Source of the DNA: an uncultured Methanosarcinaceae archaeon | GTDB lineage: Archaea; Halobacteriota; Methanosarcinia; Methanosarcinales; Methanosarcinaceae | Reading direction: 5' to 3' | Assembly: GCA_963847185.1 (NCBI GenBank) | Contig: CAWJYV010000008.1 | Location: 192,001-256,000, forward strand | Length of the DNA: 64,000 bases | Shown here: positions 1 to 64,000 of the stretch, piece after piece | How the letters are laid out: every line of letters starts with the position of its first letter | Position numbering within the stretch: the first letter of the stretch is position 1 | Notes under the pieces: generated by a model | Told to the model about the DNA's origin: nothing | What the model saw: only the letters and a program-made list of their open reading frames with translations | Databases searched by the model: none | Translations under genes and position numbers: made by a program

Positions 1-175
1 ATCCCACGGTAAATTTAATTTTCAAATTTTTTAATGAATTCTGGAAAATGAGTATGCATTTTATTTTAAAAAAGAGAGGGAGAGTCTTTTATTTCAACTT
101 TTAGCAGCTCCCTCAAGGTCAAATCCTCAAGTGGTCTAAATAGCAATAATTACATGAGCTGATCGTGTTTTTATT

Positions 176-931
176 TTACAAATGAGTATTTCCTATTCTA
201 ATCTCATTTGTCGCTTTCCAGAAACCAGGGATATAGTGCTGCGTATAAGTAACCTTATGTCTTACTTTTGCTTCCTTTGTCCCTTCCCAGGAGCCTGGGA
301 TATATCGAGGTTTACTCTCTATCTTGAAAGTTTCCTCAGTCGCTCTCCACAGGCCTGGGATATAACGAGGTTTATAATTCACCTTCGGTTTCATTTTTAT
401 TTCTCTTATTCCCTTCCAGAAACCAGGAGTATAGTGAGGTTTGCTCTCCATCTGGGCAGTTTCCTCAGTCGCTCTCCACAACCCAGGAACATAACGAGGA
501 GTGTAATTAACCTTATGTTTTACCTTTGTTTCTTCTGTTGCTTTCCACCAGCCAGGGCTATAACGAGTGTTGTTTTCGAGTTGGGAGGGTTCCTTAGTCG
601 CTCTCCACAATCCTGGGACATAACGAGGAGTGTAATTAACCTTATGTTTTACCTTTGTTTCTTCTGTTGCTTTCCACCAGCCAGGGCTATAACGAGTGTT
701 GTTTTCGAGTTGGGAGGGTTCCTTAGTCGCTCTCCACAATCCTGGAACATACCGAGGTGTATAGCTAACTTTCGGTTTTACCTTTACTTCTTCTGTTGCT
801 CTCCAGAAGCCAGGATTGTAATGAGATTTATAGCTAACTTTCTCATCTATCTTTAAAATTTTCTTGCCTTCAGTTTTGGTCTGTTTAGTCATTTTGTCAG
901 CTTTTGCTTTTGCTGTATGTTTCTTAGCCAA
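176..931 (-). CDS. Basic tandem-repeat protein with 10 x (R/H)Y-x-P-G-x-W-(K/R/E)-(A/G) motifs, function unknown
   Basis: ORF 176-946 in the track; a TTG at 931 follows a GGGG purine run and is the likely start. Near-identical 129-bp DNA tandem units start at 468 and 597. Confidence 0.75.
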   Translation of the reverse strand: MAKKHTAKAKADKMTKQTKTEGKKILKIDEKVSYKSHYNPGFWRATEEVKVKPKVSYTPRYVPGLWRATKEPSQLENNTRYSPGWWKATEETKVKHKVNYTPRYVPGLWRATKEPSQLENNTRYSPGWWKATEETKVKHKVNYTPRYVPGLWRATEETAQMESKPHYTPGFWKGIREIKMKPKVNYKPRYIPGLWRATEETFKIESKPRYIPGSWEGTKEAKVRHKVTYTQHYIPGFWKATNEIRIGNTHL

Positions 932-1347
932 GTAAATTTCCCCCAAATATAATTTAGTTTTTTACTGCGAAATAATCGCGAAAAAATCAAATGCTTCAGA
1001 TAAAGCCCATACTACGTTAGATAATGAAATCTAACATACTAATAAATATTAGTTAGTAGTATTTAGTTTTTTTGCACGAGTTTGGGAATTTTCTGACAAG
1101 TCTTCGTAATAAATAATCTGGAAGACATCTGAGATTAAATTTAACAGCTAAGATTTCAGCAAAGAAATCATAGTCAAAAGAGAAAAGCTCTATTTCTTTA
1201 TTCTTAATACGGAAGCAGTATCCCGTATGACTGAAAAATCACGTCCAGCAGTTTCTCATGAACCCTGCTGAATTTAACAGTTACAAATAAATAGTATATG
1301 GATTCCCAGGACTGTAAGGACACATTAGACGGGAATCCTCTTCTTAT

Positions 1348-1923
1348 TTAATCCTGCACCACTTCGGGAACTTCATAGGTTGCTAGATAATCCGGCTCGT
1401 AATATATAGAGTCACCCCAGGATATGATTTCTGCTATCTCAACAAAGGATATTGGACGATAGTCCGTAAGCTCTGTTGAGACATTTATTGTTTTCCTTTC
1501 GTGATCTATAAAAGGATGTTTTTCAAGATCGTGGCTGCGAAGATGTGCGTGGATTATCCAGCCATCGAAGTTCTCTGGTGCATCTGCGGGGTCATGTACA
1601 AGACAAAATTGTTCATCATCAACGTTTACAATCACATAGTCCAGGAGGAATTCTGTGCTTTCAGAACTTTCCTGTTCTCCTTTAATAAATACAATGTTTC
1701 CTGACAGGCGCTTTAACCAATAATCCATATCTTTTGCGTTTTCTCCATCTGAAAGGTCGCCCAGAAAATAAACGATGTCGTCCACGCACACCGTATCGTT
1801 CCATTTTTCGAGCAACACTCTATTCATCTCTTCTACGTCCATAAACGGGCGGTTATGGCACCGGATTATGTTTGTATATCCGAGATGAAGGTCTGCTGTT
1901 ACATAGAGGTTGGACTGACACAC
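1348..1923 (-). CDS. Calcineurin-like metallophosphoesterase family protein with degenerate motifs
   Basis: ADLHLG and LGDL motifs plus the 'RPF..VEEMN..L..WN' signature. GNHD is replaced by GEQE and HGHxH by HAHLR. Confidence 0.8.
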   Translation of the reverse strand: MCQSNLYVTADLHLGYTNIIRCHNRPFMDVEEMNRVLLEKWNDTVCVDDIVYFLGDLSDGENAKDMDYWLKRLSGNIVFIKGEQESSESTEFLLDYVIVNVDDEQFCLVHDPADAPENFDGWIIHAHLRSHDLEKHPFIDHERKTINVSTELTDYRPISFVEIAEIISWGDSIYYEPDYLATYEVPEVVQD

Positions 1924-2149
1924 ACTATATCACCAGATATATAATGATTTTTAATTATAAATAAATGTATCACAACATATGAAAAAACAGAATGTTTTGG
2001 TTAGTTTTGTCAAATATATACAAAACCAGTTATTATAATCTTCAAGGAAAATAATTCATGCCGTTTCCACAGTAAAATTTCAGGGTTTTATATTTTTTAA
2101 CTGGTCTAATTATTTTGTATAAACTCTCAATCCATTTTATCCCTCTGAA

Positions 2150-2500
2150 TCTGTCCCCTAACCTTGAATCCAAACTCATCCTGGCCACTATGGTCTTATT
2201 GCTGGCATATTTGATGGACTTGGAATTTCAAGTTTAATTGAAACTCTCCTCCCCAAGAAAAGTGGGCACAATATCCCTCATTCTACTATTCTTAAGTTAA
2301 TGTGCATCAACGATTTAGGTTTTTACTGAACGTCGTCTTTACCTAGTTCTTTCTTTTTTGAAAACTTCCCAACTGAAATGTTGCTGAGATAAGTTGTTCT
2401 CCTGGAAAACCTTAATGATGATGTTTTTGGAATCATATGATACTGAACACAGATACAGCCCCACTTTTTATTGCCTGAATTCTTGAGCAAAGTAAAATCT
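2150..2500 (+). mobile_element. IS1634-family transposase remnant (N-terminal DUF4277-like part, disrupted)
   Basis: Hand translation from 2183 gives GHYGLIAGIFDGLGISSLIETLLPKKSGHNIPHSTILKLMCINDLGF, then after frameshifts TERRLYL, FFENFPTE and ENLNDDVFG. This matches the IS1634 N-terminal pattern. Confidence 0.7.
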
Positions 2501-2751
2501 ATGCCGTTGTTGAGAAGCTTGCAAAGAAAAGAGAAAAACAAATTTTTCGTATCTTCTTCAAATTGTATGGGTAAAAGTAAATTTCACGTATTTGCTGAAA
2601 ACTTAATAATTTTGCCAAATCTAAAAAACATCTTCTGACGACGCATTCAACTTTAGAACTGTATGGTAAAATTGTTGCACAGTTTTCGAGCTGAAAAATT
2701 CTCCCTCGAATTTGAAGAGGATACAATTTTTCGAATAATTCCCTTGACATT

Positions 2752-2991
2752 CTAAGGGTGTACCTTTGTCAGTGATGTGATTAAACATCTTTCTGTATCA
2801 ATCTTAATCATCATCACACGATACTTCTTTAGAGAAGAAATATATTTTAAAACTCTATGCTGACTTAATTGCTCAGTAAAACAGTAATCAACAAAATCAA
2901 AAATTAGTTTCTTGTTTGTGTCAGAAATCGGTGTGGCTTTTAACGATTCAAGCCTTTTTTGGAGACTGAAGTTATGTATCCCTACTTCCAC
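2752..2991 (-). pseudogene. Truncated N-terminus of a tRNA-adjacent tyrosine integrase
   Basis: 'ISDTNKKLIFDFVDYCFTEQLSQHRVLKYISSL' resembles Methanosarcina integrase N-termini. It starts about 50 bp from the tRNA 3' end and has no catalytic domain. Confidence 0.55.
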
Positions 2992-3041
2992 TGTACCACT
3001 TCTTTAAGTGAAAAAGTAGGCTTTGAACTGAAAAAACGATA

Positions 3042-3115
3042 AGCCTCGTGCGTGATTTGAACACGCGACCTAGTGATTACAAGTCACTCGCTCTACCGGG
3101 CTGAGCCAACGAGGC
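3042..3115 (-). tRNA. tRNA-Thr (anticodon TGT), no intron, CCA not encoded
   Basis: Reverse complement GCCTCGT-TG-GCTC AGCCCGGTA GAGC-G-AGTGA CTTGTAA TCACT-AGGTC-GCGTG TTCAAAT CACGC-ACGAGGC folds into a full cloverleaf. Confidence 0.97.
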
Positions 3116-3289
3116 AAACTGCAACTGACAGCAGACTTATCTAATTACAATACTCACAGATAAACTTTATGGCAGGATTCTCCTTTTGGAAGCAACTTAT
3201 TAAATTTTTATCTATTTTCCTTTATATGTTTTTATCTTTTTATCGTAACACACAAGCCTTATGGCATTCCTGCTATATATCTCGTTTAA

Positions 3290-3877
3290 ATGTGGCAGGA
3301 AATTGCAAAACACGGGTGCAAGCTGGTTGAACATGGGCTTGTAGAATCCAATTTCGGAAACATCAGTATTCGAGCTGGCGATAAGATGCTCATTACCAGG
3401 ACCGGTGCTGCGCTTGATGAGATCACGGAAAATAGTGTTGTTGAGGTGGACACTCAGGGCGTTTCATCCCTGGACATTATCGCGTCTTCTGAGGCAGTCG
3501 TACACAGGGAGATCTACAGGCGCACTCCGGCTCTTGCGATCATCCACGTTCATTGTCAGTATGCAGTTGTGGAATCCTTGCTTGCAGGCCCTACAGGGGT
3601 AATCGTTCCTGTGGATAGTGAGGGACAGTATTTCCTTGGAGATATTCCGGTCGTAGGAGGAGGAATTGGCAGTCATGAGCTTGCAGACAATCTTGCAGAT
3701 GCCCTGTCCAGGCATCGGGGTGCTATAGTGTACAGCCATGGAACTTTTGCAATTGGGAGGACGCTTGGAGAGGCTTATGTCGTGACAACGCAGATAGAGC
3801 ACTCCTGTAAAATTAAGTATCTGTACGAAGATGCAGTTGCAAAAAGAGGGAATGTGGGAAAAGAGGGAAATGATTAA
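3290..3877 (+). CDS. Class II aldolase/adducin family protein (fuculose-1-phosphate aldolase-like)
   Basis: GNISIR, ASSE..VH..IY, HVH and SHG metal-binding motifs. Confidence 0.9.
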   Translation: MWQEIAKHGCKLVEHGLVESNFGNISIRAGDKMLITRTGAALDEITENSVVEVDTQGVSSLDIIASSEAVVHREIYRRTPALAIIHVHCQYAVVESLLAGPTGVIVPVDSEGQYFLGDIPVVGGGIGSHELADNLADALSRHRGAIVYSHGTFAIGRTLGEAYVVTTQIEHSCKIKYLYEDAVAKRGNVGKEGND

Positions 3878-4072
3878 GTTTATCTATTCAATGTGCAGAT
3901 TACCAGACATGTATCCTTAAGTATAAATATAAAAAACAGGTAAACACAGAAACAATATCGATAAGCGAGTAGATCAGCAGATCCAGCCCTTAATTCGGGG
4001 CAAGATGAGTTGCCTGCTTTTGTGACAGCTTTTTATCACGGATATCTAAATAAAGGAAGAATCTCGAGTACC

Positions 4073-4684
4073 ATGACGTTTAATACCCTGAGACCTTTTG
4101 CCACTAAAGTTATTGACCCTCTGGCAGATTTCTTTGTCAGATGTGAGGTCTCACCTGATACAGTTTCCCTGGCTTCCCTTGTCTGTGCCTTTTTTGCGGG
4201 GCTGAGCTTTTACTATTCCCCTGTAGCTAAGGAGTTAATCCTGCTGGCAGGCATTCTGGTTGTATTCAACTCCGTTCTTGATGCCCTTGATGGGTTGATT
4301 GCGCGAAAATCCAATCGTGCCACTCCCAGGGGAGATTTTCTGGATCACGTTATAGACCGTTATTCGGATGTCTTTATTATATGCAGTATCTTTTTTGCAG
4401 GTTACGTGCAATGGCAGATCGGGGTCGTGGCAATTGTAGGGGTCATGCTCACCAGTTATCTGGGTACCCAGGCTCAGGCTCTCAATCTGGGAAGATACTA
4501 TGGAGGGATTATGGGCAGGGCTGACCGCCTTGTAGTCATAATCCTTGCTTCTTTCATTAACTTTGCCTTTTCAGCTTCAATAGGAGGTTTTTCAATCCTC
4601 GGCTGGGCTGTCATCCTCATTGCAGTAACCAGCCATATTACTGCACTCCAGCGGATCCTCCATATCTGGAAAAGGCTTGAATGA
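4073..4684 (+). CDS. CDP-alcohol phosphatidyltransferase (archaeal polar lipid head-group synthase)
   Basis: DALDGLIARK...GDFLDHVIDRYSD motif with multiple TM helices; ATG at 4073. Confidence 0.92.
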   Translation: MTFNTLRPFATKVIDPLADFFVRCEVSPDTVSLASLVCAFFAGLSFYYSPVAKELILLAGILVVFNSVLDALDGLIARKSNRATPRGDFLDHVIDRYSDVFIICSIFFAGYVQWQIGVVAIVGVMLTSYLGTQAQALNLGRYYGGIMGRADRLVVIILASFINFAFSASIGGFSILGWAVILIAVTSHITALQRILHIWKRLE

Positions 4685-4783
4685 TTCTCACATTTTTATT
4701 TTTTCAATCAAAAGGCATTTCCCATGCTTAACTGCGGCTTCTGCAGCGGATAAGTTAATGTAACACAAAAGCAATACTTGACT

Positions 4784-5224
4784 ATGCCTTCTCAACAAAA
4801 AAAGTATGAGTATCTGGAGCATACTGCAGATATAAAGTTCATTGCTTATGGAAAAACTCTGGAAGAAATATTTGAAAATGCAGCTCTTGCTATGTTTAAT
4901 GTTATAATTGACACTGAGAAGGTTTCGGGAGAGACGGGAAGAGAAATTTATCTTAACTCTCCTGATCTGGAATCCCTTCTTGTGGATTGGCTTTCCGAGC
5001 TCCTGTATCTTTTCGAAGTCGATGAAATAGTTTTCAGGAAATTCCGGGTTGAAGAAATAAATGAAGAGAAAGGTGAGTATTCAATAAAAGCCAGGGCGGC
5101 AGGTGAAAAATACTATCCTGAAAGCCATCCTTTTGAAACCGAAATCAAGGCTGTTACGTATAATCAATTAGAAGTAAAGAAGATTGATGACGGCTGGAAA
5201 GCTCAGGTTGTTGTAGATATTTAA
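4784..5224 (+). CDS. Archease (RtcB activator)
   Basis: YEYLEHTAD N-terminus, EIKAVTY, C-terminal VVDI; lies directly upstream of rtcB. Confidence 0.95.
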   Translation: MPSQQKKYEYLEHTADIKFIAYGKTLEEIFENAALAMFNVIIDTEKVSGETGREIYLNSPDLESLLVDWLSELLYLFEVDEIVFRKFRVEEINEEKGEYSIKARAAGEKYYPESHPFETEIKAVTYNQLEVKKIDDGWKAQVVVDI

Positions 5225-5599
5225 AAAACAGGAATTTACTCTATCCCTTATTGTTTTTCCTATCTGTATTGTTTTTCCTATCCCTTAGGGCTTTTATTTC
5301 CTTTTTTACCCTTCTTGCGACATACATATCTTCATGTATGTGAGTTGTTATTCTATTTCATCTATAATATTGAGAATCATCTGGTTCTAAGATAATTCAT
5401 CATGGTTCGACTGAATCCTTATACATTATTCATAACTTATCTCATTATCAGGCATTTCGAAGTATCTCTTGCTCTTAATGCAGCTTGACGATATGTCTTA
5501 ATTACATTTCAGAGTAATTTGCTGAACCTTCATAAAATGGAAGTAAATTAGTAGTTTTAGAATTATATATAAAACGTAAAGGAGCAGGGAGCATCAATT

Positions 5600-7102
5600 A
5601 TGGTAGAGAGTGAAGATACAGCTATTGAAGAATTAAACAAGGAAAATGTGCAGGCAGATGTAAAAAGTATGGTCCGGAAAATTTCTGAAAATAACTGGGA
5701 AATTCCTGTAGGACACATTCCCAGCATGAGAGTTCCGGGCCGTTTATTTGTATCCGAAAACCTGCTTAAAGATATTGAGCCCGGGACTATCGATCAAATT
5801 GCAAACGTAGCTACCCTCCCTGGCATTCAGAAGTATTCCATGGCAATGCCTGATGCCCATCTTGGCTATGGTTTTGCTATTGGAGGTGTTGCGGCTTTTG
5901 ATGCCGAAGAAGGAATTATCAGTCCTGGAGGAGTGGGCTTTGATATTAACTGTGGTGTAAGGTTAATTCGGACTAACCTTCAGAAGGAGGAAGTAGTTCC
6001 GTATATAAAGAATTTGACCGATGAACTGTTTAACAATGTGCCCGCAGGTGTAGGTTCAAAAAGCAGGTTCAGAGCTTCTGAACAGGAACTGGACAGTGCT
6101 TTTCTTGAGGGTGCAAAGTGGGCTGTAGAAGCAGGTTATGGAGTGGAAGCCGATGTTGAGCACTGTGAGGCAAATGGGTATCTGGAAGGAGCCGACACTT
6201 CATGTGTAAGCACCAAAGCCAGGAAAAGGGGAAAGCCTCAGTTAGGCACTCTCGGAAGCGGCAACCATTTCCTTGAAGTGCAGTATGTAGATGAGATCTA
6301 CGACAGAGAAGTAGCATCTGCTTTTGGGCTTGAAAAGGGCCAGGTCACGGTAATGATCCACTGCGGATCAAGAGGCGCCGGACACCAGATTTGTACGGAT
6401 CACCTGAGAGAGCTTTCGAAGGCTGTAAATAAATATGGAATTCAGATCCCGGATAAGCAACTTGCCTGTGCCCCAGCTCAGTCAAGAGAGGCACAGGATT
6501 ACTTTAAGGCCATGCTCTGCGCTGCAAACTATGCCTGGGCAAATCGACAAATGATTACTCACTGGACAAGGGAATCTTTTGAAAAGATATTTGGCAGGGA
6601 TGCCGATGATATGGGAATGAGCCTCCTTTATGATGTTGCTCATAATGTGGCAAAGCTCGAAGAGCACAATATTGATGGAAAGAAAAAAGAGGTTTACGTT
6701 CACAGAAAAGGGGCAACAAGGGCATTTCCTGCTGGACATCCCGAGGTTCCTGTCGATTACCGGGATTCGGGACAGCCGGTTTTGATTCCCGGAAGTATGG
6801 GAACTCCTTCTTTCATACTCTGTGGTTCAAAAGCTGCTATGGACATTTCTTTCGGCAGCGCCTGTCATGGAGCTGGCAGAATTATGAGCAGAGCGCATGC
6901 GAAGAAAGAGTTCCACGGCCAAAGTATAAAAGATAACCTTGAAGCCCGTGGAATTACTGTAAGAGCGACACACCCATCTGTAATTGCAGAAGAAGCTCCG
7001 GGTGTATATAAGTCTAGCAGTGAAGTGGTAAATGTTGTGCATGAACTGGGAATTGCCCGTAAGGTTGCAAGAGTTATTCCCCTTGGGGTTACAAAAGGTT
7101 AA
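5600..7102 (+). CDS. rtcB: tRNA-splicing ligase RtcB
   Basis: [39 protein letters not shown] and SACHGAGR motifs. Confidence 0.97.
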
Positions 7103-7271
7103 AATAAAATCCCGAATCAATACAAAAGAACATTAAAGGAAAATTTAAATTATAGGGTGGAACTTCAACCCTCAACTCTTTTTAATTATCTTTAATTACC
7201 TTTAATCCTTTTTAATTCTTTAATACCGATCGTACGTTGCTCGTTCAAGTTTTTTGTCTTCTAAGCATTTT

Positions 7272-8396
7272 TCATTCTCTTAGAGGATAGTCCCGGTTTT
7301 TAAATTCTTGCATACCGACTTCAGAAATGCTGGATTTTGATTCCGGATTGAATCTGAATACAATCATGCTTGAGTAGGAGGAGGTCTCAAAAGGCGTACC
7401 GTTTTCCATGAATATATTCGAAAAATACCTGACAAGGTTTTGGATTACCTTTTCATTTTTAAAGTCGTGGAAAATTGTCACGGCTTCTTTGCCAGGCTCA
7501 AGGCAAATTTCTATATTTTTCACAAGCTGGATTGCCAGGTACATCCTCCTGAAATGGATTAGCAGATCAGGTAAACTCATATCACAGACTGACTGCTTGC
7601 ACAAACGTTCCAGAATTTTTGTTGGATTTGGAACTTCCCCTGTTGCAAAAATTTCAAATTGGCTTCTGTGTAGAGTTACGAGATTGAACCTCTCAACATT
7701 ATAAGTGTACATAAGTTGAGTCCAGAATTCGGTATTATCATCGAGTTCTTTACATACAACATCAAGGTACCCAAAATGTTTCCGGATTCCAGGCATAACC
7801 TCATTAGAGGAAACTGATAGATTTTTTTTGAATGAAATCTGAGTTGAGTTTGCTCTCCTGAAAACGTGCTCAACATCAAGTTGTCTCCATCTGGCCAGGA
7901 AGTGGGAAATTAGCTGGGCAAAAAACTCTCTGCTATTTACCGTGGCATTGGAAAGAAGTACGAGTGCAGATTCAGGATTATGGATATCCTCACATTTTAT
8001 CGAGGTCCGGATTGTCCACTGGTAAATTCTGGAAACTCTATTCAGGTACTCTTCAAGTTGTTTCATATCCTGAATTTCGAATGGATTAATCAGTTCATTG
8101 ACAAGCTCCTCATCCGTGAGCCTGCCTCTGGTGTACCTGAACAGCCACTCTAACATCGTTTTATTTATGACTATATTTTCCCCATTCTGGATTGTATCGT
8201 TTAACTCTTCTTTTGCAGGAGTTTCTTTTAAAAATCTGATTGCTTCGTCGATACTTTTGTGGTACTTAAGAGCCGTGTCTGAAATTTCAATTGTATCCCT
8301 GATTGCCGCACTCAAGTTTCCATCATTGATATCCATAAGAGGCTGCAGCTTTTTAAGGTATTTATCATCAAGGGATATATTTTTCCTGATTAGCAT
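7272..8396 (-). CDS. Hypothetical protein with an N-terminal ribbon-helix-helix-like segment
   Basis: Intact 374-aa ORF; 'RKNISLDDKYLKKL...NLSAAIRD' fits the RHH pattern. Confidence 0.7.
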   Translation of the reverse strand: MLIRKNISLDDKYLKKLQPLMDINDGNLSAAIRDTIEISDTALKYHKSIDEAIRFLKETPAKEELNDTIQNGENIVINKTMLEWLFRYTRGRLTDEELVNELINPFEIQDMKQLEEYLNRVSRIYQWTIRTSIKCEDIHNPESALVLLSNATVNSREFFAQLISHFLARWRQLDVEHVFRRANSTQISFKKNLSVSSNEVMPGIRKHFGYLDVVCKELDDNTEFWTQLMYTYNVERFNLVTLHRSQFEIFATGEVPNPTKILERLCKQSVCDMSLPDLLIHFRRMYLAIQLVKNIEICLEPGKEAVTIFHDFKNEKVIQNLVRYFSNIFMENGTPFETSSYSSMIVFRFNPESKSSISEVGMQEFKNRDYPLRE

Positions 8397-9392
8397 ATTC
8401 CCACCCGATTTGATCCTGTTTTCTGGTCCTTATGCTACGGTCCATTACTGGACCTTAAAAGCAGGACTTTTTAGGGCTTCGGCTCAAAAGTTTAGATGAC
8501 TCTTTTTCATAACGAATATTTTGTAAACCCTGAAAGTCTTCACTCATAAGCCGATTTTCTAATACACGTAAGTGCTACTGAATATTAAATCTTTCTGTTT
8601 AATGTCATTATTTGATAATTTTTTAGAATATATTATTCATCAGGGATGTCATTTAATTTGACAGCCCTATATAATATTGTCTGCTCTTCAGATTATTACT
8701 ATCTCTTCTGATGCACAATTTTTTCTCTTGATTTTTATTTTTAAAACTTAAATTAGATTTTATTTTTAGCATTAAATTGAAAAAGTGACAACAGGTCAAA
8801 AACAGATGACACCAGTTCACAACTCTTTATATATATATGTTAAGACAGTGTACAAATTGTAAATCAAAAAATTTAGTATGTAAATTAGGGCTGATATAAA
8901 CCGGAAGATCATGTTATTGGTTTAACTCTCTTCTTACAGTCTGTCTAACCTTCGGTTGTCTTTCTAACCTTTATAGTATCGGTTGACATTTATCCTAACT
9001 GTAAGTTCAGAAATAACTTTGTGTAGTTTCCGTTTGAGTAATGGGGGAAGTATAATACTCAATCAGGTTCTTACAATTCTCTAATAATTCATGGTTTTCA
9101 GAGGTAATGCAGTCCGAAAAAAGCGGGTTTGGGAGTGGATTCATCGTGCCTGGCCGATTCAAATTGAATCATTTATCCAGCCAGGCACTTTCCTCCTTAC
9201 AAAAGAATAAAAATATTTTTTGGAATTTAAATTTTTTTCTGAGGTAGTGTGTAAAAAAAGAAATTAAGTAACAATACTCAGAAAATAGTGGTACAAAAAT
9301 CACACTAAAGCAAAAAATAGGGGGAAAGCCAAAGGAAAATTTTCCTCTGCTTTCGATTCTTTAAATGCTTTTTAATTTTGCTTTCTTTAAAT

Positions 9393-10343
9393 TTATGTCA
9401 GCTTGGTAACCGGGTGGTTTGCCAGATCTGCAATCTCTACGCCAAGTTCCTTTGCAGTTTCACCGAGCATAATGTCGACCATTGCAACAGCAGGGAAAAT
9501 CTGGTTGACGTTTTCGATAGGGCCGTAAAGCAGGAAGTCAGAACCTGCAATCTGAGCTACCAGGTTGGTACCAATGTCCGTAGGCATGTAAATTGCCTTG
9601 GGGTCAGGCTGAGTTTTCTTGAATTTGCGGAGCCAGTCCCATGCAGAGGCCATGTTGTGGTATCCGCCACCTACTGGCAGACCGAGTTTTGCTTTGATAG
9701 TTGGAACTGTGCGGATTGTTGCACCTGCGCCTGCACCGAGAGGCATTGCAGCAACGTCGATCAGGGGAATCTTTATTCCACATTCCTTTGCTACCTGGAG
9801 CATACCCTTTGTCTGTCCTGAACCTCCGACTTCAAGGATATCCATCTTTCCTTTTACGGTTGGATCAGTTGCGTTGAATGCAAGAACAATTGCAGCTTCC
9901 ACATCGCTCTCAGTGAGCACGTCCATTTCTGCCTGCTCGATACTTGCGTTAATCGAGTTGTGGATTGCCCTGTTTGCAACGCCGATTTCAGTACAGTACT
10001 GGGCTGCAGCTGCACGAACTTCTCCGGCTGAGGAGTCAACCAGGAAGGGGGTCCTGTCATCGATTCCAACGAACCAGTCGATGTAATGTTTAATTGCTTC
10101 TGGGGTTTCTCCTACAATCTGGTTTACGTAGGGGTTTCCTGTGGCATCGCTCATTGAGACCTGGGTGTTCCAGAGGGTTTCTGCAGCTGCCTTGTCGAAG
10201 ATACCCTTGTCCTCATCAGTTACAATTTTGTGCCTTGCGTAGAACATGGTACTAACTAACACGGTTGGGTACTCACCCGGCTGTCCGCCGAACTTTACTC
10301 CGCCGATCTCAAAAACTTCCTGTTTCCTGTCAAACTTGAACAT
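9393..10343 (-). CDS. mtrH: Tetrahydrosarcinapterin S-methyltransferase subunit H
   Basis: MFKFDRKQEV...GGQPGEYPTVL start; last gene of the mtr operon. Confidence 0.97.
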   Translation of the reverse strand: MFKFDRKQEVFEIGGVKFGGQPGEYPTVLVSTMFYARHKIVTDEDKGIFDKAAAETLWNTQVSMSDATGNPYVNQIVGETPEAIKHYIDWFVGIDDRTPFLVDSSAGEVRAAAAQYCTEIGVANRAIHNSINASIEQAEMDVLTESDVEAAIVLAFNATDPTVKGKMDILEVGGSGQTKGMLQVAKECGIKIPLIDVAAMPLGAGAGATIRTVPTIKAKLGLPVGGGYHNMASAWDWLRKFKKTQPDPKAIYMPTDIGTNLVAQIAGSDFLLYGPIENVNQIFPAVAMVDIMLGETAKELGVEIADLANHPVTKLT

Positions 10344-10356
10344 TTTGATCCCTCAC

Positions 10357-10572
10357 TTACATGAACATTGATGATACAGTGACATATATCAAGAAGAGCA
10401 GCAGGCCAAAAACTGCGCCGTACAGAATTCCGATATCTCTTCCTACTTTCTTTCCGATTCTCTGTGCAACTTCACTGTTGACGAACTCGATCTTTTCATC
10501 GATCTTATCGAGCCTTTTCATTACTTCATTGAACTCGCTTGGCTCTACAAATGCTGATGGTGCTTTTGCCAT
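10357..10572 (-). CDS. mtrG: Mtr subunit G
   Basis: RLDKIDEKIEF..SEVAQRIGKKVGRDIGILYG motif. Confidence 0.96.
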   Translation of the reverse strand: MAKAPSAFVEPSEFNEVMKRLDKIDEKIEFVNSEVAQRIGKKVGRDIGILYGAVFGLLLFLIYVTVSSMFM

Positions 10573-10583
10573 ATTTGTTCACC

Positions 10584-10805
10584 TCATAGAGACCAGACTA
10601 GTAATGGGAGTATAATGATCATCACCAGCGAAAAGACGAAACCTGCAACAAAGCCAGACATTCCGGTAGCCATAACTCCGGAGTCCAGCTTCTGGTTCCT
10701 TGCAATCAGCTGTGCTCTGTACCGAATGCTCTCAACAGTAGCGTCAATTGCACCCATCTGGGGGGCAAGCACCATTGGAACTCCTTTTCCGTATTCTTCT
10801 GCCAT
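10584..10805 (-). CDS. mtrF: Mtr subunit F
   Basis: [17 protein letters not shown] motif. Confidence 0.96.
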
Positions 10806-10810
10806 CTTCC

Positions 10811-11533
10811 TTACCTCCCGAGCAGTAATAGTCCTAGCATGGATATGGTGACTGCCAGTCCTATCATGGCACCTTCAACCTTTCCTGCATGAACTCCTGA
10901 GTGGAACTTGTTCCAGTTTCCTATGTCAAGCATGCGGGATTCAATACCCTTCAACCTGGCACGGACAACTGCAATTTCACCGGAAACAGGCCTGACAATA
11001 GCGCCTTCTTCTTCTTCTCCGCCTTCTTCTTTGATCTCTAGGACCAGAGGATCTGCATCAAAGGCGCCTGGGTCTTTTGAAGCGAGTTCTCTTACCTTGG
11101 CGGTAATGGCACCCATGTCTTCGGTATCCAGCAGATTGACGACCTGGACCTGTTCCTGGAAGCGGGCAACTGCAGCTGGATTCAGGTTTTCTACATAAGG
11201 AATTGCACCCAATGCTCCTGCAATCCTGTTCTCTTTTACACCGTTTGCATGGAGGCTTATTATTGACTGTCCGGTAATGTGCCCTTTAACTTCAGAACCG
11301 GTAACAAGCAGGAATCTTACGTTGGGGTTTGAGATAATGTGGGCAACGACCTTTTCAATACCAAGATTTTCAGTTTTACACGAGCCGGTAACTGCTGCTC
11401 CTGCATCAAGAACTGGCTTTCCCGGAAGGTGTGATCCGCAGGTAATTACCAGTACAGGATTCTTGACATCTCCAACTTCATATTCACCTTTCAGAATAGG
11501 CCATCCAGGTGCTGGTTCTCTTTTGTTTACCAT
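10811..11533 (-). CDS. mtrA: Mtr subunit A (corrinoid-binding)
   Basis: [31 protein letters not shown] with the cobalt-ligating His. Confidence 0.97.
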
Positions 11534-11534
11534 T

Positions 11535-11861
11535 TTACACTCCTCCGCTCATCATGCTCCTTATATATAGGTATAGAGCCAGCAGTCCGCAGAAGGCAAG
11601 ACCCACAACTACTCCATAAAAGGAGTTAGTGTAGAATCCGGCCATATAGGATGTGTTTTCACGGCCAGGCCACGAATTAAGAAGTGGCATGCTTGGGGAC
11701 AGGGAGTTTACGAGGTCGTCTGCAATTGCATCCAGTTTATCTATCCTCTCAAAGACAGGCTCCATTGAATACTGAATCGAGTCTTCTCTTTCTTCTGCTA
11801 CAGTTGCAGTATCCGGGTCCATGACCAGATGTAATTCGGGAGCTATTCTAATCATGCTCAT
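11535..11861 (-). CDS. mtrB: Mtr subunit B
   Basis: [16 protein letters not shown] motifs; operon position. Confidence 0.95.
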
Positions 11862-12667
11862 TGCAGTTCCTCCGCACTGGGTAATAGACCGGTTCCAACC
11901 ACTGCATATGCATCTCTCTTAATGAGTGCATAGTAGTTGTGGAAAGCAAAGTACCAGATTATAAGTCCTACAACTATTGTCACAAAAGCTGGTCCCAGAC
12001 CGACGCCAACTGCAGATGCTATGCCTGAAATTACCATTGAAGCTGCACCCATCTGTACAGCACAGGCAAGAGTTCTGTCCTGTGATTCGTCAGGTCCCAG
12101 GTTTGCATTGAAGGGGTGCAGCATTGCCATACCGCCTGCGATGTAAACCATTGCCACAAAACCTGTTGTGACCATATTTTCGACTACTGGCATGAAATCA
12201 AACGAGCCAGCCATCGTAACGCTTAATCCTATAATCATAAGAGCCCCGGAACCTGCAATCTCTGTCATTGTCTGTTCCATGACAGGGATGCCCATGCCGA
12301 TTACTCTGTTAGCAAGGGCGCCAATTACAAGTCCGAGAATGCATGCGACAATAAATGCGACGATAGGGCCTGCAATTCCTCCAATTGAAAGTCCGAAGAG
12401 AGCTGCGACAATTCCCATACCAAGGGCAAGGAGACCAATTGACGGGACACCAGTACCAAGACCATAACTGGCAACACGCCTGACTGCATCAGCACCCCAT
12501 ACAGCGGTAAAGATTGCTCCAATAGCTCCTATGAAGGAAAACGCCGGGTTCACTGCTGCAAGGAAATGCCCTGCATAGATTCCTATAAGGCCACCAAACA
12601 CACCAAGACCTATAATTTTCTGTGGAGGATATTTCAATTTTGCTTCTCCAGATCCGCCTCCAGACAT
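11858..12667 (-). CDS. mtrC: Mtr subunit C
   Basis: [22 protein letters not shown] and [17 protein letters not shown] motifs. Confidence 0.96.
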
Positions 12668-12668
12668 T

Positions 12669-13394
12669 TTATAGACCTCCTATGAGCTGTCCGATTGTAA
12701 TTACTGCAACAATGGCACAGAGGAGTGATGCAACAAGGGAAGAAGCTACCGCTTTCGGCCATTTTTTGAATTTGGGGTCGTGGAACCCTTCAATCGTACC
12801 ACCGATATTGTACGAAGGAATTACAGAGTTTACAAAGAAAATGCCTATTGAGAAAATTGCTACAACTGGTACAAGGTTCGGGTTAAGTGTTGCGCCTGTC
12901 GTCCCAACTTCCATAAGGGCGTAGTATATAAGAGCTCCTCCAATACCACCAAGGCCAGCTCCAATAACTCCACTTACGAAACAGACGGTTGGAAGCCCGT
13001 GCCCTTCAGTACCCTGAGATACATAAAGGTCCTGTCTGTATTTGGTAAGGGGATCAATTTTTACTTTTGCAGATGCCGGCACACAGCCCACACCATAAGC
13101 ATAGACCCAGCTTCCTACAATCATGGTAGCAGCTATCATGATCATTGCACCGACTGCCGCAGAAGCAAGGATTAGAGGCAAATTGTCGGTTACACTCATT
13201 ATATATCCGGTACTTACAAGCCCTGTAAGTCCTGCGCCTGCTGCGAGCTGCACAGTACCGGTACCGATACCGGTTGCCTGAGCCATTGCTGCAGGGGCAC
13301 CGCCCACAGGTATAAAGTGGACACTCTGGGAAATCAGCGCACCGCCGATGACAACCATTAGAATAGGAATAATATTGGCCATGATGTCAATCAT
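12669..13394 (-). CDS. mtrD: Mtr subunit D
   Basis: VHFIPVGGAPAAMAQATG, GTEGHGLPTV and SYNIGGTIEGFHDPKFK motifs. Confidence 0.96.
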   Translation of the reverse strand: MIDIMANIIPILMVVIGGALISQSVHFIPVGGAPAAMAQATGIGTGTVQLAAGAGLTGLVSTGYIMSVTDNLPLILASAAVGAMIMIAATMIVGSWVYAYGVGCVPASAKVKIDPLTKYRQDLYVSQGTEGHGLPTVCFVSGVIGAGLGGIGGALIYYALMEVGTTGATLNPNLVPVVAIFSIGIFFVNSVIPSYNIGGTIEGFHDPKFKKWPKAVASSLVASLLCAIVAVITIGQLIGGL

Positions 13395-14307
13395 GCGCTT
13401 GCCTCCTCTTCGCTCTTATCCTGTTTATACGGACCGAAAGCTTTCCTGGCTTTAACTTCGATATCCCAGTTCCAGATAATCATAATAACAACAATAATAA
13501 CACCTGCAATAACTGAAAGCCAGCCAGTCCCAGGCCATCTGCAGGGTTGAAAATAGTTGTAATCCAGCTGCCCAGGAATACAGTCATTCCAAAAGCAAGC
13601 CCTGTAACAGGTCCACCAAACTTTGCACAGAACCAGGAGTTGTCAAAACTGTCTCTGACGCCTGACTCGGCATACCTTACAATGTTTCCTGAGTTTGAAG
13701 CGTTCAGACCAGTTCCGAATTCAAACTGCTGGAACTCACGCTCTGCACCATAGTGGACGTCACCAGTGGAAGAGCCGATTGCACCGACGGTGATTCCCCA
13801 GATAAAGGCCATTATTGGTATAGGGAAGGGGTGACCGAGTACTGCGACCATCAGGTACGAAACTACCAGGACACAGAACGTAGTTATAAACGAATAACCC
13901 ATAATCGCGGGGGTATGGGATCTGATCATGTCCAGGTATATGGGCTGCTTAAAACGCCTCTGACTGGCACACCGGCCCATTGTAGCACTAATTGCATAAG
14001 TTCCATGCACAGTAGCTGCAACAACAGAACCAAGAACCAGTGCCAGAAGTGGGGACAAACCTAATGCACTAATTAAAACAACAGCTACAGTAGCACCAAT
14101 CGAACACATTAAGGCATTGGATGGTGGTTCACCTGAAATAGCTTTGTTAAATATCCTGTGTGGATATCCCATCTGGGGAGCCAATTGCACCTGAGAGTTA
14201 GGGTTACTCTGCGATCCTATATCTGATTCCAGGTCCTCTGAGGCACCTGCAATAGTCGCAGCCACTCCTATAAGTGCGAGCACTCCCATGCTTACGAGTG
14301 GTTCCAT
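13391..14307 (-). CDS. mtrE: Mtr subunit E; 1-bp frameshift near 13525, probably a sequence error
   Basis: EDLESDIGSQSNPNSQVQLAPQMG motif. The true C-terminus (WLSVIAGVII...ARKAFGPYKQDKSEEEASA*) lies in another frame and ends at TGA 13391, overlapping the mtrD ATG. Confidence 0.93.
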
Positions 14308-15088
14308 TCATTTTCCTCCTTTGTTTATTACATGTAATAAGATGGACTTTAAAAAACGCTGTACATTTTTTTGAAATCGTCTGCCATATCATTACAAAGA
14401 AATATGATTATGACGCGCGTTATTTTTTGGATTAGAGAGGATCATTCATAAACCTTTCGAAATATGCAGGCTTTTAAAATATTATTATATACTTATATAA
14501 TATACAATCAATTTTATATGATATCTAGAGGGGGTTAAAATAAACAAAATCCTATATATATATATAAAAATAAATTCTACTCCTTGTAGTATCATATAAA
14601 GATTCCGATCTTGAGTGACGATTTTTTTTGTTTCCTCTTAATTAATATATTTCCTATTTTTATATTAATGAGTTTTGCTGATGTGGTTTTTATATTAATA
14701 AATTTTATAAATAGTAAACAGTACTAATCTTTCTTATTTCTCAGAAGGACAAACTGAACATGGATACTGCATCTAAAAATCTAAATTATTTCATTCTGTG
14801 AAACTCTAAAATAAGGCTATGTCTATATTAAAAAACTATGTATTTTTTTCGTAACTATTTATTAATTTTCTTTAACAGTTAAACGAGTAACCCTTATTTA
14901 TATATAAATATGTTGGCTAATTTTGCCCTTTGAGACAAAATAAAAGCATTCGAGTACTGTTTAAGTGCCAGTTGCGATACTCTTTCTATCTAGCTAGCTA
15001 GAGATTTGGTTTTTTTATAGAGTCCTGCATTTTTGGCTTCAGAGAGGATCAGAAAAGAATTTTTATATTTAGTTTCCTTGCTTAATGC

Positions 15089-15898
15089 GTGATTTTCGGA
15101 GCTTCATCCTTTGCCGGCCCCTTTGCAGATTTAAGAGGACACGTAGGATCAATAGAACTGTATATTCCCAAACTGGGAATTTATAATGGTTCGACACTTG
15201 AGAAAGAAAAACTTGACAGGATCCTTGATGAATTATCCACTCATGATTTTGCAAGTACGGTTCATGCTCCTTACTTTGCAGCAGACTCAAAATATCCTTC
15301 AGCTCTCCAGGTAGATACCGCCTTAATGGGAGAGAAAGAATTTGCTCTAATGGAAGAATCCCTTGCTCTTGCAAGCAGGATAGGGGCGAATGTAGTTGTT
15401 TTACATCCTGGCAGAATCGGGCCTGACAGGGAAAAATCTTTTTCTTCTATGATCAAAAACCTCTGCACTCTTGCTTCAATAGCTGAAGATTACGGAGTCA
15501 TGCTGGGTCTTGAGAACAAGGAAGGTACTGACCCTTTCAACTTTTGTTGTAAAGCAGAAGAGCTTTCCAGGGTAATCGAAATCGTAAATTCTGAAAATCT
15601 GAAAGCTACCCTTGATATAGGGCATGCAAACCTCACCTGTGGAGGCGATCCCGAAAAACTCCGGACTTTTGTCCTGACTCTGAAAAAGCACATTATTCAT
15701 CTTCATCTGCATGACAACAGCGGCCAATGGACCGAAATGTACGATGGAGACGAGCACATGGCTCCAGGAAAAGGCTGTACGGATTTTTCGGTTCTGAAAC
15801 TGCTTTCAGGTTACAAAGGTATCTATAATCTGGAGGTTTTTTCTCTCGATGATGTTCTTTTCGGAAAAAACACCCTTGAAAATGCCTTCAAGCTTTAA
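15089..15898 (+). CDS. Sugar phosphate isomerase/epimerase (AP endonuclease family 2, TIM barrel)
   Basis: VHAP, VVLHPG, LGLEN, TLDIGHA and HLHLHDN motifs. Confidence 0.88.
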   Translation: MIFGASSFAGPFADLRGHVGSIELYIPKLGIYNGSTLEKEKLDRILDELSTHDFASTVHAPYFAADSKYPSALQVDTALMGEKEFALMEESLALASRIGANVVVLHPGRIGPDREKSFSSMIKNLCTLASIAEDYGVMLGLENKEGTDPFNFCCKAEELSRVIEIVNSENLKATLDIGHANLTCGGDPEKLRTFVLTLKKHIIHLHLHDNSGQWTEMYDGDEHMAPGKGCTDFSVLKLLSGYKGIYNLEVFSLDDVLFGKNTLENAFKL

Positions 15899-15968
15899 TA
15901 CTTGCTTAAATCCGTAAAAAGAGGAATAGCCGGGTTCTGGTAAGAACCTCAGCTTTTATTACTTATTC

Positions 15969-17889
15969 TTAAGAGAAATCTACTTTCATTCCTTTCTGGC
16001 CAAGCACTTTTTTCAGCTCTTCATAAGCCGTGAAAAGCTCTTTTTTCTGTCTCCCAACTGTTTCAAGCCTGGGTTCGGCTTTGAGCCAGATATCCTGTTC
16101 TCCGGTTCCTCTTGTAACCGCGACGCAGGCAAGCATATCTCCATGGGTCAATCTGTATACTGAATCAAGCCCTGTAGGAGTTACCCAGGCAGGAGAAATC
16201 ATTTTAAGTTTTTCAATTAATTCATTCCAGCTGAGATTTCCGGAAGTCCTGAGGTTAAGCTGGAGGTGGGTACGTTCCCCGGCAACCTTTTCATTAAGGT
16301 TCTTAAGGAATACACTGTACTCAGGATCTTTCTCACTGATTTCTTTTGCTTCATAGCGGGAAAGTTCTTCTGCTTCCTCTTCGAAGAAAGGTGCAAGATT
16401 TACCCTGCTTGAAGGCTTCGTCATCAGGGAAACTCCAAAGAAAGCAATCGCACTTAGGGACATCCCCACAATAACTCCGTGGCTCATCAGAATCGGATGA
16501 ATGCTTTCCAGATAATTGGGAGCCAGGGGAGGTGTCTTTATAAGATCCAGAATTACGAGTGCTACCTGAACCGTAAAACCGATTATCATGCCTGCAAAGG
16601 CTCCTTCTTTGGTAGCTCTTTTCCAGTACAGGCCTCCCATGAGTGGGAAGAAGTAAGAAGAGCTTGCAATGAAAGTTGCGATATGAATGGCACCGATAAT
16701 GTTAGGAATAACAAATGAGCCTGCTGTTGCAGCGAGGATAATGAACAGCACACTGATCCTGTTTACCAGCATCATTTCCTTCATTGTGGCATCTGGCTTT
16801 ATGTATCTCTGGTAGATATCCCTTGAGATACAGGAAGCTCCTGACGTTGAAAACGTGTCCGTACAGGACATTGAAGCTGCTGCAAGCCCTATTGCACTGA
16901 AGGCTATTACTGCTGGTGCAGCGGCGAACCGTTCACTTACAAAAGCCAGGAGTGCAGGTTCTGCCAGAGCCATCCCTGCGGGGAAACCCATTGGGGCAAT
17001 CTCAGGGTATATTGCAGTTAAGGGCTATTGCAATCACGGCGCAGGATGCAAAGACCAGAGTAATCATGAGAGCGCCAATTATCATTCCAAGGCTGGCAGA
17101 TTTTGCATCTCTTGCAGCCCAGACTTTCTGCCAGGGGTCCTGTTCCGTAATCCAGCCCGGAATTATAGCAAGGCAAAAGATCAGAACCATGGGAAGGCCG
17201 ATTGATAAAGGATTCCACCAGTCTCCAGGTACACCTGCAAAAAGCTCTGAAGCACTTATTGCAGAAGTGTTAAGGCCTCCGTCAGCTACTGTTGCTACTG
17301 TGGCAAAAGCCATTCCTACTGCGAAAATAGCAAGGAAAGCATACTGGATAGTATCTGTCCAGATAACTGCATATAGCCCTCCAAGGGTTACATAAAGAGA
17401 CACTGCAATTGCAACAATAGCTGCAGCATAGAAAGGATCAAGGCCGTAAAAGACCTGCAGCACCAGGGAAAGCCCTGTAATGTCAGCTACTGAAAAAAGA
17501 ATCATTACAACAGTAATAATAAGGGCAATTGGCCACCTTACTATACTCCCATAGCGCTGTTCCAGAAGTTCAGGCTGGGTAATTGCAGGCAGATTTTTGA
17601 TCTTTCCCACAAGCACCGCAATGACAAGGAGGGCGATGATGTTGGGAGCTACAAAAGCCCATATAGAGCCCATTCCCTGAAGCATATAATATCCTACAAC
17701 CGCAAGAATTCCACCTGCTGTCAGCCAGGAAGCTGCAGCTGAAAATCCCAGGGCGCCGGGTCCTATTCGTCTGCCAGCAAGCCAGAAGTCCGTAACTGAT
17801 TTCTGTCTATTATTAAAATACCAGCCAATAGCCACAAGCATGGCTATATAAACCGCAAGCATTACAAGAAAAATACTGTAACCATCCAT
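15969..17889 (-). CDS. Sodium:solute symporter (PutP/SSS family), split by a frameshift near 17000
   Basis: ORF 17002-17889 (DFWLAGRRIG, YVTLGGLYAVIWTD) and ORF 15969-16991 (GGLYWKRATKEGA) are consecutive halves of one SSS protein. Confidence 0.88.
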
Positions 17890-18314
17890 AAGGGTACACC
17901 AATAAATAATTAATTAATTTTAGGGGTTTTACTTTTATCGAAAATACGAGATACTAGTGCTATTTCTGAAATATATTACCGTTTATATATTCTCATTGTA
18001 TCGACATATAAATAAATAAACTTTTACTTTCTCCATAAAGTTTATTTGCCTTTTTACTGTCTTATGAATCCTTTTTTTCCTTTATCACAAGTTAACTTGA
18101 ATTAATTCAATTTTTATTTTTATACTTATATTTTTAATATTTTTTTAAATAATCCCTAATATTTTTGATATTATCTGTCTTTGTGCCTTAAAATGGTAAA
18201 AAATGCCTTTTTATGTCTTTAAAGTCTCTTTTCTCACTTTTTATTCTTCTATTCAATAAATAAAGTTATTTTCCCTCCAATAATATCTATCATTCCAGTC
18301 AAAATCACATAATT

Positions 18315-18545
18315 ATGAATTCCAGAATCAGAATCTTCAAATTAGCAACATTTCTCTTAATCTGGTTGTATTTGCCGGCCCCGGTTGCGTTGACAATCAG
18401 GAAGAGAATAAAAAGTGCCGGAACAATGGGAAACGGCACTGAAAGCATTTCTGAGGATGCTTCTGCAGGCGAAGGTGAAATACTGACAGTTTTCCATGCA
18501 GGAAGTCTGAGTATACCTTTTTGAGACTCGAAAACATAGTTTTAA
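18315..18545 (+). pseudogene. 5' fragment of a tungstate/molybdate ABC substrate-binding lipoprotein (WtpA-like)
   Basis: LTVFHAGSLSIPF motif; lipobox-like GCVDNQ in a shifted frame; early stop. Confidence 0.75.
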
Positions 18546-18547
18546 GT

Positions 18548-18755
18548 AACACATCCGCACAATCCAGCATCAGAAACTCACTGCAGGGCAGGGTTACTGA
18601 CGCCCTGGTACTTTGCACTCTCGTGAGGATAAATTGATTGCTGAGTCGTCCTGAATGCCCTGATAACCAGGCAGTCAGCAGAGGAGATGGGTATTTCTCC
18701 CGGGGTTCCGGTTTACGTCCAGTTCAAGTCAAGTTCTGTTCACGTACTCCGTTAA
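18548..18755 (+). pseudogene. 3' fragment (TOBE domain) of a Mo/W ABC ATPase
   Basis: Hand translation gives SSIRNSLQGRVT...LNALITRQSAEEMGISPGVPVYVQFKSSSVHVLR*. Confidence 0.72.
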
Positions 18756-18768
18756 AAGGTGATAATCT

Positions 18769-19359
18769 GTGAAAGCGAAAACAAAGCTCTGGTTTACGGA
18801 AGACGGAAAAACCGTCATGGGTGCTGGAAGGGCTGAATTACTTAAAGCAATTGACAAAGAACGCTCCCTCCGGAAAGCCTGCAAAGTTCTTAGTATCTCA
18901 TACAAACACGCCTGGATGATGCTTAAAAAAATGAATGAGGCTCTGGACGAACCCGCAGTAATCACGATACGCGGAGGAAAGGAACAGGGTACTTTCCTGA
19001 CTGACCGGGGAAGGAAACTTCTGGTTGAGTATGAGGCAAACAAGCAGATTATCAATCAAACAATTGGAGACGAAACTACTGCCTGGGAAAACATAGGCTT
19101 CAAGTTATCGGCCAGAAATCAGCTTCCAGGTAAAGTGCTTAAAATAGATAAAGACGGGCTAGTCTGTAAGATTACAATTGAAATGGACCCTTCAGTTCTT
19201 ACCTCAGTAATCACTGAAGAAGCTGTAGAGAAACTGGACATTAAGCCCGGAGACAGGATTTATGCTGTCATCAAATCAACTGAGGTAATGGTTGCAAAAA
19301 TCGTCAGTGAAAAAAGACAGATTGAAACCGATCCTAAAGAGATGGATTGCTCAGACTGA
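18769..19359 (+). CDS. ModE-like regulator (winged HTH + TOBE/Mop domain)
   Basis: GAGRAELLKAID..SLRKA..ISYKHAW HTH and SARNQLPG...AVIKST molybdate-binding TOBE motif. Confidence 0.9.
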   Translation: MKAKTKLWFTEDGKTVMGAGRAELLKAIDKERSLRKACKVLSISYKHAWMMLKKMNEALDEPAVITIRGGKEQGTFLTDRGRKLLVEYEANKQIINQTIGDETTAWENIGFKLSARNQLPGKVLKIDKDGLVCKITIEMDPSVLTSVITEEAVEKLDIKPGDRIYAVIKSTEVMVAKIVSEKRQIETDPKEMDCSD

Positions 19360-19625
19360 AAATTATAACTCTAATTGAACGAAATAATACATTTTTTCGT
19401 AACCTGGTACTGTTCTTTTTTTCTTTATATAACTCGGCACCGTGCTTTTTCCTCATATAACTTGAAATTTTATTTTATATTTTTGAATTTTGACATTTTT
19501 CTTTTTTTCTAAAATGTTTTGTGCCGATGCATGAATATTTTTTTGGCAGGCAATTTACACTTTTGTGTACTCAGAATCTTGATTTTTTATTTTTTTCAAA
19601 GCTTTCGGTTAACAGAAGTTCAGTA

Positions 19626-20072
19626 TTATTCTTCCCCCCGGACGACCATAACCGGGACTTTTGAGTTCCCCACTGCTTTTTCTGCAACGCTTCCTACTAG
19701 AAATCTTTCGAGTCCGGTCTTTCCAAGGGTGCCCATTACTATCAGGTCAATATCATTATTCTCGGCGAAATCGAGAATTTCCTTACTCGGGTGTCCGTCT
19801 AAAACGACCTCTCTTACCTCTACTCCTGAGGTCTCTCCAATCTTTTTAACTTTAGATACTGCTTTTTCTCCATCATTTTTCATAATTTCGTAGATTGTTT
19901 CTTTGCCAGCAGTCCAATTTTCAGAAATTGTAGAGTGTGTATCTATTACGTGAAGAGCGTAGACAGTAGCTCCACTAAGTTTTGCAATCTCAATACCGTA
20001 GGAAATGGCTTTATTAGTATTCTCGGATCCGTCCGTTGCAATCACTATATTACGGTAAAAATCTTTTTTCAT
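19626..20072 (-). CDS. Universal stress protein (UspA family)
   Basis: IVIATDGSE and DLIVMGTLGKTG...GSVAEKAV...VPVMVVR motifs. Confidence 0.95.
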   Translation of the reverse strand: MKKDFYRNIVIATDGSENTNKAISYGIEIAKLSGATVYALHVIDTHSTISENWTAGKETIYEIMKNDGEKAVSKVKKIGETSGVEVREVVLDGHPSKEILDFAENNDIDLIVMGTLGKTGLERFLVGSVAEKAVGNSKVPVMVVRGEE

Positions 20073-20259
20073 GTATTGTTCTCCATTTACGCATAAAATG
20101 CTGATATAAAGAAAAGATTAATTCGATATGACAGAAAGATTAATTCAATCATACTCATACAGTTTCGATTTCCAGAATTATTAGTGTTATTTGCTTTAAT
20201 CTGAGGTAAAGATCCAATACTGTAAAGCTGGATGAGTATGTTTTAGAAAATAAAGGGTT

Positions 20260-20280
20260 GTAGCCTTTTTAAAAGGCTAC
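20260..20280 (-). terminator. 3' hairpin (GTAGCCTTTTTAAAAGGCTAC) after the surface-protein genes
   Basis: Inverted repeat 37 bp downstream of the stop; a near-identical hairpin occurs at 42614-42632. Confidence 0.5.
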
Positions 20281-20316
20281 TCGAATATTTCTTTATTTAT
20301 ATTACTGCTAGCTGTT

Positions 20317-21396
20317 TCAATCCTGCTTCTTCTTTCTAAGCATTACGAAACATGCTGCAAGGGCCATTGCAATACCTGTTCCAATCTGATATCCCGGAAG
20401 AGACTCTTTTGCAGGCAGGACTTCTGTGTTAATTTTAACTGTATCTGAGACCTGGTCATGCCCGTCGGCATCTTCATAGAGAATTTCACTGCTCAGAGAA
20501 TATGGTTTGGGAGTTGCAGTTTCATCTACATCCATATCAAATACAGCAACAGCATTTTCCCCGGGTTTCAGAGTTCCAAGATAAGCCTGGTCGTCAGTAG
20601 TACTGAAGGGATCAGCTGCACTGAGTCTAACGGTTGCATCAGTTGCAGGTTCTTCTCCGGCATTCTTGTATGTAACGCGAAGCATTCCGCCTTTATCAGG
20701 GTAAAGGTCACCTGTTACATTTGTGACCTCAAAGTAAGGTTCCTTTTTGACTTCTATGTTTATAGTCTGAGTCTGGGTCTTGTTTTCGTACCAGATGCCT
20801 ACTTCCTTATTTGTCACAAGGCCTGTGGTACTGTCAAATTCGTCTCCTCCTACCTGAACGTTATTCTGGTACTGATATGAAAGTTCAAGAGTCAGAGGAT
20901 ATGTACCTGCAGGAGCGTCTTTATTAATCTCAATTGTAAACTTTGTAGGACTTGAGCTATCTTTTCCCTGCTTGAGAGTGCCAGCTTCTTGAGATCCCGA
21001 TTTAACTTTAATGTTCGGATTGTCAGATTTAAGTGTTGCAAGAATGCCTACTGCTGTTGTAGCCTGAGCTTCATACTGCATCTCTGACTGCTGGAGCATC
21101 TGGTCTACATAATTTCCAATTTCTGCATCTTTTTCAGATTTAAAGCCGGAAACTTCACCCTTATTCATCATGTTTATATTGAGAGTTACAGTGTCTCCTC
21201 TGGAGTATTGGTTATCTCCAACGAGTGTTGCACTAAGGTCAGGCCCTCCATATACTGAGTAGTAATTCTTACTAATATCAAAATTGTCTGGTACAGCTGC
21301 CTGCGCTGGGAAAACTGCCCAGCAAAGGATCAGAAGGGTTGTGACAGTAATAAATAATCCATTTTTATTCATTTTCATCACCTGATGTATTCTCAT
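20317..21396 (-). CDS. COG1361 S-layer-family/CARDB-like secreted protein with a PGF-CTERM-like tail (LPGY + TM + basic residues)
   Basis: Signal peptide, Ig-like repeats (PAGTYPL, LGTLKPGE) and a C-terminal anchor. Confidence 0.8.
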   Translation of the reverse strand: MRIHQVMKMNKNGLFITVTTLLILCWAVFPAQAAVPDNFDISKNYYSVYGGPDLSATLVGDNQYSRGDTVTLNINMMNKGEVSGFKSEKDAEIGNYVDQMLQQSEMQYEAQATTAVGILATLKSDNPNIKVKSGSQEAGTLKQGKDSSSPTKFTIEINKDAPAGTYPLTLELSYQYQNNVQVGGDEFDSTTGLVTNKEVGIWYENKTQTQTINIEVKKEPYFEVTNVTGDLYPDKGGMLRVTYKNAGEEPATDATVRLSAADPFSTTDDQAYLGTLKPGENAVAVFDMDVDETATPKPYSLSSEILYEDADGHDQVSDTVKINTEVLPAKESLPGYQIGTGIAMALAACFVMLRKKKQD

Positions 21397-22510
21397 TATT
21401 CTGGTTTCTTTTCCGGTGCATATTCACGATCTGGTAAAGGGCGATAACGATAATCAGTATAATTGCTATGCCTGTTGTGCTGAATTTTTTCTCTGTAGAT
21501 TCAAGGGGTAAGTTCACTTTCATACTTTCTGAAAAGATGGTATCTCCGTCGTCATCAACATACTTTATTTCACTGTTGATTCCATACTTTTTTACAATAG
21601 CATCCTGATCTGCCTTTATTTCGAAACTGGCAGTCTTTTCTTCCCCTGGCCCAATATCTCCTAGCCTTACTATAGATTTCTCAGTGCTAAGAGGGCTCAT
21701 CACAATTATCCGGGCTAAAGCATCTTTTGCTACGCTTTCCCTTGTGTTTTTATAGGTAACTTCAATGACTTTGCTTTCTCCCTGTACAAGGCTTCCTGAG
21801 ACATTGGTTACTTCGAATTTAGGTTCGCTTTTTACGGAAACGGGTATTCTGAGAGTTTCATTTTTTGTTTTATACTCTCTTGCATACTCTACATCCGTAA
21901 GCCCGAGATTTATTGCATCCGCAGTTACAGTTTTAACATTTGCCTGGTATTGATAATTTACAGGCAGGAGGAGCTCATAATTCCCGGCAGGTGTATCGCT
22001 ATCTATTTTGATGGTGTAACTGAGGGTTGCTGTATGGCCTGTTTCAAGTTCTTCCACACTCTGGAGATTGGCTGTGGACTCAACTTCAATGTATTTAGTT
22101 TCCGATTGAAGAGTAGCCTCGATATCTTTTGCCGTTGTGGATTCTTTTTCTTCTTCCATCTCTGCCAGTGCAACCGTTTCCTCAACCGAGTCGTTTATTT
22201 TTTTCTGGTTTGCGTTCAACCTCTGAAATCCATCTATTACCCCGGTATTCGCGATTTTTACCTTCAGGTCTACAGTTTCTCCTCTGGTTAACTCGGGATC
22301 TCCTGTAATTGACGCTTTCATAACCGGCTCTCCGTAATTCCTGTAATAATCTACAGTATACCCATGATCCAGAACAATGAAATTCGTTTCATCATCATCG
22401 TCCCCGAGGGCTGGAAATGCAGTCACTGATACAATTAATAGAATTAACGCAAATGTAGTAAGTTTCTTAATCATTTTTTGCCTTAATTTTTTGATGGGCA
22501 TTTGTGTCAT
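21365..22510 (-). CDS. COG1361 S-layer-family secreted protein, paralog of the downstream gene
   Basis: Signal peptide, RGETVDL, PAGNYEL and LGDIGPGEE motifs, C-terminal TM. Confidence 0.8.
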   Translation of the reverse strand: MTQMPIKKLRQKMIKKLTTFALILLIVSVTAFPALGDDDDETNFIVLDHGYTVDYYRNYGEPVMKASITGDPELTRGETVDLKVKIANTGVIDGFQRLNANQKKINDSVEETVALAEMEEEKESTTAKDIEATLQSETKYIEVESTANLQSVEELETGHTATLSYTIKIDSDTPAGNYELLLPVNYQYQANVKTVTADAINLGLTDVEYAREYKTKNETLRIPVSVKSEPKFEVTNVSGSLVQGESKVIEVTYKNTRESVAKDALARIIVMSPLSTEKSIVRLGDIGPGEEKTASFEIKADQDAIVKKYGINSEIKYVDDDGDTIFSESMKVNLPLESTEKKFSTTGIAIILIIVIALYQIVNMHRKRNQNNENTSGDENE

Positions 22511-24867
22511 ATATCTGCCCCCTGAATTTGTTTTTTTGTCTCTATCTCTTTTTCTGGAGTCCTGAGCCCTTTTCTTCTATCTCTCCAGGTATCAAGGACT
22601 ATAATAAGAGGCGGGAAGACTACAAAGGTTGCCAGGAGAGCCAGCACTACATCGATAACCGTAACCATCCCGAAGTCAGATATCATCGGGAAAGGAGAAG
22701 CCAGCAAGGCCATAAATCCGAATACTGTCGTAGCCCCTGAAGCAACTATTGCACTCCCTATTTTAGCACTGGTCATGTGGATTGCTTCCATAGGACTTCT
22801 CCCTTTATCCTTTTCTTCAAAGTAACGTTCCATCATAAGGATTGCATACTCGGATCCGACTCCTAAAATCAGAGCTCCCAGAGTTGCGGTTAGCGGAGTG
22901 TAGCTAATATTGAGGTAGCTCATGACTCCTCCTGACCAGCCGATAACTATAATCATCGGGATCACAGGGACTAGGGCTTTCACCCAATCTCTGTAAACAA
23001 CATAAAGTCCTGCGAGCACGAGGATAAGGCCGAGAAAAGTCATTGCTACTCTTCCACTGGTAAGAGCGGTGATGACTTCCATAAATACGACTGAGTTTCC
23101 GGTAATCGTGACTGTGGTACCTGGTGGGGCTGGCATCCACTGCATATCCTGCTTGACGATGTTTGTGAGTTCTTTAATTCCTGTTAACTTGATATCAGCA
23201 ACCGCATTCCCTATATTGAAGTTCAAGAGAAGCATGTTTTTCCCATACATGTAACGGTCTTTCTGCAACTCCGGAATTTCAGAATAGATATTCTTTATTT
23301 CCTGGCTGGTATCGGGAATAACGCCCCCGTTCCTCTCTTTTACAAGAGACACTATACTCGAAGCACTATAAATATGGGCATTGGATGATACTTCATGTTC
23401 GGAAAATTGGTCAATCCATTTAAGGACATCAGGGTTGGATACATCTTCAACTTTGATAATAAGGTTTAGTTCATCGCTCCCACCCATGATATCTCCCATA
23501 TGTCTAAGATCCACAAGTGCAGGCATATCCTGAGGTACAAAGGTCTGAACATCAGTCTGAATAGGTACTGACTGATCAAGGTAAAGGCCGCCAAAACAGA
23601 GTAAGCATGCGATTCCCAGTACGATGACATCGTATTTGATTGTCAGATCCGTTGTCTTCTGGAGAATCCTCCCTATTAGACGGTCGCTTTCACTCTCTCC
23701 TTCAGCCTTTTTCTTTTTTTCTGTACTTGAAGGCTTTATCTTCTTTGCTATTTTTCTCAAGGGGTTCCTGTCTGAGTAACTATCAAATATTGAAAGCGTT
23801 ACAACCCCTACAAATATGGAAGCAAGGTAGCACATGATAATGCCTATCAGGAGAAGTTTTCCAAAATCCTGGATCATCGGCACTGTGGATGTAAAAAGGG
23901 AGAAAAAGCCAAGTGCTGTCATTGCCAGAGCGATGAGAACTGCAGGGCCTGTGTGCTTTATGGTTTCTATTACTGCTCTTGTTTTATTCCCTTTATCCAC
24001 CAGTTCTTCTTCCAGTCTGTTATGGAACTGAATCGCATAGTCGATCCCTACGCCTATCAGAATCGGGAATGCAGACATGGAAACCATGGACATGGGAATC
24101 CCGACATAACCCATAGCTCCGAAAGTATAAACAATACCTAGAAGAACCACAGGTAATGGAAGAAGACACCAGCGTACATGCCTGAATACAAGGAGCAGTA
24201 CAATAACCATGAAAATAGCTGAAAGTCCTAGCAGTATACCCATACTGGAATTCATCTCATAGTTCATGGAGATGTTGAATGCCGGGTCACCTGTAACGAT
24301 AATATTGTAAGAAGGTGGAAATTCTGAAACAGAGACTGCCTCTTCAGTGGCAGTAAGGATATCTTCCTGAGCTTTGTCGCTGGCTGAACCGGCCATAACT
24401 ACAGAAATCAGCATATGGGTATTGTCAGGAATAATCTGGCTGAAAATAGCAGGATTTCCATCTATGATAGCTTTGATTTCTCCGTCGGTTTCTGGAAGTT
24501 CATACCTTCCTGTAATCTTGTAATTGACCGTTTTGATCAGAGAGGCAGGGCTTGTAGTTTCAATTACTCCATCTGTTGCCCCTAGCTGAGTTTCTAATCT
24601 GTCCACAGCCTCCATCAGGTCAGCATTCCTCACATCATTGCCCTCTACCATTACCACGATAGATTGTGTCTGAAAAATATTCTGATAAAGGTGATCATAG
24701 TCCTGGTAGAGAGGAGAGTCTTTCCCGACAAAGGTTTCCGTTCCTGATTGCATCTCGATTAGCTGTGCTCCCTGCATTGATATTATTATACACAGGAAAG
24801 CTACCATGAGTACGGAAAAACGGTTATTTTGAATAAAAAACCCCAGTTTTTCAAAAGATTTTTTAAT
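22507..24867 (-). CDS. RND/MMPL-family transporter (archaeal HAE3 type); probable ATT start at 24867
   Basis: Two repeats with GVGIDYAIQF and GVGSEYAIL motifs. The frame is open 20 codons upstream of the ATG at 24807, up to an ATT that follows GAGAGGAATCAGCT. Confidence 0.9.
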   Translation of the reverse strand: MKKSFEKLGFFIQNNRFSVLMVAFLCIIISMQGAQLIEMQSGTETFVGKDSPLYQDYDHLYQNIFQTQSIVVMVEGNDVRNADLMEAVDRLETQLGATDGVIETTSPASLIKTVNYKITGRYELPETDGEIKAIIDGNPAIFSQIIPDNTHMLISVVMAGSASDKAQEDILTATEEAVSVSEFPPSYNIIVTGDPAFNISMNYEMNSSMGILLGLSAIFMVIVLLLVFRHVRWCLLPLPVVLLGIVYTFGAMGYVGIPMSMVSMSAFPILIGVGIDYAIQFHNRLEEELVDKGNKTRAVIETIKHTGPAVLIALAMTALGFFSLFTSTVPMIQDFGKLLLIGIIMCYLASIFVGVVTLSIFDSYSDRNPLRKIAKKIKPSSTEKKKKAEGESESDRLIGRILQKTTDLTIKYDVIVLGIACLLCFGGLYLDQSVPIQTDVQTFVPQDMPALVDLRHMGDIMGGSDELNLIIKVEDVSNPDVLKWIDQFSEHEVSSNAHIYSASSIVSLVKERNGGVIPDTSQEIKNIYSEIPELQKDRYMYGKNMLLLNFNIGNAVADIKLTGIKELTNIVKQDMQWMPAPPGTTVTITGNSVVFMEVITALTSGRVAMTFLGLILVLAGLYVVYRDWVKALVPVIPMIIVIGWSGGVMSYLNISYTPLTATLGALILGVGSEYAILMMERYFEEKDKGRSPMEAIHMTSAKIGSAIVASGATTVFGFMALLASPFPMISDFGMVTVIDVVLALLATFVVFPPLIIVLDTWRDRRKGLRTPEKEIETKKQIQGADI

Positions 24868-25105
24868 AGCTGATTCCTCTCGTAATTTTATAGTGTGAAG
24901 TGTAATTTGATGTAAGTTTAAGAACCTTGATTTATGCTTTCAACCTGCCGATCTTTCTTTACGGCTGGAATTTTCTCATCCAAGGTTTGGTTCTAAACAC
25001 ATTTATTTTTATTGTACTGTTTTCTTAGCTCTTTAGTGGCGTAGATCTGATGACATATTAATAAAGAGAAAAGATTTAAATTTATTGTTACTTTAGGGGT
25101 AACAA

Positions 25106-25867
25106 ATGTTTTCGCAAATAAATCCTCAGCTAATTCGCAACCTTGAAACACTTGGGCTAACTGAAAATGAAGCCAAAGCGTATGTGGGACTTGTCAGTTT
25201 GGGAGAGGCTACAGCCCGAGAAATACATGAACTTACGAATGTGCCGCGAGCCAAAATCTATGAGATCCTTAAAGTACTTGCGAAAAAAGGTTTTCTGGAA
25301 GTGCGACAGGGCACCCCAACTTATTTCAGGGCAGTTGACCCAAAGCAGGTAATCGAGAAAATAAAGGAGGAATTTATCGGTTGTGCAATTGAGACGCTTA
25401 ACCAGCTCAACGAATTGAGTTATGAACTTCCAAAGACTTCTCCTGTCTGGTGCATCCAGAGTGAATGGGGTATAAAGAACAGAATTCGTGATATTCTGGA
25501 AAGGGCAAAAGAAGAGCTTATTATTTTCTCATCCAGCCCTGAATACCTTAAGGAGTTTGAAGCGGAGTTAAAAAAACTGGAGAAAACTTGCAGGCTAATT
25601 TTTATTGTAGATGATGTTGAAAGATTCAGGTCACTGCCTTTTCAATTCAGAGAAATTACCCCTGAGTTTAAAGATTCCATAAACAATATTGTAATTGATG
25701 GTACTCGTTATAGTGAAGAACTCTTCATAATTGCTGATGGGAAGGAATCAATAGGTGTTCATAGTGCAGGAAATAAAAGAGAAGCAGTAGTTATCAAATT
25801 GCCTGTTGTCTGTTATCTTCAAAAAATAATTTACAGCAAAGTGCTTGAACCCGGTTTTGTTAAATAA
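25106..25867 (+). CDS. TrmB-family transcriptional regulator
   Basis: LGLTENEAKAY..L...ATAREI...VPRAKIYEIL motif; divergent from the RND operon. Confidence 0.92.
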   Translation: MFSQINPQLIRNLETLGLTENEAKAYVGLVSLGEATAREIHELTNVPRAKIYEILKVLAKKGFLEVRQGTPTYFRAVDPKQVIEKIKEEFIGCAIETLNQLNELSYELPKTSPVWCIQSEWGIKNRIRDILERAKEELIIFSSSPEYLKEFEAELKKLEKTCRLIFIVDDVERFRSLPFQFREITPEFKDSINNIVIDGTRYSEELFIIADGKESIGVHSAGNKREAVVIKLPVVCYLQKIIYSKVLEPGFVK

Positions 25868-26080
25868 AGCCGGTAACCTCTTTATAAATCCGAATTTCAG
25901 TTTTCTTTTAACTTTAGGGAACTTCTCTTTAACTTGTATAACCCTACTCTGCTGAGAGTTCTATGGTTCTTTTTCTTCTTAACCGAAAACCAACTTTGTC
26001 GGATACTATTAATATTATTCCGAAATAATTCTTTTATTGCGCTTTTTCAGAAATGAGGGTTAGAGTAAGCAGGTGTAAAT

Positions 26081-26743
26081 ATGAAAAGTATAACTATAGG
26101 CAGCGTTGGAATTCAATGGTTGGGTCATTCTGGTTTTCTGCTTGAAGGGGACGGCAAAAAGATCTATATTGATCCTTTTGAGCTTAGAGAAGAGCCTGCT
26201 TTTGAAGATAAGGCAGATATTTTGCTGATTACCCATGAACACTTTGACCACTGCAGCCCTGAGGACATCAGGAAGGTCAGAAGGTCTGACTCAACGACTC
26301 TTATCCCAGAAAACTGTTCATTTGAATTCAAGGGAGACGCCAGGCGGATTTCTGAAGGAGATATTCTTGCTGACGGGCTTGAGATTAAAGGGATCAGGAT
26401 TGAGGTAGTTCCGGCTTACAATCTCAATAAACCCTATCATCCTCGGGGACTTGGAGTAGGGTATATTGTGGAACTCGGAGGAAAAAGGATTTATCACGCA
26501 GGAGATTGTGATTTTTTCCCCGAGATGAAGGATATTAAGGTTGATGTTGCGCTTTTGCCTATAGGAGGTACATATACTATGAACGAGGAAGAAGCCGCAG
26601 GTGCGGCCGCAGTTATCTCTCCTGAGATCGTAATTCCAATGCACTATGATAAATCCGGGGACGTAAACGGGGACCCAGAAAAGTTTAAGGCTCTTGTACA
26701 CAGCAAGAATCCTGAAATTAATGTGATCATTCTTGACTCCTGA
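26081..26743 (+). CDS. MBL-fold metallo-hydrolase
   Basis: WLGHSGF, ITHEHFDH, YHAGD and IPMHY motifs. Confidence 0.92.
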   Translation: MKSITIGSVGIQWLGHSGFLLEGDGKKIYIDPFELREEPAFEDKADILLITHEHFDHCSPEDIRKVRRSDSTTLIPENCSFEFKGDARRISEGDILADGLEIKGIRIEVVPAYNLNKPYHPRGLGVGYIVELGGKRIYHAGDCDFFPEMKDIKVDVALLPIGGTYTMNEEEAAGAAAVISPEIVIPMHYDKSGDVNGDPEKFKALVHSKNPEINVIILDS

Positions 26744-26824
26744 TCTCCTGACTTCCGAGTTCTCTTTATATTATGAGTCAGGAATGGGTTCTGAGTTGAG
26801 GTCAACTGCAGGATCGATCTATCC

Positions 26825-27154
26825 ATGTCTAAAAAGGCCCGAAAACAACAAAAAAACCTGATCCAGGTCATAGCAGCCCAGCGTATGTGGAGGCTTTTTG
26901 AACTTGCGAAAAAGGAGTACGCAGAGCATCCTGAGCGCAGCGAACGCTATGTGCAGCTTATCAGGAATATTTCAATGAGAAACAGGATGAGTATCCCAAG
27001 GGAAATCAAAAGCAGAATATGTAAACACTGCTATGCTTTTCTGGTTCCAGGGAAAAATGTCCGCTACAGACTGAAAGAGGGATACATCGTCATCTCATGC
27101 CAGTGCTGCGGAAAAGAAATGCGATATCCCTATAAAAGGTTAAAAAAGGCTTAA
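26825..27154 (+). CDS. rnp4: Ribonuclease P protein subunit Rpp21
   Basis: ICKHC...LVPG..R.R...ISCQCCG..MRYPY zinc ribbon. Confidence 0.93.
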   Translation: MSKKARKQQKNLIQVIAAQRMWRLFELAKKEYAEHPERSERYVQLIRNISMRNRMSIPREIKSRICKHCYAFLVPGKNVRYRLKEGYIVISCQCCGKEMRYPYKRLKKA

Positions 27155-27261
27155 GCACGTTTTCGTCAGGATTCTTCTACTTCAGGTTTCTGGACAGCTA
27201 TTACAGAAAATAACCCTGCACCTACGCCAGACCATATCTCCATATGAAAGCGATCATAATT

Positions 27262-27573
27262 TTAAGTTTTTACAGGGGTTTCCTGGCCTCGCATCTTCTT
27301 TATGGCTGAAGCTATCTGTTTTGCAATCACGGATTTCGGACCTTTATCGTCCACAAGCACTCTCCCGCTTACCTCCCACCAGAATTTTGGGTAGGCTTTT
27401 TCCGGCTCCACTTCAGGATTCAGCCCGAGTTTTATGGCGGCTTCTTTTATTTCGTTAAGATGCGGCTCTTTTATAGCACTTTTTCGGGAGATTATTCTGC
27501 CACTGCTCCTGGATTTAGTCTGGTCGATGTATGCGGGCCAGATTACAAGTTTTCCCTTCTCTTTCATCATCAT
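27262..27573 (-). CDS. srp19: Signal recognition particle protein SRP19
   Basis: VIWPAYID..KSRSSGR and KAYPK.WW...GRVLV motifs. Confidence 0.95.
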   Translation of the reverse strand: MMMKEKGKLVIWPAYIDQTKSRSSGRIISRKSAIKEPHLNEIKEAAIKLGLNPEVEPEKAYPKFWWEVSGRVLVDDKGPKSVIAKQIASAIKKMRGQETPVKT

Positions 27574-27630
27574 ACTATCTTCGTTCTAAATTGCTTTCAT
27601 GGAATTTAAAACTGCCCCGCGTTGCGTCGC

Positions 27631-27830
27631 CCGAATTGCGATTCGGGAGCCCGCCGTCCGTTTCCCTCGCTTCGCTCGCTCAAGCAGACTAACTTATGGT
27701 TTAGAATCCCGAGTTCCGCTTCGGGAGCACGGGGTCCGTTTCCCTTGCTTCGCTCGCTCAAGCGGACTAATTTATAGCTTCAAATCCAGAATTGCAATTC
27801 ATGATCCGGGTTTCGTTTCGGGAGCACAGA
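27631..27830. repeat. About 2.5 copies of a 78-bp GC-rich intergenic repeat (TTCGGGAGC...GTCCGTTTCCCTYGCTTCGCTCGCTCAAGCRGACTAA)
   Basis: Copies start at 27642 and 27720; a partial third copy lies near 27818. Confidence 0.85.
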
Positions 27831-27965
27831 AAATTGGAGATTTTCTGGGAGTTGCGATGTAATCACAACATTACGGGTCTGTTTGTAATGGGAAAATTTT
27901 CCTCGTTCTTATCCATTACCTGTAATTATTTATCTTCTCCCGTACAAGTTCTGCATGGTGTTAAT

Positions 27966-28223
27966 ATGATTCCTGCATTTTCAATTGATGAGAGGGTAAG
28001 AGCTTATATCAGAAAGAGCGGGCAGGATTTCAGGCTCTCTACTTCGCCTGAGGGGCCGGTGCTTCTTCCGCTCGGGAGTGTAACTCCAAAACCTTCAGAT
28101 ATGAAAATACTTATTGGTAGTAATGTTCTTTATATTTCCAAGCTACAGGCGAAGTACATCAAAAAGGTTGACTGGTCTATGGTGGAAAGGTCACTGAACT
28201 TTTCCGGTGAATCCAATGCCTGA
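27966..28223 (+). CDS. Small hypothetical protein
   Basis: ATG at 27966 opens an 85-aa ORF of protein-like composition. Confidence 0.65.
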   Translation: MIPAFSIDERVRAYIRKSGQDFRLSTSPEGPVLLPLGSVTPKPSDMKILIGSNVLYISKLQAKYIKKVDWSMVERSLNFSGESNA

Positions 28224-28428
28224 TTTCCCGGTTGTATGTCAAAATTCTACTCTTTCCGTTTGAAAGGCCGGAATTTTGTCCCTTTTCAGAAAGATATCTA
28301 TCCGTTTCGTTTATATGAAGAGAGAGCATAGGATAGAGGCTAACTTGTCCTAGATCCTGCGAAGGTTCCCCGGAAAAAGGGAAATTGCAGCAGGCTGAAA
28401 AAAGATTGCTTCAAGCTCAAGGGAGAAT

Positions 28429-29301
28429 TTGTTTGTGAAGCTGAAAACTAAAATTGTATTTATACTCCTTGCCCTGATGGTGGTCTTTGTATCGGGCTGT
28501 ATGGACGGAAAGAAAGAAGTTGTCCTGAATGAGCCCGGCAATGCCTCTAGCTATGAATTTGAAGTTTTTCAGAATCAATCATACAACCAGACTCTTGCAA
28601 ATACCACCACCTACTATCTTCTGGAAAACAAAGCAAGTGTACAGGTTGTAAATCTTGTAATAAATAAAAGCAAGCTTGAGATTTATCCTTCTGAATCTCT
28701 GGGCGGCGGTTCACAGGATGAGCCAATTAAAAATTTTGTACTTCTTGTAGACCCGGCAAATCAGACTTCAGGAAGCCTGGAGACTTTTAAAGAACTTTCC
28801 CTCAGAAATGAAACCTCAGATCTTAATTATACACTGACTCAGGAAATCAACCAGACTATGAGAATTATAAATCTGGAATTTGAAGAGCCTGTAACAGGTT
28901 TCATTGCGTATACCCTTGAGACTCCGAAAACTCAAGGTTTTGCTTTCATAAAACCTGATTCCGAATTTATTCGCGTTGTTCTCCCTCCGGGATATGTTAC
29001 TGGAAATAAGATATTCGGGGTAGCACGCCCTGAGCCTTTTAATGAAAGTTTTGATGAAAAAGGAAGGCAAACTCTCCTGTGGATCTCTTCGAAAATGGGA
29101 GAACGGGAAGGAACCATTCAGGTGAGGTATTATTCCGAGTCTGCCCCCCTGCTGTTCTTAGCAGCAATTGTAGTCCTGCTCTTTGGGGTTGTTCTGGTGC
29201 TTGCGCGTTATTCGAAAAGTAGGAAAGAACTCGAGGCTGTTAAAGGAGTTCTGGAACTCGAAAAGGAGTACGATAAGAAACAGCGAAGAGCCAAAAAATA
29301 A
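28429..29301 (+). CDS. DUF5803-like lipoprotein with C-terminal TM
   Basis: Lipobox VSGC, RVVLPPGY..GN.IFG motif, C-terminal TM and charged tail. Confidence 0.7.
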   Translation: MFVKLKTKIVFILLALMVVFVSGCMDGKKEVVLNEPGNASSYEFEVFQNQSYNQTLANTTTYYLLENKASVQVVNLVINKSKLEIYPSESLGGGSQDEPIKNFVLLVDPANQTSGSLETFKELSLRNETSDLNYTLTQEINQTMRIINLEFEEPVTGFIAYTLETPKTQGFAFIKPDSEFIRVVLPPGYVTGNKIFGVARPEPFNESFDEKGRQTLLWISSKMGEREGTIQVRYYSESAPLLFLAAIVVLLFGVVLVLARYSKSRKELEAVKGVLELEKEYDKKQRRAKK

Positions 29302-29422
29302 CTTTTAGTAATATCCTTTTTATCTCTTTTTCTTCATCTTATTTTTATTTTTTTAGAAGTAAATAGCTATTTATTGGCGTTTGCCCATATCCCTACTTGA
29401 TGATAATTTTTGGGGATACTCT

Positions 29423-30124
29423 ATGAAATCTCTGTTTTCCTCAACATCAGAATTGGAACCCGAATCAAAGTCGGAAGCTAATTCCGGATCAGAAGCTTTT
29501 ACTCCGGTAATAGGTTCTCTTATGCTTTTGCTAATAACGCTTGCGCTTGCGGGCACAATTGTCGCTGTTTTTGATCTCTCTGATGATAAGGCTGTTTTTC
29601 AGGCCTCTATGGCAAAAATCACCCTTGAATCCTGTGAAGGAGGACTCTATGGGTTTGGCCCGGAGGCTGAGAGAGCCAGGCTTGAAGAAAACAGAATTGT
29701 GCTTCTCCATGAGGGAGGGAGTTCTCTGCCCATTGATTTTGTTTCCATAACTATTTTCGGGTATGGAAATTCCTATCAGGGTCTTCCGGGACATGAGGGA
29801 AAATCGCTCAAAGGAAACATTTCTATATTCTATCTAGATCTTAATTCCCGGGGAAAAAATTCCGAATATCTGGCTCGAAATGGTGTGGTTCTTGAAGATG
29901 GTTTATGGGGAGCTGGAGAAAAACTGATACTCTATGGAAATGACAGTTCCGTGGGAAGTATTGATTCCAGTGTGAAAGTAAGTGTTGATGGAGCCGATAA
30001 TACCTCTGATAACTACGGTTTTCAAACAGGCTCAAAAATTACTCTAAAGGTTATTGACAGGGAAGGCAGATGCGTCCTCTCTGAGCAAGAAGTTGTTGTA
30101 ATACACCCAAATACGGATATCTGA
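29423..30124 (+). CDS. Archaeal type IV pilin-like protein
   Basis: SEA/FTPVIGSLMLLLITLALAGTI class III signal-like segment and LHEGG motif. Confidence 0.78.
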   Translation: MKSLFSSTSELEPESKSEANSGSEAFTPVIGSLMLLLITLALAGTIVAVFDLSDDKAVFQASMAKITLESCEGGLYGFGPEAERARLEENRIVLLHEGGSSLPIDFVSITIFGYGNSYQGLPGHEGKSLKGNISIFYLDLNSRGKNSEYLARNGVVLEDGLWGAGEKLILYGNDSSVGSIDSSVKVSVDGADNTSDNYGFQTGSKITLKVIDREGRCVLSEQEVVVIHPNTDI

Positions 30125-30995
30125 AAAGAGAAAGCGGTATGTTGTCTCAAAATCGTTCTTGTGTATATCGTTTAAAACGCTTGCCTGAAACTTCTGAAAG
30201 CAGCGTCGTATTAACATCTCAGTTGTCGTATACATAAGAAAATCCATTCATGTCGTTATCCTGTATTCTAAGACCTTTGGTATGCCTCGGGTGGATGATA
30301 CTACTCTACCTGTTAGTACAGATATACTGTATCTGAATTTGAAAATAAAGGCATAATTTCGTTTCCAGCTTTATCTTGGGGATAAATTCCGTATTTACAC
30401 TTCAAGACAGGCTATTTTCCAAATTTAACCTAATTAATCTTAGTTATTGCCTTTTTAAGCGCATTTTTTCCCTAGTAAGTTTTTATTGATCTAATTTGAG
30501 CTTTTATCCTAAATTCAAGTTACAGGATAATGTTGATAAATTATATCTTGAAATGACCCCCTGTCAATTAACAAGTTTGATTATAATGCCTGCTGGATTT
30601 GGTTCTGTATCTCAAGTTCTTAATTAATAACGAATTTAATAACTTATCCTGAGTCTCAAAAATTTACTGCTTTGAATTTACGTTCATTTTTCTGATTTAA
30701 ATCTACGTCTTTATAGGTTTTTATGGGGATTAATCGTTTTATTTTTGGCTATCTATATAATTAAGTGTACTATAAAGCTTATTTTATAAATTCATTCTTC
30801 TTAATCTCTCTATTTTTATAAGTATCCTTTTATTTAACCCGGCCAATTTCAGGAATGTCAACTGGCAATAGTCGGAAAGACAATTTGAATACAATAGAGT
30901 TATGCCTTTACCTCAGTTGTAGTCCTAAAGATATGAACTCTTAACATTGTATCAAAATATGCTAAGTTGAACAAAAATTGGAAGTGTCAATATTT

Positions 30996-31364
30996 ATGGG
31001 GAGACAGATATTTGACAAAATAAAAAGGGTCCTGTGCATGTTCACACTGGTCTTTTTTGTAATGTCATTGACAGCTGCATCAGTAAGTGCAGAGTCAGGT
31101 AATGCGAAGAATTGGAATGAACAGAAGACTACGTGGGATAAGAAGAAGACTATGTGGGATAAGGAGAAGACTACGTGGGAGAAAGAGAAGAAGAAATGGG
31201 GAGATGATAAAAATAAGTGGGACAAGAAAAAGAAATCCGGAAATGATTACAATAACTGGTTTAAGAAATATCAGGCATGGATGGCCAAATATAATGCTTG
31301 GATGGTCAAACATAAACAATTTGAGAGAAATTATAATAAATGGCAAAACATCCAGCTACAGTAA
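30996..31364 (+). CDS. Small secreted Trp/Lys heptad-repeat protein, copy 1
   Basis: Signal peptide ending SVSA and W every 7 residues; paralog of 32524-32865. Confidence 0.85.
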   Translation: MGRQIFDKIKRVLCMFTLVFFVMSLTAASVSAESGNAKNWNEQKTTWDKKKTMWDKEKTTWEKEKKKWGDDKNKWDKKKKSGNDYNNWFKKYQAWMAKYNAWMVKHKQFERNYNKWQNIQLQ

Positions 31365-31436
31365 TTGGAAAATACTGAATCTAACTGTAAAATGAACTGA
31401 ATAACGGTGTCTGTAAAACAGATAATTCCTTATGAA

Positions 31437-31536
31437 ATTTACGTGCTTGAGGACAAAAAGAAATAAAACTACCATAAGTTTCGTAATTTCGATTTATGGT
31501 GTTTTGCCCATGTTTTCTTACTTCAAGCGCGTAGAT
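31437..31536 (+). terminator. Long 3' inverted repeat after copy 1 (ATTTACGTGCTTGA ... TCAAGCGCGTAGAT)
   Basis: Arms at 31437-31450 and 31523-31536; a homologous stem follows copy 2. Confidence 0.6.
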
Positions 31537-31906
31537 ACTATCTACTTCATTTTTGTGTGCATTAATCAGTGTTGATGACTAACTTATCTCTAAAAACTTT
31601 CCTAAGCCCTCAGAGTATCTCTTCTCAAAATCCACAATAATCAAAGTTGCACTGGAATACCTCACTGCAGGCAGGGGTATGTTATGTCAGCGCACAGTTT
31701 GTAAAGGAACTATTAAAGTAAATTATTTTCATTTGGTTGTACGCTTCTTTTTCTCCATGGTTCCCGTGCTTTTCAACATGTCTTTGATATCAAAGTTGTC
31801 TAATCTTCTATAGTTCCAATGTAACCCCTATCATTCATATTTCACTTCCCATAACCGTTATTCGGAGCTGATCAATAACTCGCTGACACGATCTGTTTGT
31901 ACTGTA

Positions 31907-31946
31907 ATTCTATCTCTAGTACAAGGATTCTATCTTTAGTACAAGG
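31907..31946. repeat. 20-bp tandem duplication ATTCTATCTYTAGTACAAGG
   Basis: Two adjacent copies with one mismatch. Confidence 0.85.
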
Positions 31947-32523
31947 GTAATTAGAAATATGACTCAGTTATTGAAAACGGTTCTCGGAGAAATCTTCCAT
32001 CTCTACGGAGCTGTGGATATTCGAGTGAGATAAATGCACTTACAAATAATGTCCATGTATTTGAGTTATCCTTGATTGTCGCAGTTAATCCTCAATTTTA
32101 GGGCCATTCTCAAGTCTAAAAGTTATTTTTTGAATTTTAACTTTCTATCTTTTATAATGCTTTTAGAGAGGTTCGATAAGTATCGTTTTGTTTATTTAAG
32201 GTTTTAAGTATAATTTAACGCTTAATAAAGCTTTTTTTGTTAATTCAATCTCTTTTGTCTCTTTATTTATGTAAGTATTTTTATATTTAAGCCCGTTGAT
32301 TTCAGAAATGTCAGCCGAAGATGGTTGGCAAGGCAGCAGGACTTATGCTGTTGAATTGAGAAAACAATGGCATAATGGCATGAGTCTTAAAGAAGCCAAA
32401 TCAGATTATTTACGACATATCTGTTTGTGCTTTAGAGTTTCATCTGCATAAGTCCTGCCTGAATAAAGTAAGCCACCTCTGTAAAATCTGAATTAAATTA
32501 TACAAAAATAAGGAGTAGGATTT

Positions 32524-32865
32524 ATGAGTAAACTAATATTTGACAGAATGAAAAAGATTCTGTGTATGTTTACACTGGTCTTTTTTGTCGTGTCATTGAC
32601 AGCTGCGTCAGCAAGCGCAGGGTCAAGTGATGTTAAGAAATGGACTCAAGAAAAGGCAAAGTGGGATAAAGAGAAGACTAAGTGGGAAAAAGAGAAGAAA
32701 AAATGGGAAGAGGAGAAGAAAACATGGGATAAGAAACAGAAAACAGGATCCGATTACAGGGCATGGTTGAAGAACTATCAGGCATGGCTGACCAAATATA
32801 ACTCCTGGCATGTGAAATGCAAGCAGTTTGAAACAAAATACAATGAATGGAAAAACAGCCCTTGA
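32524..32865 (+). CDS. Small secreted Trp/Lys heptad-repeat protein, copy 2
   Basis: AGGAG RBS, signal peptide LCMFTLVFFVVSLTAASASA and a Trp heptad pattern. Confidence 0.88.
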   Translation: MSKLIFDRMKKILCMFTLVFFVVSLTAASASAGSSDVKKWTQEKAKWDKEKTKWEKEKKKWEEEKKTWDKKQKTGSDYRAWLKNYQAWLTKYNSWHVKCKQFETKYNEWKNSP

Positions 32866-32941
32866 GAGTTGAAACTGGAAAACACTGAGGAACTAACCGT
32901 AAAATAAGGAACTAACCGTAAAATAAACTGTACCCCCTATG

Positions 32942-33036
32942 GATTTACGCGCTTGAATAACAAAATAAAGCACTAGCTCTATTATAATATATTTGATGTC
33001 TTATGCTATTGTTTTATCGGTTCAAGCGCGTAAGTT
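32942..33036 (+). terminator. Long 3' inverted repeat after copy 2 (GATTTACGCGCTTGAA ... TTCAAGCGCGTAAGTT)
   Basis: Arms at 32942-32957 and 33021-33036, followed by T-rich sequence. Confidence 0.6.
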
Positions 33037-33919
33037 CTCCTCCGTTTTTATTGCCTTCTCTCCTCATTTATTTTTTTTGATTAATTTTCTCCGTAGATTT
33101 CCCTGGGATAATTCAAATATTTCCCTGCGGGTCTCTACCTGTTGTACTTTTCGGAATAAACTTCTGTTTTATCCCTTTTTCTTGGCCCTCTCATATTTTC
33201 ATTAATTTTATATATTAGAACTTATAATAATAGGTTCATATTAAGATACGAGAGTAAAACCAAAATTCATCAATATTTTTGTCCGATCAAGATTGTAAAT
33301 TCTATGGCAACTTTGGAAAAGAAACCATAATAGTATGGCATAATCTCTGATCAGGACAAATCAGGACAAGACTCGGAAGAAAGTCACCTGCATAAAAATT
33401 AGGAACTGCTATAATTAATGGACAATCAAAATAGTTGAATTAAAAATTAATCAAGTATTATGATTAATTACAGAGAAGCATGTTTCTTGAGAGAAAACTC
33501 ATTCTTCATCGATAATTTTATAAAATACCTGTTTATATATTTAGGGCGCAATAGTTCTGTCTTCCGTTTTTGTAGATATGTCGCGTTTTGCATGTCTGGA
33601 AGCTGCAAGTTTTGGCCGGTGGCTCGTCGGCCTAGAGGTCAATTAAGAAAGAGGAATCCTATCTCTCAAATGAGATGTTTCATCAATCTGAACCATGCTA
33701 AAATTGAGAAATTTCTATCAAAAAGTTACCTATAAATACAGTGTATCCTTCTGCGTTATGTTGAAATCTACATACTATACTTCCTTCAAATAACCAGGTT
33801 ATCTGACATTTGTTCTACCTGGGCTTTCTAATCTCTACCACTATACTCAAAAAAACATAACGCTGAAACCCGTGGCGGTGTATACATTGCATAAAAACTC
33901 ACAATTAGAGAAAGAAAAT

Positions 33920-34489
33920 ATGGAAGCAATCATGAAGCAGATAAAAGATCCTGAATTGCTTTCACAGATTGAAAAGGTCGTTCCCTTTCACGGCTTTCTG
34001 ACCTCCGGAGCATTAATCGGTATCCAGATGCTTAATATTGCAAAAAAGGTGCTTGATGTCAAGGAAGGGGAGCGCATATATGTGACCTCCGAGACGCAAA
34101 GCTGCATGCCTGATCCATTCCAGATTCTTGCAGGCGCTACAATCGGAAACGGCGGGTTGAAGATCAAAAACCTTGGAAAGATGGCGGTCACTGTAAACAA
34201 ACAGGCACCTGAAGGAGTGCACAGCGTAAAAGGTGTCAGAATTATCCTTGACCCTGAGAAGACAAAGGACTATCCCAAACTCCACGCCTGGTATCTGAAT
34301 ACTGAAAAGCTTCCACATGAGGAAGTTGTACCCATCCTCCTGGATGCAGGGGAAAAGGTGTATTCCTGGAAGCTTGTAGACTTAGAAGTTCCGGTCCGGA
34401 AAAAAAAGCGAATACATTCCTGTAAAAATTGCGGTGAGATGTTCATTCAACATGATAATGAGCTGCTGTGCGGCGGATGCACAGAATAA
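33920..34489 (+). CDS. fmdE: Formylmethanofuran dehydrogenase subunit E family protein
   Basis: FHGFLTSG, SETQSCMPD..Q...GATIGNG and a C-terminal CKNCGE...CGGC motif. Confidence 0.9.
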   Translation: MEAIMKQIKDPELLSQIEKVVPFHGFLTSGALIGIQMLNIAKKVLDVKEGERIYVTSETQSCMPDPFQILAGATIGNGGLKIKNLGKMAVTVNKQAPEGVHSVKGVRIILDPEKTKDYPKLHAWYLNTEKLPHEEVVPILLDAGEKVYSWKLVDLEVPVRKKKRIHSCKNCGEMFIQHDNELLCGGCTE

Positions 34490-34507
34490 AGTAAAGAGGT
34501 AAGCAAA

Positions 34508-35548
34508 ATGCAAGATGATATGCGATTGTCTGTCTTTGCAGAAAAAAAAGACAAGCAGCTGATCTATTTGCCTGAAAAATGCATTGGCTGCGGGACCTGC
34601 GTACAGGCATGCCCTAAAGGTAACCTGGCAGTGGGCGCTGTGGGAGCTATAGCAAGATGCCTCCTTGACGCTGATTTCCTGGAAATTAAAGAGAGTGAAA
34701 CCTGTCTTGTCTGTGGGATTTGTGCAAAAGTTTGTCCCACAGGAGCTCTTGAGTTAAAGCAGGAAGGAAAAACTCTTAATGATAATTCTTATCTTTTCAA
34801 GGCAATGAAACCAACTACAGTGAACGAAAATTGTGTTCATTGTGGGCTTTGTGAGGATATATGCCCCAGAGGATGCATCGAGGTAACAAGGGAAATTTCA
34901 GAAGATGGAAGTCTGAAGCTGGTCGGAAAGACAAATATTGATTCTGAATGCTGTGTCCACTGCGGCTGGTGTGCTGCAGTATGTCCGGTGAATGCAATTT
35001 CCGTAGAAAAACCCTTTGAAGGACGCTGGACCGTGGCCGAAGATGTTTGTCAGACCTGCCACACCTGTGTGGACGTCTGTCCTGCAAATGCTCTTTTCAA
35101 TAAAAAGGCTAAACCTGGAGAAAGAGTTGAAAAGATCACTCAGCGCCCTGATGCGTGCATTTACTGCGGAGCCTGTGCAGTTTCCTGTCCTGTAAATGCT
35201 ATTGATGTCAGAAAAACCGCAATTCTGCCGGAAGTGGAGAAAAAAGGCATTCTTGAGAAAAAGATCCTTGAAGCCCCTGTTCCTGAGGCTCTGCTTCGCA
35301 CCTGCCTGGAAACTGATGAAGACGCATGTCTGGGCTGTGGAAATTGTGTAATTGTCTGTCCTGTAAATGCCCTCTATAGCCGCGAACTTGCTGCGGGGTA
35401 CCTGAACGATATGGACGAAAAAGCTCTCCTTGAGGTTAAGAACGGAAAAATTTCTGTCGTAGACCAGGACTGCTGCGGAGCAGATGGAGCCTGCGCCATG
35501 ATCTGTCCTGTTAATGCGATCTGGCTCGTAAAAAGAGAGGTGAAATAA
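34508..35548 (+). CDS. fmdF: Polyferredoxin subunit F
   Basis: Eight CxxCxxCxxxCP-type motifs; position in the fmd operon. Confidence 0.92.
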   Translation: MQDDMRLSVFAEKKDKQLIYLPEKCIGCGTCVQACPKGNLAVGAVGAIARCLLDADFLEIKESETCLVCGICAKVCPTGALELKQEGKTLNDNSYLFKAMKPTTVNENCVHCGLCEDICPRGCIEVTREISEDGSLKLVGKTNIDSECCVHCGWCAAVCPVNAISVEKPFEGRWTVAEDVCQTCHTCVDVCPANALFNKKAKPGERVEKITQRPDACIYCGACAVSCPVNAIDVRKTAILPEVEKKGILEKKILEAPVPEALLRTCLETDEDACLGCGNCVIVCPVNALYSRELAAGYLNDMDEKALLEVKNGKISVVDQDCCGADGACAMICPVNAIWLVKREVK

Positions 35549-35549
35549 A

Positions 35550-37304
35550 ATGGCAGGAACAATTGCAGTCAAGAACGGATACGTCTTTGATCCCCTCAAT
35601 GAAATTAATGGGGAAATTATGGATATCTTCATCAGGGACGGAAAAGTTGTAAAAGAGCTTTCTGCGGCTGAACTTAAAAACTCAAAGGTTATTGATGCCT
35701 CTGGTATGACGGTTATGCCAGGAGGAGTTGACTCTCACTCTCACGTTGCAGGTGCAAAGGTCAATGCCGGCAGAATGATGCGCCCTGAAGACCACTATAA
35801 AGCAACTCTTCAGAAGACTTCACTCACTCATTCAGGTTCAGGCTATTCTGTCCCGTCTGTCTACAAACAGGGATACGATTATGCGGCAATGGGTTACACA
35901 ACAGTCTTTGAAGCCGCAGTTCCTCCTCTTGAAGCTCGCCACACCCACGAAGAGATGCGGGCAACTCCGCTTCTTGATATGGGCGGGTATCTGGTGCTTG
36001 GAAACAACTTCTTTTTGATGCGTTATTTAAGGGAAGGAGACATGGAGAAGGCTACTGCTTATGTGGCCTGGATGATGAAGACTCACAAGACATATGGGAT
36101 AAAATGTGTCAACCCTGCAGGAGTTGAAAACTGGGCATGGGGTAAAAATGTCAGTTCTCTTGATGAAGCTAACATCCATTTCGAAATTACCCCTAGAGAA
36201 GTCATTAAAGGACTTACCGAAATCAATGAACGGCTTGGAATGCCAATGCCTGTCCATCTTCACGCCAACAACCTGGGACACCCGGGATGCTATGCAATTA
36301 CAAAAGATTCCCTCAAAATCCCGGATGGGGTAAAGACCAGGCAAAACATGGATGTGGAATGGGCTGAAACCAAAATGGATCCTTCAAGGGACCGTTCCGT
36401 ATACCTCACTCACCTGATGTTCAACAGTTTCGCAGGTACCACCTGGGCAGACTGTGAGTCCGGAGTAAAAGACATTGCAGATTACATAAACAACAAAGAT
36501 CACGTAGTAATCGACAGTGGATGCACTCCTTTTGGTGAAGCAACAGTTATGACAGGCGACGGCCCTGCCATTCACGATCTTTACACACTTACAGGAAACA
36601 AGTGGTCGAACACTGATGTTGAAATGGAATGTGGCTCAGGTGTTATTCCATTTACCTATCTCAAATCCAACCCCGTACACAGCTTGCAGTGGGCAATGGG
36701 GCTTGAATGTCTCCTGCTTATCAACGACCCCTGGAAGACAATCATGACCACGGACAGTCCTAACGGTGGGCCTTTTACTAAATATCCTGAGGTTATGACC
36801 TGGCTTATGTCCGAAGCTTTCAGAAAGCAGACCTTCAGTGAGTGTCACAAATGGGCAAATGACAGAAGCGCACTCGGAGGCGTAAACAGGGAACTTTCTC
36901 TCTATGATCTTGCGATCCTTACAAGAGCCAATCCTGCTAAGACCATTGGAATGGTACACAGAAAAGGTTCTCTTGGTGTGGGCGCTGATGGAGACGTTAC
37001 TGTTTATAATATCAACCCGCAGCAGCTTGACGCAAACAACTACGAGGCTCTACTCCGTACTTTCAGGAAGGCAGAATACACCGTGAAAGACGGTGAAATA
37101 GTGGTTGTAAAAGGAGAGGTTGTGTCCCTGCCTGAAAAGCGGACTTACTATTCCGAAGTTCATGTAGAAAACGAGCGGGAAAAGGAAATGCTGGTCGATG
37201 TAAAGGATTGGTTCAGGTACTATACCCTGGGCTTTGCCAATTATCCGACTCCAGAAAAGTATCTGGAAAATCCGACTCCCATACAGGTTAATGGTGAGAG
37301 GTGA
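35550..37304 (+). CDS. fmdA: Formylmethanofuran dehydrogenase subunit A
   Basis: PGGVDSHSH, HLHANNLG and TTDSPNGGPF amidohydrolase motifs. Confidence 0.96.
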   Translation: MAGTIAVKNGYVFDPLNEINGEIMDIFIRDGKVVKELSAAELKNSKVIDASGMTVMPGGVDSHSHVAGAKVNAGRMMRPEDHYKATLQKTSLTHSGSGYSVPSVYKQGYDYAAMGYTTVFEAAVPPLEARHTHEEMRATPLLDMGGYLVLGNNFFLMRYLREGDMEKATAYVAWMMKTHKTYGIKCVNPAGVENWAWGKNVSSLDEANIHFEITPREVIKGLTEINERLGMPMPVHLHANNLGHPGCYAITKDSLKIPDGVKTRQNMDVEWAETKMDPSRDRSVYLTHLMFNSFAGTTWADCESGVKDIADYINNKDHVVIDSGCTPFGEATVMTGDGPAIHDLYTLTGNKWSNTDVEMECGSGVIPFTYLKSNPVHSLQWAMGLECLLLINDPWKTIMTTDSPNGGPFTKYPEVMTWLMSEAFRKQTFSECHKWANDRSALGGVNRELSLYDLAILTRANPAKTIGMVHRKGSLGVGADGDVTVYNINPQQLDANNYEALLRTFRKAEYTVKDGEIVVVKGEVVSLPEKRTYYSEVHVENEREKEMLVDVKDWFRYYTLGFANYPTPEKYLENPTPIQVNGER

Positions 37305-37308
37305 GGTC

Positions 37309-38169
37309 ATGACAGATGGAGTTCTTATTAATAAAGGTAAGATCGAAAGTGCTGGAGAAATGGAAGAAGTAGTTCTTATTCCTAAAAAAGAGATTGACAT
37401 TAAACTGGAAGCAGATGTTATAACTCCTGACTTCTTTGCAGGCAAGACTGCAGAAGAAATAGGAAGCCTATCTGTCTGGCAGGGTCCAAAGACCTATCCT
37501 CTTTCCGAGTTTTTTGAAGTAATCGGCAATGGAGGGAGTTCTGCAGCTCAGACTCTGATCCGTATAAAAGGCGATGCAATGCGGATCAAAAGAATCGGAG
37601 AAGGCATGAATGCAGGGAAAATTGAAATTGAAGGTTCTGCAGGCATGCATGTAGGTACCGGGATGAAAGGAGGCGAAATCGTTGTTTACGGAAACGTTGA
37701 CTCCTGGGCTGGCATGGAAATGACAGGTGGACTTCTGCACATTAAAGGCAACGCCGGAGATCATGTAGGCTGTGCTTATAGAGGTAAATGGCACGGAATG
37801 AAAGGTGGCCGCATCGTGATCGAAGGCTCGGCACGGCACCAGCTCGGAGGAGGCATGGACGGCGGCGAAATTATGGTAGAAGGCAATGTCGAAGGTTTCT
37901 GTGGAATTCGCCAGAACGGCGGGCTTATCGTAGTAAAAGGCAGAGCTCTTCGTGGTGTGGGCGCTGAAATGGCAGGCGGAACTATAGTTATCGGAGGAAA
38001 AATAGAGCGCTTCTCTCCTGGTTTCGAATATGTGTCCATGGAAAATAGCGTCAAGTCTGGTGAAGTCGAGCTAATCGGCGAATTCAAGAAGTTCATAGGG
38101 GACTATGCGATCAGCAAGCGGGCAAAAGGAGCTCTCTACGTAGCTGCAGACGCAAACCCGGAACTCTGA
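37309..38169 (+). CDS. fmdC: Formylmethanofuran dehydrogenase subunit C
   Basis: GXGXG beta-helix repeats (MKGGEI, MTGG, AYRG.W.GMKGG); ATG at 37309. Confidence 0.95.
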   Translation: MTDGVLINKGKIESAGEMEEVVLIPKKEIDIKLEADVITPDFFAGKTAEEIGSLSVWQGPKTYPLSEFFEVIGNGGSSAAQTLIRIKGDAMRIKRIGEGMNAGKIEIEGSAGMHVGTGMKGGEIVVYGNVDSWAGMEMTGGLLHIKGNAGDHVGCAYRGKWHGMKGGRIVIEGSARHQLGGGMDGGEIMVEGNVEGFCGIRQNGGLIVVKGRALRGVGAEMAGGTIVIGGKIERFSPGFEYVSMENSVKSGEVELIGEFKKFIGDYAISKRAKGALYVAADANPEL

Positions 38170-38179
38170 GGTGAGAGGC

Positions 38180-38569
38180 ATGGAAGTATTACTCATTACC
38201 GGAAGTACAATTGATGAAGGAAGACTTGCCAAAGGTGGGGATAAATTCACGAATGACTACACTATGGAGTGTGGGTGCTGCTGGATTTCTCCTAGCGATT
38301 TCGTGTCACTTTGTTCTCCTGATAAAGTAAAAGTAACAAGTGGGAATAGAAAACATTCGATTGCTGTTTACACAAAGTGCACTGATTCAGTCCGGCCAGG
38401 ACAGGTGTTCATGCCAAGAGCTATCTGGTCAAATGTTGTCACTGACCCCGATACTCTCTCAACCGGTTCCCCTCTCTATAAGGGTATTCCCGTAACAATT
38501 GAGCCCACAGATGAAGAGGTTCTCAGCGCCGAAGATGTAGTGTTGAAAGTTTATCTCGGAGGGCAGTAA
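38180..38569 (+). CDS. fmdD: Formylmethanofuran dehydrogenase subunit D
   Basis: LITGSTIDEG, GQVFMP..WSN and TGSPLYKG motifs. Confidence 0.95.
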   Translation: MEVLLITGSTIDEGRLAKGGDKFTNDYTMECGCCWISPSDFVSLCSPDKVKVTSGNRKHSIAVYTKCTDSVRPGQVFMPRAIWSNVVTDPDTLSTGSPLYKGIPVTIEPTDEEVLSAEDVVLKVYLGGQ

Positions 38570-38571
38570 GT

Positions 38572-39873
38572 ATGATTTACAAAAACATAGTTTGTCCTGT
38601 TTGCGGGGCAGCCTGCGATGATATCCAGGTTGAATTCGGGGACGGGAAGATTGAAGCTAGAAATGCATGTAAAATGGGGAATGCAAAATTTCAGGAAGTC
38701 ATAAGTTCCCACAGGCTCAGGCAGCCCCTTGTAAAAGCTGAGGGAAAACTGACTCCTGCAGCCTGGGACGAAGCTCTTGAGAAAGCTGCTGATATCCTTG
38801 TTTCGGCAAAGCGTCCTTTGCTTTTCATGGGAAGTGAAACTTCCTGTGAAGCGCATGAAGTAGGGCTCAAGATAGGGGAATATCTGGGTGCGCTTGTTGA
38901 CTCCAATGCTACCATCTGCCACGGGCCAACAGCTATGGGAATCCAGGAATCCGGTAAAGTCGGTGCAACCGAAGGTCAGAAGAAAAACAGGGGAGATCTC
39001 ATAGTCTACTGGGGTACAAATCCTCTTGAATCCATGCCCAGGCAAATGTCCAGGTATGGAGTTTTCCCAAGAGGTTACTGGACCAAACGCGGACGTTTTG
39101 ACAGGACAGTTATCACTGTGGATCCAAGAAAAACTCCAACAACCGAAGCTTCAGACCTGCACGTGCAGCTTAAACCCAATTCAGATTATGAACTGATAAG
39201 TGCACTTCTTACCCTGCTCCACGGGAAAACTCCGCACCCCTCAGTAGAAGAGATCACAGGAGTCCCCATCTCTGTCATGGAAGAAATGCTCGATATGATG
39301 AAAAACTGCAACTTCGGAGCCATTTCAGTGGGTCTTGGCCTTTCCTCATCTATCGGAAAGCACAGGAACGCCGAAATTGCCATGAACCTCGTAAAGGAAC
39401 TGAACAATTATGCCAAGTTCACCCTTGGAGCTCTTCGCGGTCACTGTAACGTCGCAGGTTTCAATCAGGTCGCTTCTTACATGTACGGATATCCTTTCGG
39501 ACTTGACTTCATGCGCGGAGTCCCGCGTTACAACCCCGGAGAATTCACAACCGTGGATGTACTCCGAGAAAAGGACGTGGATGCAGCCTTTGTGATGTGT
39601 GCTGATCTTGTCTGCCATATTCCTGCTGACTGTGCAACTTACCTTGGAAAAATCCCTATGGTCTGCCTGGACATTGCTCCCTGCCCGACCACAGCTGCCT
39701 CAGACGTCGTGCTTCCTGGAGTTATTGACGCCATGGAATGTGACGGAACCTTCTACAGGCTCGATGACGTGGCAGTTCACTTTGAACCTTTCACGACTTC
39801 GCCCTTCGAGTATACAAAGAGCAATGAAGATACCTTAAAACAGCTCTTTGAGAAGATTAAGGCAAGGAAGTAA
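38572..39873 (+). CDS. fmdB: Formylmethanofuran dehydrogenase subunit B (molybdopterin subunit)
   Basis: CPVCGAACDD, ICHGP and LRGHCNVAG motifs; the EFACDB order is typical of the Methanosarcina Mo enzyme. Confidence 0.96.
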   Translation: MIYKNIVCPVCGAACDDIQVEFGDGKIEARNACKMGNAKFQEVISSHRLRQPLVKAEGKLTPAAWDEALEKAADILVSAKRPLLFMGSETSCEAHEVGLKIGEYLGALVDSNATICHGPTAMGIQESGKVGATEGQKKNRGDLIVYWGTNPLESMPRQMSRYGVFPRGYWTKRGRFDRTVITVDPRKTPTTEASDLHVQLKPNSDYELISALLTLLHGKTPHPSVEEITGVPISVMEEMLDMMKNCNFGAISVGLGLSSSIGKHRNAEIAMNLVKELNNYAKFTLGALRGHCNVAGFNQVASYMYGYPFGLDFMRGVPRYNPGEFTTVDVLREKDVDAAFVMCADLVCHIPADCATYLGKIPMVCLDIAPCPTTAASDVVLPGVIDAMECDGTFYRLDDVAVHFEPFTTSPFEYTKSNEDTLKQLFEKIKARK

Positions 39874-40309
39874 GTTAAGTCTGTTTTACGGATTCTCATC
39901 CAAAGGATAGTGAAAACAAACAGATGAAGTGAGAGTGATTAAAGCTCTCACCTCTTTTCTCTTTTCAGTTTCCTGTGGGCACAATGCCAAAATTTAGTGG
40001 CGAATGTAAAATTGAAAATCACTAGATTTTGGAAATGGTCACAATCCTTTGAATGTGACCTATTAGTTGACGCCGAAAATAAACTCCCCAAATTACGGCG
40101 AATTTTTCCATAGAGCCCTTTTTTCATCCTTCAACTCTTTTCTCTTTTCATTACTTTATGTATATTTTTTCTTCAATATCATGAGACTATCATAACTGCG
40201 ACCTTAATTGAAGTTTAAGCAATTCTTTAATATGTGCGGGTGCATCTATGACTTGCTAGAATTGGCTGAATCGCCAGTCAACAAAGATAAAAAGAGGAGT
40301 ATGTGAAAA

Positions 40310-41059
40310 ATGTCACAGGAAAATAAAAACGATAAATCTTATTACGTTATCATTGCGCTGTCAGTTGTTTTGGTGCTGATGTCAGCAACGATATACGCCA
40401 TTTCACAGAGTGGATCCGAAAAGGATACGGAAAATACTATTTCCATGAGTGGGTATGCTGAACAGAAAGTTGTCCCTGACACAGCAACATTGAACATAGG
40501 TGTTGTAGTTCAGTCTGAAACTGCAAAGGAAGCATCCGATGAAAATGCAGCCCTTATGAGCGCTGTAATGGCAGAACTCAAAGCACTGGGATTGCAGGAT
40601 AAGGAAATACAGACATCCTATGTTTCCGTGTCCCCGGTATACAACTATAGTACGGCACAAACAATCACAGGTTACTCTGCATCCAACAGCGTGCAGATCA
40701 CAACCACGAAGCTCGACAACCTGAGTGAAATCATTGACAGGTCCACAGCCGCCGGAGCCAATGATATTGGAAGCATTTCTTTTTCAGTATCTGATGACAA
40801 GCAAAAGCAGCTTAGTGAAGACCTGATGAATGAAGCAGTAGCTGATGCATCATCAAAAGCCGATACGCTTGCTAAGAGCCTTGGCGTTGAGATAACTGGT
40901 GTGCGGACCTCATCTATAAGTGAAAGCGAGCGATTCCAGAGTATATTACGAATAGATATGGCAACAACAGAGAAAGGTTCAGGGGCAGTTTCCACTCCTA
41001 TTCAGCCAGGCGAGTCTACCGTTTCAATGTCAGTACAGGTCACCTACTACATTGAGTAA
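40310..41059 (+). CDS. SIMPL domain (DUF541) protein
   Basis: N-terminal TM, VVPDTATLNIGV, GAN.IG.I.F and PIQPGE motifs. Confidence 0.9.
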   Translation: MSQENKNDKSYYVIIALSVVLVLMSATIYAISQSGSEKDTENTISMSGYAEQKVVPDTATLNIGVVVQSETAKEASDENAALMSAVMAELKALGLQDKEIQTSYVSVSPVYNYSTAQTITGYSASNSVQITTTKLDNLSEIIDRSTAAGANDIGSISFSVSDDKQKQLSEDLMNEAVADASSKADTLAKSLGVEITGVRTSSISESERFQSILRIDMATTEKGSGAVSTPIQPGESTVSMSVQVTYYIE

Positions 41060-41427
41060 GAAATTTGGACTAGGTAGTTTGAATGCTGAGATATACAGAT
41101 GATCAGGAGTTGCGGATGACGAATGTTGTTTGCAACTTCTCTGATCAATTTTTGACAGACTCATAGCCAAATTAGGCAGAAAAAAGTATTTTTAAAGCTT
41201 CTCTTTTTAAGCACGTAACTATCTAAATCTAAAAATTTAAAAGTATTTTCTGCTATGTTAATATATCATCTAAAAACTTGTGTAGTTGAGTTCTGGCGCC
41301 AGCAGCATAAAAACGCCCACCTATCTATTATGCTGTTTTGCAAAAATATGTAGAGGCTTCATTTTGAGATTGACTTAAAACAATAGTGGAGTTAGAATTC
41401 TAAAATAACCAATGTGGTCTGATTAAA

Positions 41428-42519
41428 ATGCTCAAAAGAAGGAATATTGGCAAATGGCTTATACTAATTATTTTTGTGTCAGTTTTATTTTCGATTTCTG
41501 CAAGTGCGGATGTTGGATCAAATGATTCTTCATACACGATACCTGAATATGGTCCTGAGTTTTTTAACGAACTCAAAAAGAATCCACACTTCATTACTAG
41601 TAGAGGATCATTTCCGGATCCAACAAATGATAATGGAAGTGGGGATTTCTTTTCAAATCCCGTATATAAGTGTTGGAGTAATGTAACAGAAAACGACCAG
41701 TTTATTGCAGAACTTGATGATCCTATCATTGGTTTTAGTTATGCAGGCGCAGGTTGCATAGTCGTAGAATTAGAGTCTGATTCTTCCGAGAAAGTAAATG
41801 AAACAACAATTGATGAAATTTATCAGAGAATAGATGGTTACTGTGAACAGGAGGATGTAAGTGAAGTGCCTGTTCTCTTCATGTGGTCACATATAGAGGA
41901 AGATCTCCCGTTACCGGATTATGGGCCTCAGATTTTCGAGGAAGTTAAAAATGAGCCCGACTTCATAGCTACTCGGGGAACAATGCCTGTAATTACAAAT
42001 GCCAGTGAAAAAGTGGAATGGGAAGAAACGGCAGGGAAGTGTATTCATAGTTTCAGAGATGAACTTGATTCTTATATGTTAGAAAATGGTGGTCCATTAA
42101 CCGGTTATGGTTATAACTACAGGGGTTATATATTTGTGGCCTTTGATCCAGAATCTCCAGAAAGTGTTAATGATACTATAATTGATGAAATTTATCTAAT
42201 AATCGAAGACCACTGTGAGCAAAAAGGTGTAAGTGAGGTACCAGTAGTTTTTGAGTGGATAGGAGTACCAATTGATGATTTAGCACCAGCTGATGAATCA
42301 GATGCGGATGAAGAAATGGTTACTATAACAGATAAAGATGGAAATTATATAGATGTAGATAAAGAAAATATATATATTGACAAAAATGGAAATTTTGCAA
42401 TTAAAGATAATGAAACAACACAGAAAACTAATGAGAAAGCTAATCAAGCACCTGGTTTTACTTCAATAATGGTCATTCTGGGGTTTTTATTGTTGCTAAT
42501 TATCAAGCGTTCAACATAA
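41428..42519 (+). CDS. PGF-CTERM-anchored acidic surface protein with an internally duplicated domain
   Basis: Signal peptide; PEYGPEFF/PDYGPQIF and CEQ..VSEVPV each occur twice; APGF + TM + KR tail. Confidence 0.85.
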   Translation: MLKRRNIGKWLILIIFVSVLFSISASADVGSNDSSYTIPEYGPEFFNELKKNPHFITSRGSFPDPTNDNGSGDFFSNPVYKCWSNVTENDQFIAELDDPIIGFSYAGAGCIVVELESDSSEKVNETTIDEIYQRIDGYCEQEDVSEVPVLFMWSHIEEDLPLPDYGPQIFEEVKNEPDFIATRGTMPVITNASEKVEWEETAGKCIHSFRDELDSYMLENGGPLTGYGYNYRGYIFVAFDPESPESVNDTIIDEIYLIIEDHCEQKGVSEVPVVFEWIGVPIDDLAPADESDADEEMVTITDKDGNYIDVDKENIYIDKNGNFAIKDNETTQKTNEKANQAPGFTSIMVILGFLLLLIIKRST

Positions 42520-42654
42520 ATGCGCAATTTAATGTTAATCCCACACATTAATTCCTTTGGAATGTAAGAAAAGTAATTTTAGAACATGGATCAGATAAGT
42601 TCCGAAAAAAAGTGTAGCCTTTGTAAGGCTACCTGAATAAGTCTTTTTGCCGCG

Positions 42655-43995
42655 TTACTGTGAATCTGTGATGGGGGTTAGCTGACCTCCATCAGTCAGA
42701 GTATAGGTTTTGCCTTCAAGCCAGCTGTTTGTACTGGAATTTGAATCATAGTAGACAGTATAACCATTGTCTTTGATATTGGCCAGTGTGGAGTCTTCAT
42801 CTGTCAGGTTTGTAAGATAAGAAGTTCCTGTCACATTCCATGTACTTGTTGAATCCAGGGTCAAAGCTACCGAACCTCCGGCATTGTCCGAATTTATAGC
42901 TCCTGTAAGGGCAGTGCTATTCTTCAATATGACTGCAATTGAGCTGATATTATCACAGGTAATATTACCGGTAAGGGTCTCATTTTCTGCATTGAAGGTT
43001 ACATTACCACCGTTTGATCCGGTATTACCCCATCTATCGGCACTGGCTGTCAAAAGGGTACCGGATTTTACAGTTAAATCCGCGCCTTTTAGCTCGATTA
43101 TGGATTGAGTGTTTGTAATATAGAAGAGGGGACCTGCTTCTGCCTTAAGTGAGCCACCGTTCATCGTAAATCTGCTGGTACCTACTTCAGCATCGCCGGA
43201 GAAACTCTGGTAGAGCATAGCTCCGCATTTTTTCTCACCTGAAAGAGTGACATTCGTCAGAGATATGGGGTTCTTTCCTTCTATTACGGCTGCTTCTGAT
43301 CCTGTAGCTGTAATTATTGAATCAAATACTGTAATGTTGCCTGTGGAATAAATTCCTGGAGAGCCTTCTCCTGCTGTGTTCATGGTGCCTCCAGTAACAG
43401 TAATAGTTCCGCTTCCACGGTCTGTTGCAATGGCTGCACAGTGCTGGCCGGCGGTGGTGATATCTACATCAGTACAGGTTATAGTACCTGCCTGGGTTGC
43501 ATCCACACCACGGGAACCATCAGCAGAGGTTTCAATTTTAACATTAGTCAAATTAACTGAAGATCCTGAGCCTGTTGCAAATACTGCATTAGCACCATTG
43601 GCGTTTGTAGTTACTGTACAATTACTGAGTTCTATTACACTTCCTGATTCTGCAAGTACGCCAGCATTGAGGCCATAAAAATCACTGTTTTCATTTGAAG
43701 AAGTGTTCCCTGTCTTTGTCACTGTTGAATCATATAAAGTAAAAGTCCCGCTATTATTAACTTTAACAGCACTTTCGTCGGTATTGGTCGCAGTAAATGC
43801 CTGGCTTGAACTTGTTCCGGTTCCTCCGCTCTGTGTGTACGCTTCACTTTCCTTTGAGGTCTCATCTGCCGTATCGGCGGTCTCAATTTTGCTTGAGGTA
43901 TCCGATTTGGCTACACATCCACAACCTGCCAAAGTAATCAAACTGGCAATCAGCACCAACGTGAACATACCTCTAAATATCAGGTACTTTTTCAT
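42655..43995 (-). CDS. Putative lipoprotein with a Thr/Gly/Asn-rich right-handed beta-helix
   Basis: LAGC lipobox; repeats such as FYGLNAGVL, IATDRGSG and GSPGIYSTG. Confidence 0.75.
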   Translation of the reverse strand: MKKYLIFRGMFTLVLIASLITLAGCGCVAKSDTSSKIETADTADETSKESEAYTQSGGTGTSSSQAFTATNTDESAVKVNNSGTFTLYDSTVTKTGNTSSNENSDFYGLNAGVLAESGSVIELSNCTVTTNANGANAVFATGSGSSVNLTNVKIETSADGSRGVDATQAGTITCTDVDITTAGQHCAAIATDRGSGTITVTGGTMNTAGEGSPGIYSTGNITVFDSIITATGSEAAVIEGKNPISLTNVTLSGEKKCGAMLYQSFSGDAEVGTSRFTMNGGSLKAEAGPLFYITNTQSIIELKGADLTVKSGTLLTASADRWGNTGSNGGNVTFNAENETLTGNITCDNISSIAVILKNSTALTGAINSDNAGGSVALTLDSTSTWNVTGTSYLTNLTDEDSTLANIKDNGYTVYYDSNSSTNSWLEGKTYTLTDGGQLTPITDSQ

Positions 43996-44554
43996 TTTTC
44001 TCTTCCTCGTCTAGATTGATCGCTTCCTAACTCTCTTACTCTATAATATTTGTGGCTCAACTCAGTGTAATCTTCTCATATTTTATAGTGATTATGCTCA
44101 TCAGGTATACTCATAAGGGATTTAAGACTAACCTGAAAAATCAATATCATCAGGCTTTTTAATGTGGTTTTTTCCAGATCATCTTTATGTGACCCTTAAT
44201 CATCAGATAAATAGATAAAGATACTTGCAGGATGAGAGCTAAAAAGAGATTTATTCTGTTTTTTAAGGTTAATTAATCAACTTTTATTAAATTAAAGCTT
44301 CATTAAGTCTTTTTAAACTTTATATTTTTGTTTTAAAGTTTCATACTTCAAATCTACTCAAAAAATAATTGATTGTTCTTAGAAAATAAAAATCGTATTT
44401 TGAATTCCTCCAGCTTTGCTTCGGAATCACGGGAAATTGGAAATTTTCTGGGAGTTACGATGTAGCCACAACAGTAAGCAGTCTGTTTCTCTTAGCCCAA
44501 GCGGACCAATTTATATTAACTAAGTTTTGCTCAAGCAGATTTATCCTTGCTTCA

Positions 44555-45403
44555 TCAGTTTTTCCTAAAGGCTACTTTTTTTCCACAGTACTGGTGGAGT
44601 TTTTTCGTTCCTCCAGCCTCACTGACGACGGTAAGCATTGTCCAGGGGTCAAGAATCCGGGTACCCATTACTGCAGTAACTCCTCTCTCAAAGAAGGGTT
44701 TTGGGTAGAGCGGAGCGCTTGGGCCAAGTAGAATTACCTCTCTTGCTTCTCCTCGGAGAGAAAGAAGTTCATCAAATGTTTGATTAGCAAGGGTACTTGC
44801 ACTGAGGATAATTACGTCAGATTCAGGCAGAATTTCTCTCGCTTTTTCGGAGGGCAGGGTTCTGACTTTTGGGTTTTCGATTTCACGTTTCTCGAGGACT
44901 GTGAATTTACTGGTTATTTTCAGAATTTTTGGGACAAGGGGGCTGAAGTATCCAACCATTGCAACGCTATCTTCAGGTTCTATAAGGTCAAGGATGTCCA
45001 CTTCAGATGTAGGAAATTTTTCAGGTTCGAGATCCAATAGCATGTGAGAAAGAGCATTTGCTGTTGAAATTCCAATCGCTGTTTCGAGGGGGTTTTCCGA
45101 GAGGGCCAGTTCAAGAATCTTATCCGCAGTTTTTCCTTTCAATATGCCTGAAAAACCCAGGGACGGACAGCCGGAAAATTCGTAAAGAGGAGTGCAGGCT
45201 ACGCCTCCGTAATTCTCAGATAACATGACTCCTGTATAAGCTAGCCCTATTCTGATATCTTTAACCTCAATTTCTTCAAGGGCCGGGCCAAAATCATTTC
45301 TTATTTCTTTCACAAGAGCAGATAATATTCCATTTTCTGTCCCTTTTTCCTGATTCTCATTCTCAAATCTTTTTATTTTCGCACAGTTTCCAGTTTCTGG
45401 CAT
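44555..45403 (-). CDS. DUF364 / Rossmann-like domain protein
   Basis: RIGLAYTGV, IGISTANAL, VAMVGYF.P, SASTLANQT and LLGPS motifs. Confidence 0.85.
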   Translation of the reverse strand: MPETGNCAKIKRFENENQEKGTENGILSALVKEIRNDFGPALEEIEVKDIRIGLAYTGVMLSENYGGVACTPLYEFSGCPSLGFSGILKGKTADKILELALSENPLETAIGISTANALSHMLLDLEPEKFPTSEVDILDLIEPEDSVAMVGYFSPLVPKILKITSKFTVLEKREIENPKVRTLPSEKAREILPESDVIILSASTLANQTFDELLSLRGEAREVILLGPSAPLYPKPFFERGVTAVMGTRILDPWTMLTVVSEAGGTKKLHQYCGKKVAFRKN

Positions 45404-45500
45404 TCAGCCACCTTTTTGAGTATGTAACCCACTGATACACGTATTGATATGTTTGAAAACACATAACGATTAATAAAGTTTTTTCCAAAAATTAGAATTG

Positions 45501-45615
45501 GGTCGTGTCCGTTAGTTATTGATCAATTCTGAAAAAGCGAGTACATCTTCAGCATCTTAGTAAAATGAAGAGAGGTTCTTATGCTTATGATTTTCAATAA
45601 CTCACACCCACTACC
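45501..45615. mobile_element. 115-bp IS1-type MITE with 8-bp target-site duplication TAGAATTG
   Basis: Left end GGTCGTGTCCGTTAGTTATTGA and reverse-complemented right end GGTAGTGGGTGTGAGTTATTGA match at 17/22. TAGAATTG occurs at 45493-45500 and 45616-45623. Confidence 0.85.
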
Positions 45616-45710
45616 TAGAATTGGGGATAAGGAGATTAGTTTTCAGGAGTTTAGGATCCGTTATGAGTTTTATTTTCTGAAAAAAAGGATTTTAAGATTT
45701 TTTACACTAA

Positions 45711-46352
45711 TCATATATCATACAATCTTTTTCTATATTTTTCCAGCTCTTCTGCTCCTCTTTCTCTGGACATACCGCTTACTTCGTATATTATGTGAGA
45801 AGGCAGTACTTTCATTCCCATAAATTCAAAAATACAGTGAGTTACAGATTCCAGGCGTTTATTAAGATCTCCATGCGCCCCGCTTTCGGAATACATTCCT
45901 TCAGGAGCTCCGGTGGTCGTAGCGAGCATTGCAGACTTGTCTTTGAAAAGTCCGGTTTCGTATGCACTGTTAGTAGCCGGATTAAACCCAAATCCAGGAG
46001 CTAAAACGCGGTCGATCCAGCCTTTCATTATGGCTGGCATGGACGTAAAGTATATTGGGAACTGGAAGATCAGGAGATCGGCCCACTTTACTTTTTCCAT
46101 CTCTTCTTTAATGTCGGGAACAAAAGCCCCTGTCTTTGAAGCATTTAAAGCTTCCAGGAAGGCATTAAAAATATCCGGTTTTTTCCTATCGGGAAAGTCC
46201 GAAGCTTTCAGGATGGGATCAAAATTCATTGCATACAGGTCAGAAAGTTTCACTTCATGCCCCTTTTCCTGCAGGGCAGATAACGCTTCATCTTTCAAAG
46301 CGCCGTTAAATGATTTCGGTTCCGGGTGTGCGTAAATGTAAAGGACTTTCAT
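45711..46352 (-). CDS. NAD(P)H:quinone oxidoreductase, flavodoxin_2 family
   Basis: YAHPEPKSFN, SDLYAMNF and FQFPIYF..MPAIMKGWIDRV motifs. Confidence 0.93.
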   Translation of the reverse strand: MKVLYIYAHPEPKSFNGALKDEALSALQEKGHEVKLSDLYAMNFDPILKASDFPDRKKPDIFNAFLEALNASKTGAFVPDIKEEMEKVKWADLLIFQFPIYFTSMPAIMKGWIDRVLAPGFGFNPATNSAYETGLFKDKSAMLATTTGAPEGMYSESGAHGDLNKRLESVTHCIFEFMGMKVLPSHIIYEVSGMSRERGAEELEKYRKRLYDI

Positions 46353-46521
46353 TCCATTCCCCCAAATTCTATCTATAAGATTTATTTCCCTGAATAAAAA
46401 AGTAAGGTCACCTTTCTTTTTTGAGGTAAATATGCACGAAATTTGCTCATTGGACTTTTACTGAGTGAGCTTCTGCATTAGCATGCATCAAACAAAAACA
46501 TAAATTCGCTGTTTAGCTAAA

Positions 46522-47097
46522 TCATGCGTTGAGCTTCTTCAAAAGCCAGGCCATATTCCGGCCCAGAGTTTGCATTGTCCTGATGCCTTCCTCATCTTTT
46601 TCAACTTCACCTTCTGCAAGACCTATTCCCATATTCCAGTAACTGGATCCAGGAATTATCATCTCAGAAATGGTAAAGAAATGGTTGATGGAATCAAAGA
46701 CATGAATTGATCCTGCCCTTCTTACTGCAACAACAGCTGCCCCTACTTTGTGTTTGAACATGTCATTATTGGCTTTGGCAACAAAGCCAGCTCTGTCTAT
46801 TAGGGCTTTGAGCTCAGGAGTCAGGTCTGCAAAATAGGTAGGAGAGGCGAGGATAATGCCATCTGCTTCAAGCATCTTGTCGATACATTCGTTTACGATA
46901 TCTTTACTTCTAACACAATTCCTGTCTTTATTTTCAAAACATTTCCCACATGCAGTGCAGCCGTGGATACTTTTTCCTCCTACCTGCACAGTTTCAGTTC
47001 CTACCCCTTCCTTTTCAAGTTCAGCGAGGACATATTGGATCAGGATAGCCGTATTTCCATTCTTTCTCGGACTTCCGTTGAATGCAATAACTTTCAT
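46522..47097 (-). CDS. Iron-sulfur flavoprotein (Isf) family protein
   Basis: GSPRKNGNT and CTACGKC...C motifs. Confidence 0.92.
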
Positions 47098-47150
47098 TTC
47101 TTGATTCCCTCTAGAAAACTACTTTTCTATATTTTAATCAACTTTTTCTT

Positions 47151-47723
47151 TTACTCGTTCCCTTTCAGACTTTTTCCTATTTTCCAGGCGGCTCCGGCAT
47201 AGTCCCCTACGACCCAGTAATTGTTGTCTGGCATAGTAAGAAGAAGGGGGTCCATTTTCTTGATGTCCGGTTTACCCTGAGTAAGATATTGCTCTTCAGA
47301 ATAGGCATCAGTAATTTCTCCAACAAAAAAGTAGTGTGTTGGAAATTCCAGGATTTCGACCAGCCTGCACTCAAGGTTCAGAGTGCATTCTTTAATCATG
47401 GGAGCTGTTTCCAATTCTCCGTAAAATACTTCAAACATATTGGATTTATCTGTCTTTTCCCCGGAGAAAAGTCCACAGTAATCGGTTTCTTTAATCATTT
47501 CAGCACCTGGAAAATTGATGCTGAAGTTTTTGTTTTCCTTTATACCCCCTGGCGTGTAATGGGATTTGCGCACTCCTATTCCTATCATTGGAGGGTTTGC
47601 ATTCACACGAGTGACCCAGCCGAGAGCCATAAAATTGGCTTTCCCTTTAACGTTTACCCCAAGGAGGGTTACTGGCATAGGATATACGAATACGTTGTTA
47701 TTGATCTTGATTTTGTCTACCAT
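47151..47723 (-). CDS. Flavin reductase / flavoredoxin family protein
   Basis: YPMPVTLLG, FSINFP, DYCG..SG and APMIKEC..NLEC motifs. Confidence 0.92.
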   Translation of the reverse strand: MVDKIKINNNVFVYPMPVTLLGVNVKGKANFMALGWVTRVNANPPMIGIGVRKSHYTPGGIKENKNFSINFPGAEMIKETDYCGLFSGEKTDKSNMFEVFYGELETAPMIKECTLNLECRLVEILEFPTHYFFVGEITDAYSEEQYLTQGKPDIKKMDPLLLTMPDNNYWVVGDYAGAAWKIGKSLKGNE

Positions 47724-47845
47724 GATCGCCTTCCCCCAACGATTGTTAAGAGTTTTTTGCAGACAATATTTTAAAATACTCTATCCCCTGTTTTGTCATT
47801 TTTATCTGGAATAACACAGAGCCCTTATCCTGCCTGTTTTCGGCA

Positions 47846-48370
47846 TCATTTTTGCTTCTGGCCGTATCTGTTGTAATAAGCTTTTTCTTCCCTATACCTG
47901 TCCTGAGGTGTGGGTTCCTGAGCAGGATATCCTATAGGTATAAAAGCCAGAGGAATTACATGTTCAGGCAGCCCAAAAGCTTTCCGAAAACCCTCAATTC
48001 GGTCCTTCATGGGATAGATTCCTGTCCAGACTGCTCCAAGGCCGCAATCGTGAGCTGCAAGCAGGAGGTTCTGGGTGGCTGCAGAACAATCCTGTACCCA
48101 GAAGCCGGGAATTTTTTCCTGAGTCGTATCTCCGCAGATCAGGATTGCAAGGGATGCTTCTCTGCACATAGCAGCATAAGGGCTGAACGTAGGAATTTCT
48201 TCAAGAAGCTTTCTGTCATCGACAACAATGAAGATCCAGGGCTGGGAATTAACAGCCGACGGGGCGCTCATAGCAGCCCTGAGTAATTCTGTGACAAGCT
48301 CCCTTGGAACTTGCCTGTCTGTGTATTTTCTAATGCTTCTTCGAGTGTGAATTGCTTCAAGAGTGTCCAT
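47846..48370 (-). CDS. Nitroreductase family protein
   Basis: RRSIRKY, APSAVNSQPW and QNLLLAAH..GLGAVW motifs. Confidence 0.95.
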   Translation of the reverse strand: MDTLEAIHTRRSIRKYTDRQVPRELVTELLRAAMSAPSAVNSQPWIFIVVDDRKLLEEIPTFSPYAAMCREASLAILICGDTTQEKIPGFWVQDCSAATQNLLLAAHDCGLGAVWTGIYPMKDRIEGFRKAFGLPEHVIPLAFIPIGYPAQEPTPQDRYREEKAYYNRYGQKQK

Positions 48371-48460
48371 ACTAATACTTCCTCCCCTTTTGTGAAAAAA
48401 TGAGCATGGAAGCCCCTTATGTATGGGCTTCCTGTTTTTCTGAGTTTTTAATTTTTTTCA

Positions 48461-49027
48461 TTATTTAAGCAGATTAAGGCCTGCATTCTTTGCTTTATTC
48501 ATGAATTCTGCGTTATTCTTAACTTCTCCTGGAGCCTGATATCCGGCTGCAACAAGGGTATCTTTTACATCCATGCCCAGGAAGTTGGAAATTTCCCCTG
48601 CAAACTCTTCATAAACTCCTTTATATGCAGCAGGATCAGGCACACCCTGAGCTCCCACAATCACCGCTTTTTTTCCGGCTGGCAGGCGGGAGGTATGATC
48701 AGGATTTACCAGAGAATAGCAGCGGTCCAGGAAGAGCCGCATCTGGCCTGTAAACTGGGCAAAATAGATGGGAGATCCGAATACCACTCCATCAGCAGCT
48801 GCCAATTCGTCTAACAGTTCTGCAAGGTCATCTTCAAGTTTGCACTTATCATGAGCTTTACAGTAGTTGCAGGCCTGGCAGCCTTTGTAGTTCATCTCAT
48901 TGAGAATAAAGTTCCTTGTTTCAGCTCCTGCTTCAGATGCTCCTTCAAGGACCTGCTGGACAACAGCGTTTGTGTTTCCGTTTTTGCGGGGACTTCCTAC
49001 GATACCTATTACTTTCATTCTACTCAC
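48461..49027 (-). CDS. Iron-sulfur flavoprotein (Isf) family protein
   Basis: [16 protein letters not shown]...C and GSPIYF motifs. Confidence 0.92.
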   Translation of the reverse strand: MSRMKVIGIVGSPRKNGNTNAVVQQVLEGASEAGAETRNFILNEMNYKGCQACNYCKAHDKCKLEDDLAELLDELAAADGVVFGSPIYFAQFTGQMRLFLDRCYSLVNPDHTSRLPAGKKAVIVGAQGVPDPAAYKGVYEEFAGEISNFLGMDVKDTLVAAGYQAPGEVKNNAEFMNKAKNAGLNLLK

Positions 49028-49032
49028 GCCTC

Positions 49033-49090
49033 TTATTTTTAACTAAATATTCTCAAATCTGTTATTTTTAACTAAATATTCTCAAATCTG
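49033..49090. repeat. Exact 29-bp tandem duplication in the divergent promoter region
   Basis: TTATTTTTAACTAAATATTCTCAAATCTG occurs twice in tandem. Confidence 0.9.
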
Positions 49091-49264
49091 TTTTGAGTTA
49101 TATTTGTTGATTTTACATTTATTGAATTTATATTCATTGAGTTTATATTTGTTATTTCTTTTGAAGCAACCTATGCTTGATGATATCTAATTTGCAGCAA
49201 CTATACTTATATACTATACATACTATCCGGGTACTAACTAACAAAATGGATACTATGAGAGCTT

Positions 49265-49612
49265 ATGGTAAGTGAGAGGAAAAATAACAGGCATTACCAT
49301 TGTCCAGTAGAAGCGACTCTTGAGGTAATCGGAGGCAAATGGAAGCCTATTATCCTATGGCAGTTGAGGGCAGAAAAGCTTCGTTTTTCAGGGCTTCAGC
49401 AAAGCATGCAGGGAATCTCTCCCAAAATGCTTACTAAACAGCTTCGAGAGCTTGAAGAAGACGGGTTGATCCTGAGGGAAATTTATCCTGAAATTCCTCC
49501 TAAAGTTGAATATTCTCTGACAGAATTCGGAAAAACAGTTCTTCCTGTTCTGGATGCCCTTTGTGAATGGGGAAATGAGTACCTTGGAAGAGAGTGTCTA
49601 CTAGATAAATAG
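49265..49612 (+). CDS. HxlR-family winged-helix regulator
   Basis: CPVEATLEVIGGKWK, ISPKMLTKQLRELE and PPKVEYSLT motifs. Confidence 0.95.
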   Translation: MVSERKNNRHYHCPVEATLEVIGGKWKPIILWQLRAEKLRFSGLQQSMQGISPKMLTKQLRELEEDGLILREIYPEIPPKVEYSLTEFGKTVLPVLDALCEWGNEYLGRECLLDK

Positions 49613-49951
49613 TAGAATTTTCAGTTTATTTCAGACGAACGCTTTTATCCCCTTATTCATGAGATGTTTATGATTAATTTCAGGAAAGCTATATCTCAAT
49701 ATTCACGCAACAAATAAAAATAAGTTTTCTCCCTCTAAGTTGATATCGGTATGGGGTTCAGCCTTTACTCTATTAAAATAGAATGAATCTATAATTCAAA
49801 TAACAATATTCTCTTAAAATATAAAAACAACGATATCCTCTGGGTAAAATACAAATAACAGTATTCTCAGATAAATTCAAAAATTTTTAAAGTCTAATTA
49901 CTAGCTATTGCTAATTATTAATAGGTTAGAAATTAACAGAAACTTTCAAAG

Positions 49952-52297
49952 ATGGAGAGATACCAGGTTAAACATATGATGCAGAAGAACGGATACATGC
50001 GGTATTTTACAAAACAAAGCTGCTACCCTAATCAGGCAGAGGCTATGGAGAAAATTAACTCGGCTCTCCTGCAGGAAAAAATTGTGCTTTTTGAAGGGGC
50101 ATGTGGGACAGGCAAGACTCTGAGTGCGCTTGCCCCCGCATTGAGTGTGGGGACGAAACTCAATAAACTGGTCATTATAGTTACTAACGTTCATCAACAA
50201 ATGGTTCAGTTCATAAACGAAGCAAGAGAAATCTCCCAAAATAACAGCATAAAAACTATTGTGTTTAAGGGTAAGACTTCTATGTGCCCTGAAAATCTCG
50301 ACTACGAGGAATGTAAACTAAATGGAGAAAACACCTATGACCTCCTCGAGTTTGAAAGGGAAGTTGCTTCAAAGGAAAAAGAGCTTAAGGACGCCTATGA
50401 AAAGTACAAAAAGACAAAGGACCCTTCTCTTTATGCCTTAAGGAACGAGCTAGAAAAAGAAGTTGAAGAAGCCCGAAAAAAGGCTCAGTCTCTAAGGAGC
50501 CATTCCTGTCCGAAGCTTTATGAGGTACTGAAGTTTGAAGGAAGTGAGTTCTCTTCCTGGCTTTTCTCGGACGTAAGAAGTCCTGAGGAAGTTATGGAAT
50601 ACGCAGAAGACCGGGGAATGTGCGGGTATGAACTACTTAAAAAAGAACTCAAAAATGCCGAGCTTCTGATCTGCAATTTCCACCATGTGCTCAGTGCCGA
50701 TATTTTTATGACCCTTCTTAAATGGCTTGAAAAAACTCCAGAAGATATTATCCTCATTTTTGACGAAGCGCATAATATTGAATCTGCTGCTCGTTCTCAT
50801 TCTTCTATAATGCTTTCAGAGCTAACCATTGAAAAAGCTCTTTCTGAAGTAGGAGAAGTTCCTGATTCCGATAGTTCTCCTGCATTTGGGGGGAGAACTG
50901 TCCTAGGAAACGGCATTCCTCTTGATCAGGACTATACGGTCCGTTTCTATGCAAAAAAACTTTTTTCCTGCCTGCTGGCTGTTCTCAAGGATACGTACGA
51001 CTCTAAGTTGAAGTTCGGAGAAAGAAACAGGCTTGGAAAAAACTGGCAGGATATTCAGATCAGTGATCCCTATGAACGCCTTGATATCCTTAAAGCTCGT
51101 TTTTTGCGGGATGCGAAGAAGGAAGGATTTGCAGATGAAGAGCAGGTGCTTACTCGGCTTCGGGAAATAGGAGAATTCGGAGGCAGGCTGGAAGAAATTT
51201 ACGCTGAAAATTATAAAAAGGGACTTCTTGCCGTCCCTAAACGCTCCCAGATCAGGTACGTTGCCGATTTTCTATCCTCTTATCTGGTACTTTCTGACAG
51301 GCAAAATTACTATCCTATCTTAAACATTAGAAAAGACTTTAAAAGTGACAGGGTTGTCGGCAGGATCGAACTCTTCACGTGCATCCCTAAAAATGTGACT
51401 CAGCCTCTACTTGATTCCGTTTATTCCGCAGTGCTCATGTCGGCTACGCTTCGCCCTTTCGAGATGGTTAAATCCACACTTGGGATTTCGAGGGAAGTTG
51501 AAGAAATTGTTTATGCAACTACATTTCCTCAGGAAAAAAGGTTAACTCTTGCGGTTTCAATTCCTCCCCTTTTTTCGAAAAATAGGGATAGCCACGAGAC
51601 TCTGGAAAGTTTAAAAGAAACTCTCCTTGCAGCTACCGTTGCCTCTCCCGGGAATGTGATAATTTATTTCCAGAGCTATGCCGAAGCCCTACGCTATACA
51701 AAGCTTCTTGAACCCGAACTCTCTATTCCAATTTTTCTTGACGAAGTGGGAGTTTCAGCCCAGGAAATAAGGGAAAAGTTTTTCAAAATAGGTGAAGAGG
51801 GAAGAAAAGCTGTTCTTGTGACCTATCTCTGGGGGACGTTGAGTGAAGGCGTTGATTTCAGAGACAATCGCGGAAGGACGGTTATCGTTGTTGGAGTTGG
51901 ATATCCAGCTCTAAACGACAGAACCAAGGCTGTCGAGTCTGCATATGATATGGTTTTCGGTTGCGGAGAAGGCTGGGAATATGCAGTTCAGGTTCCGACA
52001 ATCAGAAAAGTCAGGCAGGCGATGGGAAGGGTAGTTCGTTCTCCAAAGGATTTTGGAGTCAGAATTCTCCTCGATTCTCGTTATCAAGGTTCCCAGATGC
52101 GCAAACTGGGCAAATTCTCTGTCTTTCAATACTTCCCTCCGGAAGAAAGAAGAGAATTTATTGATGTAGCTCCCAGAGATGTGGGAAGCCTGGTGGAAGA
52201 ATTTTTTGCAAATATAAAAAATAGTCCGGAAAAAAAGGAACAGGAATCTCCGGCTTCAAGCCGGCTGGAGTTTGGGAGCCTTGCTGAAAAGCTCTGA
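49952..52297 (+). CDS. Rad3/XPD/DinG-family Fe-S DNA helicase
   Basis: GACGTGKT Walker A, Fe-S cysteines, DEAH, MSATL, SEGVDF and QAMGRVVR motifs. Confidence 0.93.
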   Translation: MERYQVKHMMQKNGYMRYFTKQSCYPNQAEAMEKINSALLQEKIVLFEGACGTGKTLSALAPALSVGTKLNKLVIIVTNVHQQMVQFINEAREISQNNSIKTIVFKGKTSMCPENLDYEECKLNGENTYDLLEFEREVASKEKELKDAYEKYKKTKDPSLYALRNELEKEVEEARKKAQSLRSHSCPKLYEVLKFEGSEFSSWLFSDVRSPEEVMEYAEDRGMCGYELLKKELKNAELLICNFHHVLSADIFMTLLKWLEKTPEDIILIFDEAHNIESAARSHSSIMLSELTIEKALSEVGEVPDSDSSPAFGGRTVLGNGIPLDQDYTVRFYAKKLFSCLLAVLKDTYDSKLKFGERNRLGKNWQDIQISDPYERLDILKARFLRDAKKEGFADEEQVLTRLREIGEFGGRLEEIYAENYKKGLLAVPKRSQIRYVADFLSSYLVLSDRQNYYPILNIRKDFKSDRVVGRIELFTCIPKNVTQPLLDSVYSAVLMSATLRPFEMVKSTLGISREVEEIVYATTFPQEKRLTLAVSIPPLFSKNRDSHETLESLKETLLAATVASPGNVIIYFQSYAEALRYTKLLEPELSIPIFLDEVGVSAQEIREKFFKIGEEGRKAVLVTYLWGTLSEGVDFRDNRGRTVIVVGVGYPALNDRTKAVESAYDMVFGCGEGWEYAVQVPTIRKVRQAMGRVVRSPKDFGVRILLDSRYQGSQMRKLGKFSVFQYFPPEERREFIDVAPRDVGSLVEEFFANIKNSPEKKEQESPASSRLEFGSLAEKL

Positions 52298-52447
52298 AAT
52301 GTTTGAGCTTTCAAAATTTGAAACTTAAAAGTGTCTCTTTTGAAATACTAATCTAGGAATTATTGCATCATTTACAATATTATATTCAGAAGTTTTTTCT
52401 GGGATTGGAGATCCCAGAAGTCTGCAATTTGTTTCTAATGATTCCAC

Positions 52448-54136
52448 TTATGTTATTTTTATATAACCAGCTCTTGTCTTCGTCCCTGTTCCTGCTGCAT
52501 TGCTTGCTGTAAGCGTAATAGAGTATGTTCCTGCTTTTGAGTAAATATGCCTTGGGTTCTTGAGTGTTGAATATGTTCCATCTCCAAAACTCCATTTCCA
52601 GCCGTTGTGTGTGACTTGTACTTGCATCTGTAAAACCAATAGTTATAGGTGCCTTTCCTGAGGTTCTCGATGCCCAGAAGCTTACAACCGGTTTTGTTAC
52701 AGCTGTTGTTGTCGCTTTTATATAATTCGTTTTTGTTGTTGCATTGCTGCTACTTGCTGTTGAATTACTTACTGTAAGCGTAACCGTATAATTTCCTGCT
52801 GTTGAGTACGTATGCGTTGGGTTCTTTGCTGTTGAATTTCCTGTCCCATCTCCAAAATTCCAGTTCCATGTTGTTGGGTTTCCTGTGCTTGTGTCAGTAA
52901 ATGCTATGTTCAAGGGTACATTTCCTGAAGTCGCATATGGTAAAACTGGCAACGTGGTTTTGGCTACTGTTGATGTGACTGTTATATAATTTGTTTTTGT
53001 TGTGGTATTGCTGCTACCTGTTGTTGAATTAATTACTGTAAGTGTTACTGTGTAATTTCCTGCTGTCGAATAGGTATGTGTTGGGTTCTTTGCTGTTGAG
53101 TTTACTGTCCCGTCTCCGAAGTTCCAGTTCCATGCGTGGGTGTTCCTGTACTTGTGTCGGTAAATGCTACGTTCAGGGGTACATTTCCTGAGGTAGCGTT
53201 GCTGGCAAAGCTTGCAACAGGAGGCTGTGGGTTAGGGGAAGCAGAAGTAATTACTAGAGGAAGCTTGTCTGAATTGGTACTTCCTGTTATACTTTCATAT
53301 GGTGAATCTGAAATTCCATCCCCATTCGCATCAACTGCAGTTTGTGAAAATCCTGTTCCGTCGGGTTTTCCCCAGAAATTTCCTCCTATATACGGTCCTC
53401 CGACAATGTTAGTACCTGCTGTTTTTGTGGTGCTGTAGGAGTTCCCTATTCCATTTCGAATAGTCATATTGATGTTATTGAAGTAGTTGTTGTAAACACT
53501 GTTTCCGTCGCTCAGTCCGCAAATAAAGATACCGTAAACACTGTTGCTTTGGACTTTGTTGGTTGAAAGTATATTATTGTCAGAGGTGCCAAAATAAACT
53601 CCTCTCTGATTTCCAGAAGCCGTATTTCCTGAAATAGTATTGCCTGTTGCACTTTGAAGTGCAATTCCGAATTCTCCACTACTGGCAACATTATTCTTTG
53701 AAACCGTAGTTCCACTGGTCCTCAGGAGAAAGATTCCACGAGCGTTGTTCACAAGTATGTTATTTTCAACTATACAGTTACTGCATGAAGACAGATTGAT
53801 TCCTGCGTAGGGAGATTTGTTTGACCCACTTATTTTGAATCCGCTGATTTTTATGTTGCTTCCCTGCAGAAGAAAAACATTTGAGCTTGCAATCTTGTAT
53901 TTTATTATCGTATTATCAGGATTTCCGGATTCCGACCTGATCGTGATAGCCTTGGTTACTTTGATATTTTCTGTATAAGTGCCGGGCTTTACAGTTATTG
54001 TGTCTCCTGGACTTGAACTGTTAACTGCAGCTTGTATTGAACCACCTGGTTGAACAAAAATCTCAGCCGCAGTTCCAATACCTGATATTAATATTAAAAT
54101 AAGAACAGCTAATAGTAACGTTGTTAACTTGCCTAT
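52448..54136 (-). pseudogene. NosD/CASH beta-helix + PKD-domain cell-surface protein, frameshifted in the PKD region
   Basis: Open frame from ATA 54136 (signal peptide, SIQAAVN, PGTYTEN) through GGNFWGKPDG. The PKD repeats (W.FGDG..ST.KNP.H.YS.AG) are spread over several frames. Confidence 0.8.
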
Positions 54137-54857
54137 TTTGATTCCTCCGTTATTAATTTTTCAAAAAAATGATGCTTATTTTTTATTATGTAATATTCTC
54201 TACTCTACTCCCACTCAGCCAAAAACCAATATCGCTCTATATTTCAAATGACTTATTATATAGTAAATTTCTTTGTACAAATTTCCTTAATTGGGCGAGA
54301 ATGAACATAACCTAATATAAACATTCTGATTTTAAACGATGGGTTTATATAAAAAACACTACATAAAAAAATTAGTAAATCAGTGATTTATTTCGAAAGG
54401 GGTAATATTACTTTATTTAAACTAACATAATACAACAAAGACGATGAAGGGGTAATTTCTCTTTCTACGATTTTTATCAAAGCATGAGATCTCTTTGCCT
54501 CTTACAGTAATTTCAGTATAATTTTCACAGTGAAAAATCTAGATAATTTTATTTTGTTTCCTTTCTTTTGCCTTATTTTACTTAATTTTATACAAAAAAA
54601 TTTCTCACTCTCAACAACTGAGTCCAAATTAAAATTTGATCCTTTAAATAAAAAAAGAATAATAACTATGTAAACAATCCATTTAACAAATATTTAGGGA
54701 GATTGTGCAAAATAAAATATAGGTCATTGGAATAATTGCTATAGGATTACTTAAATACAATCAAGTTAAAATTAAGCAAATATATTGAATATAAAAACAT
54801 AGAAAATCTTTATTATCCTATAAATGAAACCATATAGCAAAACAAGGGGATGAAACG

Positions 54858-55319
54858 ATGGGTGTAGAAGCAACTATCAAAGAGATTGCAAGTGAACTTG
54901 AAAGAATCGCGAATACAAAGACTGTTGTTGGAGAACCTATTACTGCTTCTGGGAAAACAATAATTCCCATTTCAAGAATTACAATGGGTTTTGGAGCCGG
55001 AGGCGGAGAGGGCAAGAAAGACACCGAGTCCGGATATGGAGGAGGTGGGGGCGCAGGTGCGAAAATTGAACCTGTAGCTTTTATTATGATTTCTGAGGAC
55101 GAAGCAAGAATCTTTCGGGTCTCGGAGAGAAACGATGTCGGGTCTGTTCTTGGTTCCATCCCGGATCTCGTGCCTGAGCTAATAGATAAGCTGAAAGGTA
55201 TAAAAGGCAAGCATAAAAAAGAAGAGAAACCTGAAGTGAAGACAGAAACAGAGTTTCAGGGAAAAGAAAAGGTAGAGTCTACTGAGGTTCCCGTTGGAAA
55301 AGGGGAATGTTTCCAGTAA
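54858..55319 (+). CDS. GerW/YtfJ family protein
   Basis: TVVGEPI...TIIPIS..MGFGAGGG...GGGGGAG..PVAF motif. Confidence 0.9.
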   Translation: MGVEATIKEIASELERIANTKTVVGEPITASGKTIIPISRITMGFGAGGGEGKKDTESGYGGGGGAGAKIEPVAFIMISEDEARIFRVSERNDVGSVLGSIPDLVPELIDKLKGIKGKHKKEEKPEVKTETEFQGKEKVESTEVPVGKGECFQ

Positions 55320-55423
55320 ATTCTTTCAAAATCGAATCTTAAGGGATTTTCCAGGAACTGATACTAAAAGGTTAGAGCTTTTGGGATAGTCAGAACTATC
55401 CTTTTTCTCTAAGTCTCTTTGAT

Positions 55424-56302
55424 ATGCTGTTCATAATTTATCTCCTCGTTCTGGCTCTTCTGCTGATATTATTCATACTTTTTACAGCAATAGGTCTCAC
55501 TTTCAAGCTTAAGATTTTAAGTTTTGGGGAGAAGAAAGAATTTGGAGGCATATTAACTGTAAAATGGCTGTTTTTTTCCCGTACTTTTTCAATAGAAGAG
55601 CCGAAGGAAAAAGAAATTCCTTTTGAAGAACCTGAAAAGTCAAATAACGAAATAGTATCAGGAGTAGATGCAGAAAGAAGAAGCGTAGGCTCAGAGAGTC
55701 TGCAACCTGAAAAGGGTCCAGGGCAGAATGAACCTAGAGCAGAAGACCTCCAAAAAACAGAATATGACATGCAAGTAGAAAAAAGCAGAGAAATTGAAGA
55801 AAAGGAAGGTAAAATAGAGTCTGAAGAAGGAATGACCACTAGAGAAATACTTCACTGGGGCCTGGAAGCATTTAAATCTCTTAAAAAACCTTTATTCCAT
55901 CTTTTTTCTGACCTTCTAAATGGGGTAAAAATCAGGCGCCTTGAATCTTACCTTACTTTTGGCCTTTCCAATCCAGCAGATACGGGCATTCTCTGTGGTT
56001 TTATCCATTCTATTGCGGGATTGGTCTACAGTCGTTGCAGTTACTGCAGTTTTTCTATTAATCCGGTGTTCATGTGCCCAGTGCTGGACTTCAGGGGAAA
56101 TGGAGAGGTCCGTGTAAAGATACATTCTTTGATTTTCCCATTCATTAAATTTATATTAAACGGGAAAACTTTATCTTTTACTTATTCGATTGCTAAGGAG
56201 ATACTTCAGCGGAAATGGAAATCTGAATGGAAATTTAAATTGAAATCTAAATTGAAATCTAAATGGAAATTTAAAAGGAAAGATAACTCCGAAGCTTTAT
56301 GA
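55424..56302 (+). CDS. DUF2953 (YtfI-like) membrane-anchored protein
   Basis: N-terminal TM, FGLSNPADTGILCG motif, adjacency to the ytfJ-like gene. Confidence 0.75.
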   Translation: MLFIIYLLVLALLLILFILFTAIGLTFKLKILSFGEKKEFGGILTVKWLFFSRTFSIEEPKEKEIPFEEPEKSNNEIVSGVDAERRSVGSESLQPEKGPGQNEPRAEDLQKTEYDMQVEKSREIEEKEGKIESEEGMTTREILHWGLEAFKSLKKPLFHLFSDLLNGVKIRRLESYLTFGLSNPADTGILCGFIHSIAGLVYSRCSYCSFSINPVFMCPVLDFRGNGEVRVKIHSLIFPFIKFILNGKTLSFTYSIAKEILQRKWKSEWKFKLKSKLKSKWKFKRKDNSEAL

Positions 56303-56327
56303 ATAGGTAATGAGGATACAGATAAAC

Positions 56328-57293
56328 ATGATTAAAGTAGTGTCTCCATCCAGACTGCATCTTACCCTGATAGACCTCAATGCAGAGATTGGCAGGGTCG
56401 ATGGGGGAGCAGGAATCACCCTGGAATCTCCCGGCCTGGAACTTTCGGCAGCTGAAGCAGATTCTGTCGAAGTCTTCGGGGATTCTTTTCTCGCAAGCAA
56501 AATGCGAAAAGCCGCAGAAGCTCTGCTTCCTGCAGGAAAAGGAATCAAGCTCCATATTGAAGAATGTCTTCCCGATCACGTAGGACTCGGTTCAGGGACT
56601 CAGGCTGCACTTTCGGCAGCTGCAGCCGTAAATAACATTTACGGACTTGGGAAGAGTGTTCGGGAGCTTGCAGTTGCCGTGGGTAGAGGTGGGACTTCAG
56701 GTATAGGGGTTGCTGCCTTTGAAAGCGGCGGCTTCATTCTCGATGGGGGACACAAGTTTAAGGAAAAACGTGCTTTTTCTCCTTCTGCAGCCAGTCACGT
56801 ACCTCCTGGTCCTGTGCTTTTCAGAAGAGACTTTCCGGATTGGCCTATTGTCCTGGCAATCCCTAATGCAAAAGGAGCTTACGATGCAAAAGAGGTGGAT
56901 CTCTTTAAAAAGTTCTGTCCCATCCCTCTTTCCGAAGTTCAGGAGATCTCTCATGTAATCCTTATGCAGATGCTCCCTGCACTTGTAGAAGAAGACCTGG
57001 AAAGTTTCGGAAAGGCGATTAATCACTTCCAGACTGTTGGTTTTAAGAGACGAGAAGTGGAGCTTCAGACAAAGCCTGTTCTGGATATAATGAAGTACAT
57101 GCAGGATAACGGAGCAAGCGGCTCAGGAATCAGTTCTTTCGGTCCGGTAGTTTACGGGATAGTTGGCAGTATTGGAGAAGGCAAAAAACTTCAGCAAGAA
57201 ACTCAAAAGATGCTTGATGAGTCTCTTGGAGGAAGAGTATTGCTTACAAAGGCTAAAAACCGGGGTGCGGATATCTTCGGGGGTCCGGATTGA
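56328..57293 (+). CDS. Beta-ribofuranosylaminobenzene 5'-phosphate synthase (GHMP family)
   Basis: SPSRLH..LID, HVGLGSGTQ, GRGGTSGIG..AF..GGFILDGGH and SSFGP motifs. Confidence 0.93.
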   Translation: MIKVVSPSRLHLTLIDLNAEIGRVDGGAGITLESPGLELSAAEADSVEVFGDSFLASKMRKAAEALLPAGKGIKLHIEECLPDHVGLGSGTQAALSAAAAVNNIYGLGKSVRELAVAVGRGGTSGIGVAAFESGGFILDGGHKFKEKRAFSPSAASHVPPGPVLFRRDFPDWPIVLAIPNAKGAYDAKEVDLFKKFCPIPLSEVQEISHVILMQMLPALVEEDLESFGKAINHFQTVGFKRREVELQTKPVLDIMKYMQDNGASGSGISSFGPVVYGIVGSIGEGKKLQQETQKMLDESLGGRVLLTKAKNRGADIFGGPD

Positions 57294-58294
57294 AAATCAA
57301 TACCTGGTTTGGAGTTCTCGAGATCAGCGGGACTGGAGAAATTCTGGAATCCGAGCTTTTTTCAAAAGATATTCGAGAACTTGCTATCCGTTCTCTTTCT
57401 TTAAGAGAAATAAGGCAGAACCTCCCGCCTGCAGGCTTTGACCTGAAAGCTGCAGCTCTTGAGTGTGGGTTTGCGGATTCTTCTGCCGAATACTACTCTC
57501 TTTTGCACGAAGTAACTCTGGATGCTGCAAAAATTCAGGTTTCAGGAGCTCTTACCCCTGACCAGCGGATCATTCAGGCAGTAGAAGCCCTCGATGATAT
57601 TAATGAAACTGCAAACTCCCTTTCTGAAAGGCTTTTTGAATGGTATGGAGGGTATTTTCCCGAAAGCGGGCTGAGCGGAGAATCCCTTGCCATTTTCGTC
57701 ACGAAATACGGTTCTCGTGAGAATATTGGCTCTGAAGACTCTCTTTATTCTAAAGCCAGGGATTCCATGGGTGCAAAACTCGAAGTTGAAGATGAGGCCC
57801 TTCTTAAAGGTTTTGCAGAAAACGTTTCTAGCCTTTATGAAAGGAAGAGGCAGATAGAAGTTTATATCGAGAACAGCATGGAGGCGGTTGCACCCAACTT
57901 GAATATTATTGCAGGCCCTACTCTTGGAGCAAGATTGATAAGCATTGCCGGAAGCCTTGAAAAGCTTGCTGCTTTTCCTTCCAGCACCATTCAGGTCATA
58001 GGGGCAAGTAAGGCTCTCTTCAAACACCTTCGGGCCAGGGCTCCCTCTCCCAAGCACGGAATTATTTATAGTCATCCTATTATAAATACTGCGCCTTGGT
58101 GGATAAGAGGAAAGATTGCAAGAGCCCTTGCAGCAAAGCTGTCTCTTGCTGCGAGGATTGACTTTTACTCAGGAAAGAAAGATCCTTCCCTTACAGGAAA
58201 ACTTGAAATGAAAGTCCAGCAGATAAGGACTTCTAACCCCAGACCTCCTCAAAAAAAGCAGGTAAGTGGGGTAAAGAAGAAGAGGAGGAAGTAA
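57290..58294 (+). CDS. nop5: C/D box sRNP protein Nop5 (Nop56/58 homolog)
   Basis: ERLFEWY, APNL...GPTLGARLI, PSSTIQVIGA and PKHGIIY motifs. Confidence 0.93.
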   Translation: MKINTWFGVLEISGTGEILESELFSKDIRELAIRSLSLREIRQNLPPAGFDLKAAALECGFADSSAEYYSLLHEVTLDAAKIQVSGALTPDQRIIQAVEALDDINETANSLSERLFEWYGGYFPESGLSGESLAIFVTKYGSRENIGSEDSLYSKARDSMGAKLEVEDEALLKGFAENVSSLYERKRQIEVYIENSMEAVAPNLNIIAGPTLGARLISIAGSLEKLAAFPSSTIQVIGASKALFKHLRARAPSPKHGIIYSHPIINTAPWWIRGKIARALAAKLSLAARIDFYSGKKDPSLTGKLEMKVQQIRTSNPRPPQKKQVSGVKKKRRK

Positions 58295-58975
58295 ATGCCT
58301 GAAGTCAGAACACTCTCTGATGGAATTTTCGAGGTTATAAAAGACAAAAAACAGCTTGCTACAAGGAACCTTGATATAGGCAAGGTAGTCTACGGAGAAA
58401 AGCTAATTACAGCTGAAGGGGTTGAATATAGGACCTGGGACCCCCGCCGGAGCAAGCTTGGAGCCATGGTTCTTAAGAAATTTAATATTTCTCTGAAGGA
58501 AAACTCAAAAGTTCTTTACCTTGGGGCGGCTTCAGGTACAACCGTCAGCCATGTTTCTGATATCCTCTCAGAAGGTGCAGTCTATGCTGTTGAGTTTGCC
58601 CCGCGTAGTATGAGAGATCTCATAGGACTTGCATCTAGAAGGAAAAATGTCTACCCTATTCTGGCTGATGCGGGAAGACCGGATAGTTACGCTCATATTG
58701 TTGAGCCTGTGGATCTTATTTTTCAGGACGTTGCCCAGCCTAACCAGGCAGAGATAGCTTCAAGGAATGCTGCTCGTTTTTTGAAAAAAAATGGGTTTTT
58801 ACTACTTTCTATCAAAGCTCGAAGCATTGACACTGTAGCAGATCCTAAAGAGGTATTTACGGACGAAGTAAAAAAACTGGAAAAGGCTTTTGAACCTAAA
58901 TTCGAAATCCTCAATGCAAAGGACCTTATGCCCTATCACGAAGATCACCTGGGAGTTCTGGCAAAGTTGAGATAA
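58295..58975 (+). CDS. flpA: Fibrillarin-like rRNA/tRNA 2'-O-methyltransferase
   Basis: YRTWDPRRSKL, VLYLGAASGTTVSHVSD and DVAQPNQ motifs. Confidence 0.97.
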   Translation: MPEVRTLSDGIFEVIKDKKQLATRNLDIGKVVYGEKLITAEGVEYRTWDPRRSKLGAMVLKKFNISLKENSKVLYLGAASGTTVSHVSDILSEGAVYAVEFAPRSMRDLIGLASRRKNVYPILADAGRPDSYAHIVEPVDLIFQDVAQPNQAEIASRNAARFLKKNGFLLLSIKARSIDTVADPKEVFTDEVKKLEKAFEPKFEILNAKDLMPYHEDHLGVLAKLR

Positions 58976-59394
58976 AACACCTGTTTTTAAGTGTTTTCCA
59001 TATCTTTTAAGATATATATTTGATTTTTCAGGAGTATCCTCAGATCCTTTTAAGATTTCACATCAGGTACTACAATAACGAGATCATACAAAGCTCTCTA
59101 CAATGCATTACCTTGCTGTAGTGAATTGTATTTGTGCTTAGAGATTCAAATGCTGTCACTTACTTGATCCTGAAAAACGATAAAGTTATTGAAAACGTAT
59201 GCCTGAACAGATTGGGATATGCTTGAGGAAAGGATTTTTTGACATCTAATTTTTCAATGGCTTTCAAATTTTGTGCATAAAAATATTATTTGTTACAAAG
59301 CAACTTTTGGGGCAATTAATTTGAAATATTTTCTGATATATTGCTATATTGTAGTTGGGAAGTGAGATTGGGGTATTCGCCAAGATAAGTAAAT

Positions 59395-59505
59395 GAATCG
59401 CCTGGGGCTCTTAATTTACTCTGGTTATTATGCTTGGGGGAGCATAATCAGGAGTGACTGCATTGGGGGATGCAGTAACAGAACAATAGAGTCTCCAGGC
59501 TTCCT
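59395..59505. ncRNA. Candidate structured small RNA with two hairpins sharing a TGGGGG loop
   Basis: Outer stem 59400-59411/59488-59500; inner hairpins TTATGCT-TGGGGG-AGCATAA and ACTGCAT-TGGGGG-ATGCAGT. Confidence 0.6.
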
Positions 59506-59593
59506 CTCTTAGTTTCTTTGTTCTTATCTTCTTTGTTTTTCTCTCTGTTTTCATCAGTTTCCCATTAATTCTCACTACTTATTTACTATTCCT

Positions 59594-59833
59594 TCACTGT
59601 AATTTTCTAGCCCTGGACCTTTTTCCTGTAACTTTAAAAGTAGTCACAAATGGGCGTTTAATTGGGAAAGTTATCCCTTCTTCCTCAATATAAAGTTCAA
59701 CGGCTTCTTTCAGGTTTGAAACAGCTTCTTCAATTGTTTCTCCCTGACTTGACACATCAAGTTCAAGGCAAAAGGATACGTATTGTTCACCTTCCTTATG
59801 CACAATTGCAGAAAATGTAAACGTCTCTTTCAT
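59594..59833 (-). CDS. HicB-like (UPF0150) antitoxin family protein, no adjacent hicA seen
   Basis: YVSFCLELDVSSQGETIEEAVSNLKEAVELYIE motif. Confidence 0.88.
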   Translation of the reverse strand: MKETFTFSAIVHKEGEQYVSFCLELDVSSQGETIEEAVSNLKEAVELYIEEEGITFPIKRPFVTTFKVTGKRSRARKLQ

Positions 59834-59964
59834 CCTTTTGCAATAATGCAGTCTTTATGTTAAATATTTCGTAAAATATTGTTTAGATTATCAATCCACG
59901 TAACCTTCAGGCAGAGTTTTACTTTCTTTGCTTGTTTATTCTAAAGAGATACGCAGGGAAGGAT

Positions 59965-60445
59965 ATGGAAAGGTATAATTCTTGAGCTCTATTATAACGG
60001 GAAAGCTCTTTCCCTTGACTATGTATCAGCGAGGTAATCAGTCGAAACCACATATTTATTGGGTAGACTACTCATGGACATTGTGAAGAAGATGTCCTTC
60101 TATGGGCTTATGGTCTGAACATTCTGCAGGACATATAGATAATACCGAAATTGTGGAATAAATTGCTAAAAAACTGGTTTTTGATTTTACAAAACCAGTT
60201 CGTGTCTATATGTCGAAGCAGGTGGTATTTTCTCAAGAGATAACGGAGACGGGCAGCTGGATGAAAACGAGTACTTGCTGGTATGGCAAATTTCTCTAAT
60301 CCTGTGCTGAGAATAGGAGAAATCTAACTGTCAGTGAGCAAAAACATTCTTCTCAAGGATGGAGTGACTCATGAACTTGAAGGAATAGTTGTCTATACTT
60401 CAGGAACTGATAAAGTCTATGTTCCTTCTGATGCTTGGTTAAGGC
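59965..60445 (+). pseudogene. 3' remnant of an alkaline phosphatase gene
   Basis: Hand translation gives SEVISRNHIFIG*TTHGHCEEDVLLWAYG, then GHIDNTEIVE*IAKKL, then KNILLKDGVTHELEGIVVY, with stops and frameshifts. This resembles the PhoA 'W.T..H.GEDV..AYG...IDNTEI' C-terminus. Confidence 0.65.
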
Positions 60446-60577
60446 TTTTGTATTCTCCTTATTTCGGGGAGATCCTTTTTTGGAATTATTCTTACAGACG
60501 CAGATGTTTTATACTTATGTATATATCACATTAGAAATATTACATTCTAAATTTATATCTAAAGGTTTTGTGGATAT

Positions 60578-61843
60578 ATGCCAGCAGAATTTTTTTCATC
60601 TTTTTTTTCATCTTTACCTGATCTCTCAGTGCTTATCCTGCTGGGAGTCTTTACATTCACCGCTCTCCGGCAAATAGGATCTTTAAAGCTTAAGATCTGG
60701 CAGATTATGGCTTTCGGAGCTTCATTGGTGCTACTATTCGGGGAGATTTCACCTGAAAAAGCTCTTGAGGCAATCAATATTGATGTTCTTCTCTTTCTCT
60801 TTGGGGCTTTTTGCGTCGGAGAGGCGTTGAACAGGAGCGGGTATCTGGCCTGGCTCGGAAGCAGGATAGTATCTAAGGCCAGAAATACGGATCAACTTGT
60901 TTTGCTTGTGCTTTTCTCAACAGGGCTTCTTTCTGCTATCCTTATGAACGACACTCTGGCTATCATGGGTACTCCCCTTGTTCTCCAGTTTTCCCGGAAA
61001 TACGGGGTTTCTCCAAAGCTTATGCTTTTTGCCCTGGCTTTCGGAGTAACGACGGGAAGTGTTATGAGTCCTATCGGAAACCCCCAGAACCTTCTTATAG
61101 CAATTGATGGAAATATGGAAGCTCCGTTTGTAACTTTTTTGCATTCGCTCGCTTTGCCAACTATTATATGCCTTATCGTTGCTTATGCTGTGCTCAAACT
61201 ATTCTTTCGACGAGATTTTGGGAAATCGACCCTGATTCACTCAGAGGAAGCCATCACCGATCCTGAGCTTGCAAGGCTTTCAAAAATGGCTCTTTCTCTT
61301 ATGTTAATTCTTATAGCCTGTAAGATCTTTCTTGTTGAGTTTCTGCCTGCCTGGAATTTCAGTCTGAGCTGGCTTGCCCTGATATCTGCATCTCCTGTGC
61401 TTCTCCTGAGCCGAAGGCGCATGGAAATTTTAAAAAATATCGATTGGACAACTCTTGTTTTTTTTGTTTCGATGTTTGTCCTGATGGAGAGCGTATGGAT
61501 TTCCGGAACATGTCAGGAACTTCTTGACAGGCTGTCCCCGCAATTAGGCTCAGTACCAATGATCCTGGCTCTTAGTATCGGGCTCAGTCAATTTATCTCA
61601 AATGTTCCTTTTGTTGCGCTCTACCTGCCGGCTATGGGAAGTGCAGTTTCTCAAGAGCAGTTGATGGCTCTCGCTGCGGGAAGCACAATTGCAGGGAATC
61701 TATTAATTCTGGGTGCTGCAAGCAATGTTATAATCATTCAGAATGCTGAAAAAGAGGGTGAAACTCTTTCATTTATTGAGTTTTCCAGAATTGGATTTTT
61801 AATAACACTTTTAGACGCTATTATTTATTTTGTTTTTCTTTAA
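60578..61843 (+). CDS. SLC13/ArsB/NhaD-type anion transporter
   Basis: ILMNDT, GSVMSPIGNPQN, IDWTTLVFF, FISNVP and GSTIAGNL.ILGAASN motifs. Confidence 0.9.
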   Translation: MPAEFFSSFFSSLPDLSVLILLGVFTFTALRQIGSLKLKIWQIMAFGASLVLLFGEISPEKALEAINIDVLLFLFGAFCVGEALNRSGYLAWLGSRIVSKARNTDQLVLLVLFSTGLLSAILMNDTLAIMGTPLVLQFSRKYGVSPKLMLFALAFGVTTGSVMSPIGNPQNLLIAIDGNMEAPFVTFLHSLALPTIICLIVAYAVLKLFFRRDFGKSTLIHSEEAITDPELARLSKMALSLMLILIACKIFLVEFLPAWNFSLSWLALISASPVLLLSRRRMEILKNIDWTTLVFFVSMFVLMESVWISGTCQELLDRLSPQLGSVPMILALSIGLSQFISNVPFVALYLPAMGSAVSQEQLMALAAGSTIAGNLLILGAASNVIIIQNAEKEGETLSFIEFSRIGFLITLLDAIIYFVFL

Positions 61844-62033
61844 CTCTAAAAAGCAATAAATTGTCGTAGATAAAACTAAAAAAGGCTATCATCGCCTAAA
61901 ATCAGTTTTTAAACGTTTTTGTCTCTTCTATTCATTTATCCTTTTTGTCTAAGTGTATATAAAGGCTCCCCTACCCTCTGATAAACTTGATATACTGTTA
62001 GCACATACATTTTTTTCTGGAAGATATAAGATC

Positions 62034-64000
62034 ATGACCCAGAATAATACTGATTCAAATACCAGGCGCAAACGCGCTAAAGGTACCGTACAGAAGAACA
62101 CCCTCGGGCCTGTTGAGGACCTTGAAACTCATGTTCGGTCCGACTGGTGGCAGACTCTTTTTAACTCTCTTTATCTTAAGACCGATGCCGATCTTCTGGA
62201 TGATATGGAGGTTACCAAGAAAGAGGTCGATCTAATTGTCTCCATCTTGGGGCTTGCTCAGGAAGAAAAAGTCCTTGATCTCTGTTGCGGACAGGGTAGA
62301 CATGTACTTGAGCTTGCAAGACGGGGGTTTTTGAATATTGAGGGGTACGACAGGTCTCAGTACCTAATCAGAAAAGCCAGAACCAGAGCACAGAAAGAAA
62401 ACCTGCAGGTCAGGTTCAGAGAAGGAGATGCAAGAAAACTTCCCTATCCTCCTGATACCTTTGACGTGGTTACTATCATGGGCAACAGTTTTGGTTATTT
62501 TGATTCTTCCCTTCAAGATCGAAAAATTCTTGAAGAAATATTTAGAGTATTAAAGCCGGGGGGCAAAATTTTCATCGATGCTGTAGATGGGGATTATATG
62601 AAAAAGAATTTCCAGCCGAGATCATGGGAATGGCTGGACAGAAAATATTTTGTTTGTAGAGAAAGAGCTCTTTCCTCAGATGGGGAGAGACTAATTTGCA
62701 GGGAAGTTATAAACCGCATTGACAGGGGGATAATTGCAGATCAGTTCTATGCAGAAAGATTATACAACAAAGAAAGTCTTTTTGAACTCCTTACAGCTTC
62801 AGGATTTAGCAGTCCCACTTTTCATACAACCTTCAGCCCGGTATCTGCAGGTACTCAGGATGCAGGTATGATGGAACAGAGGATCTTACTTTCAGCTTCT
62901 GTTGAAAAAGCCTGGCCTTCTTCTCTTCTGGCAGCCGCGAGTAAAAAGCCTTTGAACATTGCAGTTGTGCTGGGGGACCCAAGGAAAGAAGACCTGGTTA
63001 AGCCTGCATGTGTTTTTGACGATGATGATTTCGATACTCTTGAAAGAATGAAAAAGGCGCTTGCAGAAATTTCCTGCCTGAAATTCACCTTCTTTGATAA
63101 GCATGAAACCTTGATTGATGATTTGAAGAAAAAGGCAGGAAAAATTGATCTTGTGCTAAACCTCTGTGATGAAGGTTTTTACAATGATCCCACTAAAGAG
63201 CTTCATGTTCCTGCTTTGCTTGAACAGCTCAACATTCCCTATACAGGAGCAGGCCCTCAATGTCTTGCCTTCTGTTATGATAAATCCATTGTAAGAGGAG
63301 TTGCCAGGGAAATGGCAATCCCTGTTGCAAATGGGACCCTTGTGCTGGAAGATACAGATCTCTCAAAACTCTCTCTTTCTTTTCCCTTGCTCGTAAAACC
63401 TAACTCTGGGGATTCGAGCTTTGGAATTACGCAGAAGAGTATTGCTCACAGCATGGAGGAACTTTTTGAAATTCTGAAGGAGACTCGCGAAAAAATAGGA
63501 TCAAATAAACCACTCCTGCTTGAAGAATTCCTTCCCGGAAAAGATATCAGTGTTGGTATTATTGGAAATCCGCCTGCATGCACTGTACTGCCTGTCACTG
63601 AAGAGGACTACTCGGCAGTTCCGGAGAATCTTCCAAAAATTTGCGGCTATGAGGCTAAATGGCTTCCGGATTCTCCTTACTGGAACATCAAATCCGTGCC
63701 TGTAGATCTTCCTGAAGAAACCAGAGTGGAAGTTGTAAAATGCTGCCTTGTTCTTTTCAGCAGGTTGGGCTGTAGAGATTATGCGCGTTTTGATTGGAGA
63801 TTTGATGCCGAAGGTAGGCCCAGGCTTCTTGAAGTAAATCCCAACCCTGGATGGTGCTGGGATGGTCACCTGGCAAAAATGGCAGCTTATGCTAATGTTT
63901 CTTATTCCGGAATGCTTGCAGCCATTATCGAAGCTGCAAAGGAAAGGTATGGGCTTGGGACTGTTGGAAAGATAGAAGCCTCCAGAAAAATGCCTGAACC
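62034..64000 (+). CDS. Class I SAM methyltransferase fused to a D-Ala-D-Ala-ligase-like ATP-grasp domain; runs past the window end
   Basis: Hand translation from ATG 62034: VLDLCCGQGRH, EGDARKLP, then NLCDEG, IPYTGA..LAFCYDK, VKPNSGDSSFGI, EEFLPG and RDYARFDWR..LEVNPNPG. Frame spot-checked at the start and end only; absent from the ORF track, consistent with running off the edge. Confidence 0.9.
   Translation, partial: MTQNNTDSNTRRKRAKGTVQKNTLGPVEDLETHVRSDWWQTLFNSLYLKTDADLLDDMEVTKKEVDLIVSILGLAQEEKVLDLCCGQGRHVLELARRGFLNIEGYDRSQYLIRKARTRAQKENLQVRFREGDARKLPYPPDTFDVVTIMGNSFGYFDSSLQDRKILEEIFRVLKPGGKIFIDAVDGDYMKKNFQPRSWEWLDRKYFVCRERALSSDGERLICREVINRIDRGIIADQFYAERLYNKESLFELLTASGFSSPTFHTTFSPVSAGTQDAGMMEQRILLSASVEKAWPSSLLAAASKKPLNIAVVLGDPRKEDLVKPACVFDDDDFDTLERMKKALAEISCLKFTFFDKHETLIDDLKKKAGKIDLVLNLCDEGFYNDPTKELHVPALLEQLNIPYTGAGPQCLAFCYDKSIVRGVAREMAIPVANGTLVLEDTDLSKLSLSFPLLVKPNSGDSSFGITQKSIAHSMEELFEILKETREKIGSNKPLLLEEFLPGKDISVGIIGNPPACTVLPVTEEDYSAVPENLPKICGYEAKWLPDSPYWNIKSVPVDLPEETRVEVVKCCLVLFSRLGCRDYARFDWRFDAEGRPRLLEVNPNPGWCWDGHLAKMAAYANVSYSGMLAAIIEAAKERYGLGTVGKIEASRKMPE

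Follow-up and report, generated by a model that had tools for sequence, protein, structure and literature searches.

Paired genes for putatively secreted, Trp-rich proteins, predicted to be helical hairpins, in an uncultured archaeon of the Methanosarcinaceae

Described systems and the two genes

Coiled coils with an all-aromatic core are, to our knowledge, otherwise known from engineered peptides. Among the systems closest to the proteins studied here are the Trp/Phe-substituted variants of E. coli Lpp-56 (1t8z, 2guv) and the de novo CC-Type2-(YaFd)4 (7boa), man-made single helices with aromatic core heptads that assemble as parallel pentamers or as an antiparallel tetramer. Generic helical hairpins (Kif21A, 5nfd; the arms of Rad50/SMC; prefoldin; Rbl2p; designed helical hairpins) can be set beside them, as can the WXG100/ESAT-6-like proteins (EsxEF, 4i0x), which are likewise secreted as hairpins of two helices and about 100 residues; their turn contains W-x-G, they lack a Sec signal, and they are exported by the bacterial type VII route. 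Trp/Lys-rich cationic antimicrobial peptides (indolicidin-like peptides, designed KW repeats) are likewise secreted and positively charged with much Lys and Trp, and they are mostly shorter than 50 residues and membrane-amphipathic. One study states that the Trp/Phe Lpp variants are pentameric, that a Y-a/F-d coiled coil is an antiparallel tetramer, and that aromatics take up less than 10% of the core positions in natural coiled coils (bioRxiv 10.1101/2021.02.01.429152).

We analyzed a window of 64,000 nucleotides from an uncultured archaeon of the Methanosarcinaceae. An earlier sequence-only reading of this window had pointed to two ORFs and quoted residue strings of copy 1; the coordinates and the strings proved correct. 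The features of the two genes are as follows.

30996-31364, + strand: gene of copy 1, coding for 122 aa from the ATG and ending in a stop codon
30996-31091, + strand: copy 1 signal peptide, residues 1-32, with a basic n-region, a hydrophobic core, and A-S-V-S-A followed by Glu at the putative cleavage site
31098-31226, + strand: predicted helix 1 of copy 1 (mature residues 3-45), made of six W-x6 heptads with the consensus W-D-N-E-K-K-K (AlphaFold2 and heptad tally)
31227-31241, + strand: turn of copy 1 (mature residues 46-50), reading K-K-S-G-N and directly followed by the D-Y that opens helix 2
31242-31358, + strand: predicted helix 2 of copy 1 (mature residues 51-89), made of five Y/H-x-x-W/F-x-x-x heptads (AlphaFold2 and heptad tally)
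32524-32865, + strand: gene of copy 2, coding for 113 aa and ending in a stop codon, with the signal peptide at 32524-32619 and the mature part at 32620-32862

The plan of each protein is a Sec-type signal peptide, five to six Trp heptads, a short turn, and five Y-x-x-W-x-x-x heptads. The two proteins share 70/118 identities in BLASTP (59%, E 8e-32), and their alignment contains a single gap of seven residues, i.e., 21 nt in the DNA; hence, copy 2 follows the same plan with one helix 1 heptad fewer, as the initial reading had proposed. The copies are tandem paralogues in a multi-copy family. An alternative start for copy 1, the upstream TTG at 30978, would lengthen the product by 6 aa, but the orthologues begin at MGKQ, the equivalent of the ATG start. 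The genes are monocistronic, no conserved operon partner was found, and the neighbors vary between subfamilies. The upstream neighbor at 29381-30124, which is not one of the hairpin genes, has a sub-threshold match to Pilin_N.

Heptads, composition, and predicted fold

In copy 1, six Trp succeed one another at a spacing of exactly seven residues, and a run of at least six heptad-spaced Trp occurred in 4/200,000 composition-preserving shuffles of this protein. We tallied the heptads of 24 family members. Helix 1 has W at position a in 126/150 heptads, K or R at position e in 126/150, and E/D at position d. Helix 2 has Y at position a in 95/116 heptads and H there in 18/116 (together 113/116), and at position d it has W in 101/116 and F in 12/116 (again 113/116 together). 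The K-x-x-W and Y-x-x-W repeats noticed in the window thus hold across the family, and the core residues of both helices recur with the heptad periodicity of coiled coils. On the contrary, the Trp-only core suggested earlier did not survive this tally, Trp lining helix 1 and Tyr/His plus Trp/Phe lining helix 2. The accompanying label of "Trp-zipper" applies loosely: helix 2 is indeed aromatic at both core positions, but helix 1 offers one Trp per heptad. Membership of the engineered Lpp-56 Trp-zipper class, with Trp at both a and d of every heptad, was rejected on these patterns (W/E-D in helix 1, Y-H/W-F in helix 2). A parallel lies in helix 2, whose Y at a and W/F at d match the Y-a/F-d pattern of CC-Type2-(YaFd)4, whereas helix 1 departs from both engineered systems by its Trp at a alone and its acidic residue at d. 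Moreover, the family differs from them in being natural, secreted, and, by prediction, a covalent hairpin.

Several homologues (L031, P0001, P0020, L032, and L036) have the same signal peptide and helix 2 and carry Leu, Ile, or Phe in place of Trp; therefore, Trp occupies a classical core position. Judged from these sequences, the Trp column is a core position and not necessarily a special functional site. Three of these variants from the genus (L031, P0001, and P0020) share the signal peptide, the turn, and the type of helix 2, differ by Leu/Ile at the helix 1 heptad position, and are equally uncharacterized.

The mature part of copy 1 contains 10 W, 4 Y, 2 F, and 23 K, with a net charge of +12 (+10 for copy 2), and L, I, and V together account for 3/90 of its residues, in accordance with the scarcity of these residues and the strong positive charge first remarked in the window. 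Across the family, the mature part is 81-107 aa long with 10-13% Trp, its net charge lies between +4 and +20 in 24/24 sequences, and Cys is missing from 19/24. The numbers of heptads in the two helices differ by at most one in 21/24 members, and the turn reads S/H-G-N/D/K-D/E-Y (e.g., K-S-G-N-D-Y or K-H-G-N-D-Y). At the DNA level, 21-nt repeats extend over 31123-31200 (helix 1) and 31266-31315 (helix 2) in copy 1 and over 32648-32745 in copy 2; since the heptads are 21-nt DNA repeats, the arms drift in length by whole heptads.

Two AlphaFold2 models of distant paralogues, built on a shallow 24-sequence alignment of idealized repeats, agree with the helical hairpin that had been envisaged, predicting two long antiparallel helices in window copy 1 (residues 3-45 and 51-89; pLDDT 90.7, pTM 0.72) and in a paralogue whose mature part is 37% identical to it (residues 6-50 and 59-106; pLDDT 91.7, pTM 0.74), linked by a turn of 5-8 residues in both. 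Fold searches brought up only generic coiled-coil hairpins, with a TM-score normalized to the query (TMq) of 0.65-0.69, a Foldseek E of at least 3.7, and a Z of at most 10.0, where values below about 13 are uninformative for helical proteins. Within that uninformative range, the generic hairpins named above resemble the overall model fold (Z 9-10 over 75-90 aligned residues), but their identity is 1-16%, they have no apparent aromatic seam, and they serve unrelated roles at unrelated sites in the cell; 4i0x_B reaches Z 9.2. A WXG100/ESAT-6 assignment was rejected: the family has its own S/H-G-N/D/K-D/E-Y turn instead of W-x-G, a Sec-type signal, an archaeal host, and no Pfam match at E ≤1.

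From these models, the mature part would form an antiparallel two-helix coiled-coil hairpin of ~40-45 residues per arm. Its aromatic seam would receive one Trp per heptad from helix 1 (position a) and Tyr/His (a) plus Trp/Phe (d) from helix 2, and Glu/Asp at helix 1 position d, beside the Tyr/His column, may permit a ladder of polar-aromatic hydrogen bonds. Because nearly all the remaining residues are Lys, Arg, Asn, Asp, or Glu, the rod would be very hydrophilic and strongly cationic.

Export, distribution, and upstream elements

Inspection of the alignments indicates a Sec-type (signal peptidase I) signal, with a K/R-rich start, hydrophobic residues 13-27 in copy 1, and then an A-x-A-like end. 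Residues F21, S24, S29, and A32 are invariant in the 24 members, and the end A-S-V/A-S/N/G-A is kept in 24/24. The signal peptides of the two copies have 23/32 residues in common, and 18/20 in the hydrophobic and cleavage part. An archaeal type IV pilin-like (class III) signal was discarded on inspection, since A-x-A follows the hydrophobic stretch and no cleavage motif precedes it. The 24 mature sequences, with 322 Asn and 166 Ser/Thr, contain one N-x-S/T sequon. Shuffling within sequences gave an expectation of 22.3 +/- 4.2 (one or none in 0/5000) and column-preserving shuffling 6.7 +/- 2.2 (one or none in 23/5000), a depletion statistic confounded by the kinship among the sequences. This scarcity fits exposure to the extracellular glycosylation machinery and, together with the conserved end of the signal peptide, makes the secretion claimed for these proteins plausible.

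A profile of the mature region matched 31/39 other genomes of the window's genus, with 1-7 copies each, and 0/261 genomes from 47 other genera of the class. This distribution check, which the sequence-only reading had called for, thus placed the family in one genus among those searched. The family is missing from 8/39 genomes of the genus, and the five of these that we examined are apparently more divergent species. The chromosomal positions are syntenic across the genus, hence vertical inheritance. The dN/dS ratio is 0.10-0.30 in 17/18 pairs of relatives and 0.63 in one pair, which indicates at the codon level that the relatives are under purifying selection. The two-part architecture, the signal peptide, and a ribosome-binding site are kept in 24 genomic members, and the 14 metagenomic members that we inspected keep the first two as well. 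On such sequence evidence, both ORFs are real genes. We considered whether they might be chance ORFs in 21-nt tandem-repeat DNA, encoding no functional protein. The coding regions do hold such repeats, and unrelated W- or F-heptad tracts occur in other proteins; nevertheless, dN/dS values well below 1, the conserved architecture, and the synteny across species leave this explanation hardly credible. Taken together, we hold the structural and evolutionary description of the family to be very probably right.

The family had seemed unrecognized, and indeed no curated family and no solved relative was matched. Searches of Pfam, NCBIfam, PADLOC, PHROGs, and PDB sequences gave no meaningful match (none at or near the cut-off for NCBIfam, PHROGs, and PADLOC), and the ESM Atlas no usable one. 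A match to Pfam DUF3450 (PF11932), at 11.6 and 23.0 bits for a gathering cut-off of 32.6, was put down to composition because it spans the charged helix together with a portion of the signal peptide. A PDB profile search returned six weak, non-significant matches, with 2guv second (E 0.11) and 7boa third (E 0.2), and a word-index homology search returned a single one, the Leu-variant P0001. With HMMER, the mature profile had 50 matches at E ≤1e-3 among 1.84 billion representatives; the 12/50 that we inspected comprised four small family-like proteins (P0012, P0016, P0018, and P0020) and eight unrelated low-complexity tracts (F-D-R-E-R-K-P and G-G-Y-N-S-W-S repeats; W-D-x-E-M-R and W-E-S-S-H-T-T heptads). 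Exact look-up found 0/10 family sequences in a collection of 15 billion proteins, and viral contigs held no relative. A 23-residue match in a Bacteroidales MAG, from a single-protein query of genome contigs, was regarded as chance. Rfam returned far-sub-threshold microRNA/sRNA noise for 30100-33900. None of the RNA runs listed contained the stretch, and no proteomic data on the family turned up. Our literature search found no paper describing the family; supplementary expression or proteome tables may still mention it.

Upstream of the two genes, the following elements were identified.

30827-30883, + strand: copy 1 putative promoter/leader block, with TATA-like CTTTTATTTAA (30827-30837), AATTTCAGGAATGTCAAC (30845-30862), and ATAGTCGGAAAGACAA (30868-30883)
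30980-30986, + strand: GGAAGTG, an imperfect Shine-Dalgarno-like motif 9 nt upstream of the copy 1 ATG
32280-32335, + strand: copy 2 putative promoter/leader block, with TTTATATTTAA (TATA, 32280-32290), GATTTCAGAAATGTCAGC (32298-32315), and GTTGGCAAGGCA (32324-32335)
32510-32515, + strand: Shine-Dalgarno AAGGAG, 8 nt before the copy 2 ATG

The copy 1 block aligns with the upstream region of copy 2, and a block of this kind lies 125-306 nt 5' of the ATG in 9/22 family genes examined. In the genome, the 16-mer with 0-1 mismatch is found only upstream of family genes. We infer from these motifs that the block contains the promoter and the transcript start. No conserved RNA fold was found in it: an RNA element in the leader was rejected with a consensus fold of just -2.7 kcal/mol and 0 compensatory pairs, and a promoter or operator block acting at the DNA level is more likely. 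A Shine-Dalgarno-type motif precedes 22/22 genes examined; apart from copy 1, the site reads GGAG in 16 of the other 21 and GGGG in 5. A promoter of like architecture, with 3 mismatches in each motif, lies before the gene of a 308-aa acidic secreted protein (G000 C7:395383-396306).

Possible roles outside the cell

The best explanation as a whole, to which we give a probability of about 0.4, is that the two genes encode secreted hairpin paralogues of a one-genus family that bind the cell envelope or matrix. That they function outside the cell by binding or cross-linking polyanionic material of the envelope or matrix, as we infer, is in itself tentative. The precursor would be exported by Sec and the rods would then act outside the cell on polyanionic material, candidate ligands being the acidic heteropolysaccharide layer reported to be typical of Methanosarcina, S-layer glycans, or extracellular DNA. 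The Lys/Arg-rich faces would bind, and the half-exposed aromatic seam, or self-association, may add avidity; if self-association buried the seam fully, however, the seam could not also touch ligands, which counts against this reading. One article describes a thick layer of methanochondroitin as setting the genus Methanosarcina apart from other methanogens (PMC6962339), and, if the window's genus is Methanosarcina, as its gene content suggests, this restriction parallels the phyletic limit of the family. Co-occurrence with the disaggregatase-associated domain PF08480 is non-discriminating, as this domain is present in 34/34 genomes of the genus searched, whether or not they carry the hairpin family, and also occurs in 5 other genera. 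The lack of a conserved operon partner and the eight genomes of the genus without the family likewise speak against the reading.

The proteins could instead be secreted for competition, as an "archaeocin" whose cationic, Lys/Trp-rich hairpin disturbs the anionic membranes of bacterial neighbors. The Sec signal, the small size, the net charge, and the Trp content suit such a role, the composition resembles that of Trp/Lys-rich cationic peptides, and genomes hold 1-7 diverging copies with a constant signal peptide (on 8 ORFs in the genome) and variable mature parts. Yet selection is purifying and not diversifying, positions are stably syntenic, genes for immunity, processing, or export are missing from the neighborhood, and a literature search on methanogen archaeocins yielded no such family. 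Moreover, with one non-polar residue per heptad, helix 1 is not membrane-amphipathic, and the mature rods of 81-107 aa exceed typical Trp-rich peptides, so that the composition fits and the length does not. We thus consider this role unlikely. The rod might also be a structural or chaperone-like hairpin of the quasi-periplasm or surface, holding acidic partner proteins (S-layer or other secreted proteins) and not polysaccharide. The model resembles the coiled-coil arms of prefoldin, Skp, and MacA (Z at most 10.0, TMq at most 0.69), and the acidic secreted protein described above has a like promoter; but these fold matches are generic to any helical hairpin, Z being uninformative below about 13, and the promoter likeness concerns one locus, with its mismatches in each motif. 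This role appears distinctly unlikely.

Another proposal was that the hairpins self-assemble into fibers and conduct electrons extracellularly along a stacked Trp/Tyr ladder, with no haem involved. Trp/Tyr radical hopping requires potentials much higher than those at which methanogens take up electrons. About three aromatics per heptad across 5-7 heptads would favor such fibers, and engineered aromatic a/d coiled coils give higher oligomers, as bioRxiv 10.1101/2021.02.01.429152 describes. Besides the potentials, the surfaces, at a net charge of +4 to +20, are expected to repel each other unless a polyanion is present, no redox cofactor motifs are present, and most mature sequences lack Cys; a conduit of this kind is very improbable. 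We give equally little credence to a variant combining binding and conduction, in which rods concentrated on the polyanionic coat would assemble side by side or end to end, and their Trp/Tyr ladders would form a haem-free, charge-carrying or redox-buffering layer aiding extracellular electron uptake.

If the predicted fold is right, the hairpin family would be a natural, evolutionarily maintained aromatic-core coiled coil and, being small, repetitive, and easily expressed, a possible model for the packing of Trp/Tyr seams and for the gain and loss of whole heptads. These uncharacterized, strongly cationic secreted proteins are confined, among the genomes searched, to one environmentally important methanogen genus, probably Methanosarcina. 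At the level of proteins, little is understood of the surface chemistry of Methanosarcina, including aggregation, matrix, and interspecies electron transfer. Should the hairpins kill bacteria, they would be a first antimicrobial protein class from methanogens; if they bind or organize the cell coat, they would provide a genetic handle on aggregation.

Gene pair, family and putative promoter

The window pair belongs to an uncharacterised family of cationic, secreted hairpins whose seam is aromatic, found in one genus only among the genomes searched. The sequence-only reading had described two open reading frames with Trp heptads; both are present, on the same strand and exactly where it placed them, and that observation is real.

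Hairpin genes (ORF inspection) and conserved promoter-proximal blocks, in the window and on other contigs of its genome
30996-31364, + strand: copy 1, 122 aa from the ATG
32524-32865, + strand: copy 2, 113 aa
30827-30883: block upstream of copy 1
32280-32335: block upstream of copy 2
C10:589476, - strand: block before a family gene
C7:799838, - strand: block before a family gene

In both proteins, a basic start leads into a hydrophobic stretch and A-S-x-S-A, followed by a W-D/N/E-x-E/D-K-K/R-K heptad run (helix 1), a short turn (K-K-S-G-N in copy 1), and a C-terminal run of five Y/H-x-x-W/F-x-x-x heptads (helix 2). The copies are 59% identical (70/118, E 8e-32), with a single 7-residue gap corresponding to 21 nt of DNA. 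The heptads double as 21-nt tandem repeats (76-89% matches), which explains the gain and loss of entire heptads between copies. Among 200,000 shuffles of mature copy 1, six Trp spaced exactly 7 residues apart arose in 4. The spacer between the genes also carries a 20-nt tandem repeat (31907-31946, 2 copies, 95% matches).

These ORFs are genuine genes on four grounds, i.e., relatives, selection, translation signals, and promoter. The genome, in which the window is C8:192001-256000, encodes five full-length paralogues: the window pair, two near-identical ones, on C10 and on C7, that lie in 889 bp of duplicated sequence, and a further copy on C10. Across 20 genomes of the genus, 24 family members were collected, and the plan is identical in all 14 inspected of the 18 metagenomic loci found. 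Pairwise dN/dS lies between 0.10 and 0.30 for 17 of 18 pairs (0.63 for the remaining one). A purine-rich ribosome-binding motif stands 6-12 nt upstream of the ATG in 22/22 genes examined, read as GGAG in 16, GGGG in five and GGAAG in window copy 1. Weak query matches with in-frame TAG codons also occur in this genome, at C8:1113125-1113238(+) and C7:248084-248170(-).

The unit duplicated between the window copies takes in an upstream block (TATA-like element, AATTTCAGGAATGTCAAC and ATAGTCGGCAAGACAA) with conserved sequence near the expected transcript start. It was found 125-306 nt upstream of 9/22 family genes, across different subfamilies, and no conserved RNA fold was found in it. A common regulator may use this shared block as its operator. 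A similar block lies at C7:396354-396378(-), ahead of a gene (C7:395383-396306) for an acidic, sequon-rich, secreted protein of 308 aa with no Pfam family.

Distribution, known families and neighbourhood

The family had been called unrecognised, and no curated family matches it: Pfam gave only sub-threshold DUF3450 (11.6 and 23.0 bits, cut-off 32.6), while NCBIfam, PHROGs and PADLOC gave nothing close to a cut-off and the ESM Atlas no usable match. The best PDB-sequence profile match reached only E 0.026; the second and third, both weak, are engineered aromatic-core coiled coils, i.e., Phe-substituted Lpp (2guv) and a designed Y-a/F-d peptide (7boa). When 1.84 billion representatives were scanned in full with HMMER, small family-like proteins made up 4 of the 12 matches inspected, the others being unrelated low-complexity repeats, and none of 10 family sequences looked up exactly was present in a 15-billion-protein collection. 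Three unrelated public-library proteins (P0008, P0035, P0037) carry long Trp-heptad tracts (W-D-x-E-M-R-x, W-E-S-S-H-T-T, W-D/N-S-E-S-T-S); since they have neither a helix 2-type second arm nor the family signal peptide, Trp-every-seven repeats originate independently elsewhere.

A mature-region profile found the family in 31 of the genus's 39 other genomes (1-7 copies each) and in none of 261 genomes representing 47 other genera in the class. An earlier profile including the signal peptide had matched 32/34 genus genomes, with three weak matches in two other genera that the mature-only profile did not reproduce. Five family-less genus genomes, in which orthologues of a neighbouring gene are clearly more divergent (35-55% identity), probably belong to species that branch deeper. 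Viral contigs yielded no relatives. One metagenome contig (L082) encodes a 200-aa long form, whose helix 2 is lengthened to roughly twelve Y/F/W heptads, many more than helix 1 has.

The window pair (subfamily A) is flanked by fmdE and, directly upstream, by two genes (28429-30124) for a 290-aa DUF5803 protein and a 247-aa protein that matches the archaeal type IV pilin N-terminus below threshold. This position is kept in four other genomes, with 1, 3, 1 and 2 copies. By its Pfam signatures, the row adjoining the hairpin genes (33872-39873) is a formylmethanofuran dehydrogenase operon, with FmdE, polyferredoxin, amidohydrolase-type, GXGXG and molybdopterin-binding subunits. The distant paralogues (subfamily B) have another arrangement, kept in 11 of the 12 loci fetched.

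Subfamily B neighbourhood
C10:165389-170221 (L067) and loci L055-L065: DUF5996 protein, ~110-aa secreted protein with D-G-Y-D-N-G-Y-N-K-G repeats, ~310-aa protein with a membrane span suggested by sequence and a C-terminal DUF7343 winged helix, convergent hairpin gene (1-2 copies)

Hairpin genes have predicted promoters of their own, long spacers lie on either side of them, and subfamilies A and B had no neighbour in common among the loci compared. This context shows vertical inheritance but points to no functional partner.

Predicted fold and aromatic seam

The helical hairpin proposed earlier is what AlphaFold2 predicts from a 24-sequence alignment of mature regions: for copy 1, helices 3-45 and 51-89 around a 5-residue turn (mean pLDDT 90.7, pTM 0.72), and for the Asp/Asn/Gly-rich, 37% identical subfamily B paralogue on C10, helices 6-50 and 59-106 (91.7, 0.74). 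Foldseek gave no PDB match at E <= 0.001, its weak top rows being antiparallel coiled coils such as Kif21A (query-normalised TM-score 0.65). An independent search reached Z <= 10.0, under the tool's informative level for helical proteins, to Rad50 arms, prefoldin, designed hairpins, EsxEF and others. As these matches are weak or uninformative, the predicted fold is a generic helical hairpin, and its seam is the unusual feature.

In helix 1, heptad position a is Trp in 126/150 heptads and d is Glu/Asp in 110/150; in helix 2, a is Tyr (95/116) or His (18/116) and d is Trp (101/116) or Phe (12/116). Some homologues that keep this signal peptide and helix 2 (L031, P0001, P0020) have Leu, Ile or Phe in place of Trp, as do N-terminal heptads of L032 and L036; Trp thus occupies the ordinary core position. 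Heptad counts of the two arms differ by at most one in 21/24 members, and some subfamily B members have extra helix 1 heptads at the N-terminal side. Between them, the Glu/Asp of helix 1 and the Tyr/His of helix 2 could form a hydrogen-bond ladder. Aromatic seams of this sort are rare in nature (bioRxiv 10.1101/2021.02.01.429152).

Export and possible function

All 24 mature proteins carry a net charge of +4 to +20; about one residue in four is Lys, each protein has 5-13 Trp, and no C-terminal anchor, lipobox or pilin-type signal was seen on inspection of family sequences. Although Asn residues total 322 and Ser/Thr 166 across the set, there is a single N-x-S/T sequon. Shuffling within sequences predicts 22.3 +/- 4.2 (0/5000 at <=1) and column-preserving shuffling 6.7 +/- 2.2 (23/5000), figures that, for related sequences, are not a probability; this scarcity is suggestive and would favour real export. 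Eight ORFs of the genome, including the window pair, share one signal peptide (M-G/R-K-Q-x-F-D-R-x-K-K-x-L-C plus hydrophobic core), which looks like a reused export cassette.

ORFs sharing the signal peptide outside the window
C1:242593, + strand
C1:198535, - strand
C8:1027096, - strand
C8:1028226, - strand
C8:77213, - strand
C8:75860, - strand

The mature parts are unrelated and mostly low-complexity (G/S/A-rich repeats, D-D-L-G-I-G repeats, a G/C/W-rich peptide); one sharer, of 552 aa, has many repeats in its C-terminal half.

The composition of the hairpin proteins would also fit an antimicrobial, a role weakened by purifying selection, by fixed loci and by the lack of immunity or export genes at them. 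Somewhat less likely again is a strut or binder of a protein partner, to which the fold resemblance, generic only, and the one similar promoter, before the acidic secreted protein, could point. An electron conduit is highly improbable: it requires a putative assembly, and its redox chemistry is implausible at methanogenic potentials.

We tentatively prefer an extracellular, strongly cationic rod binding polyanionic coat or matrix material (probability roughly 0.3-0.35), because of export, charge, a helix 1 without membrane-type amphipathicity, genes that are stably and vertically inherited and kept by purifying selection, and restriction to one genus. Disaggregatase-associated domains number twelve in this genome; in the search they occurred in 34/34 genomes of the genus and also in five further genera; their co-occurrence with the family across the 34 is non-discriminating. 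A methanochondroitin coat is said to distinguish Methanosarcina (PMC6962339). Judging by the adjoining formylmethanofuran dehydrogenase operon and the twelve disaggregatase-associated domains, the window's genus is probably Methanosarcina, and the genus limit of this polyanion-binding candidate would then parallel that of the methanochondroitin coat.
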